Shown here piece by piece: positions 1 to 29,081 of a stretch of 29,081 nt of DNA. Numbering within the stretch: position 1 is the first letter of the stretch; the number at the start of each line of letters is the position of its first letter. A program made the translations under genes and the position numbers. The notes under the pieces are model-generated. The model ran no database searches, was not told the origin of the DNA, and saw nothing but the letters and a program-made list of their open reading frames with translations. The stretch lies in contig JAGPKW010000001.1 of the NCBI GenBank assembly GCA_018053685.1, positions 1 through 29,081 on the forward strand. The letters are read 5' to 3'. The stretch is from Patescibacteria group bacterium (GTDB lineage Bacteria > Patescibacteriota > Patescibacteriia > JAGPKW01).

Positions 1-1
1 T

Positions 2-748
2 GTAACTAATATTCTTAAAAAACAAGGTTATAATCCTGTATTAATTACAGATGAATATGGTAATACTTGGAATGAAATTACAATAGATGAAAATAGAGAT
101 AATCAAAATATTGTATTTCAAAAGACACCTCAAGAATTATTATATAAATTAAATGATATATTTGAAGATAGAACATCACTAATATTTAATATTAATAACA
201 ATAAGAATTTTGATACTAACAGTAGATTAAAAGCAATAAGAAGTCTTATTGATAATAAAGAAGTAAATTACAATAATCATTTAGAACATTTAGAAGAATA
301 CTTAGAATTATTTGAACATTTACCAGCCATATATAATTTAATAAATAAATATGGCTCAAAACAAGCTATATTAGAAGTGTATGACAATGATAATGGTTCA
401 GGTAACAATAATCTTCAACAAGAATTCATTGAAGCTGTAAACGGCTTAAAAAGCATTTTTAGAAATGTTAATAAAACAAAGTTAAATTCATTAGAAAATT
501 GGTTAGATGAAAATATAGTTGATATTAACAAAATTGACATACAGGATAAAGATGATAATGTTTTATATCCAACAGAGCAATATAGTTTAGATGTTAACAA
601 TGAGAAGTTTATTAAGTATTATTATGAATTAAGTGGTAAGAAAGAAGATATTATTACTTTTGCAAAAAGATTAAAATCTACTATAGCTACTTATAAGTTA
701 TTGGGATATAATAATGATAAGATATTAGAAATGTTAAAATGTTTATAA
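2..748 (+). CDS. 5'-truncated ORF, probably the C-terminus of a large virion-associated phage protein
   Basis: Frame 2 is open from base 2 (VTNILKKQGYNPVLITDEYGNTWNEITI...) through the tracked 377..748 ORF, so the GTG at 377 is internal. The stop lies 3 nt before the 2004-aa gene. The KQGYNP..ITDEYGNTW segment resembles motifs I recall from large crAss-like proteins (unverified). Confidence 0.75.
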   Translation, partial: VTNILKKQGYNPVLITDEYGNTWNEITIDENRDNQNIVFQKTPQELLYKLNDIFEDRTSLIFNINNNKNFDTNSRLKAIRSLIDNKEVNYNNHLEHLEEYLELFEHLPAIYNLINKYGSKQAILEVYDNDNGSGNNNLQQEFIEAVNGLKSIFRNVNKTKLNSLENWLDENIVDINKIDIQDKDDNVLYPTEQYSLDVNNEKFIKYYYELSGKKEDIITFAKRLKSTIATYKLLGYNNDKILEMLKCL

Positions 749-751
749 ATT

Positions 752-3700
752 ATGAATAGTTGCAGGTATTTTACAGAACAAGAAATAACAATAGCAATGC
801 AAGCATTAAATGTAACAAAAAATGTTGCTAAAGCTATTCTTACAAGTATGCATAATGAAATGAATGGAGAAGATTTCAATGTTACTAAAGATAATATAAA
901 AAACTATATTCAAGGAAAAAAAATTTCTGAAAAAGATGAAGTATTTTTGAATAATAAAAAAGAAGCAAAAATAGCATCTCTAAAAAATGAACAGAAAAGA
1001 ATAATAGATATAAAAAATAATAAAAACAATAATAATAATTTAACAAATTCTCAAGTTAATGTATTATCAAAAATAATAGATATACAAGAAAAATTATTAG
1101 AACATTTTGAAGAAGGTACATATGCTATTTCTGTAAGTAACTTAAAAGGAGTATCTAAATTCAGACCGTCAGGAGAAGAAGTTGATATATATGCTGATTT
1201 TAAAAATTTTGGGACATTTATGCATTATATAATGGAACAATTAATATTGTTTCAAATAGATAATTCTCTTGCACAACAAATGGGTATAACAAAACCTATA
1301 GAAGGCAATATTGATGTTAGGTGGTTAGACCAAGAAATATTTAACATATTGTATGATAAATTTCAGGAAGATGAAACTAGAGCTTTTGAAATAGAAAATT
1401 TTACTAAAGAAACTATGTTTAAAGCAGTAAGTGATATGCTTTATACAGTAAGTGATTTAATTAATAAAGGTTATGTTTTATTACCAGAAGTAACATTAGG
1501 AGCTAAAGCATTTAGAGATGGAGATAATATAGTTGTTGGTAGAGTAGATATGTTAGCTATTGCTCCTAATGGCAGAATATCTATTATTGATTTTAAAACT
1601 AAGAAAGTTCAGCATATGTTGGCTGCTAATTCTAATGATCCAAATCATGTGGACGTTAGGGTTGAATTGGGATTAAATAATTATGAAATAGATTCTACAG
1701 GAGATACTTATAGTGGGTTTGTTGGTAAAAAAAGAACTACTTATGACGAATGGTTTGTACAATTAGAAATGTATTCTAATATGTTAAGACAAGCAGGTCT
1801 TGATGTTGATATTACTAATAATAAGATTATTGCATTAGCATATCAAACTACTGATGATATGTCATTTAGAGGTCAGGTTGTATTGTCATTTAGTGGATAT
1901 GATTATTACATATCTACACAAGATTACATTAAAGGAGCAAGAAAATTTTCTCATGCAACTTCTAAGTGGTTAGGTAGTAAAGAAGATGCTAAAATCCGTC
2001 AAAGCAATAAATTAGATCCATTGATGAAAATGATAGATGAAGCTATACCATATAAAGATGTTGTTCAAGAAGAAAGAATGAGTAAGGAAGAATTATATAA
2101 TATTTCTCCTACAGAAGATAAAATGCAAAAATTCTTAACAGTAGTATATGAAAATTCAAAAAAGAATTTAGAGGTATTAGAAGCTCAATTAAATGAACAT
2201 GGCATTTCTGATGAGGTTAAAAATTTAAGAAAAACACAAATAAGTTATTTAAGATCTATTATTAATGTTGTTGAAAATGGAAGTAGAGATGAACAATTAC
2301 CATTTTATAGAGGATTATTATATGCACAAACATTAGAACAAGTTGAGGAACAAATATATAGTTTAACAAAGAAATTTAATGAAATAAATAAAATATATAA
2401 TGAGGCTATTCAAAATTATATGAATAATCCTACTAAAGAAAATAAACAAAAATATCTTGATCAATATAAGATTATGATGGAAATTCATGAAGAAAATAAT
2501 GCTGTCAGTGAGATATTAAATATGTTATATGAAATAGGTGTTGAAGCTAAAAATAATCCTGCAAATAATATTACAGAAGATAGTGTTATGTATAAGAAGT
2601 TATTAGGTGCTTATGCACAACACAATTCATTACAAAACAAGTGGCAAGATGCTACAATAACAATGTTAACAGAAGTATTAAGAACAATAAGTGAGGCTGA
2701 TTTTGTCAATATTACTAAGGGGATAAGAGATGTATTTACTGTAGAAAAAAGCAAAATATTAAAAAAGATTGATAAGTTAGAAAATAATCGAAAAAGTATA
2801 TTTAACAAAATACAATCTGGATTTTTTAAAACATTAAAAAGATTTATAAATCAAGAAAAGGATATTTATGAGGATGCAAACTTAACAGAGATAGAAAAGG
2901 AAATTACAGGATTAAGAAAAAGATTACATGAGATAGATGCAATTCTTAATGGTCTTAATTATGATAGAGAAAGTTTACAAAAGATTATTGATAATATGAA
3001 AGATCCAAATTCTATATTATATTTAGGAGCAAGGACATTATACAATAAGAATTGGACAATGAGTAATGGGGCATTCGCAAGATTTCAAGCTACTGTTACA
3101 GATCAAGATTTAGGAATAGCATCTGTAGTTATTATGCTTAAAAATGCAGAAGGAATGATGAATCATAATATTACTAATGATAAAGCATTGCATGATTTGG
3201 CAAAAAATACAGATAGTATTAAAAATAAAAAAAATATAGGAGAGAAGGAATTAAATGAGAAAATAGCAGAATGGACTACTATTAAAAGATATAATAAAGA
3301 AACTAAGCAAATAGAAGATAGGAGGGTGTTTGTTTTAGTAAAACCTACATCTAATGAATTTGAAACAACATATCAAACTTATAATTATAAGTTTAGAATA
3401 TTAAAAGAAAAAGAAAAAGAACTAAGGTATGAATATAATAAAATAATAAAAGAACAACCTAAAAACCATGATGCAATAAAAGAAGCTGAAAATGCTTATT
3501 TTGAGGCTAAAAAAGAAACATATAGACATAATGCTGAATATATAGATTGGCTTGTTAAATATGCAAATTTACCATATATAGATGCTTATTATCAATTACA
3601 AAAAGGATTACCTTTAGAATATCAAGAGCAATTAGATGATATATATTTAACAATAAGTACTATAATGTCAAGAGATATTGCAGAACAAGATGATGATGAT

Positions 3701-6700
3701 TATGATACTTTATTTATGTTAAGGGCACAAATTAAAGAGATAAAACAAAAAGCTCAAAAAGAAAATCCTGAATATGCTAAAATTATAGAACAGATGGAAG
3801 GTATGTATGATGCTGATTATAATGAAGAAGCATATGAAAGAGCATTAAGAAATGCAGAGATAAAATTTAAAAATCATCCAGATTTATTGGCTAAATGGAA
3901 AAAGACATATCAAATAGAAAAATATTCTCAAGAGTGGTATGATAGAAGGAATGCAATATATGATAGATTAGGAGAAATATTTGGTAAAGATGATGTTTTA
4001 GATGCTTTATATGCAAGGAGAAATGAAATTAAAGCAAGATATAAACAAAATTATGTTTATAATCCTATATTTTACACTACAGATGAAATTAATGAATTAG
4101 ATGAAATTGATAAAGAGATAGCTGATTATATAGAGAACAAGCCAAAATATTCATTCTCTATAGAAGAAAGACAAGAAATTAAAGATTTAAAGAATGAATT
4201 AGCATCTATTCAAGAAAGCATATTATCTCCATTTTATGTTGAAAGATTTAATGAAAGAACAGACATTATGATAGCAAGAAGAAATGCTATGAATGCAGCT
4301 GCAAGTATATTAGAAAATAAACAAAAAAGATTTAAAGATAAAAATAGCACTATCACAGAAGAAGAATTGATGATGGCAGAAATGAAATATATACAAGCAG
4401 AAAATGATTTTGCAAATGTATGGAGTGAATATAGAGATTATTATAACAAATATCATGAAGATAAGTTAGGAGAATTTGATTATTTAAGATTTAATAGAGA
4501 TAGAGCAATTCCAAAATCATTTAATTATATATATAGACCTATATCTCAAAAATATATTCAAATAGTTGGTAATCCTAATTATTTTACAAAATACAATATA
4601 AAAGATGAAGCAAGAAATCCTAATTATGTTGAAGGAGTAGAAAATATGCCTTTACCTAAAGGAGTAATAAGTATAGGAGATGGTGTATATGATTTAACTC
4701 CAGAAGGAATGATGAATCCATATGTTAATCAAAAATTTAAAGATATAGTTGCTGATAAAGATTACAAAGATTATTATGATAAACTTACTACTTATTATTT
4801 TGGCTTACAGAAAAAGATGATAGGTAAAAAGATGGGATATGAAGTTCCTGGATATGCAGAAGATAAAATGGAAAATTTTAGTAGGTATGGATTTTTTAAA
4901 GGTTTATCTAGAGAAATAGCTAAGAAAATTGATAAACACATGAAGTTTGAAGGTTCACAACAAGATTATGTAGAGAATGTGTTTGGAGATTTGGGAGTTA
5001 TTAGAAGCAGATTTACAAGGCAATTAACAGAGGATATTCAAACCACAGATGCTATCAATGCTATTTATAAATTTGCTGTGGAAGCTCATTATAATAGTTC
5101 TATGCAAGAAGTACAACCACAAACAGAAGGAGCTATAGAATATTTTAAACAAATGATAAGGGATTTGGAGACTACTCAATCAGCAAATCCTGCAATGCAG
5201 AAAGAAATTGAAAAAAGAATTAAAGAATGGAGATATGCTGTAGAAGTATTAGAGTTTGAAAAAAGAAAATATATACAAGGACAAATTGATGACAGTCAAC
5301 AAAGAAAATTAAAAAAAGTAGTTAACTTATTATTTCAACACGTAAGTTTGATGAGGCTTGGTTTTGATGTTACCAATCAGTTAAAGAATTTTACAGCAGC
5401 ATCAGTACAAATGTGGTTACAAGCAGGTGGTGGTAGTAATCATTATTCTCAAAAAAATATGATGACAGCCTATAGAAAGGTTTTTGGAATAAATGGTGTT
5501 ATATCTAATTATTTAAAAGATTGGGGTAAAATCCATGATTTACATGAATCTACAATGTTATATAGAATGATGAATCCTTTGCAAAAAGATATGATAAAAT
5601 ACTACAAACAAATAACAGGTGGTAGATTAAGAAGGATGGGAGATAGATTAACTGATTTTATGGAATTAGGATATATGGTCCAAGATAAGGGAGACACAAT
5701 GATAGGTATGTTGGTTATGCATGCTGTTATGGATTCATACAAATATAAAAAGATAGATCCAATAACAAAACAACCTGTATTGGAAGATGGTAAACCTGTA
5801 TTAATTCCAGCTTCTGAATGTTATATTCAAAAACCTGATGGTACTTTAGAGATAAGAAATGATGTTGAATATACTATAGAAGATCAGTTAAAATTAAGAA
5901 GAATTATTGTAGCAGAATTAAGGAGAGCACAAGGTAACTATGCAACATCAGATATGACTAGAATGGAAGCTAATACTATTGGTAAATTAATGTTTTTCTA
6001 TAGAAAATATTTAGTACCATTGATGTTAAATAGATTTGGCATATTAAGACCATCTTGGGAAACAGGAGAAGCTACATTAGGATATTGGAGAGCATTAGCT
6101 CAAGCATATGGGGCTTTTGGTGCTAAAGCTACATTAAAACAATTCTTATTAGGTAATTTTACTAATAAGTTTGAAGATGGTGTAAGCAAATTAACATATA
6201 TTGATAATGCTAAAAATGGTAAACAAGAAATATATGAACTAGGAGATATATATGCAAGGAAAATCAATCATGCTTCAAGAGATGCTTTAGCAATGATAAT
6301 ACTTCTATCATTATCTATGATGGCATTGGGGGCTTTAAGAAGAAGGGATGATGATGATGAACCTGTAGATATTGTTACAGGGAATCTAATAAGAATATTA
6401 TGGGGTACAACAGGAGAAGCTACTAGTGTCTTTCCTTTTGGGGCAGGTACAGATGAGTATATTAGAAACTTTAGTACAGCATTACCTATGGCAAGAGAAT
6501 TATCAAAAGCATATCAAACAGTAGATAGATTGTTTAAAACAGCATTTGTGATGATAGCAGGTCAAGGAGAAGAACCAGATCCAGATATTGATGCTAATTG
6601 GTATGTAGAGTGGTATAAAGATGTGTTTTATACATCTTCATCATCAGGTTATCCAGAAGGTACAATGAAACTGAAAAAAGATTTACATGATTTAACAGGA

Positions 6701-6766
6701 TATTCTAATATTAGAGGTTTATTGCAGCCAGAAGTAAGGTTAAAAAGTATGGCATCAAGATTTTAA
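752..6766 (+). CDS. Giant (2004 aa) putative virion cargo/ejection protein with N-terminal PD-(D/E)XK (RecB/Cas4-like) nuclease domain
   Basis: Uninterrupted 6-kb ORF. Nuclease motifs HYIMEQ...LLPEVTLG...VGRVDMLAIAPNGRISIIDFKTKK...QLEMYSNML lie at about nt 1200-1800. The middle is a long helical/coiled-coil region. The C-terminal QGNYATSD...IGKLMFFYRKYLVPLMLNRF segment resembles large phage internal virion proteins. It sits just before the lysis genes. Confidence 0.75.
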   Translation: MNSCRYFTEQEITIAMQALNVTKNVAKAILTSMHNEMNGEDFNVTKDNIKNYIQGKKISEKDEVFLNNKKEAKIASLKNEQKRIIDIKNNKNNNNNLTNSQVNVLSKIIDIQEKLLEHFEEGTYAISVSNLKGVSKFRPSGEEVDIYADFKNFGTFMHYIMEQLILFQIDNSLAQQMGITKPIEGNIDVRWLDQEIFNILYDKFQEDETRAFEIENFTKETMFKAVSDMLYTVSDLINKGYVLLPEVTLGAKAFRDGDNIVVGRVDMLAIAPNGRISIIDFKTKKVQHMLAANSNDPNHVDVRVELGLNNYEIDSTGDTYSGFVGKKRTTYDEWFVQLEMYSNMLRQAGLDVDITNNKIIALAYQTTDDMSFRGQVVLSFSGYDYYISTQDYIKGARKFSHATSKWLGSKEDAKIRQSNKLDPLMKMIDEAIPYKDVVQEERMSKEELYNISPTEDKMQKFLTVVYENSKKNLEVLEAQLNEHGISDEVKNLRKTQISYLRSIINVVENGSRDEQLPFYRGLLYAQTLEQVEEQIYSLTKKFNEINKIYNEAIQNYMNNPTKENKQKYLDQYKIMMEIHEENNAVSEILNMLYEIGVEAKNNPANNITEDSVMYKKLLGAYAQHNSLQNKWQDATITMLTEVLRTISEADFVNITKGIRDVFTVEKSKILKKIDKLENNRKSIFNKIQSGFFKTLKRFINQEKDIYEDANLTEIEKEITGLRKRLHEIDAILNGLNYDRESLQKIIDNMKDPNSILYLGARTLYNKNWTMSNGAFARFQATVTDQDLGIASVVIMLKNAEGMMNHNITNDKALHDLAKNTDSIKNKKNIGEKELNEKIAEWTTIKRYNKETKQIEDRRVFVLVKPTSNEFETTYQTYNYKFRILKEKEKELRYEYNKIIKEQPKNHDAIKEAENAYFEAKKETYRHNAEYIDWLVKYANLPYIDAYYQLQKGLPLEYQEQLDDIYLTISTIMSRDIAEQDDDDYDTLFMLRAQIKEIKQKAQKENPEYAKIIEQMEGMYDADYNEEAYERALRNAEIKFKNHPDLLAKWKKTYQIEKYSQEWYDRRNAIYDRLGEIFGKDDVLDALYARRNEIKARYKQNYVYNPIFYTTDEINELDEIDKEIADYIENKPKYSFSIEERQEIKDLKNELASIQESILSPFYVERFNERTDIMIARRNAMNAAASILENKQKRFKDKNSTITEEELMMAEMKYIQAENDFANVWSEYRDYYNKYHEDKLGEFDYLRFNRDRAIPKSFNYIYRPISQKYIQIVGNPNYFTKYNIKDEARNPNYVEGVENMPLPKGVISIGDGVYDLTPEGMMNPYVNQKFKDIVADKDYKDYYDKLTTYYFGLQKKMIGKKMGYEVPGYAEDKMENFSRYGFFKGLSREIAKKIDKHMKFEGSQQDYVENVFGDLGVIRSRFTRQLTEDIQTTDAINAIYKFAVEAHYNSSMQEVQPQTEGAIEYFKQMIRDLETTQSANPAMQKEIEKRIKEWRYAVEVLEFEKRKYIQGQIDDSQQRKLKKVVNLLFQHVSLMRLGFDVTNQLKNFTAASVQMWLQAGGGSNHYSQKNMMTAYRKVFGINGVISNYLKDWGKIHDLHESTMLYRMMNPLQKDMIKYYKQITGGRLRRMGDRLTDFMELGYMVQDKGDTMIGMLVMHAVMDSYKYKKIDPITKQPVLEDGKPVLIPASECYIQKPDGTLEIRNDVEYTIEDQLKLRRIIVAELRRAQGNYATSDMTRMEANTIGKLMFFYRKYLVPLMLNRFGILRPSWETGEATLGYWRALAQAYGAFGAKATLKQFLLGNFTNKFEDGVSKLTYIDNAKNGKQEIYELGDIYARKINHASRDALAMIILLSLSMMALGALRRRDDDDEPVDIVTGNLIRILWGTTGEATSVFPFGAGTDEYIRNFSTALPMARELSKAYQTVDRLFKTAFVMIAGQGEEPDPDIDANWYVEWYKDVFYTSSSSGYPEGTMKLKKDLHDLTGYSNIRGLLQPEVRLKSMASRF

Positions 6767-6786
6767 AAAAAAATAATTAATAAATG

Positions 6787-6817
6787 TTGTAAAGATCAAA
6801 AAAAATAAGTATCTTGT
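6787..6817 (+). promoter_or_regulatory. Candidate Bacteroidota-type promoter upstream of the lysis genes
   Basis: TTG (6787-6789), 20 nt, then TATCTTGT (6810-6817). This is a near match to the -33 TTG / -7 TAnnTTTG consensus, in the 104-nt gap before the holin-like gene. Confidence 0.4.
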
Positions 6818-6870
6818 AGTGATGAACCTTTAAAGAAATAAATATGTATAACTATTAAAAAATAAATATT

Positions 6871-7254
6871 ATGGATTTTTTCTTACAGTATGTTTTAGTT
6901 CCATTATCTACATTATTGATTGGTGCATTAGGAACTTATATTAATTATGTTTTTTTACCAAAACATCAAAAAGTTAAAGAAGAAGCAGATAATAAAGCAA
7001 CTGCTATTGAAAAATTATTGCAGACAATAGATGAGATGTTGATTAAATATTCTGATTCACAAACTAAACTTATTGAAACAACAGAAAAATTAACAACTAA
7101 AGAATTGGAAATAAAAAGATTAGAACATAAAGTTTCTGAATTGGAAATTAGATTAAAGAATTTAGAATATGAACTAGCAATATCTAAGGGAGAGTCAGTA
7201 GAAGAATATAGGGCTAGGCAGATAAAAAAAAATCAAAAATTAGAAAATCAATAA
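6871..7254 (+). CDS. Holin-like membrane protein (N-terminal TM helix plus coiled coil)
   Basis: Hydrophobic FFLQYVLVPLSTLLIGALGTYINYVFL, then a heptad-rich tail. It ends 3 nt before the endolysin. Confidence 0.55.
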   Translation: MDFFLQYVLVPLSTLLIGALGTYINYVFLPKHQKVKEEADNKATAIEKLLQTIDEMLIKYSDSQTKLIETTEKLTTKELEIKRLEHKVSELEIRLKNLEYELAISKGESVEEYRARQIKKNQKLENQ

Positions 7255-7257
7255 AAG

Positions 7258-7854
7258 ATGAAAACAATAATATTAGCAGCAGCACACTCTAAAGATACGC
7301 CAGGCAAACAAAGTCCTGATGGAACATTCAAAGAATGGGAGTGGTCTAGAGAAGTATTACAAATAGTTAAGATAGGATTAAGACAAAATGGAGTTAAAAC
7401 AGTTGTAATAGCTCCAGAAAGTGAACCTTCAACAGCATGGTTGAAAAAAAACAGAGTTGATGTAGCAAATAAAATTGATAATGCATTTTATTTTTCTTTA
7501 CATGTGAACGCAGCACCAGGACAAGGTTGGCAACAAGCAAGAGGTATTGAAATCTGGACAAGTAAAGGTCAAACAAAAAGTGATGAATATGCTACTAAAA
7601 TATTCATTGCTTTAAGAAATGAATTTGAAAAAGATTTTTCAGATTTCAAACTATTCTGGAGAACAGATATGTCTGATGGGGACATAGATAAAGAAGCTAA
7701 TTTTACAGAATTGCTTTCAAAACATCCATCTGTATTACTTGAGTTTCTGTTTATGAACAATAAAACTGATTTAAAATATTTAAATGATATAACTATTAAG
7801 ACAAGGTTAGCTAATGTTTTAATAGATGAACTTACAAAAATTGCATTTTCTTAG
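7258..7854 (+). CDS. Endolysin, N-acetylmuramoyl-L-alanine amidase (Amidase_3)
   Basis: Zn and catalytic motifs are present: IILAAAHS, FKEWEWSRE, FSLHVNA, ARGIEIW, VLLEFLFMNN. Confidence 0.9.
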   Translation: MKTIILAAAHSKDTPGKQSPDGTFKEWEWSREVLQIVKIGLRQNGVKTVVIAPESEPSTAWLKKNRVDVANKIDNAFYFSLHVNAAPGQGWQQARGIEIWTSKGQTKSDEYATKIFIALRNEFEKDFSDFKLFWRTDMSDGDIDKEANFTELLSKHPSVLLEFLFMNNKTDLKYLNDITIKTRLANVLIDELTKIAFS

Positions 7855-7865
7855 TTTCATGTCTC

Positions 7866-7904
7866 AAAAAAAGGGGTTGATTTATTCTTCCCCTTCTTTT
7901 TTTT
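7866..7904. terminator. Bidirectional intrinsic terminator between the convergent modules
   Basis: A7-GGGG...CCCCTT-C-T8: stem AAGGGG (7871-7876) / CCCCTT (7890-7895) with an A tract on the left and a T tract on the right, in the convergent gap. Confidence 0.75.
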
Positions 7905-7952
7905 AATAGTTAAATATTGGTTTGTGTACCTTAATTGTTTTGTTTAGTTTTT

Positions 7953-8402
7953 TTATTCTTCACATTCTCCTAATGCAAATTTATTCATGTATAATAAGAT
8001 TCTATTAAGATCTTCTTTAGGGATAAATATTATATTAGGATCTTTTACCCATTTAAATTTAGGTTCATTAATAAAAGGCAATTTAATGTTCTTTAATGAT
8101 AAAGCATATATTATTTGAACATCTTGATTACCTTCATAAATATCATCAACTATAAATAAAGGTTCAAATGTTTTGTTAAATAATATATTCTTTTTATGAT
8201 CTTTTTCTAAAAAAAATAAGTTAAGATTAGCATTATGATATAAATATTGTGATATACAACCATACAATCCCTCATTATAATCTAATTTTGCAGTAGGAAT
8301 AGTATATGTATTTTCTCCTACTTGTTCCATAAGCAAATATCTATCATCTTCTATTATAATAGATAGCATTATTCTTGAAACTAGACCTCTTTGTTTTTCC
8401 AT
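7953..8402 (-). CDS. Nudix-fold protein with degenerate Nudix box
   Basis: YLLMEQ...YTIPTAKLDYNEGLYGCISQYLYHNANL keeps the exact spacing of GX5EX7REUXEEXGU but retains only the first E. Confidence 0.55.
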   Translation of the reverse strand: MEKQRGLVSRIMLSIIIEDDRYLLMEQVGENTYTIPTAKLDYNEGLYGCISQYLYHNANLNLFFLEKDHKKNILFNKTFEPLFIVDDIYEGNQDVQIIYALSLKNIKLPFINEPKFKWVKDPNIIFIPKEDLNRILLYMNKFALGECEE

Positions 8403-8417
8403 AATTATAATATATTT

Positions 8418-9002
8418 TTATTCTGTTCCATAATATTGAAAGCCATTTTCTTGATTATCAATACTATCTTCATTATATAATATGTCTGCTAATGTTGAAG
8501 ATGTTACACTACCAGCTGTTTTTTTTATAAAATATTTAGAATTTCTTAAATATGTATAGTCATCATTAAAAGATGCAATATACTTTTTAGTTATTCTCAA
8601 CACATCACTCCATGAATATTCAGGATACTTATCAAAGAACCAAATGAAAGATTCTCTAAGTTCTTTTGGGTTAGCTCTATAATATACAGTAGAATTTCCC
8701 ATTCTTTCTTTAGGAAACATTTCATTATATTTCTGTATATTATCATCCCATTCTTTGTTGGTTATTGATTTATTAGAACTTGCCATTACCTTTTCAACAC
8801 CTTGTAATAATTTAATGCCTTTATCAGTAATTTCATAATTATCATTATTTTTAATTAAATAACCATATTGTTCTAATCTTTTTAATTCAACAATAACATT
8901 TATATAATTGGAATATCCAACTTTTTTATAATAAGTATATAGAGCTAATAATCCATTTGGTGTGATGTTGTTTTTTATTAAATATTTAATTACTTTTTCC
9001 AT
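8418..9002 (-). CDS. Conserved phage protein with winged-HTH-like N-terminus (possible replication initiator/organiser)
   Basis: LKRLEQYGYLIK...YEITDKGIKLL is a wHTH-like pattern. The C-terminal YNEMFP...FIWFFDKYPEYSW...SKYFIKK region resembles phage replication proteins (inference). Confidence 0.5.
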   Translation of the reverse strand: MEKVIKYLIKNNITPNGLLALYTYYKKVGYSNYINVIVELKRLEQYGYLIKNNDNYEITDKGIKLLQGVEKVMASSNKSITNKEWDDNIQKYNEMFPKERMGNSTVYYRANPKELRESFIWFFDKYPEYSWSDVLRITKKYIASFNDDYTYLRNSKYFIKKTAGSVTSSTLADILYNEDSIDNQENGFQYYGTE

Positions 9003-9066
9003 TTCATTATTTTTATTATATTATAGTGTGATGTGAATAGTTTTTTTGGTTTTCTATTTTCTTCTA

Positions 9067-9099
9067 CCCCCCCCTTAGATGTATTCTTTGGGGGTTTTT
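9067..9099. other. C8/G5 GC-rich hairpin in AT-rich intergenic DNA
   Basis: CCCCCCCC (9067-9074), 15 nt, GGGGG (9090-9094), then TTTTT. Confidence 0.45.
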
Positions 9100-9137
9100 G
9101 CTAACCGTAAAAATATTCATTTGTTCGTTTCTATTAT

Positions 9138-9365
9138 TCAACTACCTATATCTATCTCAAAATCAATTTCACGTTTATTGCAGTCATATTGCTGCTCGAT
9201 TTGAGCTTTTATCTTATCGTATAGGTTGCATTCATCATAGGTTAATGTAGTATTCCATTCTAAAAATTTAGTCAATTTCATTCTTTTTAATATTTCTACT
9301 AACACATCAGACTTATCTCGTGTTCGTCCATTGCTTAACCATAATTTAATCTTAAAAACTTTCAT
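9138..9365 (-). CDS. Hypothetical protein (75 aa)
   Basis: ATG preceded by AAAATT; co-oriented in the operon. Confidence 0.7.
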   Translation of the reverse strand: MKVFKIKLWLSNGRTRDKSDVLVEILKRMKLTKFLEWNTTLTYDECNLYDKIKAQIEQQYDCNKREIDFEIDIGS

Positions 9366-9413
9366 AATTTTAAATTTTAAATCTGTTATTTATTATCTTT
9401 AATTAACTGGTAA

Positions 9414-9662
9414 TTATTCAAATTCAATATTAGCATATTGTACAGGGTAATAATATATTAATTCCCCATCATTTCTTGGTTTTAAATTATAGTACAGACT
9501 ATCTCCATCCATTGTGACGTTATATACCTTTTTCCCGTTTATTTTTTTTACTTTGTCAATATTCTTTTTAATTTCGTTTTTTTTGTCCGAAATATCTCGA
9601 ACAATCTCACTTAATGTATCTTCTATCTGTGTTTCTAAGCCAATCGATTCTAATGTTTTCAT
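9414..9662 (-). CDS. Hypothetical protein (82 aa)
   Basis: ACAGAATTATG start context; co-oriented. Confidence 0.7.
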   Translation of the reverse strand: MKTLESIGLETQIEDTLSEIVRDISDKKNEIKKNIDKVKKINGKKVYNVTMDGDSLYYNLKPRNDGELIYYYPVQYANIEFE

Positions 9663-9725
9663 AATTCTGTTGTTTAATTGTTATCACTCATGATTATTAT
9701 TCATTTTAAAACATTCGTAAAATAC

Positions 9726-9738
9726 GTTATATGTAATT
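9726..9738 (+). mobile_element. attC-like half site (R'-like GTTATATGTAATT), possible cassette integration scar
   Basis: C^GTTA lies 13 nt from the stop of the 9739 gene, the same geometry as the two full elements. It matches 11/13 to the reverse complement of AACTACACATAAC (10019-10031). There is no hairpin to its left. Confidence 0.55.
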
Positions 9739-9972
9739 TTACCAATAGAACTCATCAATCTTAATATTAAACCCTTGTAAACCTTTTATTAATTCAACAA
9801 AATTATCATATTGATTATCACCAATAATTCCAGTTGTTGTTATTTTACCATCTACTATTTCTATATCACCAATTTTTTCACTATTTTGTCTAATTGACAT
9901 CAAATGTTGATCTCTTTGTAAATCAAGTTTGTCTGATTTATAATTTTCATTGAATTTTTTAATGTGTATCAT
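9739..9972 (-). CDS. Hypothetical protein (77 aa), cargo of putative cassette B
   Basis: AAAATTATG start; lies between the half-site and element 1. Confidence 0.75.
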   Translation of the reverse strand: MIHIKKFNENYKSDKLDLQRDQHLMSIRQNSEKIGDIEIVDGKITTTGIIGDNQYDNFVELIKGLQGFNIKIDEFYW

Positions 9973-10018
9973 AATTTTAATTATTTTCTAAGTATATATT
10001 AAATTTAATTTCCCAAAA

Positions 10019-10123
10019 AACTACACATAACAAGGTGTATAAGAAAGTTTGCTATAAAATTCAGTGATAATTTGAAAGTTCATCTAAGCAAACCTTCTCA
10101 TACACCCAACCGTTAGCAAACAT
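10019..10123 (+). mobile_element. attC-like palindromic element 1
   Basis: ACATAAC (10025-10031) ... GTTAGCA (10112-10118). Inner stem GGTGTATAAGAAAGTTTGCT (10034-10053) / AGCAAACCTTCTCATACACC (10087-10106) pairs 18/20, and both mismatches are G-T on the minus strand. The loop is 33 nt. Confidence 0.7.
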
Positions 10124-10534
10124 TTAAAAGACCTCCGTTGTAATAACATCTGAGTATCTATTAATTTTGCCATATCTTGCCCACCAAGTATCACCTTGTG
10201 GAAACGTAAGTTCTTCTGCATCTTTTGTAAATTGATGCTTATACCAAGTTCCTTTTTTAATTTTTCTATACCATTTGAATTTACCTAAGTAAACATCTAA
10301 CCAAGTTTGTTTCATAAAAATATAGGAATAATCCCAAACATTAACACTATTCTTGTCCATTGCATTTAACCCTTGCTGAAAAACATCTATTGAAATTGAA
10401 ACCCTGATATAGTCTTCATAGGTTGTAAGGCAAATAGTTGTTTCATTTTCAGAATTTGAAAAAAAGTAAGATACATTTGAAAGATTAATAATTATATCTT
10501 TCCCATCGGTGTTTTTTACCTTGATAAATTTCAT
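10124..10534 (-). CDS. Hypothetical protein (136 aa from ATG 10534), possibly a two-domain chimera with FlbD/SwrD-like N-terminus
   Basis: The tracked GTG start at 10555 lies inside element 2; ATTATG at 10534 is the better start. MKFIKVKNTDGKDIIINLSNV...TTICL...V resembles the FlbD pattern. An internal MKQTW begins a Trp/Lys-rich second half. Confidence 0.65.
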   Translation of the reverse strand: MKFIKVKNTDGKDIIINLSNVSYFFSNSENETTICLTTYEDYIRVSISIDVFQQGLNAMDKNSVNVWDYSYIFMKQTWLDVYLGKFKWYRKIKKGTWYKHQFTKDAEELTFPQGDTWWARYGKINRYSDVITTEVF

Positions 10535-10540
10535 AATAAT

Positions 10541-10684
10541 AACTGCACATAACACTGTATAAAATCAAGTGGAGTTATGTGCTTAATTTAACCCACTTCG
10601 GCTGTTTAGATATTTTTGTGCAAGTAGGAACGTGTTTGCCGTTCAATCCCTACCTGCTTTTATACTTTTACGTTATGCAGCAGC
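10541..10684 (+). mobile_element. attC-like palindromic element 2 (branched)
   Basis: AACTGCACATAAC (10541-10553; 12/13 identical to the element 1 end) ... GTTATGC (10672-10678). Outer stem GTATAAAA (10557-10564) / TTTTATAC (10658-10665). Two inner hairpins at 10567-10598 and 10620-10657. Confidence 0.65.
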
Positions 10685-11134
10685 TTAAAAAAGACCGCAT
10701 TTAGTGTGTCTGTCATATAAAACTATACTCCCTGCAACGGCGACATTCATACTTCGAGTTCCGGGCAAATAAATAATTTCTTGACATTTTTCAATTGCTT
10801 CTTTTGTTAATCCATTATCTTCTGCACCGAGCAAATAGCAAGCCTGTTTAGGGTGTTTAAATTCAGTTAACTTTGTTGCAGTTTCAACAAGTTCAATCCC
10901 TACTAATTTACAATCATGTGGGCGGTGTTCGTTAAAGTCGGCAAAATCTTTATAAATAAATGTCGGTATATGTTTCCAACTTTTCATTGTGTCACTTGCT
11001 TGTGGTTTAAATCTACTCCCAATTAGGAAAATAAAGTCCGCTTCTAAAATTTGGGCAGTTCTAAAAAGAGTGCCATAGTTATGTGATGTTTTCATATTTA
11101 AACATCCAATCCCAAAATATCCTTTGTCTTTCAT
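10685..11134 (-). CDS. SPOUT RNA methyltransferase, TrmH/SpoU family
   Basis: Motif 1 NMKTSHNYGTLFRTA, motif 2 YLLGAEDNGL, motif 3 IYLPGTRSMNVAVAGSIVLYD. Confidence 0.9.
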   Translation of the reverse strand: MKDKGYFGIGCLNMKTSHNYGTLFRTAQILEADFIFLIGSRFKPQASDTMKSWKHIPTFIYKDFADFNEHRPHDCKLVGIELVETATKLTEFKHPKQACYLLGAEDNGLTKEAIEKCQEIIYLPGTRSMNVAVAGSIVLYDRHTKCGLF

Positions 11135-11206
11135 AATTCTGTTTTTTAAATTTATTTAGTTATTCGTTTGCTCTTAACCTTGTTGTTTGATTGGTTGCAA
11201 CCCTGT

Positions 11207-11470
11207 TTAGCATAGCATTTCAATTACAATGTCTTCATTCTCTTTAAAAAACCGTTCAACCGTTTTAATCCTCTTTCCGTTTAGAAATTCCAAGCAATCC
11301 GGAGCTTCTACAATCGTTTTTTCTGTTGCAATAAAAACAAATGGGTAAAAAAACCATCGTGAACCCATATTATTAATTTCCTCTGAAATAGACTCCTTTG
11401 AGTCACTGTAAAAATCCCTTACATACTCACCGTCCGGAGCAAAGCAAATAGCACTGTAAATTGTTTTCAT
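11207..11470 (-). CDS. Hypothetical protein (87 aa)
   Basis: ACAATTATG start; co-oriented. Confidence 0.75.
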   Translation of the reverse strand: MKTIYSAICFAPDGEYVRDFYSDSKESISEEINNMGSRWFFYPFVFIATEKTIVEAPDCLEFLNGKRIKTVERFFKENEDIVIEMLC

Positions 11471-11510
11471 AATTGTTTGTTTTTTAATTGTTCTTTAATT
11501 ATTTCATATA

Positions 11511-11518
11511 CAAAAGTA
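11511..11518 (-). promoter_or_regulatory. Candidate Bacteroidota -7 box TACTTTTG
   Basis: TAnnTTTG match in the intergenic gap about 40 nt upstream of the 11470 ATG. There is no well-spaced -33 box. Confidence 0.4.
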
Positions 11519-11522
11519 GCTA

Positions 11523-11726
11523 TTATTTTCTTAAATACCTTTCAATTTTTTCAATATCTTCATTTTTGAAGAACACATAAGGATTAAATGCTTTATTAAC
11601 CCCACTCATTTTATATCCGTATTTTCCATGCGGACAGTCGTCTGTGAATGTAATAAGGTTGTGCCATTTTTCACCAACTTTTACTTGTATATTATTATTT
11701 TTATCTAATCTAAAACCGGTTATCAT
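11523..11726 (-). CDS. Hypothetical protein (67 aa)
   Basis: Start overlaps the upstream gene's stop (ATGA coupling). Confidence 0.7.
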   Translation of the reverse strand: MITGFRLDKNNNIQVKVGEKWHNLITFTDDCPHGKYGYKMSGVNKAFNPYVFFKNEDIEKIERYLRK

Positions 11727-11947
11727 AATTTATTTTTTTTTAAATCATTATCAATTATATCTGTTAAATAGCTGTCTGTACAACAGTTTGGACAACCCCA
11801 ATAAAATTTTCCACCACTATAAAAATGTATCATATTATTAATAGGTTCTTCTATTGTAGTAATATCTATTAAGACAGAATTTTCACCTGGATTTTCATCA
11901 AATAATATAGAATCACACCTATTACACTTGCATAAATAATGTTTCAT
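11723..11947 (-). CDS. Small Zn-ribbon-like protein
   Basis: CNRC ... CPNC cysteine pairs. Confidence 0.65.
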   Translation of the reverse strand: MKHYLCKCNRCDSILFDENPGENSVLIDITTIEEPINNMIHFYSGGKFYWGCPNCCTDSYLTDIIDNDLKKNKL

Positions 11948-11991
11948 TTTATTTTTATTTTTAAGTTGATTAATATTTTTGTTATATCTAT

Positions 11992-12222
11992 TTAAAGCTC
12001 TATGAAAGAAAATTTTGGAACTACTAATTTAAGTTTTTCAAAATCCTCATCACGTTCTTTTTTCTCTGCGTACCAATAAGTTGTATCCTCTACATCCAAA
12101 GCATGGGGGTAATCGAAAGTTGGATCGTAACTTTTTGCTACTGTAATAGGAACATCAAAAGATTCAATTTTTTGAATATCAAAACTCAAATCTCCGTTGT
12201 TAAATTTAATAAATGGTATCAT
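11992..12222 (-). CDS. Hypothetical protein (76 aa)
   Basis: ATAATTATG start; co-oriented. Confidence 0.7.
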   Translation of the reverse strand: MIPFIKFNNGDLSFDIQKIESFDVPITVAKSYDPTFDYPHALDVEDTTYWYAEKKERDEDFEKLKLVVPKFSFIEL

Positions 12223-12224
12223 AA

Positions 12225-12386
12225 TTATTTGTTTTTAAGTCTTGTTATAGGTACAAAATAGGCTGATGAACCCACTTGGCTTAATAGAGGGTCTTCATTT
12301 ATGAGAATACACTCATCATCAAACCATTCCTCATCCATAAGTTCCTGTGAATCAGGCCAAGTTATTATTACATACTCTTTTTCCAT
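12225..12386 (-). CDS. Small protein (53 aa) missing from the ORF track
   Basis: MEKEYVIITWPDSQELMDEEWFDDECILINEDPLLSQVGSSAYFVPITRLKNK*. It has an AGAATTATG start and exactly fills the gap between its neighbours. Confidence 0.75.
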   Translation of the reverse strand: MEKEYVIITWPDSQELMDEEWFDDECILINEDPLLSQVGSSAYFVPITRLKNK

Positions 12387-12390
12387 AATT

Positions 12391-12669
12391 CTAATATTTA
12401 GTTATTGGTCGCCAGTGCGTAATTGAGCTTGCATATTTATAATCCCATTTGCCATATCTAATGCAGCCCAAACCAATATATTTGTTGTTGCACATAATAA
12501 GCACCGTTTTTCCGTGTTCGGGCAGTTCATCTTTTACAGAAATCCATTCTTGGGCAAAATTTGCACCTGCTAAAAATCCATCTATAAAACTCTTTTCAGC
12601 ATCTAATGGCAGTTTTTCTTTAAAATGCTCGGTGGCATATTCTTGTGCGGATTCTAAAATTGTTTTCAT
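12391..12669 (-). CDS. DUF551-like phage protein
   Basis: GFLAGANFAQEWISVKDELPEHGKTVLI...ITHWRPI is the WISVxxxLP...VTHW.P signature. Confidence 0.75.
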   Translation of the reverse strand: MKTILESAQEYATEHFKEKLPLDAEKSFIDGFLAGANFAQEWISVKDELPEHGKTVLIMCNNKYIGLGCIRYGKWDYKYASSITHWRPITKY

Positions 12670-12680
12670 TGTTATTTTGC

Positions 12681-13652
12681 TTATTTAACTTCAGTTTCAA
12701 AAACAGTTTCCCCCGTTTCATTACAAATTATTGAAACAGTTCCGCCCTTATAATCTTTAAAATAAGAATGATTTGTTCCGTTGTATTCTTCAATATAACT
12801 TAAACAGTCATCGTAACTATCTATGAAACCTTTATAATTACTATCTTGTTCATTGTTAAAATGAACATCATAAGTTAAGTCGTACATCATTGCGTAATGA
12901 TATTTATCGTTTTCAAATTCATTTCTTATAGGTTTTTCTAAATACTCTTTCCCATTAAGTAACTTCCCATTTTTGTATTTACTTCTTTTAACACCATCTT
13001 CTCCATATACTCCCCATTGCTTAAAGAAAAATGGCACATGATATAATTCACATTGTTCTTTAATGTTTAACACCCATTCTTTATTCATTTTTCTAGCATT
13101 ATGACCACTTTCGCCACCAACTATTACCCAATCAATAAGATTTAGGTCTAATTTACCCAAATCCTCTAACAATGGCTCACATGAGATGAATTTAACAATA
13201 GCATTTAATTGTTTTAAATATTGTATTCTATCTCTTGCTTTTTTATTTTCAACAGTAACTCCTAACCATACATTTTTAGGGATAGTTCTACCATGTAAAT
13301 ATTTATACATATTAATAGCTCTTTTGGTTAAAATTTGATATGTGTGTTGTGGGGTTTGTCTTATGACATCAAATACTCTATCTATAAATGAATAAGGAAC
13401 TTCTTCATGGAAAAGATCACTCATGCTACAAACAAATATCATAGTGGGATTTGTTAATTTTAATGGTTCATTTAAATAATCTTCATGTAAAGTTATTTTA
13501 TCAAAACCATTTTTATATTTATCTAGGTCCATTGCTTGTAATCTTTTTGTCATTCTTTCAGCATAACAATTCTTACATCCATCAGATATTTTTGTACATC
13601 CTGTAATGGGATTCCATGTTGTTTCAGTCCATTCTATTTTTGATTTCTTCAT
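12681..13652 (-). CDS. DUF5131 (phage Gp37/Gp68, radical-SAM-like) protein with an 82-aa C-terminal extension
   Basis: IEWTETTWNPITGCTKISDGCKNCYA, IFVCSMSDLFH, QILTKR, WLGVTVEN, FISCEPLL, WVIVGGESG, FFFKQWG. Confidence 0.9.
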   Translation of the reverse strand: MKKSKIEWTETTWNPITGCTKISDGCKNCYAERMTKRLQAMDLDKYKNGFDKITLHEDYLNEPLKLTNPTMIFVCSMSDLFHEEVPYSFIDRVFDVIRQTPQHTYQILTKRAINMYKYLHGRTIPKNVWLGVTVENKKARDRIQYLKQLNAIVKFISCEPLLEDLGKLDLNLIDWVIVGGESGHNARKMNKEWVLNIKEQCELYHVPFFFKQWGVYGEDGVKRSKYKNGKLLNGKEYLEKPIRNEFENDKYHYAMMYDLTYDVHFNNEQDSNYKGFIDSYDDCLSYIEEYNGTNHSYFKDYKGGTVSIICNETGETVFETEVK

Positions 13653-13688
13653 ATTTTTCTTTATTTGTTAATCTTTAATATGTTAAAT

Positions 13689-13757
13689 TAAAAAAGCAAG
13701 GGGTATAAATAAAATTATGACACAAAATAACCTTTAAAACCTTATACCCCTATGCTT
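13689..13757 (-). terminator. Long-loop intrinsic terminator
   Basis: AAGCAAGGGGTATAA (13694-13708) / TTATACCCCTATGCTT (13742-13757): a 15-bp stem with one bulge and a 33-nt loop, followed by a T tract on the minus strand. Confidence 0.6.
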
Positions 13758-13770
13758 ATATTTTAAATTT

Positions 13771-14364
13771 TTATTTTAATAAACATCTAAAAATTCCTCT
13801 TACAACTTCTGCCTCTTCTTTTCTTACATATTTAAAGAAAGGTTTGTTATTTATTGTCATTTCTATTTTCTCTAGTAGATGATTTTTAAATGGAAGTAAA
13901 TAAATATTCTTTTTATATCCTTCTGTATCAAAATATATTTCATAAAACCCAATATTATTATTATCTCCATGATGATCACATATCAATACAGTACCATCAT
14001 TAAAATAAAACTTTATTTCATCTCCAGATTTAACATGGAAAATAATATCTTTTGGCATTAAAAATAATCCTGTTGAAATAGAAAAATATTCTCCATCAGA
14101 AAATAATACAAAAAATATTAAATCAACATCATTTAAGTATTTTGATAGTATTAAGAAGTCATAACTACAAATTTCATCTTTACCTTTTTCATTTTTACTA
14201 TATTTTAGATAATCTTCACAAGGAAATGGTTCTAATGTTCTAAGATTCCATGTGAAATCAGAATATAAATTAACTCTTAAACCATTATTAGTAGTTGCTA
14301 TACCTTGCCCAAATATATTACCAATAAATATAAATAGTAATATTATAAATAATAATTTTTTCAT
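13771..14364 (-). CDS. Putative secreted protein (197 aa from ATG 14364)
   Basis: Sec-type signal MKKLLFIILLFIFIGNIFG. The tracked start at 14424 overlaps the upstream gene. ATTNNGLRVNLYSDFTW is reminiscent of DUF3157. Confidence 0.65.
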   Translation of the reverse strand: MKKLLFIILLFIFIGNIFGQGIATTNNGLRVNLYSDFTWNLRTLEPFPCEDYLKYSKNEKGKDEICSYDFLILSKYLNDVDLIFFVLFSDGEYFSISTGLFLMPKDIIFHVKSGDEIKFYFNDGTVLICDHHGDNNNIGFYEIYFDTEGYKKNIYLLPFKNHLLEKIEMTINNKPFFKYVRKEEAEVVRGIFRCLLK

Positions 14365-14365
14365 G

Positions 14366-14587
14366 TTAATCAAAAAATAAATGTTTACCTGTAAATATTT
14401 TATACATAGCATTCTCAATATCACAATGATATGTTAGAAAAACACCTTCTTCTGTAATAGCTCCTGTATTAACTCCAAGACTTTCAAACATCAGTTTTTC
14501 GTCTATATTGTTAATCTTAGCTATTTCTATAATTTCTTCTTTTGTATAACCTAATTTATGTTTAGATTTTGGTAATGTAATTTTCAT
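14366..14587 (-). CDS. Hypothetical protein (73 aa)
   Basis: Tightly packed in the operon. Confidence 0.7.
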   Translation of the reverse strand: MKITLPKSKHKLGYTKEEIIEIAKINNIDEKLMFESLGVNTGAITEEGVFLTYHCDIENAMYKIFTGKHLFFD

Positions 14588-14589
14588 AA

Positions 14590-14961
14590 TTATTCTTTTA
14601 TAAAGTAAAACATATGTTGTGATAAATATCCTGATAAATATGCTGCTGCTTCTTTGTCATTTATACCACATTCTTCTAATATTAAATCTTCGACATGTCT
14701 TTTTTCATGCCCTATAGTTACTAATTTTTCAGCAAAATTAGTACATGGGAATATTGTAACAAGAATTTTTTGTGCAGTTCTATCAATAAATGTCTGACCT
14801 GCATTTTTTATATTATCAAATTCTTTATTCAAATCTCCCATATATCTAGCTTGAAAAAGATTATACCACTTATTGAGGTCTGGTATATCTTTTCTATCTT
14901 CTACAATAAGGAATGTTACATTCCAATCATAAATAGGTATATCTATAATCTTTTCTATCAT
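14590..14961 (-). CDS. Small HExxH (zincin-like) protein
   Basis: TIGHEKRHV...EAAAYLSGYL gives HExxH plus a downstream E. Confidence 0.6.
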   Translation of the reverse strand: MIEKIIDIPIYDWNVTFLIVEDRKDIPDLNKWYNLFQARYMGDLNKEFDNIKNAGQTFIDRTAQKILVTIFPCTNFAEKLVTIGHEKRHVEDLILEECGINDKEAAAYLSGYLSQHMFYFIKE

Positions 14962-14962
14962 A

Positions 14963-16690
14963 TTAAAATAATGATAACTGATCTGTTTTGTCAGCTATCT
15001 CTTTTTTTGTTTCTATTTCTGCTATTTCTCTTTGTATTATGTCTATATAATATTTGTGATTTACATCATATGTCTTTTTAGATTCAAACTCATTGAATAT
15101 TGTAGCATTTTTAGCTACTATAATTTTATCTTTACCATTACTTTTATAAATTGTTGTTCCTTTATTAGAGATATAATATCTTATTGTTTGACCATAATCA
15201 TTATTTTTATCGTCATAAAATCTCCAATTACCTTTAATTTTCAGCCCTGTACAAAAATCATATATATTATCATTTTTAAAAATATAACTTTCTACATTTA
15301 TCCCATTAAGAAAATAATTATATATAGTTAATGGTATTATTAAATTAGATCTATCTTTTTCAACACATAGATCTTTATGTCTAAATCTACCTCTGCATTT
15401 AACATTTCCTTTTTTTACAAGAATATAATTATTAATATCCCATAGATATAATTTTTCACAATCATTTAATGATAAATTTAGATTGAACATTTGTTTCCAT
15501 TCTTCAACAATCTCATTGTATATGTATTCATGCTCTTTAGGGATTAAATATTCACACCCATCTGTATTAACCATAATAAGCTCTGATAAAGGAATTTTAT
15601 TAGATACCATATCTATAAATTTAGATAGTATTAATTGACCTGTTTTATACATTTTAAAAGCTAATTCTCGGTCATATAAAGAAGATTTTTTAACACTAAA
15701 TAATCCACATGTAATAACTAATATTTCTTTCAAAAGGTTACTTAAATGTTTATTAGTGTAATGTTTTAATCTTAATTGATAGAAATAATTAAGTATCTTT
15801 AAAAAACCATTATTGTTAAAGTTTTTAGGAGACCATTTATTATTTAGAATAATAGTGGCATAATAAGATTTAATATCCAATGACTTAATAATCTTATTAT
15901 GTACACTTTTATAGATAGATGCAGTATCCCTTCTGCTATGCATACCACCAAAAGAATAATTAATATCCACATCATCAATTTGGATTGTGATTTTTCTAGT
16001 GTTTTCATATAATCTATTAAATTTTATATTGTCAAATTTAATCTTTGGTAAATTTAAACTTAAAGGTTCATTATCTTTTACACAATATCTATTAAATACA
16101 TATTCAACAAAGGTAGAATTATTGATATTAAAATCTTTTAAATCAAGATGATTAAATAACTTTGATCTTATTTTAATATCTTGATAATAATATTGATATA
16201 AATATTTAATAATGCTTGTATTGTGTTCAATTAAAAAAGAATAATATTCACTATATCCTTTAAGACTAATTATTTTTTTAGCACTTGCAGAATTGATATT
16301 GTCAATATTTTCATTAAGAGAATATTTTATCCAATCTAATGTTATATTTTTATACTTCCAATTATTTATTATTGAAATATCAATATAATGTAATTCAAAT
16401 ATATCATTAAACTCACTATTCAATATTTCTTTAATATCTTTTGAAGAATAAAATATATTATCATTAGTTAATATATATTCTAAAAAATAAACTTTATTAT
16501 GGCAATCAAACCCTAAGAACCAACATTGAATATTTGATACAATAAATTCTTTAAGATTCTTTAGGTTTATATCTTCATATATATTATTACAAAAATATTC
16601 AGCTTTATCAGAATGTAAATCTTTGAAAACAATAGTTAAAGCATTATTTTCAAATATCATATCAAATATCCAATGTGTTGTGTTTTTCAT
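14963..16690 (-). CDS. polB: Family B DNA polymerase with degenerate 3'-5' exonuclease and altered motif B
   Basis: Motif A SLDIKSYY, motif C MVNTDG, and the WDINNYI and KCRGRF segments are present. Motif B reads KEILVITCG instead of KxxxNSxYG. The Exo I/II/III carboxylates are largely missing. Confidence 0.8.
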   Translation of the reverse strand: MKNTTHWIFDMIFENNALTIVFKDLHSDKAEYFCNNIYEDINLKNLKEFIVSNIQCWFLGFDCHNKVYFLEYILTNDNIFYSSKDIKEILNSEFNDIFELHYIDISIINNWKYKNITLDWIKYSLNENIDNINSASAKKIISLKGYSEYYSFLIEHNTSIIKYLYQYYYQDIKIRSKLFNHLDLKDFNINNSTFVEYVFNRYCVKDNEPLSLNLPKIKFDNIKFNRLYENTRKITIQIDDVDINYSFGGMHSRRDTASIYKSVHNKIIKSLDIKSYYATIILNNKWSPKNFNNNGFLKILNYFYQLRLKHYTNKHLSNLLKEILVITCGLFSVKKSSLYDRELAFKMYKTGQLILSKFIDMVSNKIPLSELIMVNTDGCEYLIPKEHEYIYNEIVEEWKQMFNLNLSLNDCEKLYLWDINNYILVKKGNVKCRGRFRHKDLCVEKDRSNLIIPLTIYNYFLNGINVESYIFKNDNIYDFCTGLKIKGNWRFYDDKNNDYGQTIRYYISNKGTTIYKSNGKDKIIVAKNATIFNEFESKKTYDVNHKYYIDIIQREIAEIETKKEIADKTDQLSLF

Positions 16691-16971
16691 AAGATTTTTT
16701 TTAATATATCATGATCTTTATTGATACATATATTGTTTATGAATGAAATTATATCTTCTTTTTCCTCAATGTAATATTCATAAAAAATCTCATCATTTTC
16801 ATTCTTCTTTTTTATTGAAGGGATTGTTGTTTTTGTCTTAGATAATATTACCAAGACTTCTTCTTCTGGATTATATATTGCTTCTAAAAAGTTAGAATCA
16901 TTATTTAGTGGTATCATCCTAAATGATTCTTTATCTCCCCATTTTGAAGAATGTATCATCATTTTATTCAT
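16687..16971 (-). CDS. Hypothetical protein (94 aa)
   Basis: ATGA overlap with polB. Confidence 0.7.
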   Translation of the reverse strand: MNKMMIHSSKWGDKESFRMIPLNNDSNFLEAIYNPEEEVLVILSKTKTTIPSIKKKNENDEIFYEYYIEEKEDIISFINNICINKDHDILKKIL

Positions 16972-17428
16972 ATATTTTCTTTACTTTTTTCCTTGATAAA
17001 TTAAACATCATAAACTCAATATCCATTTCAGAAACTTTATACATTTCATCTTCAATAGATGGTTTTTTACTACATTCTCCTGATAAATATAAACTTACTT
17101 CATCAAAAACATTTATATTACCTATATAATGTTTTAAAATAGTGTTTTTATTTTTAGCAGTTATTTTATTTAAATCCCCATTTTTAACATGATTAAAATC
17201 TTTCTCATATAATTTCATGTCAAATAATAATAACACTTTATCATTATCAACATCCATTCTTCCTTTTAAGTGTGTATTATTTATTCTTTTTACATCTTCT
17301 TTATTGAATAGACACAATAAATAAGGAAAATAATCAGCTTCATTGTACATATATGTATTTATAGGCTCTATTTTCCATAGCCTTAATAAAGGATATAAAA
17401 AATAATAAGACATATTTTTCTTTATCAT
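16964..17428 (-). CDS. Hypothetical protein (154 aa)
   Basis: Overlaps both neighbours; part of the replication operon. Confidence 0.7.
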   Translation of the reverse strand: MIKKNMSYYFLYPLLRLWKIEPINTYMYNEADYFPYLLCLFNKEDVKRINNTHLKGRMDVDNDKVLLLFDMKLYEKDFNHVKNGDLNKITAKNKNTILKHYIGNINVFDEVSLYLSGECSKKPSIEDEMYKVSEMDIEFMMFNLSRKKVKKIYE

Positions 17429-18438
17429 ATAATTAGTTCTCCTTTGTTGATTAAAAATTTATAAGGTAATGAAAAATCTTGTGTTTTAAAGTGATATTCT
17501 GCAATATCAAATATTTCATTACTTCTTTTTATCCATTCTTCTAAAGTGTCTTTACTCACTAAAAATGTTGCTACTTGACCATAATTATCACTTACAAGAA
17601 ATCTGATTTCAATATCATAATCATCTTTGTAATATTTAGAATTTATTACTAATAAATAATAAATAACAACTTGTAGCCAGTAGTTGTAGTATTCTATTGT
17701 TTCAAGAAAATCATTAATACTTTTATTGGAGGTTTTAAAGTCATTGATTTTGATAATTTTGTTTTTATGATCTATAGTTAAATTATCTAATATTCCTTTT
17801 AGACCAAACATTTCTAATTCAGGAATATCAGCTTCTAAATATAGTTCATTAAATGTTTCAGTTAAACTATCAAAATTCAATATATTGCTACCAATATGTT
17901 TAGTTATAGTATCATTTTTAATAATATTGTCAACTATTTCTAAAGCATAGTTATATAGTTGTTGAGTGATAATTTCTTTTCCTGTACTTCTTTTCAAAAA
18001 ATTAAAATAATCAATATTTTCTTGAGGTTCTATGATTTTTGCCAATCTTGATTCATCTGTTTTTAAAGATTGATGCAAATTCATTTCTATCAATTTATTT
18101 AATATGTTATCTTTAAAATCTTCCATTGTTTTATTATCATCATTCTCTATAAGATAACATTGATATATATAGTCTATTACTGTTTTAGAATTTGTAGAAG
18201 GTAATTTATCAAATGCAATCTCATACATTTTATTAAAATTCTCTGGTTGCAATAACAAACAATGAATAAGTCTTCCTTCTTTCATTGATTGTGTTTCAAT
18301 ATCTTCTTTCTCTTCTAAAACATAATGTTTATAATATAATGTTGGACTAAACATTAATTTTGTCAAAGCATTATAAGACAAATATTTTTTTTCTGAAAAG
18401 AATTTTTCTTCCTTGTTTTCTATTTTAAATAATTCCAT
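17425..18438 (-). CDS. PD-(D/E)XK exonuclease (RecE/PDDEXK_1-like)
   Basis: YLSYNAL, GRLIHCLLL, KGILDNL...INDFKTS, YWLQVVIY. Confidence 0.8.
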   Translation of the reverse strand: MELFKIENKEEKFFSEKKYLSYNALTKLMFSPTLYYKHYVLEEKEDIETQSMKEGRLIHCLLLQPENFNKMYEIAFDKLPSTNSKTVIDYIYQCYLIENDDNKTMEDFKDNILNKLIEMNLHQSLKTDESRLAKIIEPQENIDYFNFLKRSTGKEIITQQLYNYALEIVDNIIKNDTITKHIGSNILNFDSLTETFNELYLEADIPELEMFGLKGILDNLTIDHKNKIIKINDFKTSNKSINDFLETIEYYNYWLQVVIYYLLVINSKYYKDDYDIEIRFLVSDNYGQVATFLVSKDTLEEWIKRSNEIFDIAEYHFKTQDFSLPYKFLINKGELII

Positions 18439-18868
18439 CTTCTATATCCTTTCTGTAAAATTTCCCTAAAATATTATTATTATAAGAATTGTTTTCTAGA
18501 ACATTATATATAATTTGATACTTTAACTCTAGATATGTCATTCCTTTTTTTGTTTTACAAAATTGCAATATCTCTCTTTCAAAAAAAGATTTATTAGATT
18601 TATTTATATCATCTTTTAACTCTTGACAACTGCCATAATATGTCTTCCAATCATTTTCTCTAGAAACATATTTAAATCTTTTCGTTGTTCCTATTTTTTT
18701 CTTTTCTCTGTTAGATATTTTTATTTTTTTGGTAACAAAAAACATTTTTTTGCCAATATAAAATTTACCATTTTGAGTATTTGTAATTTTGTAAACAAAT
18801 CCAATAACATCTTGTGGAATATCTTCTAAAGATGTAAAATCTTTACCTAAGTATTTCCAATGATTCAT
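18425..18868 (-). CDS. GIY-YIG endonuclease (Seg-like)
   Basis: GFVYKITNTQNGKFYIGKK...WKTYYGS...LELKYQ; overlaps both neighbours. Confidence 0.75.
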   Translation of the reverse strand: MNHWKYLGKDFTSLEDIPQDVIGFVYKITNTQNGKFYIGKKMFFVTKKIKISNREKKKIGTTKRFKYVSRENDWKTYYGSCQELKDDINKSNKSFFEREILQFCKTKKGMTYLELKYQIIYNVLENNSYNNNILGKFYRKDIEDGII

Positions 18869-19847
18869 TTAGTTTTTTATTTATATATGGCACAATTCTT
18901 CTTCTTGCTTCATCAATCCCATTATTTTTAAGAATTAATGCTGGATCTTTTTCATATGGGATATAACAATATTTTAATCCATACATTTCATTATATTTCT
19001 TCATAGCTTCTATACCCGGTTTGTCATTATCAAATATTACAAGAATATTATCTTTCCCATAATTATTAATGAATTTACTTATCATATAATTTGACAACAT
19101 TGTATTTTCACTATCAGGAGCATACATGTCTGCTTTTATTCCTATAGTTTTTAAAGCCATAATATCCTTTAATGATGATATGATAAAACAATATTGATTA
19201 TTATCATTCTGTTCAGAACCTTGTATGTAATTGTTTACTTTAATAAACTTCTTTGTTGAATTTAATGGTTGATATATCTTTGCTAGATTATTGATAGAAT
19301 TACCATATAAATAACCATATATGCATTTGTTTTTAACTTCAAACTCTTCAATAATTTCATCTTCTATTTGAAAAGCCATGATATATGATTTTATAGGGAC
19401 AACATTGTGTTCTTTAAGTATATCTATAGATATATAATAATCTTTCCAATATTCATAATTATATTTATTCCATTCTACAGGAACATATGATTTGACTATC
19501 CATCCTTGATACTTAATATTTTCCTTATCAATATCAGATATATAATTGTCATTATTGATATAATCATTTTTTATTCTATTAAAAGCATTATTAAATGAGC
19601 AATTCCATATCAACATCATTAAATGTATTCCTCTACCAGAATGTCCTGATGAAAAATCCTTAAATTTATATCTTTCTATTTTTCTATCATAGTATATTAC
19701 AAGAGAGGGAACAGTATCCCTCTCATTAAATATACTTTTTATCTTTATACTCTGTCCTGTCAATTTTGGTAATCCCAAATAATGACTGAATATCCAATCA
19801 TCAGGAATGTCATTTATTGACATAATATGTTTTAGAGCATAAAACAT
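18843..19847 (-). CDS. dnaG: DnaG-type primase (TOPRIM), crAss-like
   Basis: IKSIFNERDTVPS...YKFKDFSSG N-domain, IISSLKDIMAL (TOPRIM motif with S in place of E), VIFDNDKPG, EKDPA. Confidence 0.8.
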   Translation of the reverse strand: MFYALKHIMSINDIPDDWIFSHYLGLPKLTGQSIKIKSIFNERDTVPSLVIYYDRKIERYKFKDFSSGHSGRGIHLMMLIWNCSFNNAFNRIKNDYINNDNYISDIDKENIKYQGWIVKSYVPVEWNKYNYEYWKDYYISIDILKEHNVVPIKSYIMAFQIEDEIIEEFEVKNKCIYGYLYGNSINNLAKIYQPLNSTKKFIKVNNYIQGSEQNDNNQYCFIISSLKDIMALKTIGIKADMYAPDSENTMLSNYMISKFINNYGKDNILVIFDNDKPGIEAMKKYNEMYGLKYCYIPYEKDPALILKNNGIDEARRRIVPYINKKLNESLEILR

Positions 19848-19859
19848 GATTATTATTAT

Positions 19860-20630
19860 TTAAAATTGTGATGAATAATCATCATCATCAATTACAAATG
19901 GATCATTCTTCATGTTAGAAACATCTATTTGTTCAAAATTTGGCATATCTGCCATAGATGTATCTTCAAAAGTAGGAATATCTGTAGTTGTATTGTTATT
20001 TACAGAAACTCCCTTATCTCTTTTTATGATGTGAACATCCTCATCAAAAGGTACTACACCATCTTTTTTCAAAGATACATAGTTTTTCCTATTTTGATAT
20101 TTTACAAAATGCAAATAATAATTAGGATAATCATAGCCATCTTGCCATTTCTCAACACCACCAATAGTGTAGTATGCCCATAAATTTGGGTTGCAAATAT
20201 GTTTTTTTGCAACTTCTGCTAATTCAGCAGCTGTTACTCCATTTCTTAGCTTTGGCTCAACTTTTACTGTATCCCATACTCCTAAAGATACACATAATCT
20301 TGCAATAAAATCACAGGCTTCATTGTTTGCATATCTTTTTTCTCCAGATGGAGTTATCCAATCTCCAAAAGCATATTGACTATTTTTTACATATCCAATT
20401 TGTCCTTGATATGAACCTTTTTTTGGATCATTTTTGTCAATTAAAACTCCTTCAAAATCTCCGCCTATAGGTTCTGTTTCCATGAGGAAATTTATTTGTA
20501 GTTTATTTTGATCATAGGCAGGAGCAGCAACTTCTACATCTATAATTCTACATAAATGAGTTCCTGGTTGAATAATCTTTGAAACAAATTTTCCACCATT
20601 TTCTTTAAAATCATCAATTTTCCAAGTCAT
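19860..20630 (-). CDS. Probable single-stranded DNA-binding protein
   Basis: QPGTHLCRIIDV beta-rich core, acidic aromatic tail (DDDDYSSQF), and position between the ATPase and primase. Confidence 0.6.
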   Translation of the reverse strand: MTWKIDDFKENGGKFVSKIIQPGTHLCRIIDVEVAAPAYDQNKLQINFLMETEPIGGDFEGVLIDKNDPKKGSYQGQIGYVKNSQYAFGDWITPSGEKRYANNEACDFIARLCVSLGVWDTVKVEPKLRNGVTAAELAEVAKKHICNPNLWAYYTIGGVEKWQDGYDYPNYYLHFVKYQNRKNYVSLKKDGVVPFDEDVHIIKRDKGVSVNNNTTTDIPTFEDTSMADMPNFEQIDVSNMKNDPFVIDDDDYSSQF

Positions 20631-20670
20631 AATTTTAATTTTTTATTTGTTAATAAATTTATTTAATATT

Positions 20671-21348
20671 TTAATTATAATATTCATTAATAGCTTTTAG
20701 AACAATGCTTAAATCATTAGGAATAAACAATTCTTCAAACATTCCTTCTGGAGATTTTGCAGGAATTTCTATTCCTTCAACTATTGTTCTATTGGTTATA
20801 AATCTATAATTTATATTTTCTTTGGTAACTTCTGGTTTACACCATAAAGCAATAGTCATAGTTTCTAATGGAGAATATTCTTTTTCTATAAGTTGTCCTG
20901 GTAATTTAACTTTTTTTGTAACAATAAATTTGTCATTATACACATCTTCATCATGTAGCATACCAAAAACTACAAGATCATCTCTCATTACTTGTATCCA
21001 ATCTAATACAGATTGAAAGTTTTTTGCAATTTGAGTAAATTTTGTATAGCCTGTTTCTAATGCTCTATTAAAAAATTCTGTTGTCATAAAATATCTCATA
21101 TCATCAATAATTATTGTTTTAATATGAGGTGCTTTTTTGTCAATATTATTAAGTAATACTTTTAAAGAAGAATAATCATTTAAATATACATAATTGTTAT
21201 TTTCTCTGTTATAAATCTTGTTTGCACTTTTAAATGGTAAAGGTTTGTTCAATACACTTATTACTATTGTGCTTTTAGGATCTAAATTCAAAATAGATCT
21301 ACTCTTACCTGAACCTGTATCTCCAATTATTCCTACAAATTTTGCCAT
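20671..21348 (-). CDS. AAA-family P-loop ATPase (AAA_24/Sak4-like)
   Basis: Walker A GDTGSGKS, Walker B IIIDD, AKSPEGMF. Confidence 0.8.
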   Translation of the reverse strand: MAKFVGIIGDTGSGKSRSILNLDPKSTIVISVLNKPLPFKSANKIYNRENNNYVYLNDYSSLKVLLNNIDKKAPHIKTIIIDDMRYFMTTEFFNRALETGYTKFTQIAKNFQSVLDWIQVMRDDLVVFGMLHDEDVYNDKFIVTKKVKLPGQLIEKEYSPLETMTIALWCKPEVTKENINYRFITNRTIVEGIEIPAKSPEGMFEELFIPNDLSIVLKAINEYYN

Positions 21349-21356
21349 AATATAAT

Positions 21357-21893
21357 TTATTTTTTACTTTTTATTAATTCATTTAACCATTTAGTTTTAG
21401 ATGCTGGAACATTATGCAAAATACAATATAAATCTCTTACAGTCATCTGATTTAAAGATTTATCTTCTAAATTGATAATATCCAACTCTGTTAATTCTTC
21501 AATGTTGTCATCAACATTATTATTAGAGCATGAACATATATTTAATTCCCTAAAAGGAATAAAATATACATTAAATTCTTCTCCACTTTTACTTGTTCTT
21601 TTGATTGTTTTATATTCTTCTAACTTTTTACCTTTAATACAATAAAGAACTCTTTTTTGTTCTTTTAAGTATGGAAATACATTGTCCCCATGCTTATTAA
21701 CCAATTCAAAATATAATATATTCCCTATTTCTGGTAATTCATTTTTGAAGAATGTTACTCCTAATTCTTTAGGTTCTAATTCTTTAGGAGAAAACAACAA
21801 TCTTACTGTAAAGTTATTTGTATCAATGTTTTTGTTTTGGAAATAATCATTCCAAAAATCAATAAATTCATTTTTTAAGTCAGCTATATTCAT
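21357..21893 (-). CDS. Conserved phage hypothetical protein (178 aa)
   Basis: Lies within the replication operon; C-terminal MTVRDL...KWLNELI motif. Confidence 0.7.
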   Translation of the reverse strand: MNIADLKNEFIDFWNDYFQNKNIDTNNFTVRLLFSPKELEPKELGVTFFKNELPEIGNILYFELVNKHGDNVFPYLKEQKRVLYCIKGKKLEEYKTIKRTSKSGEEFNVYFIPFRELNICSCSNNNVDDNIEELTELDIINLEDKSLNQMTVRDLYCILHNVPASKTKWLNELIKSKK

Positions 21894-21896
21894 ACT

Positions 21897-22868
21897 TTAT
21901 AATTCACTTCTTTTTTTAGGAGCTTCTGTTTCTATTACAGACATTTTATCATATAATGCTCTGTACCAATGTATTCCATCATTTCCAAATCTGTTTTTTA
22001 AAATATGGCAAGCCAATAAATTTTTGTCATCTAACGACAAAACATAAGATGTAGGTCCATAGAATTTTAGATTATACTTTGCTGGTCTATTATAAGCTAA
22101 TACAACATCACATCCTTGCATTAAGGCATCAGACATGTAAATATCATCTGATGTTGGAAAATTAGTTAATCTACCAGGATTTTGTCTTTCTGCACTCTCT
22201 AAAGTTCTATTTAGCTGTGAACCTACAATCCATATCATTGGTAGTTCTTTTTTAGATTCTATTGCCATATTGGAAAAATTCTCAATGGTAGTTTGTTTTT
22301 TAGGTTCTCCTGCTGTTTTCTTAATTAACATTGTATGATCCAATGTCGCAATAAAAGGTTTTTTAAACTTTTTATAAAATTCATAAACATAATATTTTAT
22401 TTCATCAACAGACATTTGTTTATCAATGACATATTCATTTCTATTATAATATTGAGAATTTACATATGTCTTTAATTGTTTTAAGTGTTCTTGAGATAAC
22501 TTATCAACATCTTGTTCTTTAGATGATAATAAGTATCTTAATCTTAATCCTGTTGCAGATGATAATTCTCTTGCAGCAAGATTCTTCTTGTCCATCTCAA
22601 ATTGAAAGTGCAATATGTATGGATCTTCATCTTTATTTAATTTCTGAATATTTCTCGTCAGTTGATTTATTATTAAAGTTTTACCTACACCAGGTCTTGA
22701 TGCAATAAGATAAAAACTACCCCATTCTAATCCACCATATCCTATATTGTCAAATTGCTTCCAGCCTGTTTTTAAAGATTTTACCTTTCCAGATGCTCTG
22801 TCTTCAATATATTTAACAGATTCTACTAATGAATCTCCATATTTGGTCCATACCTCATTCATTACCAC
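21897..22868 (-). CDS. dnaB: DnaB-like replicative helicase
   Basis: LKTGWKQFD, Walker A ASRPGVGKT, FQFEM, LDHTML, SQLNR, MQGCDVV, ILKNRFG. Confidence 0.9.
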   Translation of the reverse strand: MVMNEVWTKYGDSLVESVKYIEDRASGKVKSLKTGWKQFDNIGYGGLEWGSFYLIASRPGVGKTLIINQLTRNIQKLNKDEDPYILHFQFEMDKKNLAARELSSATGLRLRYLLSSKEQDVDKLSQEHLKQLKTYVNSQYYNRNEYVIDKQMSVDEIKYYVYEFYKKFKKPFIATLDHTMLIKKTAGEPKKQTTIENFSNMAIESKKELPMIWIVGSQLNRTLESAERQNPGRLTNFPTSDDIYMSDALMQGCDVVLAYNRPAKYNLKFYGPTSYVLSLDDKNLLACHILKNRFGNDGIHWYRALYDKMSVIETEAPKKRSEL

Positions 22869-23581
22869 ACAATCTCCTTTTTACCTTTAGCTATTAAAGC
22901 ATCATTTATTTTTGGAAATATATTGTTATGATTCCATACTATATCATTACTAAATAGTTCTGGAATATTATCACAACATATTTTAATGCACTTATCACTT
23001 ATTGTATTGTAATAATATTCTTTAGGTCTATCTCCAATAATACCATATATAATATCATATTTAGATAATTGTGATAACACAAAACTTATAAAAGGATTCC
23101 ATATCTCATAATGCTTTAAACTGTTTTTTCTTAATACATCTATACTTGTATCTGTTGTAAATGTAGAATGTATTGATAGTATCCTCTTAGGATCTCCTAA
23201 TTGAAAACGGCCAGCATAGAAAGATTTATTTAAAACAGAACTTACATGATGCAATTCTGGTGTTGAATATGAATACTTTTTTTTCAAATCATAAAAAGGT
23301 ATTAAAGGAATACCTTTAGCTAAACCTATTGCAGAATATGGCTTATCAAACATTAATAATACATCAATATCTTCTGGATCTAGTTTTTGGAATGGTATAA
23401 ATACATATTTTAATTCAGGAGTGAATCTTCTACCTTCTTTATAAAATTCATATAATTGATAAAAAATATCTTTAAAATCTTGAGATAGTAAAAACATTCT
23501 TAATAAAGAATACCACTTTTCATGTTTTTTAAATTTTTCTATCTCATTATTTATAATATTTTCTACAATATCAATTTTCAT
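22862..23581 (-). CDS. Uracil-DNA glycosylase family 1 homologue, apparently inactive
   Basis: FTPELKYVFIPFQKLDPEDIDVLLMFDKPY aligns with YPP..IF.AF...P...VKVVILGQDPY. GQD is replaced by FDK and the HPSP motif is absent. Confidence 0.6.
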   Translation of the reverse strand: MKIDIVENIINNEIEKFKKHEKWYSLLRMFLLSQDFKDIFYQLYEFYKEGRRFTPELKYVFIPFQKLDPEDIDVLLMFDKPYSAIGLAKGIPLIPFYDLKKKYSYSTPELHHVSSVLNKSFYAGRFQLGDPKRILSIHSTFTTDTSIDVLRKNSLKHYEIWNPFISFVLSQLSKYDIIYGIIGDRPKEYYYNTISDKCIKICCDNIPELFSNDIVWNHNNIFPKINDALIAKGKKEIVW

Positions 23582-23960
23582 TATATATAATGTTTTGTAT
23601 TTCTATGAGTTTGTTAATTACCATATCCAATTCTTGAATAGAACAATCTCCAAAAGATTTTAACTTCTTTTTATAAGGTTTAGAAGATACAATATTAAAT
23701 ATGCCACATACTTCTTTAATATGATCTTTAGTTTCATTAAATCCTTGTTTTGTAAATTCAGCTATTTCTCTTATCATAGCATGTATTTTTGCTAATTGAG
23801 GCAATGTTCCTATTTCTTCATCATAACATGTTATATAAACATCTACAATTTTATTATTAGAGATTTTATCAATAAATTCTTTATAAGTTCTTTCATCTTC
23901 CTTAGAACAAGGATATAGTTTGCAATCATTTTTTTGAAACTTAACAAAACATTCTTTCAT
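23571..23960 (-). CDS. NinB-like protein
   Basis: TLPQLAKIHAMIREIA...KSFGDCSIQELDMVI resembles the NinB/YbcN pattern. Confidence 0.5.
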   Translation of the reverse strand: MKECFVKFQKNDCKLYPCSKEDERTYKEFIDKISNNKIVDVYITCYDEEIGTLPQLAKIHAMIREIAEFTKQGFNETKDHIKEVCGIFNIVSSKPYKKKLKSFGDCSIQELDMVINKLIEIQNIIYNEN

Positions 23961-23963
23961 TTG

Positions 23964-24251
23964 TTATATATCTCCTTCTTTTAGTTCTATTGTAAGATTT
24001 TGTTTTTCAGCCTCATCTTCTATTGTGTATATGAGTGCTACCAATGTCTCAATACATTTTTCTTTTTCATTTAGTGGTTTTTTGTTTTTAACTTTATCAA
24101 TAACTTCTTCATAATCTTTAGGTAGCATATCTTTTGTAATAAATGTTAAAACATCTATTACTCTGCTATGAAAACCACCTGATACAGGAATTTTGAAGAT
24201 AGTGTCAGATTTCAGTCCCTTCAATTTGGGAGTTTTGTTTTCTTTATTCAT
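23964..24251 (-). CDS. Hypothetical protein (95 aa)
   Basis: AAAATTATG start immediately downstream of a promoter. Confidence 0.7.
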   Translation of the reverse strand: MNKENKTPKLKGLKSDTIFKIPVSGGFHSRVIDVLTFITKDMLPKDYEEVIDKVKNKKPLNEKEKCIETLVALIYTIEDEAEKQNLTIELKEGDI

Positions 24252-24275
24252 AATTTTAATTTTAGTTTTAGTTTA

Positions 24276-24307
24276 CAAATATATAAAACATTAATTTAAA
24301 TCACAAA
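24276..24307 (-). promoter_or_regulatory. Bacteroidota housekeeping-sigma promoter
   Basis: TTTG (24307-24304), N20, TATATTTG (24283-24276): full -33/-7 consensus with correct spacing. Confidence 0.7.
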
Positions 24308-25398
24308 TCTAACCATGTAATTTTATTTTTATCATATCCTGATAATGCTTTTTTAACCCACTTTTCATCTATAGTACCTATATAATATAATATATGTATA
24401 ATTGCTGTTTCATTAACAGGCAATCTTAAACATCTACCTATTCTTTGAGATGTTACATATTCTGATGCATATGAATGAATAATTATGCTTGCTTTTAAAT
24501 TAGGAATATTTATCCCTTCTTTTAATTGATCTACAGAAGCTAATACTTGTATATCTCCATTTTTAAATAACTCTAAATTTTCTTGATTATTATTATTTTT
24601 TGAATGATATACATGTTTTGATAGTCTATTAGCTTGTGCTGTATCATTAGCAAATATAAGTGTTTTATCTTTTATTAAATTAAGTAATTGTTTTACTTTT
24701 ACTTCTTTAGATTTAAATTTAAGAAGTTGTGCAGACATTAGTAATCTTAATTTAAAATTTTCAGGATATTTGTTGATTAAATTATTATAATAATTATACT
24801 GTTTCAATTCAGAGGTATAAAAATATCCACCATTTTTTTTAGTCATCATAATATCATTTTCTCTAGATAACAATACAGGATGACAATATATTCTATAATC
24901 ATTTAATATTTTATCATCTATAGCTTCATCTGTAATATACTTAAAAACTATAGGAGCATATGAACTTATCATATTATCTTTTTCTGATTTTTTTCTTTTT
25001 GGTGGAGAACCTGTTAGCCCTAATATTCTGCCTCTATACTTGTCAAGAAATATTTTATGAGAATATTTAATGTTATGAATCTCATCAAAATATATTGACA
25101 AAAATTCATTAGCAATATCAGAATATTTATTTAAACTTCTATATGTTACAAAAGTTAATTTGTCAATTAAATATTCTTTATTAAATTTTACACATTCTTT
25201 TTTCCAAGTGTCAATTACTGATAATTTAGGCACTATTATTAAGAATTTAGCATCTCTATTAACAGTAAGTCTTATGTCCATATCTTTTAATCCAAGAAGT
25301 GTTTTGCCAACACCTTGAGATATAGCCATAGTACATCTTTTATAATTTTGAGCTATAGATAATGCTTGAGACATTATCTCTTCTCTTTTGTTTTCCAT
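24301..25398 (-). CDS. SF2 (DEAD/DEAH-like) helicase
   Basis: SQGVGKT, FDEIH, LGLTGSP, LKEGINIP, QRIGRCLR. Confidence 0.85.
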   Translation of the reverse strand: MENKREEIMSQALSIAQNYKRCTMAISQGVGKTLLGLKDMDIRLTVNRDAKFLIIVPKLSVIDTWKKECVKFNKEYLIDKLTFVTYRSLNKYSDIANEFLSIYFDEIHNIKYSHKIFLDKYRGRILGLTGSPPKRKKSEKDNMISSYAPIVFKYITDEAIDDKILNDYRIYCHPVLLSRENDIMMTKKNGGYFYTSELKQYNYYNNLINKYPENFKLRLLMSAQLLKFKSKEVKVKQLLNLIKDKTLIFANDTAQANRLSKHVYHSKNNNNQENLELFKNGDIQVLASVDQLKEGINIPNLKASIIIHSYASEYVTSQRIGRCLRLPVNETAIIHILYYIGTIDEKWVKKALSGYDKNKITWLDL

Positions 25399-25411
25399 AA
25401 ATTTAAATGCT

Positions 25412-25684
25412 TTACATTTCTATATCATCTAAATAAATAAAATCTGTATCTATTATTTTATCTTCTTTAGATATATCATAGAGTTCAATTTCTATATCAT
25501 CGATTATATCATCTTCAATATAACAGTCGATTTCTCCTTTTATAATTACAGAATCATCAAAAGGATCATGGTATTGTTTGCCAAAATCTAATGCAATAAG
25601 GTTCTGAATGTCATCATCAGTAAGCTGAAAATATAATTCAGAATCTATTTCTATATATTTACCATTAGGTAACTGATACTGCAT
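25412..25684 (-). CDS. Conserved phage hypothetical protein (probable start MQYQLPNGK)
   Basis: ATG at 25684 after an AT-rich leader. The tracked start at 25726 gives an implausible extension. Confidence 0.65.
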   Translation of the reverse strand: MQYQLPNGKYIEIDSELYFQLTDDDIQNLIALDFGKQYHDPFDDSVIIKGEIDCYIEDDIIDDIEIELYDISKEDKIIDTDFIYLDDIEM

Positions 25685-25722
25685 AAATTTTTTTTTCAAA
25701 TATACAAAATAATATTTGAATA

Positions 25723-26136
25723 TCAAAAATTATTTTTTGGCTTCAATGCATATATGTTGAAATCTAATTTTTTAAACATCTTATAGTTGTTTATTAGATT
25801 AAACATATTCTTTCTTCCACGTTCATTATCTGTATCAATTATGATATTGTGAAGTTTTAAATTATGTTTATCTACATAATCTATTAACCATGATATGCAA
25901 TCATATCCTGTTTTTTCTTCAAACTCATCATAATTGACACAATAGTTATTTTTGTTAATTATATTTTCAATGATATGTTCATTATCTAAGTCGTGATCTA
26001 AGGATATATATGCAGGTATTCCATTTTCTACTATATATTTAGCAAAATCAACACCATTAGTTACTATGTCCCATTCTATATTATCATTATTTGGTGGTTT
26101 CTTATTTTTACTTAAATATAATCCTTTGCTTTTCAT
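25723..26136 (-). CDS. Cyclic-phosphate-processing receiver (cREC)-like domain protein, degenerate
   Basis: W.IV...F..YI...G.P..ISLDHDL...KTGYDC..WL pattern. The usual LDD reads LSK and HSxN reads DTDN. Confidence 0.6.
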   Translation of the reverse strand: MKSKGLYLSKNKKPPNNDNIEWDIVTNGVDFAKYIVENGIPAYISLDHDLDNEHIIENIINKNNYCVNYDEFEEKTGYDCISWLIDYVDKHNLKLHNIIIDTDNERGRKNMFNLINNYKMFKKLDFNIYALKPKNNF

Positions 26137-26609
26137 GGTTTAAATATTATATCATCGTTTTTATCATCAATGTTATTATTATTGTTTTTACATTTATCAA
26201 TTTCATTATCTAATTCTTTCATTAGTCTATCAATATCAAAATCAGTAACAATGATAGAATCTTCATTAGGCTTAAAATATTTATTAAGCAATGTTTCTGC
26301 TTTATCTAAATCTAAATTTGCTAATTCTTCAAATTTTTCTTTAACAATATTTGCTTTATTAATAATATTATCTTTTGGATTTTTTTTTAGTGAATCATCT
26401 AATACATTAGATAAGTCTTCTAATAAAGCAAATGATGTTTCTGTCAACCCTTTTAAAATAATATAGCCACCATTGAAGTAGGTTTTTGCATGTTTAAAAT
26501 TACCATTCTCATCAGCTTCAGTAAGAGTTAATAAAAATGGATTAAAATCTTTTTTATTAGCATAGATCTCTTCTATCTGATTTATTATCTGTTCTGTTAT
26601 TGATTTCAT
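26133..26609 (-). CDS. Hypothetical protein (158 aa)
   Basis: ATGA overlaps on both sides. Confidence 0.7.
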   Translation of the reverse strand: MKSITEQIINQIEEIYANKKDFNPFLLTLTEADENGNFKHAKTYFNGGYIILKGLTETSFALLEDLSNVLDDSLKKNPKDNIINKANIVKEKFEELANLDLDKAETLLNKYFKPNEDSIIVTDFDIDRLMKELDNEIDKCKNNNNNIDDKNDDIIFKP

Positions 26610-26896
26610 ACCATTTTATTATATAAGTTTTTATATTTATCTATTTCAAACAAAAATGAAGAAATATTATTTACTTTAAAACTTATTGATTTTAATAACT
26701 CAAACCATTCTTGTTTTTTAATAACTTGTATTTTATTATCATCTAAATCAATAGATAATAGTTCATTGTTATTATTAGTATCAACTTTTACTAAATGTTT
26801 TTTTTCAAAAGCATTATTATAAAGTTTTTTCTTCTCATCAATAAGAACTTTAATAAATAATAGTTCTTCATTTGTCAATCCGTACAAATTACTCAT
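26606..26896 (-). CDS. Hypothetical protein (96 aa)
   Basis: Downstream of a -7 box; overlaps the next gene. Confidence 0.7.
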   Translation of the reverse strand: MSNLYGLTNEELLFIKVLIDEKKKLYNNAFEKKHLVKVDTNNNNELLSIDLDDNKIQVIKKQEWFELLKSISFKVNNISSFLFEIDKYKNLYNKMV

Positions 26897-26913
26897 AGAT
26901 TATATTTTTAGTG

Positions 26914-26921
26914 CAAATATA
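26914..26921 (-). promoter_or_regulatory. Bacteroidota -7 box TATATTTG(CA)
   Basis: Consensus match in the 35-nt gap, 17 nt upstream of the ATG at 26896. Confidence 0.55.
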
Positions 26922-26931
26922 ATATTTTCAT

Positions 26932-27519
26932 TTAAATAATAGGTTTTAATTCGTAAAAATTTTTTGGTAGCAATTTTCTTTTAATAAATTCATCAATAAT
27001 CATTTTTGGAGTAATACCCAATTTATTAAGAGTTGCTTCTTTAGGAATTGGCAACATCCAATCTGCATCTCCGTCTTTTACTTGTTGATTTTCATCTGTG
27101 AATATTGCATTAAATAATTTTGTTTCAGCAGCATAGAATACCTTTGCTTTCATTACATGAAGGATTTTTTGAGCCTTTTGATAATTTCTAATAATTTTTG
27201 CCAAAACATCAGTTGACATTTCAGCTCTTTCTTGTTTTGAGTAATTATCTAATCCATACATGAGCCTTCTATACATTTGTCTTTGTACATTGTTAAGCTC
27301 TAATTTATCAACAGTAACTTCAACATCAGTACTTCTTTTGCTTTGTTGTTGATGTTGCACTAATCCTTCTTTTTTTAATTGATAAAACATTTGGTTGCCT
27401 GCTTTAGGTTTCCATTGTTCATATTTATAAAAAGAAGATTTACCATTTTTATTTACAACTATGCCATGTCTATTGGCAGAAACAACCTTAGAGTTGTCTT
27501 TTTTTACTCTTATTCTCAT
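26932..27519 (-). CDS. Conserved phage hypothetical protein (195 aa, basic)
   Basis: AAAATTATG start; long intact ORF. Confidence 0.75.
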   Translation of the reverse strand: MRIRVKKDNSKVVSANRHGIVVNKNGKSSFYKYEQWKPKAGNQMFYQLKKEGLVQHQQQSKRSTDVEVTVDKLELNNVQRQMYRRLMYGLDNYSKQERAEMSTDVLAKIIRNYQKAQKILHVMKAKVFYAAETKLFNAIFTDENQQVKDGDADWMLPIPKEATLNKLGITPKMIIDEFIKRKLLPKNFYELKPII

Positions 27520-27546
27520 AATTTTTAAATTTATTTTGTTAATATT

Positions 27547-27837
27547 TTAATAGCCATATACTCTTATAGCTTCTTTTTCTTTGAAAATTTTGATGTCTTC
27601 ATTAGAATATATTATTCCACCATCATTATCTAAAACAACAACTGTAGGTTCTCCTATATTTTCTTCTGGTTTCATTAATTCAGAAGTCTCTGATATAGCT
27701 TTCCATTCAAAATCATATTGTATATCTGATGGCACACAAGACATTTCTAATTCTTCTAATATATTATCTAAGTCTTCTTTAGATGGATTGCCAATATCAA
27801 TTTCACAAACCATCTTAGATAAATATCTAATTTTCAT
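27547..27837 (-). CDS. Hypothetical protein (96 aa)
   Basis: Overlaps the upstream gene; ELMKPEENIGEPTVVVLDNDGGIIYSN motif. Confidence 0.7.
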   Translation of the reverse strand: MKIRYLSKMVCEIDIGNPSKEDLDNILEELEMSCVPSDIQYDFEWKAISETSELMKPEENIGEPTVVVLDNDGGIIYSNEDIKIFKEKEAIRVYGY

Positions 27838-28402
27838 CTTTTATATATCTTATTTCTTTATTATGAAATTGTGCTAATTTTGTAAAAAATAAATATTCAA
27901 ATTCATCAATGTTGCTAACTATATATATTAAAGAATAGTTTTTGAAATTAGTAGCAATATATGCTAACAATTCTCCATCATATGTATTGTTTTCATTATA
28001 ATAATAATGGAAATTAATATTTTTATTATATTCTTTATTGAATATATTAGGAGTATCCAAGCTATTCACATCTCCAATAACAAGTATATTATTATTAAAT
28101 TTACCATTTAGCTGACATTGTAATTCATCTACTATTTTAGCATATTCTTTATCAACACTAATTAGATCATTAATCATTCTAACTCCATGTATTACAGTAG
28201 CATGGTTTTGATTAAATGTTGTTTTACCAATTTCTTTTAATGACAAAGTAGTGTGTTCTCTTGCAAAATAGTAAATCATTTGTCTGAAAACAACAAGGTC
28301 TCTCCTTCTAGATTTATTTATAGGACCTTTAAATAAATTATTTTCAATAAAATAATCATTTACTGTTGAAATGATAATTTCTAATTTTTTACCATTCTTC
28401 AT
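27827..28402 (-). CDS. Protein with DnaA C-terminal (domain IV) HTH
   Basis: RRRDLVVFRQMIYYFAREHTTLSLKEIGK..FNQNHATVIHGVRMI matches the Bac_DnaA_C signature. There is no AAA+ domain. Confidence 0.8.
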   Translation of the reverse strand: MKNGKKLEIIISTVNDYFIENNLFKGPINKSRRRDLVVFRQMIYYFAREHTTLSLKEIGKTTFNQNHATVIHGVRMINDLISVDKEYAKIVDELQCQLNGKFNNNILVIGDVNSLDTPNIFNKEYNKNINFHYYYNENNTYDGELLAYIATNFKNYSLIYIVSNIDEFEYLFFTKLAQFHNKEIRYIKDEN

Positions 28403-28811
28403 AATATATGTTTTCCAATCTTTTTACTTGTTCTTCTAATCTATCTAATAGTTCGATAAACCTTTTATCTAGCCCTTCTATTGTTAATTTAAGCTGTTTA
28501 TTAAGATTATTTAAATAAACAATATCTTTATTTAAAGAGTTTATTTTATCTTCTAAAACAAGGTTATTTGCACTAAATTTAGCATTTTCTTCTTTCAGTT
28601 CATCATTGGTTTTATTGAGTTCATAAATTTGAATATTCAATTCTCTATTATTTTTTCTGAACTCATCATTTTGTTCTGATAATTCTGCTATTTGTGCTTT
28701 TAGCTTTCTTGTTGTAGTACAAGAATTACAACTGAAAATTGAAAATCCTATTATTACAAATAGTAATACACCTATTGCTATGTTTTTTAAATTTAATTTA
28801 TTCATTGTCAA
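28389..28811 (-). CDS. Membrane-anchored/lipoprotein coiled-coil protein
   Basis: KNIAIGVLLFVIIGFSIFSCNSC (TM helix plus possible lipobox), then a ~100-aa heptad coiled coil. Confidence 0.65.
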   Translation of the reverse strand: MTMNKLNLKNIAIGVLLFVIIGFSIFSCNSCTTTRKLKAQIAELSEQNDEFRKNNRELNIQIYELNKTNDELKEENAKFSANNLVLEDKINSLNKDIVYLNNLNKQLKLTIEGLDKRFIELLDRLEEQVKRLENIYYEEW

Positions 28812-28983
28812 TTAATTTAAATTTATTATTAAAATCATCTATTGACATTCTCTGATATATATTATCTGACAGTAATGTGAAAAATACAAAATTATTTTTT
28901 ACAATCGTTACATTCATTATATCAGTTTTATCATCAGATAAATGTTTTATTAAATAAAAATTGCCACTTTTTAAATCAATCAT
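28798..28983 (-). CDS. Hypothetical protein (probable start MIDLKSG)
   Basis: ATG at 28983 overlaps the stop of an upstream ORF. Confidence 0.6.
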   Translation of the reverse strand: MIDLKSGNFYLIKHLSDDKTDIMNVTIVKNNFVFFTLLSDNIYQRMSIDDFNNKFKLIDNE

Positions 28984-29080
28984 ATTTCTTTGGATTTTGT
29001 TCACAATATTCTACTAGCATATCGTAAAAAGAATCAAAACTATCTATTGTGTATGTTTTGCCATTAAAACTACATTTCAT
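28976..29080 (-). CDS. Short or 5'-truncated ORF (MKCSFNGKTYTIDSFDSFYDMLVEYCEQNPKKYD*)
   Basis: Open from the window end; its stop overlaps the next gene's start region. Confidence 0.4.
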   Translation of the reverse strand: MKCSFNGKTYTIDSFDSFYDMLVEYCEQNPKKYD

Positions 29081-29081
29081 T

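Follow-up and report, generated by a model that had tools for sequence, protein, structure and literature searches.

The window, that is, the whole stretch of 29,081 nt of DNA that was analysed, carries three consecutive minus-strand genes whose stop codons are separated by 12-13 nt from the G of a GTTA at 9726, 10112 and 10672, according to both the sequence and the list of open reading frames, and two long imperfect palindromes, E1 and E2, which stretch between ACATAAC and GTTA (Table 1). An earlier note, made from the sequence alone, had described this arrangement as an integron-like array of gene cassettes with attC-like hairpins, and its account of genes and palindromes holds, including the site at 9726, which has no hairpin (fold z +1.6). 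Since no hairpin follows the box at 9726-9739, this site is regarded as the last junction of the array. The window contains two full hairpins, three borders, one intact cassette (cassette B) and one apparently fused cassette (that of gene 2), and scans of the window with Rfam (E up to 1) and for tRNAs gave no matches.

Table 1. Genes, hairpins and end boxes of the array, with positions in the window
Feature	Positions	Strand	Description
Gene 1	9739-9972	minus	77 aa, no known family; cargo of cassette B
Gene 2	10124-10534	minus	136 aa
SpoU/TrmH-family RNA 2'-O-methyltransferase gene	10685-11134	minus	149 aa; PF00588, E = 1.6e-24; NCBIfam match
Hairpin E1	10018-10114	minus	Recombination-site hairpin of cassette B; ACATAAC 10025-10031, GTTA 10112-10115
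Hairpin E2	10541-10674	minus	ACATAAC 10548-10554, GTTA 10672-10675
End box (R'') of cassette B	9726-9739	minus	Sense strand AAATTACATATAAC; border between 9726 and 9727
End box (R'') of gene 2	10112-10125	minus	Sense strand AAATGTTTGCTAAC; C/B cassette border between 10112 and 10113
End box (R'') of SpoU gene	10672-10685	minus	Sense strand AGCTGCTGCATAAC; border between 10672 and 10673

Structure and folding of the hairpins

The two hairpins share the end AACT[A/G]CACATAAC and the inner GTAT/ATAC boxes that had been pointed out before. On its sense strand, E1 consists of AAC, the spacer GGTTG, a stem of 20-21 bp that includes two G.T pairs, a second spacer and the R' box GTTATGTGTAGTTT; its 20-nt arms (10034-10053 and 10087-10106) are 90% complementary, and the stem is continuous, with G.T pairs only and no extrahelical bases, which are likewise absent from the methyltransferase-cassette hairpin of relatives. 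E2 consists of AAC, the spacer GTAAAA, a branched stem, the spacer AGT and the R' box GTTATGTGCAGTTA, contains an inner R''-like GCACATAAC in its loop and has a near copy in a different context at another locus (L062). The asymmetry of the spacers proposed in the earlier note is real, since the gene-sense strand has 5 nt before the stem and 2 nt after it in E1, and 6 and 3 nt, respectively, in E2, and both hairpins show the layout by which phage-array sites were recognised, namely, on the sense strand, AAC, a spacer of 4-7 nt, a long stem, a spacer of 1-4 nt and a GTTA box.

Mismatched stem positions read as G.T on the minus strand, and this gene-sense strand is, as had been claimed, the better folder. 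RNA folding yields -36.2 kcal/mol for the minus strand of E1 (z -5.3) vs -21.3 kcal/mol for the plus strand, and -43.0 kcal/mol (z -3.9) vs -33.3 (z -1.5) for E2, with the same ranking of strands under DNA folding parameters; moreover, no other 120-nt segment of the window folds as strongly as E1 (-36.9; mean over the window -14.7, sd 4.9). Six consecutive T follow E1, which is accompanied by a near -7 motif, TAAATTTA, whereas E2 has no T-run and lies 7 nt from the ATG of gene 2, which leftward phage transcription could plausibly reach by reading through. TAnnTTTG occurs in 18% of cassette leaders, compared to 6% in shuffled sequence. The RNA run that was analysed gave no coverage of either hairpin and thus no information on the ends of transcripts.

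The same features recur in relatives. The sense strands of 230 hairpins contain 396 G.T pairs vs 56 A.C, the ORFs lie on the better-folding strand there as in the window, and the genes are therefore antisense to the polarity of classical cassettes, in agreement with the earlier note. The 5' spacer is the longer one in 221 of these 230 hairpins, with a geometry of 5-6 by 1-3 nt, and AAC/GTT is the sole invariant part of the sites (84 + 230 relatives). The G.T bias of the sense strand is, as such, equally compatible with a role in RNA or with transcription-linked deamination. As to detection, a loose TAAC/TTA hairpin detector was discarded, its matches being no commoner than in shuffled sequence, and stricter detectors were used thereafter; in a scan of viral contigs with an 18-nt pattern, from which mainly chance matches had been expected, about half of 60 loci were judged on inspection to be true family members. 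A likeness of the R' box to the XerD arm of dif was also considered and rejected, since it is confined to one subfamily and the box co-varies with its partner box.

Cassette borders and matching ends

Comparison with relatives places cassette borders at the three GTT sites, where homology breaks exactly; the check put forward in the earlier note, whether gene gain and loss in relatives breaks precisely at G^TT, gave breaks at AAC in L043, in L012 and L013 and among the Freya isolates. Cassette B, composed of gene 1 and E1, recurs in the viral contig L043, with homology spanning from the boundary between TAAC and GGTTG to the end of ATAAC and with a gene 1 homologue, 88% identical, in the equivalent cassette. 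The SpoU gene shares 91% nucleotide identity with L012 and L013 up to 10670-10672 (GCATAAC), beyond which the three continuations are unrelated. Moreover, in a DNA methyltransferase cassette of the same family, the junction between AAC and GGTTGGG is found behind four unrelated upstream genes and the junction that follows ACATAAC is found before six unrelated continuations, and a metagenome contig (run X8) departs exactly before 9726. Some breakpoints of metagenome contigs are located a few nt off AAC (9721 and 10666), and gene-size indels are found in these contigs at places without a hairpin, too (11956 to 12222). No excised circle, with its predicted junction joining 10112 to 9727, was seen in the metagenome contigs. 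The single back-joint in these contigs runs from 10119 to 9725 and differs from the predicted junction.

The ends of a cassette match in the fashion of integron cassettes. Among 52 array-neighbour pairs, the box after a hairpin and the box after the gene of the same cassette agree on average at 6.85 of 10 variable positions, with at least 8/10 in 52% of the pairs, whereas a hairpin box and its own flank agree at 3.50/10 and random pairs at 3.59/10 (Wilcoxon p = 8e-8), and one G.T position is conserved. In cassette B, the R'' box at 9726-9739 and the R' box of E1 match at 12 of 14 positions, and the predicted junction of its circle (E1 plus the box at 9726-9739) would fold at -48.3 kcal/mol, compared to -38.3 kcal/mol in the genomic context.

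The other two genes depart from this simple pattern. The ends of the cassette of gene 2 (cassette C) are mismatched, with 2/10 positions in agreement, and its R'' box agrees instead with an R' box, GTTAGCAAACGTTT, from an L092 cassette; the N-terminal half of the protein resembles L008 and the C-terminal half L002-L007, and metagenome contigs break inside the gene at 10323. Gene 2 appears, from these likenesses, to have arisen from two cassette ORFs by fusion. The SpoU gene is flanked by family hairpins with matching end boxes in L012, L013 and L014, and in the window the homology begins only 11 nt before the ATG; judged by this comparison, it is cassette cargo that has kept its end box and lost its upstream hairpin here. 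A search for the SpoU protein in cultured phages gave an unrelated mycobacteriophage as the sole match.

Recombinase genes beside the arrays of relatives

As the earlier note stated, there is no integrase in the window, and neither IntI nor a recombinase of the array-linked type was found in the window or in its bin, where Xer homologues occur only at about 30% identity. The genes downstream of 9726 (9414-9662, 9138-9365, 8418-9002 and 7953-8402) are not recombinases. In relatives, the last site of the array has no hairpin and is immediately followed by a co-oriented gene for a Xer-like tyrosine recombinase of 265-290 aa, and at 80 viral loci with this recombinase, 254 same-strand hairpins are located upstream vs 6 downstream (five cases were inspected individually). 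Recombinase homologues in bacterial genomes, which served as a control for the hairpin detector, are mostly without arrays. The array-adjacent recombinases score 140-170 bits against the IntI profile (cut-off 265), fitting it in two pieces that skip positions 181-238, and match IntI4 (PDB 2a3v) over the N-terminal part only. The suggestion that the recombinase may belong to a distinct family fits these data, since the enzyme that abuts the arrays of relatives is Xer-like and without the IntI insertion. The tyrosine recombinase of L017 was considered as an isolated case, which was rejected, as it is a diverged member of the array-linked family.

Whole-cassette gain and loss in nature is visible in the cultured Polaribacter phages Freya_1, 5, 6, 9 and 10, whose cassette differences cut exactly after AAC beside ACCCCTATAAC, upstream of the integrase gene, which is the Xer-like recombinase gene of these phages. 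The recombinase is absent from two complete relatives that carry the SpoU gene, and the record of Polaribacter phage P12002L, in which the hairpins are present, has no annotated integrase.

Proposed system and its relation to known systems

The stretch from 9726 to 10685 is best read, with a probability of roughly 0.78, as a short array of mobile gene cassettes belonging to an integron-like system of Bacteroidota phages. Weighing against this reading are the missing recombinase in the window, its bin and two complete relatives with the SpoU gene, the lack of an integrase annotation in P12002L, the contig breakpoints off AAC and the indels without hairpin, the mismatched ends of cassette C and the back-joint that differs from the predicted circle junction. 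On the sense strand, a cassette would consist of C, a spacer of 5-6 nt, a long imperfect hairpin, a spacer of 1-3 nt and a 14-nt box starting with GTTA, followed at times by a leader with a promoter and then by one ORF and a 14-nt box ending in TAA. The two boxes of one cassette are complementary, so that excision would yield a circle in which they pair as a stem of 14-16 bp, joined to the long stem by an asymmetric internal loop; the sense strand of this circle, when single, would fold alike, and the shape resembles that of a folded attC site. Exchange would take place at AA^C on the sense strand, equivalent to G^TT on the opposite strand, so that the genes would be inverted with respect to classical integron cassettes. 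The Xer-like tyrosine recombinase that adjoins the arrays of relatives is the probable enzyme; we infer that it would catalyse this exchange on folded single-stranded DNA and that exchange may still occur in this phage at present. The array in the window is CALIN-like and recombinase-less and, for lack of this gene, would be a relic or else depend on a co-infecting relative for the enzyme in trans. The broader proposal that Bacteroidota phages own an integron analogue, in which single-gene cassettes are captured and shuffled by a small Xer-like recombinase that lacks the IntI insertion and works through folded single-stranded hairpins cut at AA^C, and in which recombinase-less arrays are fed in trans at co-infection, seems to us slightly better than an even bet. 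Such a system is apparently widespread in Bacteroidota phages and seemingly undescribed, since phage integron-like arrays with a Xer-like recombinase were not found in the literature searched.

The hairpins might alternatively serve chiefly at the RNA level, within the leftward transcript, whether as terminators, attenuators, RNase III sites or 3' stabilisers. Their conservation between co-infecting phages would additionally make them linkers in homologous or illegitimate recombination, like the PeSL of T4-type phages. The transcribed strand does fold better, via G.U pairs, the T-run after E1 suits a terminator, the region at 9.3-12.4 kb is hyperplastic throughout, with gene-size indels at gene starts without hairpins, the phage has a Sak4-like AAA_24 protein and a PD-(D/E)XK nuclease, and PeSL provide a precedent (PMC2839356, PMC4122927). 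However, a terminator or processing hairpin should have complementary flanks of its own, and these agree only at the random level, the boxes that flank the gene matching instead; furthermore, the AAC junctions are exact across many unrelated contexts and a tyrosine recombinase gene is closely associated with the arrays. A strong terminator plus a promoter would, in addition, hardly fit at E2, given its distance to the next ATG and the absence of a T-run. This explanation is unlikely as the main one, while an RNA role could exist alongside recombination.

It is considerably less probable still that the sites are ordinary integron attC, a CALIN that came from bacterial integrons and is a substrate of a host IntI. 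The AAC...GTT cores, the four-box layout, the position of the stop codons within or close to the first box and the matching cassette ends would all agree with it, and CALINs without integrase have been published in lytic phages, where IntI1 recombined 5/6 sites (Qi et al. 2023, PMC9892861). However, the sixth, P12002L_attC1, for which the IntI1 attC x attI1 assay of that study gave no verified recombinants, corresponds to the site at 29965-30090 of NC_028924 and belongs to the present hairpin family, a failure that counts only against IntI as the enzyme. Stems without extrahelical bases, spacers of 5-6 by 1-3 nt, inverted ORFs, recombinases without the insertion and a bin without IntI also argue against an ordinary attC. 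Least credible of all, the hairpins could be small non-autonomous mobile elements (MITE or IS200/IS605-type) that insert after TAAC by means of a transposase encoded elsewhere. Such elements would explain the "empty" AAC sites without a hairpin (9726 in the window, and also in P12002L) and the depth of hairpin copies above that of flanking genes in metagenomes, and the single-strand bias resembles that of HUH-transposase substrates. However, hairpin and downstream gene travel as one unit, the partner of the box behind the hairpin is the one behind the gene and not a second element end, the enzyme linked to the arrays belongs to the tyrosine recombinases and no transposase was noticed in the loci inspected.

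Integrons are the textbook gene-capture device of bacteria, and their use of folded attC sites is considered to require the insertion in the catalytic domain that is specific to IntI. If the proposed cassette system is real, integron-type recombination arose twice or predates this insertion, and the combination of a plain Xer-like enzyme with inverted cargo and another hairpin geometry would be relevant to the evolution of single-strand recombination. It would also provide a mechanism for gene-by-gene mosaicism in phage early regions, account for the swapping of methyltransferases and other counter-defence candidates between phages, and lead to a reinterpretation of the integrase of several flavobacterial phages, now taken as a sign of lysogeny. 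The cultured phages Freya, Ingeline and P12002L (Polaribacter, Cellulophaga) render the idea directly testable.

The phage arrays share with integrons and CALINs one-gene cassettes between imperfect palindromes in which AAC/GTT alone is invariant, four boxes with an unpaired spacer, matching cassette ends from which a circle would restore the full site, exchange at G^TT (as proposed for the phage arrays), and, in the phage relatives, a primary site without hairpin beside a tyrosine recombinase gene. In both, the cassettes carry small and highly diverse genes, for the most part without a known function, among them DNA methyltransferases, which recur across the phage cassettes, and arrays without recombinase occur. 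Unlike integrons, however, the phage arrays are associated with a Xer/XerA-like recombinase without the insertion held essential for integron function, and their ORFs are located on the folding strand, inverted and pointing toward the recombinase, while the ORF of a classical cassette occupies the top strand, opposite the recombined bottom strand. The phage sites lack the extrahelical bases of the recombined attC strand, and their polarity seemingly derives from the 5-6 vs 1-3 nt loop and the conserved G.T pair. Their R stem measures 14 bp, the hosts of the arrays are phages of Bacteroidota, and a member of the phage family failed with IntI1.

PeSL are likewise stem-loops beside small accessory genes in hyperplastic regions of lytic phages, at the borders of indels and replacements, but they combine promoter and terminator in one motif and are believed to work by homology among their copies (PMC2839356, PMC4122927). 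The present arrays differ in the fixed AAC at their borders, in the mutually unrelated flanks of a single hairpin and in the dedicated recombinase gene linked to them. Xer-dependent modules include the pdif modules of Acinetobacter plasmids and the CTX-type phages, which integrate as folded single strands via XerCD; these systems use host XerC/XerD and dif-like sites of 28 bp. As in them, a Xer-family enzyme would move discrete modules, and the substrate of the CTX phage is also a folded single-stranded hairpin. However, the present sites have only AAC/GTT in common with dif arms, they are arrayed one per gene, and their enzyme is, in relatives, encoded by the phage.

The array of the window and its two hairpins

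The window is one complete 29-kb contig of a bin of 0.93 Mb with 27% G+C, and it looks like a phage in its gene content, which includes an amidase, a Toprim primase, a DnaB-like helicase, a Sak4-like AAA_24 protein, PD-(D/E)XK nucleases and a protein of 2004 aa. A short array of cassettes without a recombinase spans 9726-10685 and belongs to an integron-like system carried by Bacteroidota phages. The earlier note had proposed an integron-like cassette array without integrase inside a phage; the feature is real, and the comparison of borders, ends and strand bias supports this reading. No tyrosine recombinase was found in the window, and a search of the bin for IntI returned only generic Xer homologues and no IntI.

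All three genes of the array (table) end 12-13 nt from GTTA, with the G at 9726, 10112 and 10672, and the gaps between the genes are occupied by E1 and E2, both of them long, imperfect palindromes; no hairpin is found at the third site (9726). The shared end, the inner boxes and the spacer asymmetry described for E1 and E2 were present on re-reading of the sequence, and the minus (gene-sense) strand folds better, as the note had claimed, and by far: RNA parameters gave -36.2 kcal/mol for the sense strand vs -21.3 for the other strand of E1, and -43.0 vs -33.3 for E2; DNA parameters ranked the strands in the same way. E1 is the strongest local fold of the window. No convincing further elements were found in the rest of the bin, where four weak matches had flanking boxes without the TAAC of the family.

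Selected genes of the window
Feature	Position	Strand	Assignment
Gene 1, 77 aa	9739-9972	minus	ORF
Gene 2, 136 aa	10124-10534	minus	ORF
SpoU/TrmH methyltransferase gene, 149 aa	10685-11134	minus	PF00588, E = 1.6e-24
DUF5131 protein	12681-13652		E = 1.2e-104

Gene 2 appears to be two cassette ORFs fused: its residues 1-64 match only one related record (L008), residues 73-136 match others (L002-L007), and metagenome contigs break at 10323, inside the gene. The loop of E2 (10567-10598) holds, on the sense strand, an inner hairpin with a second sequence, GCACATAAC, that resembles the end box after a gene, and a near copy of the entire E2 occurs in another related record (L062); E2 may be a nested or composite site. 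The DUF5131 protein, related by NCBIfam to 'radical SAM mobile pair protein A', is encoded by the sole gene thereabouts that matches cultured Bacteroides phages at the DNA level.

The hairpin family and its matching cassette ends

Among relatives of the SpoU gene taken from IMG/VR, hairpins of the E1/E2 type form a family, with one per gene. On the sense strand, 5' to 3', each consists of an AAC-ending box, which often contains the upstream stop codon, a spacer of 4-7 nt, a long stem, often GTATA...TATAC, a spacer of 1-4 nt and a GTTA-starting box. A search pattern built from the end common to E1 and E2 retrieved 60 viral loci, about half of which were judged on inspection to be true members, and some arrays comprised eight or nine elements. 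An unbiased stem scan of 230 distinct hairpins gave 396 G.T against 56 A.C pairs on the sense strand (p = 4e-64) and a longer 5' spacer in 221, and the folding strand is therefore the sense strand.

For 52 neighbouring array elements, the 14-nt box after each hairpin was scored at 10 variable positions. Its mean identity with the box after the gene of the same unit was 6.85/10 (52% with 8 or more), compared with 3.50/10 (4%) for the hairpin's own 5' flank and 3.59/10 (3%) for random pairs across loci (Wilcoxon p = 8e-8), and the one mismatch that recurs between matched boxes forms G.T on the sense strand. Comparison of sequences shows both matching ends and strand bias. Such ends are the signature of integron cassettes, whose site is complete only while the cassette is an excised circle and is divided once the cassette inserts. 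For cassette B of the window (gene 1 with E1), the box of E1, GTTATGTGTAGTTT, pairs with AAATTACATATAAC, which follows gene 1, and the predicted circle junction of this cassette gave -48.3 kcal/mol vs -38.3 for the genomic site with RNA parameters and -22.6 vs -16.5 with DNA parameters (antisense strand of the junction, -15.2); the two end boxes of cassette C (gene 2 with E2) mismatch. Read on the antisense strand, the unit runs TTRRRY, inverted ORF, RYYYAAC, hairpin, G, and thus the polarity call of the note, with genes antisense to classical cassettes, was right.

The cassettes contain 141 ORFs in 102 clusters (median unit, 488 nt), most of them without a Pfam family and with DNA methyltransferases recurrent. 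The distance from the end of the stop codon to the C of AAC is 1 nt in some and 11-13 nt in others, and the window has the longer distance. Of the cassette leaders, 18% contain a -7 motif of the Bacteroidota type, vs 6% in shuffled sequence.

Cassette borders and turnover

The identity of the window SpoU gene with two related records (L012 and L013) is 91% and is limited to 11145-10670; all three diverge immediately after GCATAAC. An N6/N4 DNA methyltransferase unit, consisting of hairpin, leader, gene and end box, recurs in six contigs, with the upstream junction AAC|GGTTGGG in four unrelated contexts and the downstream junction ACATAAC| followed by six unrelated continuations. Cassette B has a homologue in L043 in which homology begins at TAAC|GGTTG, is lost in the upper stem and loop, returns in the 3' arm, spans gene 1 (88% aa identity) and ends at ATAAC|.

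Homologues of the recombinase of the relatives occur in cultured phages, namely Cellulophaga phage Ingeline and Polaribacter phages Freya and Leef, and Freya isolates vary in length in a single stretch, flanked by one gene and the integrase. In Freya_1, TTTACAAC is joined straight to ACCCCTATAAC, 45 nt ahead of the ATG of the integrase; in Freya_10, the AAC shared with Freya_1 leads into a hairpin and a 4.9-kb stretch of twelve genes, ending in TGCTAAC|ACCCCTATAAC. Cassettes are missing in Freya_9 and Freya_5, also with junctions at AAC|, and Freya_6 (L189:477-918) carries a 442-nt cassette adjoining the integrase that is not in Freya_10, so isolates of one host show both gain and loss. Natural cassette turnover is thus documented by comparison of isolates. 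The Freya paper takes the integrase to point to possible lysogeny, and a term search of its text turned up neither arrays nor cassette indels.

In contigs from digester and wastewater metagenomes, window positions 9.3-12.4 kb are hyperplastic; depth has maxima on E1 and E2, and gene 2 is almost missing. One contig departs exactly before 9726, and other breaks (9721, 10666) lie a few nt off AAC. Gene-size deletions (11956->12222 in two runs, 11740->12218 and 9662->11476) sit at hairpin-less gene starts with a common motif, TTTCATAATT, and the plasticity of 9300-12400 is not wholly site-specific. The expectation that gene gain and loss in relatives would cut at AAC (G^TT) was borne out by the SpoU, methyltransferase, cassette B and Freya comparisons, which show the borders at AAC, with some metagenome breaks off it. 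In one metagenome run (X8), a contig joins 10119 back to 9725 (395 nt back), so that gene 1 is followed by TTGCTAAC and E1; for cassette B, the predicted junction of a circle or tandem is 10112|9727, close to this joint without being identical.

An array-linked recombinase and known integron-like systems

In the records of five relatives, the array is bounded downstream by a tyrosine recombinase gene in the same orientation (product, 265-290 aa). The enzyme is XerA-like (180-206 bits, cut-off 220), retains the catalytic residues R, K, HxxR, H and Y, and matches the IntI model in two pieces, skipping the IntI-specific insertion, which is essential for integron function according to Smyshlyaev et al. 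In the reciprocal test, on 80 viral loci with homologues of this recombinase, 254 family hairpins lay upstream of it in the same orientation, 6 downstream and 11 on the other strand, a comparison that shows arrays to be linked to the Xer-like enzyme. Bacterial-genome homologues, nearly all from Bacteroidota, are mostly without arrays; they thus serve as a control for the hairpin detector and point to a phage-borne subfamily. In many IMG/VR contigs (L107-L109, L114, L132, L138, L140 and others), the sequence stops within a few hundred bases of the recombinase gene on its upstream side, as expected if variable arrays break assemblies. The in-frame TAG in the array-linked recombinase gene of L105 (about 3858-4355, minus) may reflect a pseudogene or a sequencing error. 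In L017 (6440-6660), the SpoU gene is separated from the tyrosine recombinase by a stretch with a perfect 10-nt inverted repeat, GTTAGCGTGC ... GCACGCTAAC, in the reverse order of the cassette hairpins, and this is a possible primary (attI-like) site.

The Xer-like recombinase of relatives would catalyse cassette exchange on the folded sense strand, and the array of the window would still depend on an enzyme supplied in trans and not be a relic. The hairpins may have an additional role as RNA. Gene 2 must be read through E2, because the next ATG is 7 nt from it. Rfam and tRNA scans of the window gave no matches.

The literature search found no paper on the Xer-like enzyme, the inverted cargo or the matching-end rule of this system. 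Clusters of attC without integrase have been described in lytic phages, including Polaribacter phage P12002L, and IntI1 recombined 5/6 of the sites tested (Qi et al. 2023, PMC9892861). P12002L carries the same hairpin family as E1 and E2, and the published P12002L_attC1 primer sequence corresponds to a family element at 29965-30090; this is the site that failed with IntI1 (Qi et al. 2023, PMC9892861).

Follow-up and report, generated by a model that had tools for sequence, protein, structure and literature searches.

Can a gene cassette of the integron type sit in a phage genome with no integrase beside it? The question is raised by a 77-aa gene in the DNA analysed here, a window of 29,081 nucleotides that is the whole of one contig, the longest of 154 in a 930-kb bin assigned to the Patescibacteria group. 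An earlier note, made from the letters alone, had proposed that the two ends of the unit around this gene match as the cassette model predicts. We find it very probable that positions 9727-10112 are one integron-type gene cassette, lying in an integrase-less cluster of attC-like sites (a CALIN) on a phage. Five parts of this reading are established by observation: how the unit is built, the covariation of the hairpins, the pairing rule for cassette ends, where the exchange junctions fall, and the occurrence of the same sites beside an integrase-like gene in bacterial relatives.

From its gene content the window (25% G+C) reads as a phage genome, seemingly of a virulent kind. Its plus strand encodes a 2004-aa ORF and an amidase, and its minus strand a family B DNA polymerase (distantly crAss-like), an exonuclease, DnaB, a Toprim primase, a SegE-type GIY-YIG endonuclease, a DUF5131 protein and a series of small ORFs. 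A Pfam search of the window found no recombinase. To the left of position 9726 lie ORFs of 82 and 75 aa and the gene of a 194-aa protein whose winged-helix matches are weak and below cut-off; none of them is a recombinase. The bin has no integron integrase either, the top TIGR02249 score being 93 bits on another contig against a cut-off of 265, and its tyrosine recombinases are Xer-like only. The bin is bacterial, given that it encodes a 473-aa DnaA; a search of it for tmRNA found nothing. When window positions 8400-12700 were compared with deposited phages at the DNA level, a single irrelevant match was returned, and no DNA similarity. The stretch is present in sequencing runs of 12 studies on wastewater, biogas and anaerobic digesters.

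The 77-aa cassette and its ends

The unit in question, cassette B, has its cargo on the minus strand: the 77-aa ORF P0001 (9739-9972), whose function is unknown and which runs antisense to the polarity of the site. The ORF abuts a 13-nt hybrid R' box, GTTATATGTAATT (9726-9738, plus strand), in which G9726 would belong to the docking site and TTATATGTAATT (9727-9738) would be the first 12 nt of cassette B, with an inferred crossover at G9726|T9727. On the upstream side of the gene lie its leader (9973-10018, minus strand), the R'' box of the cassette's site, AACTACACATAAC (10019-10031, plus strand), and the element 1 hairpin (10032-10112, plus strand), which closes the cassette with stems at 10034-10053 and 10087-10106, a spacer and a terminal G10112.

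As the earlier note had it, the half-site 9726-9738 pairs with 10019-10031 at all 13 positions on the minus strand, through 11 Watson-Crick pairs and 2 G-T pairs. Put another way, GTTATGTGTAGTT, the reverse complement of AACTACACATAAC, has 11 identities with GTTATATGTAATT and differs from it by two A/G transitions. The partner that element 1 has in situ, GTTAGCAAACATT (10112-10124), offers only 6 Watson-Crick and 2 G-T pairs, so the half-site does fit the far end of element 1 better (11 against 6 Watson-Crick pairs), which had also been claimed. Element 1 itself is a 20-bp imperfect hairpin with arms 90% complementary, and its DNA fold reaches -16.5 kcal/mol (z -4.8) for the minus strand and -12.5 for the plus strand. 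The left junction was said to have no hairpin, and indeed no significant fold was found in 9660-9745 (z 0 and 0.6).

In 200 Markov resamples, an equally good 13-mer partner was expected 0.15 times per window, counting both strands. The partner at 10019-10031 lies 293 nt from the half-site and on the correct strand, and the match abuts a stop codon; given distance, strand and stop-codon adjacency, we estimate the chance of such a match at about 1e-3. Taken on its own the 13-nt match is suggestive, and together with the comparative data it is solid.

The 77-aa protein has no Pfam or PHROG family, and its matches in a protein atlas are viral hypothetical proteins only. Five viral contigs and 44 metagenome contigs carry homologues with 83-97% identity, and those records that name a source point to fermentation and activated-sludge metagenomes. 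The cassette was found at about 18 other junctions in metagenomes.

The gene keeps both of its ends in other contexts (L016 and L080-L093), an expectation of the earlier note that held up in the metagenomes. The R'' box is unchanged in 9 contexts of the gene. The leader moves with the cassette, being about 90% kept with the gene in L016, L080-L084 and L090-L093; it presumably holds the cassette's own promoter, although promoter function is inferred. On the stop-codon side, the half-site AATTACACATAAC (at most 1 mismatch) was found at 20 loci with 18 different continuations, each beginning right after AAC. AAC is the complement of G9726|TT, exactly where the homology of the gene ends. By blastn, homology stops at window 9724-9726 in three other contexts (L014, L016 and L017). 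The proposed crossover at G|TT is therefore supported by both the break in homology at G9726|T9727 and the 18 continuations. On the other side, the box GTTATGTGTAGTT and the outer stem GGTTGnGTGTA...TACACnTT are constant wherever the hairpin is kept, and the half-site that precedes this hairpin is different in every context. A constant box and stem next to a changing half-site place both boundaries on the AAC side, at 9726|9727 and 10112|10113.

The interior of the hairpin behaves differently from its frame. Among copies of the 77-aa cassette there are 4-5 unrelated types of interior and one copy without any, and the interior likewise differs for a second cassette, encoding a SpoU methylase, between the phage contigs G006 and L045. 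With such different interiors around a constant box and outer stem, the centre of the site seems to be exchanged or remodelled independently of the cargo, which the simple cassette model does not predict.

DNA common to the window and the phage contigs G001, G006 and G008 amounts to single genes only, at 89-93% identity. With G001 the window shares the 77-aa gene alone (324 nt, 89%), with G006 and L045 the SpoU gene alone (~475 nt, 91%), and with G008 the 82-aa gene alone.

A family of hairpins with paired ends

A covariance model, R1, was built from element 1 and three elements of one viral contig carrying the 77-aa gene; element 1 scores 108.5 bits with it. A supplementary scan for AAC...GTT hairpins was noisy at weak thresholds (125 matches, compared with 83 in shuffled sequence), and matches were retained only at -20 kcal/mol or better and only in phage contigs with elements confirmed by R1. 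Together the two approaches gave about 40 elements of 65-145 nt in seven phage contigs (G001, G006, G007, G008, L021, L045 and L046). No matching family was found in Rfam, and there are no further copies of the element in the bin.

All are laid out in the same way: ..YAAC, a spacer of 4-6 nt, a stem, a variable centre, the other stem, a spacer of 1-3 nt, and GTTR.. at the end. The internal loop is asymmetric, one side having 4-6 nt and the other 1-3. Wherever an alignment row has letters at the AAC and GTT columns (20 rows), these bases do not vary. In an alignment of 21 distinct members, 90.4% of the structure cells are paired, compared with 67.8% after shuffling and at most 50% after sliding, and double changes occur in 17 of the 23 stem pairs. 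At three positions, G-U pairs are conserved on the strand that corresponds to the minus strand of the window, and this strand is the better-folding one in 34 of 39 elements, with the caveat that the elements were selected partly by energy.

A crossover at G|TT makes the two ends of each cassette complementary. The 13-mer after one hairpin was accordingly compared with the 13-mer before the next. In 22 cognate pairs from consecutive elements, a median of 11 out of 13 positions form Watson-Crick pairs, usually with one G-T pair in addition. The median is 6 of 13 both for in-situ pairs (n=39) and for non-cognate pairs (n=1494). Position 3 of the box on the stop-codon side is T in 21 of the 22 and is never Watson-Crick paired. 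Where SpoU cassettes have diverged, as between G006 and L046, both ends differ and their complementarity is kept. The earlier note had cautioned that its matched ends rested on one cassette; that is correct within the window and no longer so across the family.

The attC site of integrons is an imperfect inverted repeat with ..AAC and GTT.. outer cores and a variable centre, roughly 57-141 nt long. Conserved outer cores, inner boxes and a variable centre are present in 10019-10124, in 10541-10684 and in the ~40 relatives. Structure is kept over sequence, as the compensatory double changes indicate, and the crossover at G|TT comes with complementarity of a cassette's own ends and with recurrence in different contexts. 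In these three respects the elements meet what is asked of attC.

The neighbouring units are less well preserved. Cassette C (10113-10672, plus strand) has a 137-aa ORF at 10124-10537 on the minus strand, and its site is element 2 (10541-10684), which scores 29.6 bits with R1. Its ends form only 6 Watson-Crick pairs, in agreement with the earlier note, which saw no matched ends in this unit. Residues 1-64 of the 137-aa ORF are a separate gene in L025, and residues 73-136 correspond to separate genes of ~62 aa in L019-L024; in L021 this C-terminal half is a stand-alone cassette with matched ends of its own. The ORF thus looks like a fusion of two cassette genes, which may have arisen by a deletion joining two cassettes, an inference from sequence comparison alone.

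Next to it is the remnant of the SpoU-methylase cassette (10673-11145, plus strand; ORF 10685-11134, minus strand, Pfam SpoU_methylase at 1.6e-24), which has kept its half-site TTATGCAGCAGC and lost its own hairpin. The DNA of this unit matches L044 and L045 at 91% identity, restricted to 10670-11145, and a hairpin stands before the gene in both. The homology to G006 and L045 ends 10 nt upstream of the start codon, and in those two contigs a hairpin and a matching box precede the gene. With two full sites 522 nt apart and one half-site on a 29-kb contig without an integrase, the definition of a CALIN is satisfied.

Left of cassette B the window has a flank without a hairpin (9704-9725), reading GTATTTTACGAATGTTTT in gene orientation. 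It is a degenerate copy of a motif we call T1, being 2 nt shorter than the consensus GTGGYATTTACGAATGTTT and carrying substitutions. A scan of IMG/VR with GTGGYATTTACGAATGTTT found 10 contigs, and in all 10 the motif comes directly after a half-site ending in YAAC. Between 9 and 10 of these half-sites are different, and the sequence past ~20-25 nt of T1 differs among the contigs; where checked, the terminal cassette before T1 has its hairpin and matched box upstream. In G008, GTGGTATTTACGAATGTTT follows a different cassette. Contigs from runs X4 and X5, of two studies, match the left flank of the window up to 9721 and then read TGCCAC GTTACCGGG... or TGCCAC GTTAGCAGC..., that is, the same flank with an intact T1 and other cassettes joined at the same G|TT.

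Since copies of T1 stand next to ten cassettes, we read the left flank as a putative attI-like docking site that may be used repeatedly, rather than a random secondary site. The earlier note had called it a non-attC target. The absence of a hairpin bears this out; the refinement is that the flank is a degenerate T1 copy and not a random target. A hairpin-less site at which different cassettes are joined at one G|TT is what attI should look like. Adjacency to intI, the other mark of attI, is lacking: no integrase gene stands beside T1 in the window.

The earlier note also proposed looking for relatives with an empty site and for the circle junction. Among the contigs, neither was seen: a search for the precise sequence pattern of an unoccupied T1 locus returned 0 matches, and the relatives of the 82-aa gene are uninformative (in G008 the gene is in another context). 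A single integration event, as proposed for cassette B, cannot be shown. Joints that seem to skip cassettes (9664>11481, 9703>11180 and others) were considered and set aside as evidence, their sides being shorter than 30 nt and probably a repeated leader before start codons.

Bacterial arrays and competing explanations

The family is not confined to phages. Among 101 relatives of the bin (genomes of 0.7-1.6 Mb each, from many families, from which we infer a class of the candidate-phyla-radiation type), 28 have matches to R1, and the matched-ends rule is also valid in these bacterial arrays. In one of them, G108, an array of at least four cassettes closes in a hairpin-less half-site, TATTTCGTACAAC|TGG, which lies 46 nt from the start of a divergent gene for a tyrosine recombinase of 283 aa. 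This protein passes the model NF040815, 'site-specific tyrosine recombinase/integron integrase', with 228 bits against a cut-off of 220. It fails TIGR02249 (221 bits against 265), and model positions 178-236, where the IntI-specific domain lies, are absent from it. In the window, a complete integron, with intI adjacent to attI and the array, is not found. Element-bearing phages do not consistently encode a recombinase: G007 and G008 have one each, G011 has a weak one, and none was found in G001, G006 and G012, the last of which bears T1, is rated 100% complete and has no PF00589 match.

One could instead suppose that the hairpins work at the RNA level, as terminators or processing sites, and that the small genes are shuffled during co-infection by homologous or illegitimate recombination with no dedicated recombinase, in the manner of the PeSL modules whose shuffling is documented (PMC2839356, PMC4122927). 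The missing integrase in the window would be natural on that account, as would a region made up of small accessory genes with individual leaders; in the phage the better-folding strand is also the transcribed one, and hairpin interiors swap independently. What such shuffling would not lead us to expect are inverted ends of 13 nt that are specific to each cassette, or junctions that fall at one position beside an invariant AAC/GTT without flanking homology. In bacterial arrays, moreover, the same sites are on the non-transcribed strand and beside an integrase-like gene. Terminator-like sites numbered 0 against 0.5 expected, and promoter-like sites showed no excess (14 against 11.9), in a scan that assumes a sigma-70 consensus and is possibly unfit for the host. 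We regard this account as unlikely, and it is the best surviving of the alternatives to an integron-type cassette.

A different objection concerns polarity. Under the classical arrangement the gene strand would be the top strand, an attC would follow each gene, and 9726-9738 would be the R'' box of a decayed terminal attC. ORFs and sites would then be co-oriented as in classical integrons, and it fits that in L016 a full hairpin does follow the 77-aa gene and that T1 is similar to the 5' arm of some hairpins, such as the element at 39201 in G001. Several observations speak for the opposite polarity. A hairpin after the gene is never conserved, given the 18 continuations in 20 loci. At one locus with three alleles (L126, L128 and L130), three different units of hairpin, box, gene and half-site lie between flanks that all three share, the left one ending in ..CGGATAAC; there the hairpin varies with the downstream gene and not with the upstream gene. 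At least nine arrays open with a complete hairpin that has no partner for its outer box, and close with a matched half-site that has no proper hairpin. Contigs from run X2 part from the window directly after 10115 and 10675, in both cases after GTTA.

The G108 array gives an outside reference for the polarity, its recombinase being on the hairpin-less side. In the classical layout attI adjoins intI and cassettes enter at G|TT, so the canonical top strand corresponds to the window's plus strand, and it follows that the phage genes are inverted within their cassettes. Of 39 phage elements, 34 have a same-strand ORF, 40 aa or longer, that terminates at the crossover-side box; in bacterial arrays this is so for 0 of 12, and in 6 of 12 an ORF on the opposite strand ends at the other box. 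Classical polarity would also make the worse-folding strand recombine. The earlier note's polarity, in which the plus strand is the top strand, element 1 belongs to the cassette and the gene is antisense, is upheld by the three-allele locus, the recombinase-side junction in G108 and the better folding of the minus-equivalent strand in 34 of the 39 partly energy-selected elements; we give the classical orientation very little chance. An assignment of element 1 to the upstream 137-aa gene, as classical polarity would have it, was overturned by the larger sample of loci and is largely refuted.

Slightly less credible still is an HUH/Y1 enzyme that transposes single strands, as in IS200/IS605 or REP-RAYT, with the hairpin guiding cleavage at the AAC beside it on the folded strand. 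Such an enzyme would suit the strand-specific folding and an inferred cut a few fixed nucleotides 5' of the hairpin, and one may infer that the 13-nt pairing of the ends would bring both cut sites to one hairpin. Against this, PF01797, the HUH transposase family, was not found in five element-bearing phage records, each unit has one hairpin and not two ends, and it is a tyrosine recombinase that adjoins the array in G108; the AAC/GTT core and the layout of R and L boxes fit attC. That coincidence in AT-rich DNA produced the 13-nt match, as the window's base composition and the expected 0.15 matches might allow, is refuted by the comparative data and hardly worth entertaining: position, strand and stop-codon adjacency all fit, the same ends flank the gene in other contigs, and the rule holds in 22 cassettes.

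A proposed mechanism and its place among known systems

The preferred reading, an integron-type cassette, can be put as a sequence of steps, which remain a proposal. The plus strand would be the top strand and the minus strand the bottom strand that folds. The site of cassette B would consist of the R'' box (10019-10031), the hairpin (10034-10106) and G10112; in a circular cassette, TTATATGTAATT would complete this site by forming an R box of 13 bp. Crossovers would fall at G|TT, at 9726|9727, 10112|10113 and 10672|10673. Cassette B would be the first in the array, docked at T1 acting as attI, with its ORF inverted relative to the site and served by its own leader, unlike classical cassettes. 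A tyrosine recombinase acting in trans, probably from the host, is inferred to cleave the folded bottom strand, and the unit would be excised as a circle of 386 nt and re-inserted at T1 or at another hairpin. How cleavage proceeds, which enzyme is responsible and whether an integrase recognises the sites at all are matters of inference.

By anatomy and behaviour the locus is a member of the attC/CALIN kind. With classical integron cassettes (class 1, the Vibrio superintegron) it shares the AAC...GTT cores, an imperfect hairpin of variable length, the G|TT crossover, complementary cassette ends, a simple site without a hairpin where the array starts and, to judge from elements selected partly by energy, a better-folding bottom strand. 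In contrast to those cassettes, pairing in the R box of the window's family extends over 13 nt, of which position 3 is a conserved T that is unpaired or forms a wobble, the cargo is antisense and self-expressed (the promoter being inferred), no intI lies beside the docking site, and the interiors exchange independently.

The closest published case is in phages. Qi et al. 2023 described CALINs in Polaribacter phage P12002L, Pseudoalteromonas phage PH101 and Tetrasphaera phage TJE1; attC clusters in virulent phages were recombined by IntI1, and divergent site directions were noted in a Polaribacter phage (PMC9892861). Like the window, those phages have attC-type hairpins between small genes of lytic-type phages, no phage integrase, and methyltransferase cargo, which has its counterpart here in the SpoU methylase. 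Unlike them, the window's family has inverted ORFs (34 of 39), T1 at the ends of arrays, and exchange across many uncultivated phages.

Integrons of Archaea and other non-classical lineages are mostly CALINs in MAGs (Ghaly et al. 2022, PMC9668308), as are the arrays of MAGs here; in both, sites are more similar within than between lineages, and a semi-conserved attI lies beside intI. The difference is in the enzyme: archaeal IntIs are reported to keep the additional domain (PMC9668308), and the 283-aa recombinase of G108 is without TIGR02249 positions 178-236. The PeSL of T4-type phages (Arbiol et al. 2010, PMC2839356; PMC4122927) are alike in that their stem-loops lie beside small accessory genes where the phage genome is plastic, and are likewise associated with single genes being gained, lost or replaced. 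They consist of a promoter plus a terminator and are thought to use homologous recombination (PMC2839356; PMC4122927); what sets the family described here apart is its fixed G|TT junctions, complementary ends and a bacterial counterpart linked to an integrase. Four features are new: cargo that is systematically inverted, an orphan docking site, how far exchange extends among uncultivated phages, and the probable short Xer-like integrase in the host lineage.

A broader picture is possible, and we offer it tentatively, as something we would not yet bet on. Phages of small-genome bacteria, probably of the candidate-phyla-radiation type, may keep an integron-like platform of their own, made of an orphan T1 and inverted, self-expressed cassettes; it would be serviced by a XerA-like integrase of the host without the IntI-specific domain, and the resulting exchange network would link unrelated phages with the integrons of their hosts.

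Single-gene mosaicism in phages is usually ascribed to illegitimate or homologous recombination, and the junctions here are precise and site-specific. The published attC clusters in phages are few and come from cultured ones; this family adds a large group of uncultivated phages found in digesters and wastewater. If the cassette reading is right, these phages swap single genes by means of site-specific recombination sites, and the fact that such sites are common to phages and to integron-like arrays of bacteria suggests a testable mechanism for the gain and loss of accessory genes in lytic phages.

Alternative cassettes at one docking site

Three viral contigs each carry a single cassette at an equivalent position (7313-7690 in L126, 504-825 in L128 and 819-1305 in L130). 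The two flanks are the same in all three, the enclosed cassette is different in each, and the cassettes are bounded by ..CGGATAAC on one side and by GTGGCATTTACGAATGTTT on the other. The three contigs form a clean set of alleles for a single docking site.

Hairpins and boxes of the cassettes

The hairpin that lies upstream of cassette B's 77-aa gene was compared between the window (10032-10111) and the extracted loci L016 and L080-L093. Its outer stem and R box are constant across these sequences, its interior falls into four to five unrelated types, and in L093 and L086 the hairpin is deleted or collapsed. The variation of the interior beside a constant outer stem and R box remains unexplained. 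In L088 (~1714-1790), the half-site of the 77-aa gene is followed by a collapsed hairpin, beyond which the same cassette leader occurs a second time. This arrangement suggests either related cassettes in tandem or a deletion by way of the short GTGTA repeat.

Across 22 cassettes, position 3 of the 13-nt box adjoining the stop codon is T in all except one (21/22), and the base opposite is G, C or T but in no case A; position 4 is frequently mismatched. This pattern looks like a conserved unpaired feature within the extended R box.

Cassette C and other features of the window

The cargo of cassette C (10113-10672), the neighbour of cassette B, is a 137-aa ORF (10124-10537, minus strand) whose residues 1-64 and 73-136 correspond to two distinct genes in other phages; the C-terminal half stands alone as a cassette in locus L021. 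The ORF has the look of two cassette genes fused in frame, which would account for the unmatched ends of the unit.

Elsewhere in the window, 265 nt (11957-12221) are absent from contigs of sequencing runs X3 and X4, a skip which takes out a 76-aa ORF (11992-12222) and whose joint has a side of 179 nt in X3, and this presence/absence variant has no attC-like site near it. A SegE-type GIY-YIG homing endonuclease gene (18425-18868, minus strand; Pfam PF19835, 2.9e-30) is flanked by an exonuclease gene and a primase gene.

Recombinases and arrays in phages and relatives of the bin

Genes for small tyrosine recombinases occur in two phages that bear the elements: G007 has one of 271 aa (L075:9769-10584, minus strand), directly downstream of its SpoU gene and scoring 105 bits against the integron integrase/tyrosine recombinase profile NF040815, and G008 has one of 322 aa (L078:14863-15831, minus strand).

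What looks like a complete integron is found in G108, a small-genome relative of the bin (L146, G108:C31:16000-28000, at 6309-10600). Its array holds at least four cassettes with canonical cargo orientation and sites of the same family as the window's, and 46 nt separate a hairpin-less half-site from a 283-aa recombinase gene. The recombinase passes NF040815 and is missing the region of the integron integrase profile TIGR02249 with the IntI-specific domain.

The covariance model R1, built from element 1 and three elements of one viral contig, has matches in 28 of the 101 same-class genomes scanned (the G016-G115 set), all of them 0.7-1.6 Mb in size, and in G086 at least six sites form an array on contig C16. 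The bin's lineage may commonly carry integron-like arrays.

Follow-up and report, generated by a model that had tools for sequence, protein, structure and literature searches.

The replicative polymerases of large dsDNA viruses nearly always proofread. A group of phage family-B DNA polymerases (PolB) was defined by Kazlauskas and Venclovas in 2011 as the 'PolIIphages' or NTDG subgroup (PMC3201878) and was later named the crAss-like PolB group (Kazlauskas et al. 2020, PMC7544198). In crAssphage gp16 (DAB41538.1), and in ∼94% of the family members sampled here, the exonuclease motifs DxE, NxxxYD and YxxxD are intact. Inactivated exonuclease domains are found in Pol alpha and Pol zeta, where the domain serves as a scaffold while the polymerase site is active (PMC7544198). 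These enzymes are not bulk replicases and they carry C-terminal Zn/Fe-S domains and partner subunits. In divPolA1 of large aquatic phages (Yutin et al. 2024, PMC11348598) the palm is active and the catalytic Asp residues of the 3'-5' exonuclease domain are replaced, but this is a family A enzyme with a truncated thumb and it usually lies beside a regular replicative polymerase. Changes in motif B are known from drug-resistance variants of HSV UL30 at N815 and of VZV at N779, where the Asn becomes Leu, Val or Thr; the variant polymerases are functional and their selectivity for nucleotide analogues is changed (PMC5175367, PMC3564110). In a literature search of limited scope no account was found of crAss-like PolBs with a degenerate exonuclease.

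The polymerase gene examined here resembles each of these systems in part. It shares with crAssphage gp16 the blocks GGxH, DxxSxYP, KxxxNxxxG, NTDG, NNY and K-x-K-G, the lack of a classical N-terminal domain and a location among helicase, UDG-like and primase genes, but three of its four exonuclease carboxylates are gone and it carries the substitutions N325V and P278A. As in Pol alpha and Pol zeta, the exonuclease domain would be a scaffold for a polymerase site, here of predicted activity; nothing indicates that the exonuclease loss is shared with them by descent. The likeness to divPolA1 ends where the second polymerase is concerned, since no second phage polymerase was found. The position altered in motif B is that of the herpesvirus variants, but those are selected mutants of proofreading-proficient enzymes whereas the change described here is natural and followed the loss of the exonuclease.

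The DNA analysed, referred to below as the window, is 29,081 nucleotides long and comprises one whole contig (C41) of a 930-kb MAG of 154 contigs (27.5% GC). It is a fragment of a phage genome. The coordinates of the polymerase, its motifs and its neighbours are given in Table 1. Translation of the polymerase ORF gave 575 aa with zero internal stops. A search of Pfam with this ORF gave no match, but phrog_1252 (PHROG 1252, 'DNA polymerase') matched residues 3–565 with an E value of 2.4e-54, and the best-covered annotated relative found by tblastn was the crAssphage PolB (E 6e-14). A profile of the family, built from 27 members, matched archaeal family-B polymerases at E 1e-15 with an alignment covering motifs A, B and C and the KxY region. 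An AlphaFold2 model of the protein (pLDDT 83.9, pTM 0.82) matched TgoT/KOD/9N in Foldseek (E 7e-14) and KOD in VIA (Z 16.6, rmsd 7.1, 467 residues aligned). In this model the overall fold is the exonuclease-palm-fingers-thumb arrangement of family B. Residues 1–562 of the model span KOD residues 132–747 and RB69 residues 105–890 in VIA, indicating that the protein begins at the exonuclease domain.

Table 1. Positions of the polymerase, its motifs and the neighbouring genes in the window.
Feature	Position	Strand	Remarks
Family-B DNA polymerase, crAss-like / NTDG subgroup, degenerate exonuclease domain	14963..16690	-	575 aa
N-terminal exonuclease-like domain (aa 1-230), predicted catalytically degenerate	16001..16690	-	E12I, D66K, Y152F, D157N, K119D; D10 kept
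ExoI region IFDMIFE (aa 8-14), DxE reads DMI	16649..16669	-	translation and alignment
ExoII region GFDCHNKVYFL (aa 60-70), NxxxFD lost	16481..16513	-	translation and alignment
ExoIII region YSFLIEHNTSI (aa 150-160), Y152F, D157N	16211..16243	-	translation and alignment
Motif A SLDIKSYYATI (aa 270-280), catalytic D272 and steric-gate Y277 kept, P278A	15851..15883	-	translation and alignment
Motif B LLKEILVITCGLF (aa 319-331), core KEILVITCG, K321 and G329 kept, N325V	15698..15736	-	translation and alignment
Motif C MVNTDGCE (aa 373-380), NTDG, catalytic D377, family-typical form	15551..15574	-	translation and alignment
Two small ORFs (94 and 154 aa) just upstream of the polymerase	16687..17428	-	no family match
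PD-(D/E)XK recombination exonuclease, syntenic anchor	17425..18438	-	phrog_412; 38% identical to the L012 orthologue
Remaining replication module: primase, Sak4-like annealing protein, DnaB-like helicase, UDG-like ORF, SF2 helicase	18843..25398	-	

Judged by motif C and profile similarity, the protein is a member of the crAss-like / NTDG ('PolIIphages') PolB subgroup, and it has signature blocks including NTDG in common with crAssphage gp16. The NTDG form of motif C recorded in the initial annotation is present, but it is the normal form of the family and no peculiarity of this gene (alignment; PMC3201878). PF03175 (DNA_pol_B_2), the domain of protein-primed, phi29-like PolB, was absent from the ORF and from the whole MAG, and a primase is encoded nearby. 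A distant member of the family, P0038, has a precomputed PF03175 match. The motifs are identical and the frame intact in four further assemblies (L002, L003, L008 and L009; 96–98% identity) and sequencing or assembly error can thus be excluded. In IMG/VR the ORF matched only short, near-identical contigs, and a search of the same resource with the relatives P0088 and P0072 found nothing. Conservation was assessed in a main alignment of 158 full-length family members, the query included, drawn from two large protein searches, one of which returned 2628 family hits, and in a smaller alignment of 27 sequences.

Translation confirmed the strings quoted in the initial annotation for Exo I, II and III and for motif B. 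The accompanying claim that all proofreading motifs were erased holds for E12, D66, Y152 and D157, all of which are replaced, but not for the ExoI Asp10, which survives. Thus one of four carboxylates (D10) remains, E12 being replaced by Ile, D66 by Lys and D157 by Asn, and the ExoIII Tyr152 is Phe. Among the 158 members the ExoI Asp is present in 142 and the Glu in 145, the ExoII Asp in 149, and the ExoIII Tyr and Asp in 151 and 148, respectively; the query reads D and I in ExoI, has no acidic residue in ExoII, and reads F and N in ExoIII. The ExoII position is K66 in the 27-sequence alignment, and the query has a gap there in the alignment of 158. In place of the ssDNA-binding SLK motif the query has TLD, and only 6 of the 18 N-terminal-domain columns conserved at ≥80% in the family are matched by the query. 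An apparent loss of D106 (D106S) turned out to be a two-residue misalignment, D104 being conserved, though it is still among the N-terminal mismatches as counted.

An HMM representing the exonuclease domains of 144 intact members scored 218 bits on the intact P0004 and 189 bits on the intact P0054, and 82, 81 and 44 bits on other degenerate members. At E ≤1 it did not report the full-length ORF of the window, and only a partial copy on L010 was scored (13.9 bits). The secondary structure in the AlphaFold2 model keeps the register of the DEDD fold, with a strand at 6–14 (carrying D10 and I12) and helices at 64–75 and 143–167. The residues present would not make up the family-B 3'-5' exonuclease active site (ExoI DxE, ExoII NxxxF/YD, ExoIII YxxxD). 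A non-homologous acidic residue could conceivably reach the former site, D62 and E155 being nearby in the sequence. With the ExoIII Tyr and three of the four metal-binding carboxylates gone, the N-terminal domain is best regarded as a structural scaffold only.

The polymerase site is in a different state. All of its catalytic residues (D272, Y277, K321, G329 and N375-T-D-G378) are kept, as is the K431/R433 motif. When compared with DxxSLYPS, motif A reads LDIKSYYA with D272, S275 and Y277 present and the Pro replaced by Ala278. In the alignment with KOD and Sso PolB, NTDG (with D377) corresponds to DTDG/DTDS. All 158 sequences carry the same residues at five positions, namely Asp in motif A, Lys and Gly in motif B, and Asn and Asp in motif C. 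The earlier statement that the catalytic aspartates of motifs A and C remain is correct. The steric-gate Tyr is kept in 156 of the 158, including the query, and in 8 of the 10 members with degenerate exonuclease motifs. Overall, the query matches 44 of the 57 polymerase-domain columns conserved at ≥80% in the family. The differences include the fingers Lys conserved at 85%, which is Thr312 in the query, and the family-conserved residues altered by Y411C and E407S. At the nucleotide pocket, the motif A Pro found in 149/158 members is Ala278, and the motif B Asn found in 150/158 is Val325, so that the complete KxxxNSxYG does not occur.

These polymerase-domain substitutions (P278A, N325V, Y411C, E407S and K312T) could be taken to mean that the gene encodes an inert pseudo-polymerase, or is decaying, with a structural role of the kind known for archaeal PolB2, the C-terminal half of Pol epsilon and poxvirus F12. 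The pattern of polymorphism bears on this. Among four close variants pN/pS was 1.0–1.4 for aa 1–230 (4–11 non-synonymous and 0–2 synonymous differences), as decay would have it, but 0.13–0.57 for aa 231–575, the polymerase domain. The pooled polymorphic codons were 12N:2S in the N-terminal part and 18N:14S in the polymerase domain (Fisher p 0.09). Hence at the depth of close variants the polymerase domain is constrained, under purifying selection, while the exonuclease-like domain is near neutral. Over deep divergence the N-terminal domain is retained, its identity relative to that of the polymerase domain being 0.72 as against 0.78 in intact pairs, which fits a scaffold role. Five assemblies have an unbroken frame, as do lineages with no more than 25–40% identity. 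Loss of a catalytic Asp, the mark of an inactivated pseudo-polymerase, was not seen: D272 and D377 are invariant and Y277, K321 and K431/R433 are kept alongside them, and every exonuclease-dead lineage has the Asp of motif A, the Lys of motif B and the Asp of motif C. An inert product is therefore highly improbable.

The substitution in motif B needs separate consideration as the Asn corresponds to RB69 N564 and HSV N815, which contact the beta-phosphate and 3'-OH of the incoming dNTP (PMC5175367, PMC3564110). The variant is not common in relatives, given the retention of Asn noted above, but Val also occurs in three exonuclease-intact members (P0081, P0181 and P0194). Recalling that herpes simplex viruses with UL30 N815L/V/T are viable (PMC5175367), N325V appears compatible with activity. 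The same two observations weaken the ideas of a mutator polymerase or of adaptation to a non-canonical base, both of which had been attached to the proofreading-less polymerase in the initial annotation.

The position of the gene indicates what such an enzyme would do. The replication module occupies the minus strand from ∼8 to 29 kb with the polymerase at its end. The order of genes is SF2 helicase, cREC-domain protein, UDG-like ORF, DnaB-like helicase, Sak4-like protein, primase, GIY-YIG endonuclease, PD-(D/E)XK nuclease, two small ORFs and polymerase; several module ORFs have no assignable family, and a literature search on a neighbouring DUF5131 gene found nothing. A phage replication module with a primase and helicases, as expected for an RNA-primed member of the crAss-like subgroup, is thus present. 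The order nuclease, ORF-a, ORF-b, PolB recurs beside the exonuclease-dead P0052, P0055, P0072 and P0088, and the same order is found beside the exonuclease-intact P0004 (locus L012), where the small ORFs are homologous to those of the window (E 2e-11 and 2e-5). The shared slot makes the gene a positional orthologue of polymerases with an intact exonuclease. The presence of these homologues beside P0004 also rules out the two small ORFs as a replacement for proofreading.

A more specialised or auxiliary role is conceivable, for example in initiation, recombination-dependent synthesis or lesion bypass, with bulk synthesis left to the host Pol III or to a second phage polymerase. Neither Pol alpha nor Pol zeta, the known exonuclease-dead PolBs, carries out bulk replication (PMC7544198), and Pol alpha is among the top VIA matches to the model (Z 16.7). 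Some large phages pair a main polymerase with an exonuclease-dead second one, divPolA1/divPolA2 (PMC11348598), and the present phage genome is incomplete, a relative lying on an 86-kb contig. The rate of change in the polymerase domain also speaks for this role. In exonuclease-dead pairs the identity of the polymerase domain is below that of the flanking nuclease (0.41 vs 0.51 and 0.27 vs 0.43) whereas in an intact pair it is above (0.43 vs 0.32). As the nuclease is slow where the polymerase is fast, the acceleration is specific to the polymerase and not genome-wide, which does not look like the signature of a simple mutator; the lower conservation could instead mean that the polymerase has ceased to be the main replicase and is less constrained. 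Against an auxiliary role stands the positional orthology with exonuclease-intact polymerases in a module that brings its own primase and helicases. Furthermore, searches of the 29-kb contig, of the MAG and of the flanks of six related loci revealed no other phage DNA polymerase, and PF00136, PF03175 and PF10108 had no match in the MAG. Apart from this gene, the 930-kb MAG encodes only the host polymerases Pol I and DnaE; Pol I has 5'-3' and 3'-5' exonuclease domains, adjoins holA and is present as two fragments on C48 and C10, that on C10 being N-terminal. An auxiliary polymerase is thus considered unlikely. The same grounds speak against the suggestion in the initial annotation that the gene is a non-replicative paralogue and that the true replicase lies elsewhere, the search for a second PolA or PolB having returned nothing of phage origin.

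A replicase that lacks its own exonuclease could also be proofread in trans, by the host epsilon subunit (DnaQ) or by an unrecognised phage nuclease, and fidelity would then be normal. Exonuclease and polymerase are on separate polypeptides in phiKZ-like phages (PMC3201878), and the host MAG does encode a DnaQ-like exonuclease, whose gene adjoins trmD and dnaX and was counted as host. The module ORFs without an assignable family could include such a nuclease. However, no match to the DEDD-type domains RNase_T, DNA_pol_A_exo1 or DNA_pol_B_exo2 was found on the phage contig, the HMM of the family exonuclease domain detected no separate ORF in the window, in six related loci or in the MAG, and the two conserved small ORFs also accompany exonuclease-intact polymerases. 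Proofreading by a separate protein seems quite improbable.

The reading that we favour, and consider probable, is that of an active phage replicase of the crAss-like PolB group that lacks proofreading of its own and has a changed nucleotide pocket. The gene would provide the phage's own RNA-primed replicative family-B polymerase, in which palm, fingers and thumb are intact with all of the residues for nucleotidyl transfer. Such an enzyme would polymerise DNA but could not excise its own errors, so that fidelity would come from base selection at insertion. The changes of the motif B Asn and of the motif A Pro, which adjoins the steric-gate Tyr, should alter recognition of the sugar and triphosphate, although in which direction is a matter of inference; they may tighten selection and so compensate for the lost proofreading, or they may simply be free drift. 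The sequence comparisons thus support the proposal, made in the initial annotation, of a proofreading-less polymerase with an altered nucleotide pocket: the catalytic residues are intact, the exonuclease residues are gone and the pocket positions are substituted. The gene is very probably active and placed as a replicase that would have no intrinsic proofreading, and the pattern appears to recur in the family.

Large DNA viruses of this kind may therefore replicate without built-in proofreading. A phage lineage with an exonuclease-dead sole polymerase would be a natural system in which to ask how much fidelity base selection can provide by itself, whether the substitutions in motifs A and B act as compensating 'antimutator' changes and whether the phages evolve faster. 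The enzyme, being compact (575 aa) and apparently naturally exonuclease-free with an altered sugar/triphosphate pocket, is also a candidate scaffold for the incorporation of modified nucleotides.

Degenerate exonuclease motifs were found in 10 of the 158 sampled family members, namely the query and P0052, P0055, P0072, P0088, P0155, P0115, P0138, P0147 and P0157. In a site-heterogeneous IQ-TREE analysis of the polymerase domain the query and P0052, both exonuclease-dead, are sisters (UFBoot 100, SH-aLRT 98) with the exonuclease-intact P0054 as their next relative (97/92). As the polymerase domains of the query and P0052 are 41% identical, the loss must predate a split of that depth. P0115, P0138, P0147 and P0157 lie in a region of the tree different from that of the query. 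The first three group together in FastTree and in a quick IQ-TREE run but are not recovered as a clade in the careful IQ-TREE analysis, and P0157 groups robustly with the intact P0108 and P0148. P0055, P0072, P0088 and P0155 are long branches of unstable position, which FastTree joins to the query and IQ-TREE does not. A single clade of six exonuclease-dead proteins, seen in FastTree (SH 0.74), was dropped since only the pairing of the query with P0052 is robust in the site-heterogeneous analysis; an AU test of the single clade (p 0.29) neither rejects nor shows a single origin. The flanking nucleases of the P0072 and P0088 phages are, however, closer to that of the intact P0004 phage (identity 0.46 and 0.38) than to that of the query (0.35 and 0.33). 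This similarity, together with synteny, ties these phages to that of P0004 and makes two losses in the neighbourhood of the query likely. Besides the query and P0052, at least two or three further lineages of the family appear from the alignments to have lost the motifs.

It is tempting to extend this to a set of uncultured phages with a zero-proofreading PolB, in which loss occurred more than once within the crAss-like PolB family and the pocket was then remodelled in the same way each time, Ala or Val taking the place of the motif A Pro and Val, Thr or Leu that of the motif B Asn. This extension is tentative and, on the whole, doubtful. If it were true, repeated loss with remodelling would be a natural, convergent solution to exonuclease-free replication, and the phages would be dsDNA viruses with a naturally high mutation rate or users of an unusual nucleotide. 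Both the motif A Pro and the motif B Asn are changed in the query (A, V), P0055 (A, T), P0072 (V, L), P0088 (A, T) and P0155 (A, T), while the motif B Asn is kept in P0052, in the P0115 group and in P0157. The association of exonuclease loss with changes in motifs A and B is suggestive, three robustly independent contrasts giving no statistical power. P0052 keeps the motif A Pro as well as the Asn despite being exonuclease-dead, which indicates that the pocket changes of the query postdate the loss of its exonuclease.

A candidate partner for the polymerase is encoded by a uracil-DNA glycosylase (UDG)-like open reading frame located immediately upstream of the DnaB-like helicase gene, the two overlapping. 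A Pfam search with this ORF gave no match, while its counterpart in the neighbourhood of P0055, an exonuclease-dead relative of the polymerase, gave a weak UDG match. In crAssphage a UDG lies immediately upstream of PolB. By analogy with poxvirus D4, the UDG-like protein could be considered a candidate processivity factor for the polymerase.

Features of the window, with strand and supporting match or location
Feature	Coordinates	Strand	Match or location
2004-aa protein	752-6766	+	PD-(D/E)XK match, N-terminal (aa 151-287)
DUF5131 (Gp37/Gp68) protein	12681-13652	-	E 1e-104
Family-B DNA polymerase gene	14963-16690	-	
SegE-like GIY-YIG homing endonuclease	18425-18868	-	inserted between primase and PD-(D/E)XK nuclease
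UDG-like ORF, 239 aa	22862-23581	-	phrog_12143 match
cREC_REC (cyclic-phosphate processing receiver) domain protein, 137 aa	25723-26136	-	

The polymerase gene was compared with those of L002, L008 and L009, three of the four further assemblies encoding a near-identical protein. Codons 1-230 gave a pS of about 0.009 and codons 231-575 one of about 0.036, a roughly four-fold drop in synonymous divergence towards the N-terminal part, though both values derive from small counts. Chance could account for this difference, or recent recombination could have left a boundary within the gene. As for bacterial polymerases, the Pol I gene of the MAG was found as two overlapping fragments, one on contig C48 without roughly the first 110 amino acids and the other on contig C10 comprising the N-terminal 411 amino acids and extending into the 3'-5' exonuclease domain. 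The presence of two such fragments points to strain heterogeneity in the MAG, or to its being slightly contaminated.

The SegE-like endonuclease also occurs at the corresponding site in L004 and L011, the loci of the relatives P0052 (exonuclease-dead) and P0054 (exonuclease-intact). Additional GIY-YIG and LAGLIDADG genes were observed within the module of the related locus L013 and of the other contig of P0072, an exonuclease-dead relative. The cREC_REC protein adjoins the SF2 helicase and is kept in L002. The DUF5131 protein continues for ∼80 amino acids beyond the C-terminal end of that domain; a search of one literature library for DUF5131 (Gp37/Gp68) found no paper.

The gene for the 2004-aa protein is convergent on the replication module. 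In the related loci L005 and L013 the equivalent position is taken by proteins of 2019-2026 amino acids, which adjoin a still bigger gene (4181 aa).
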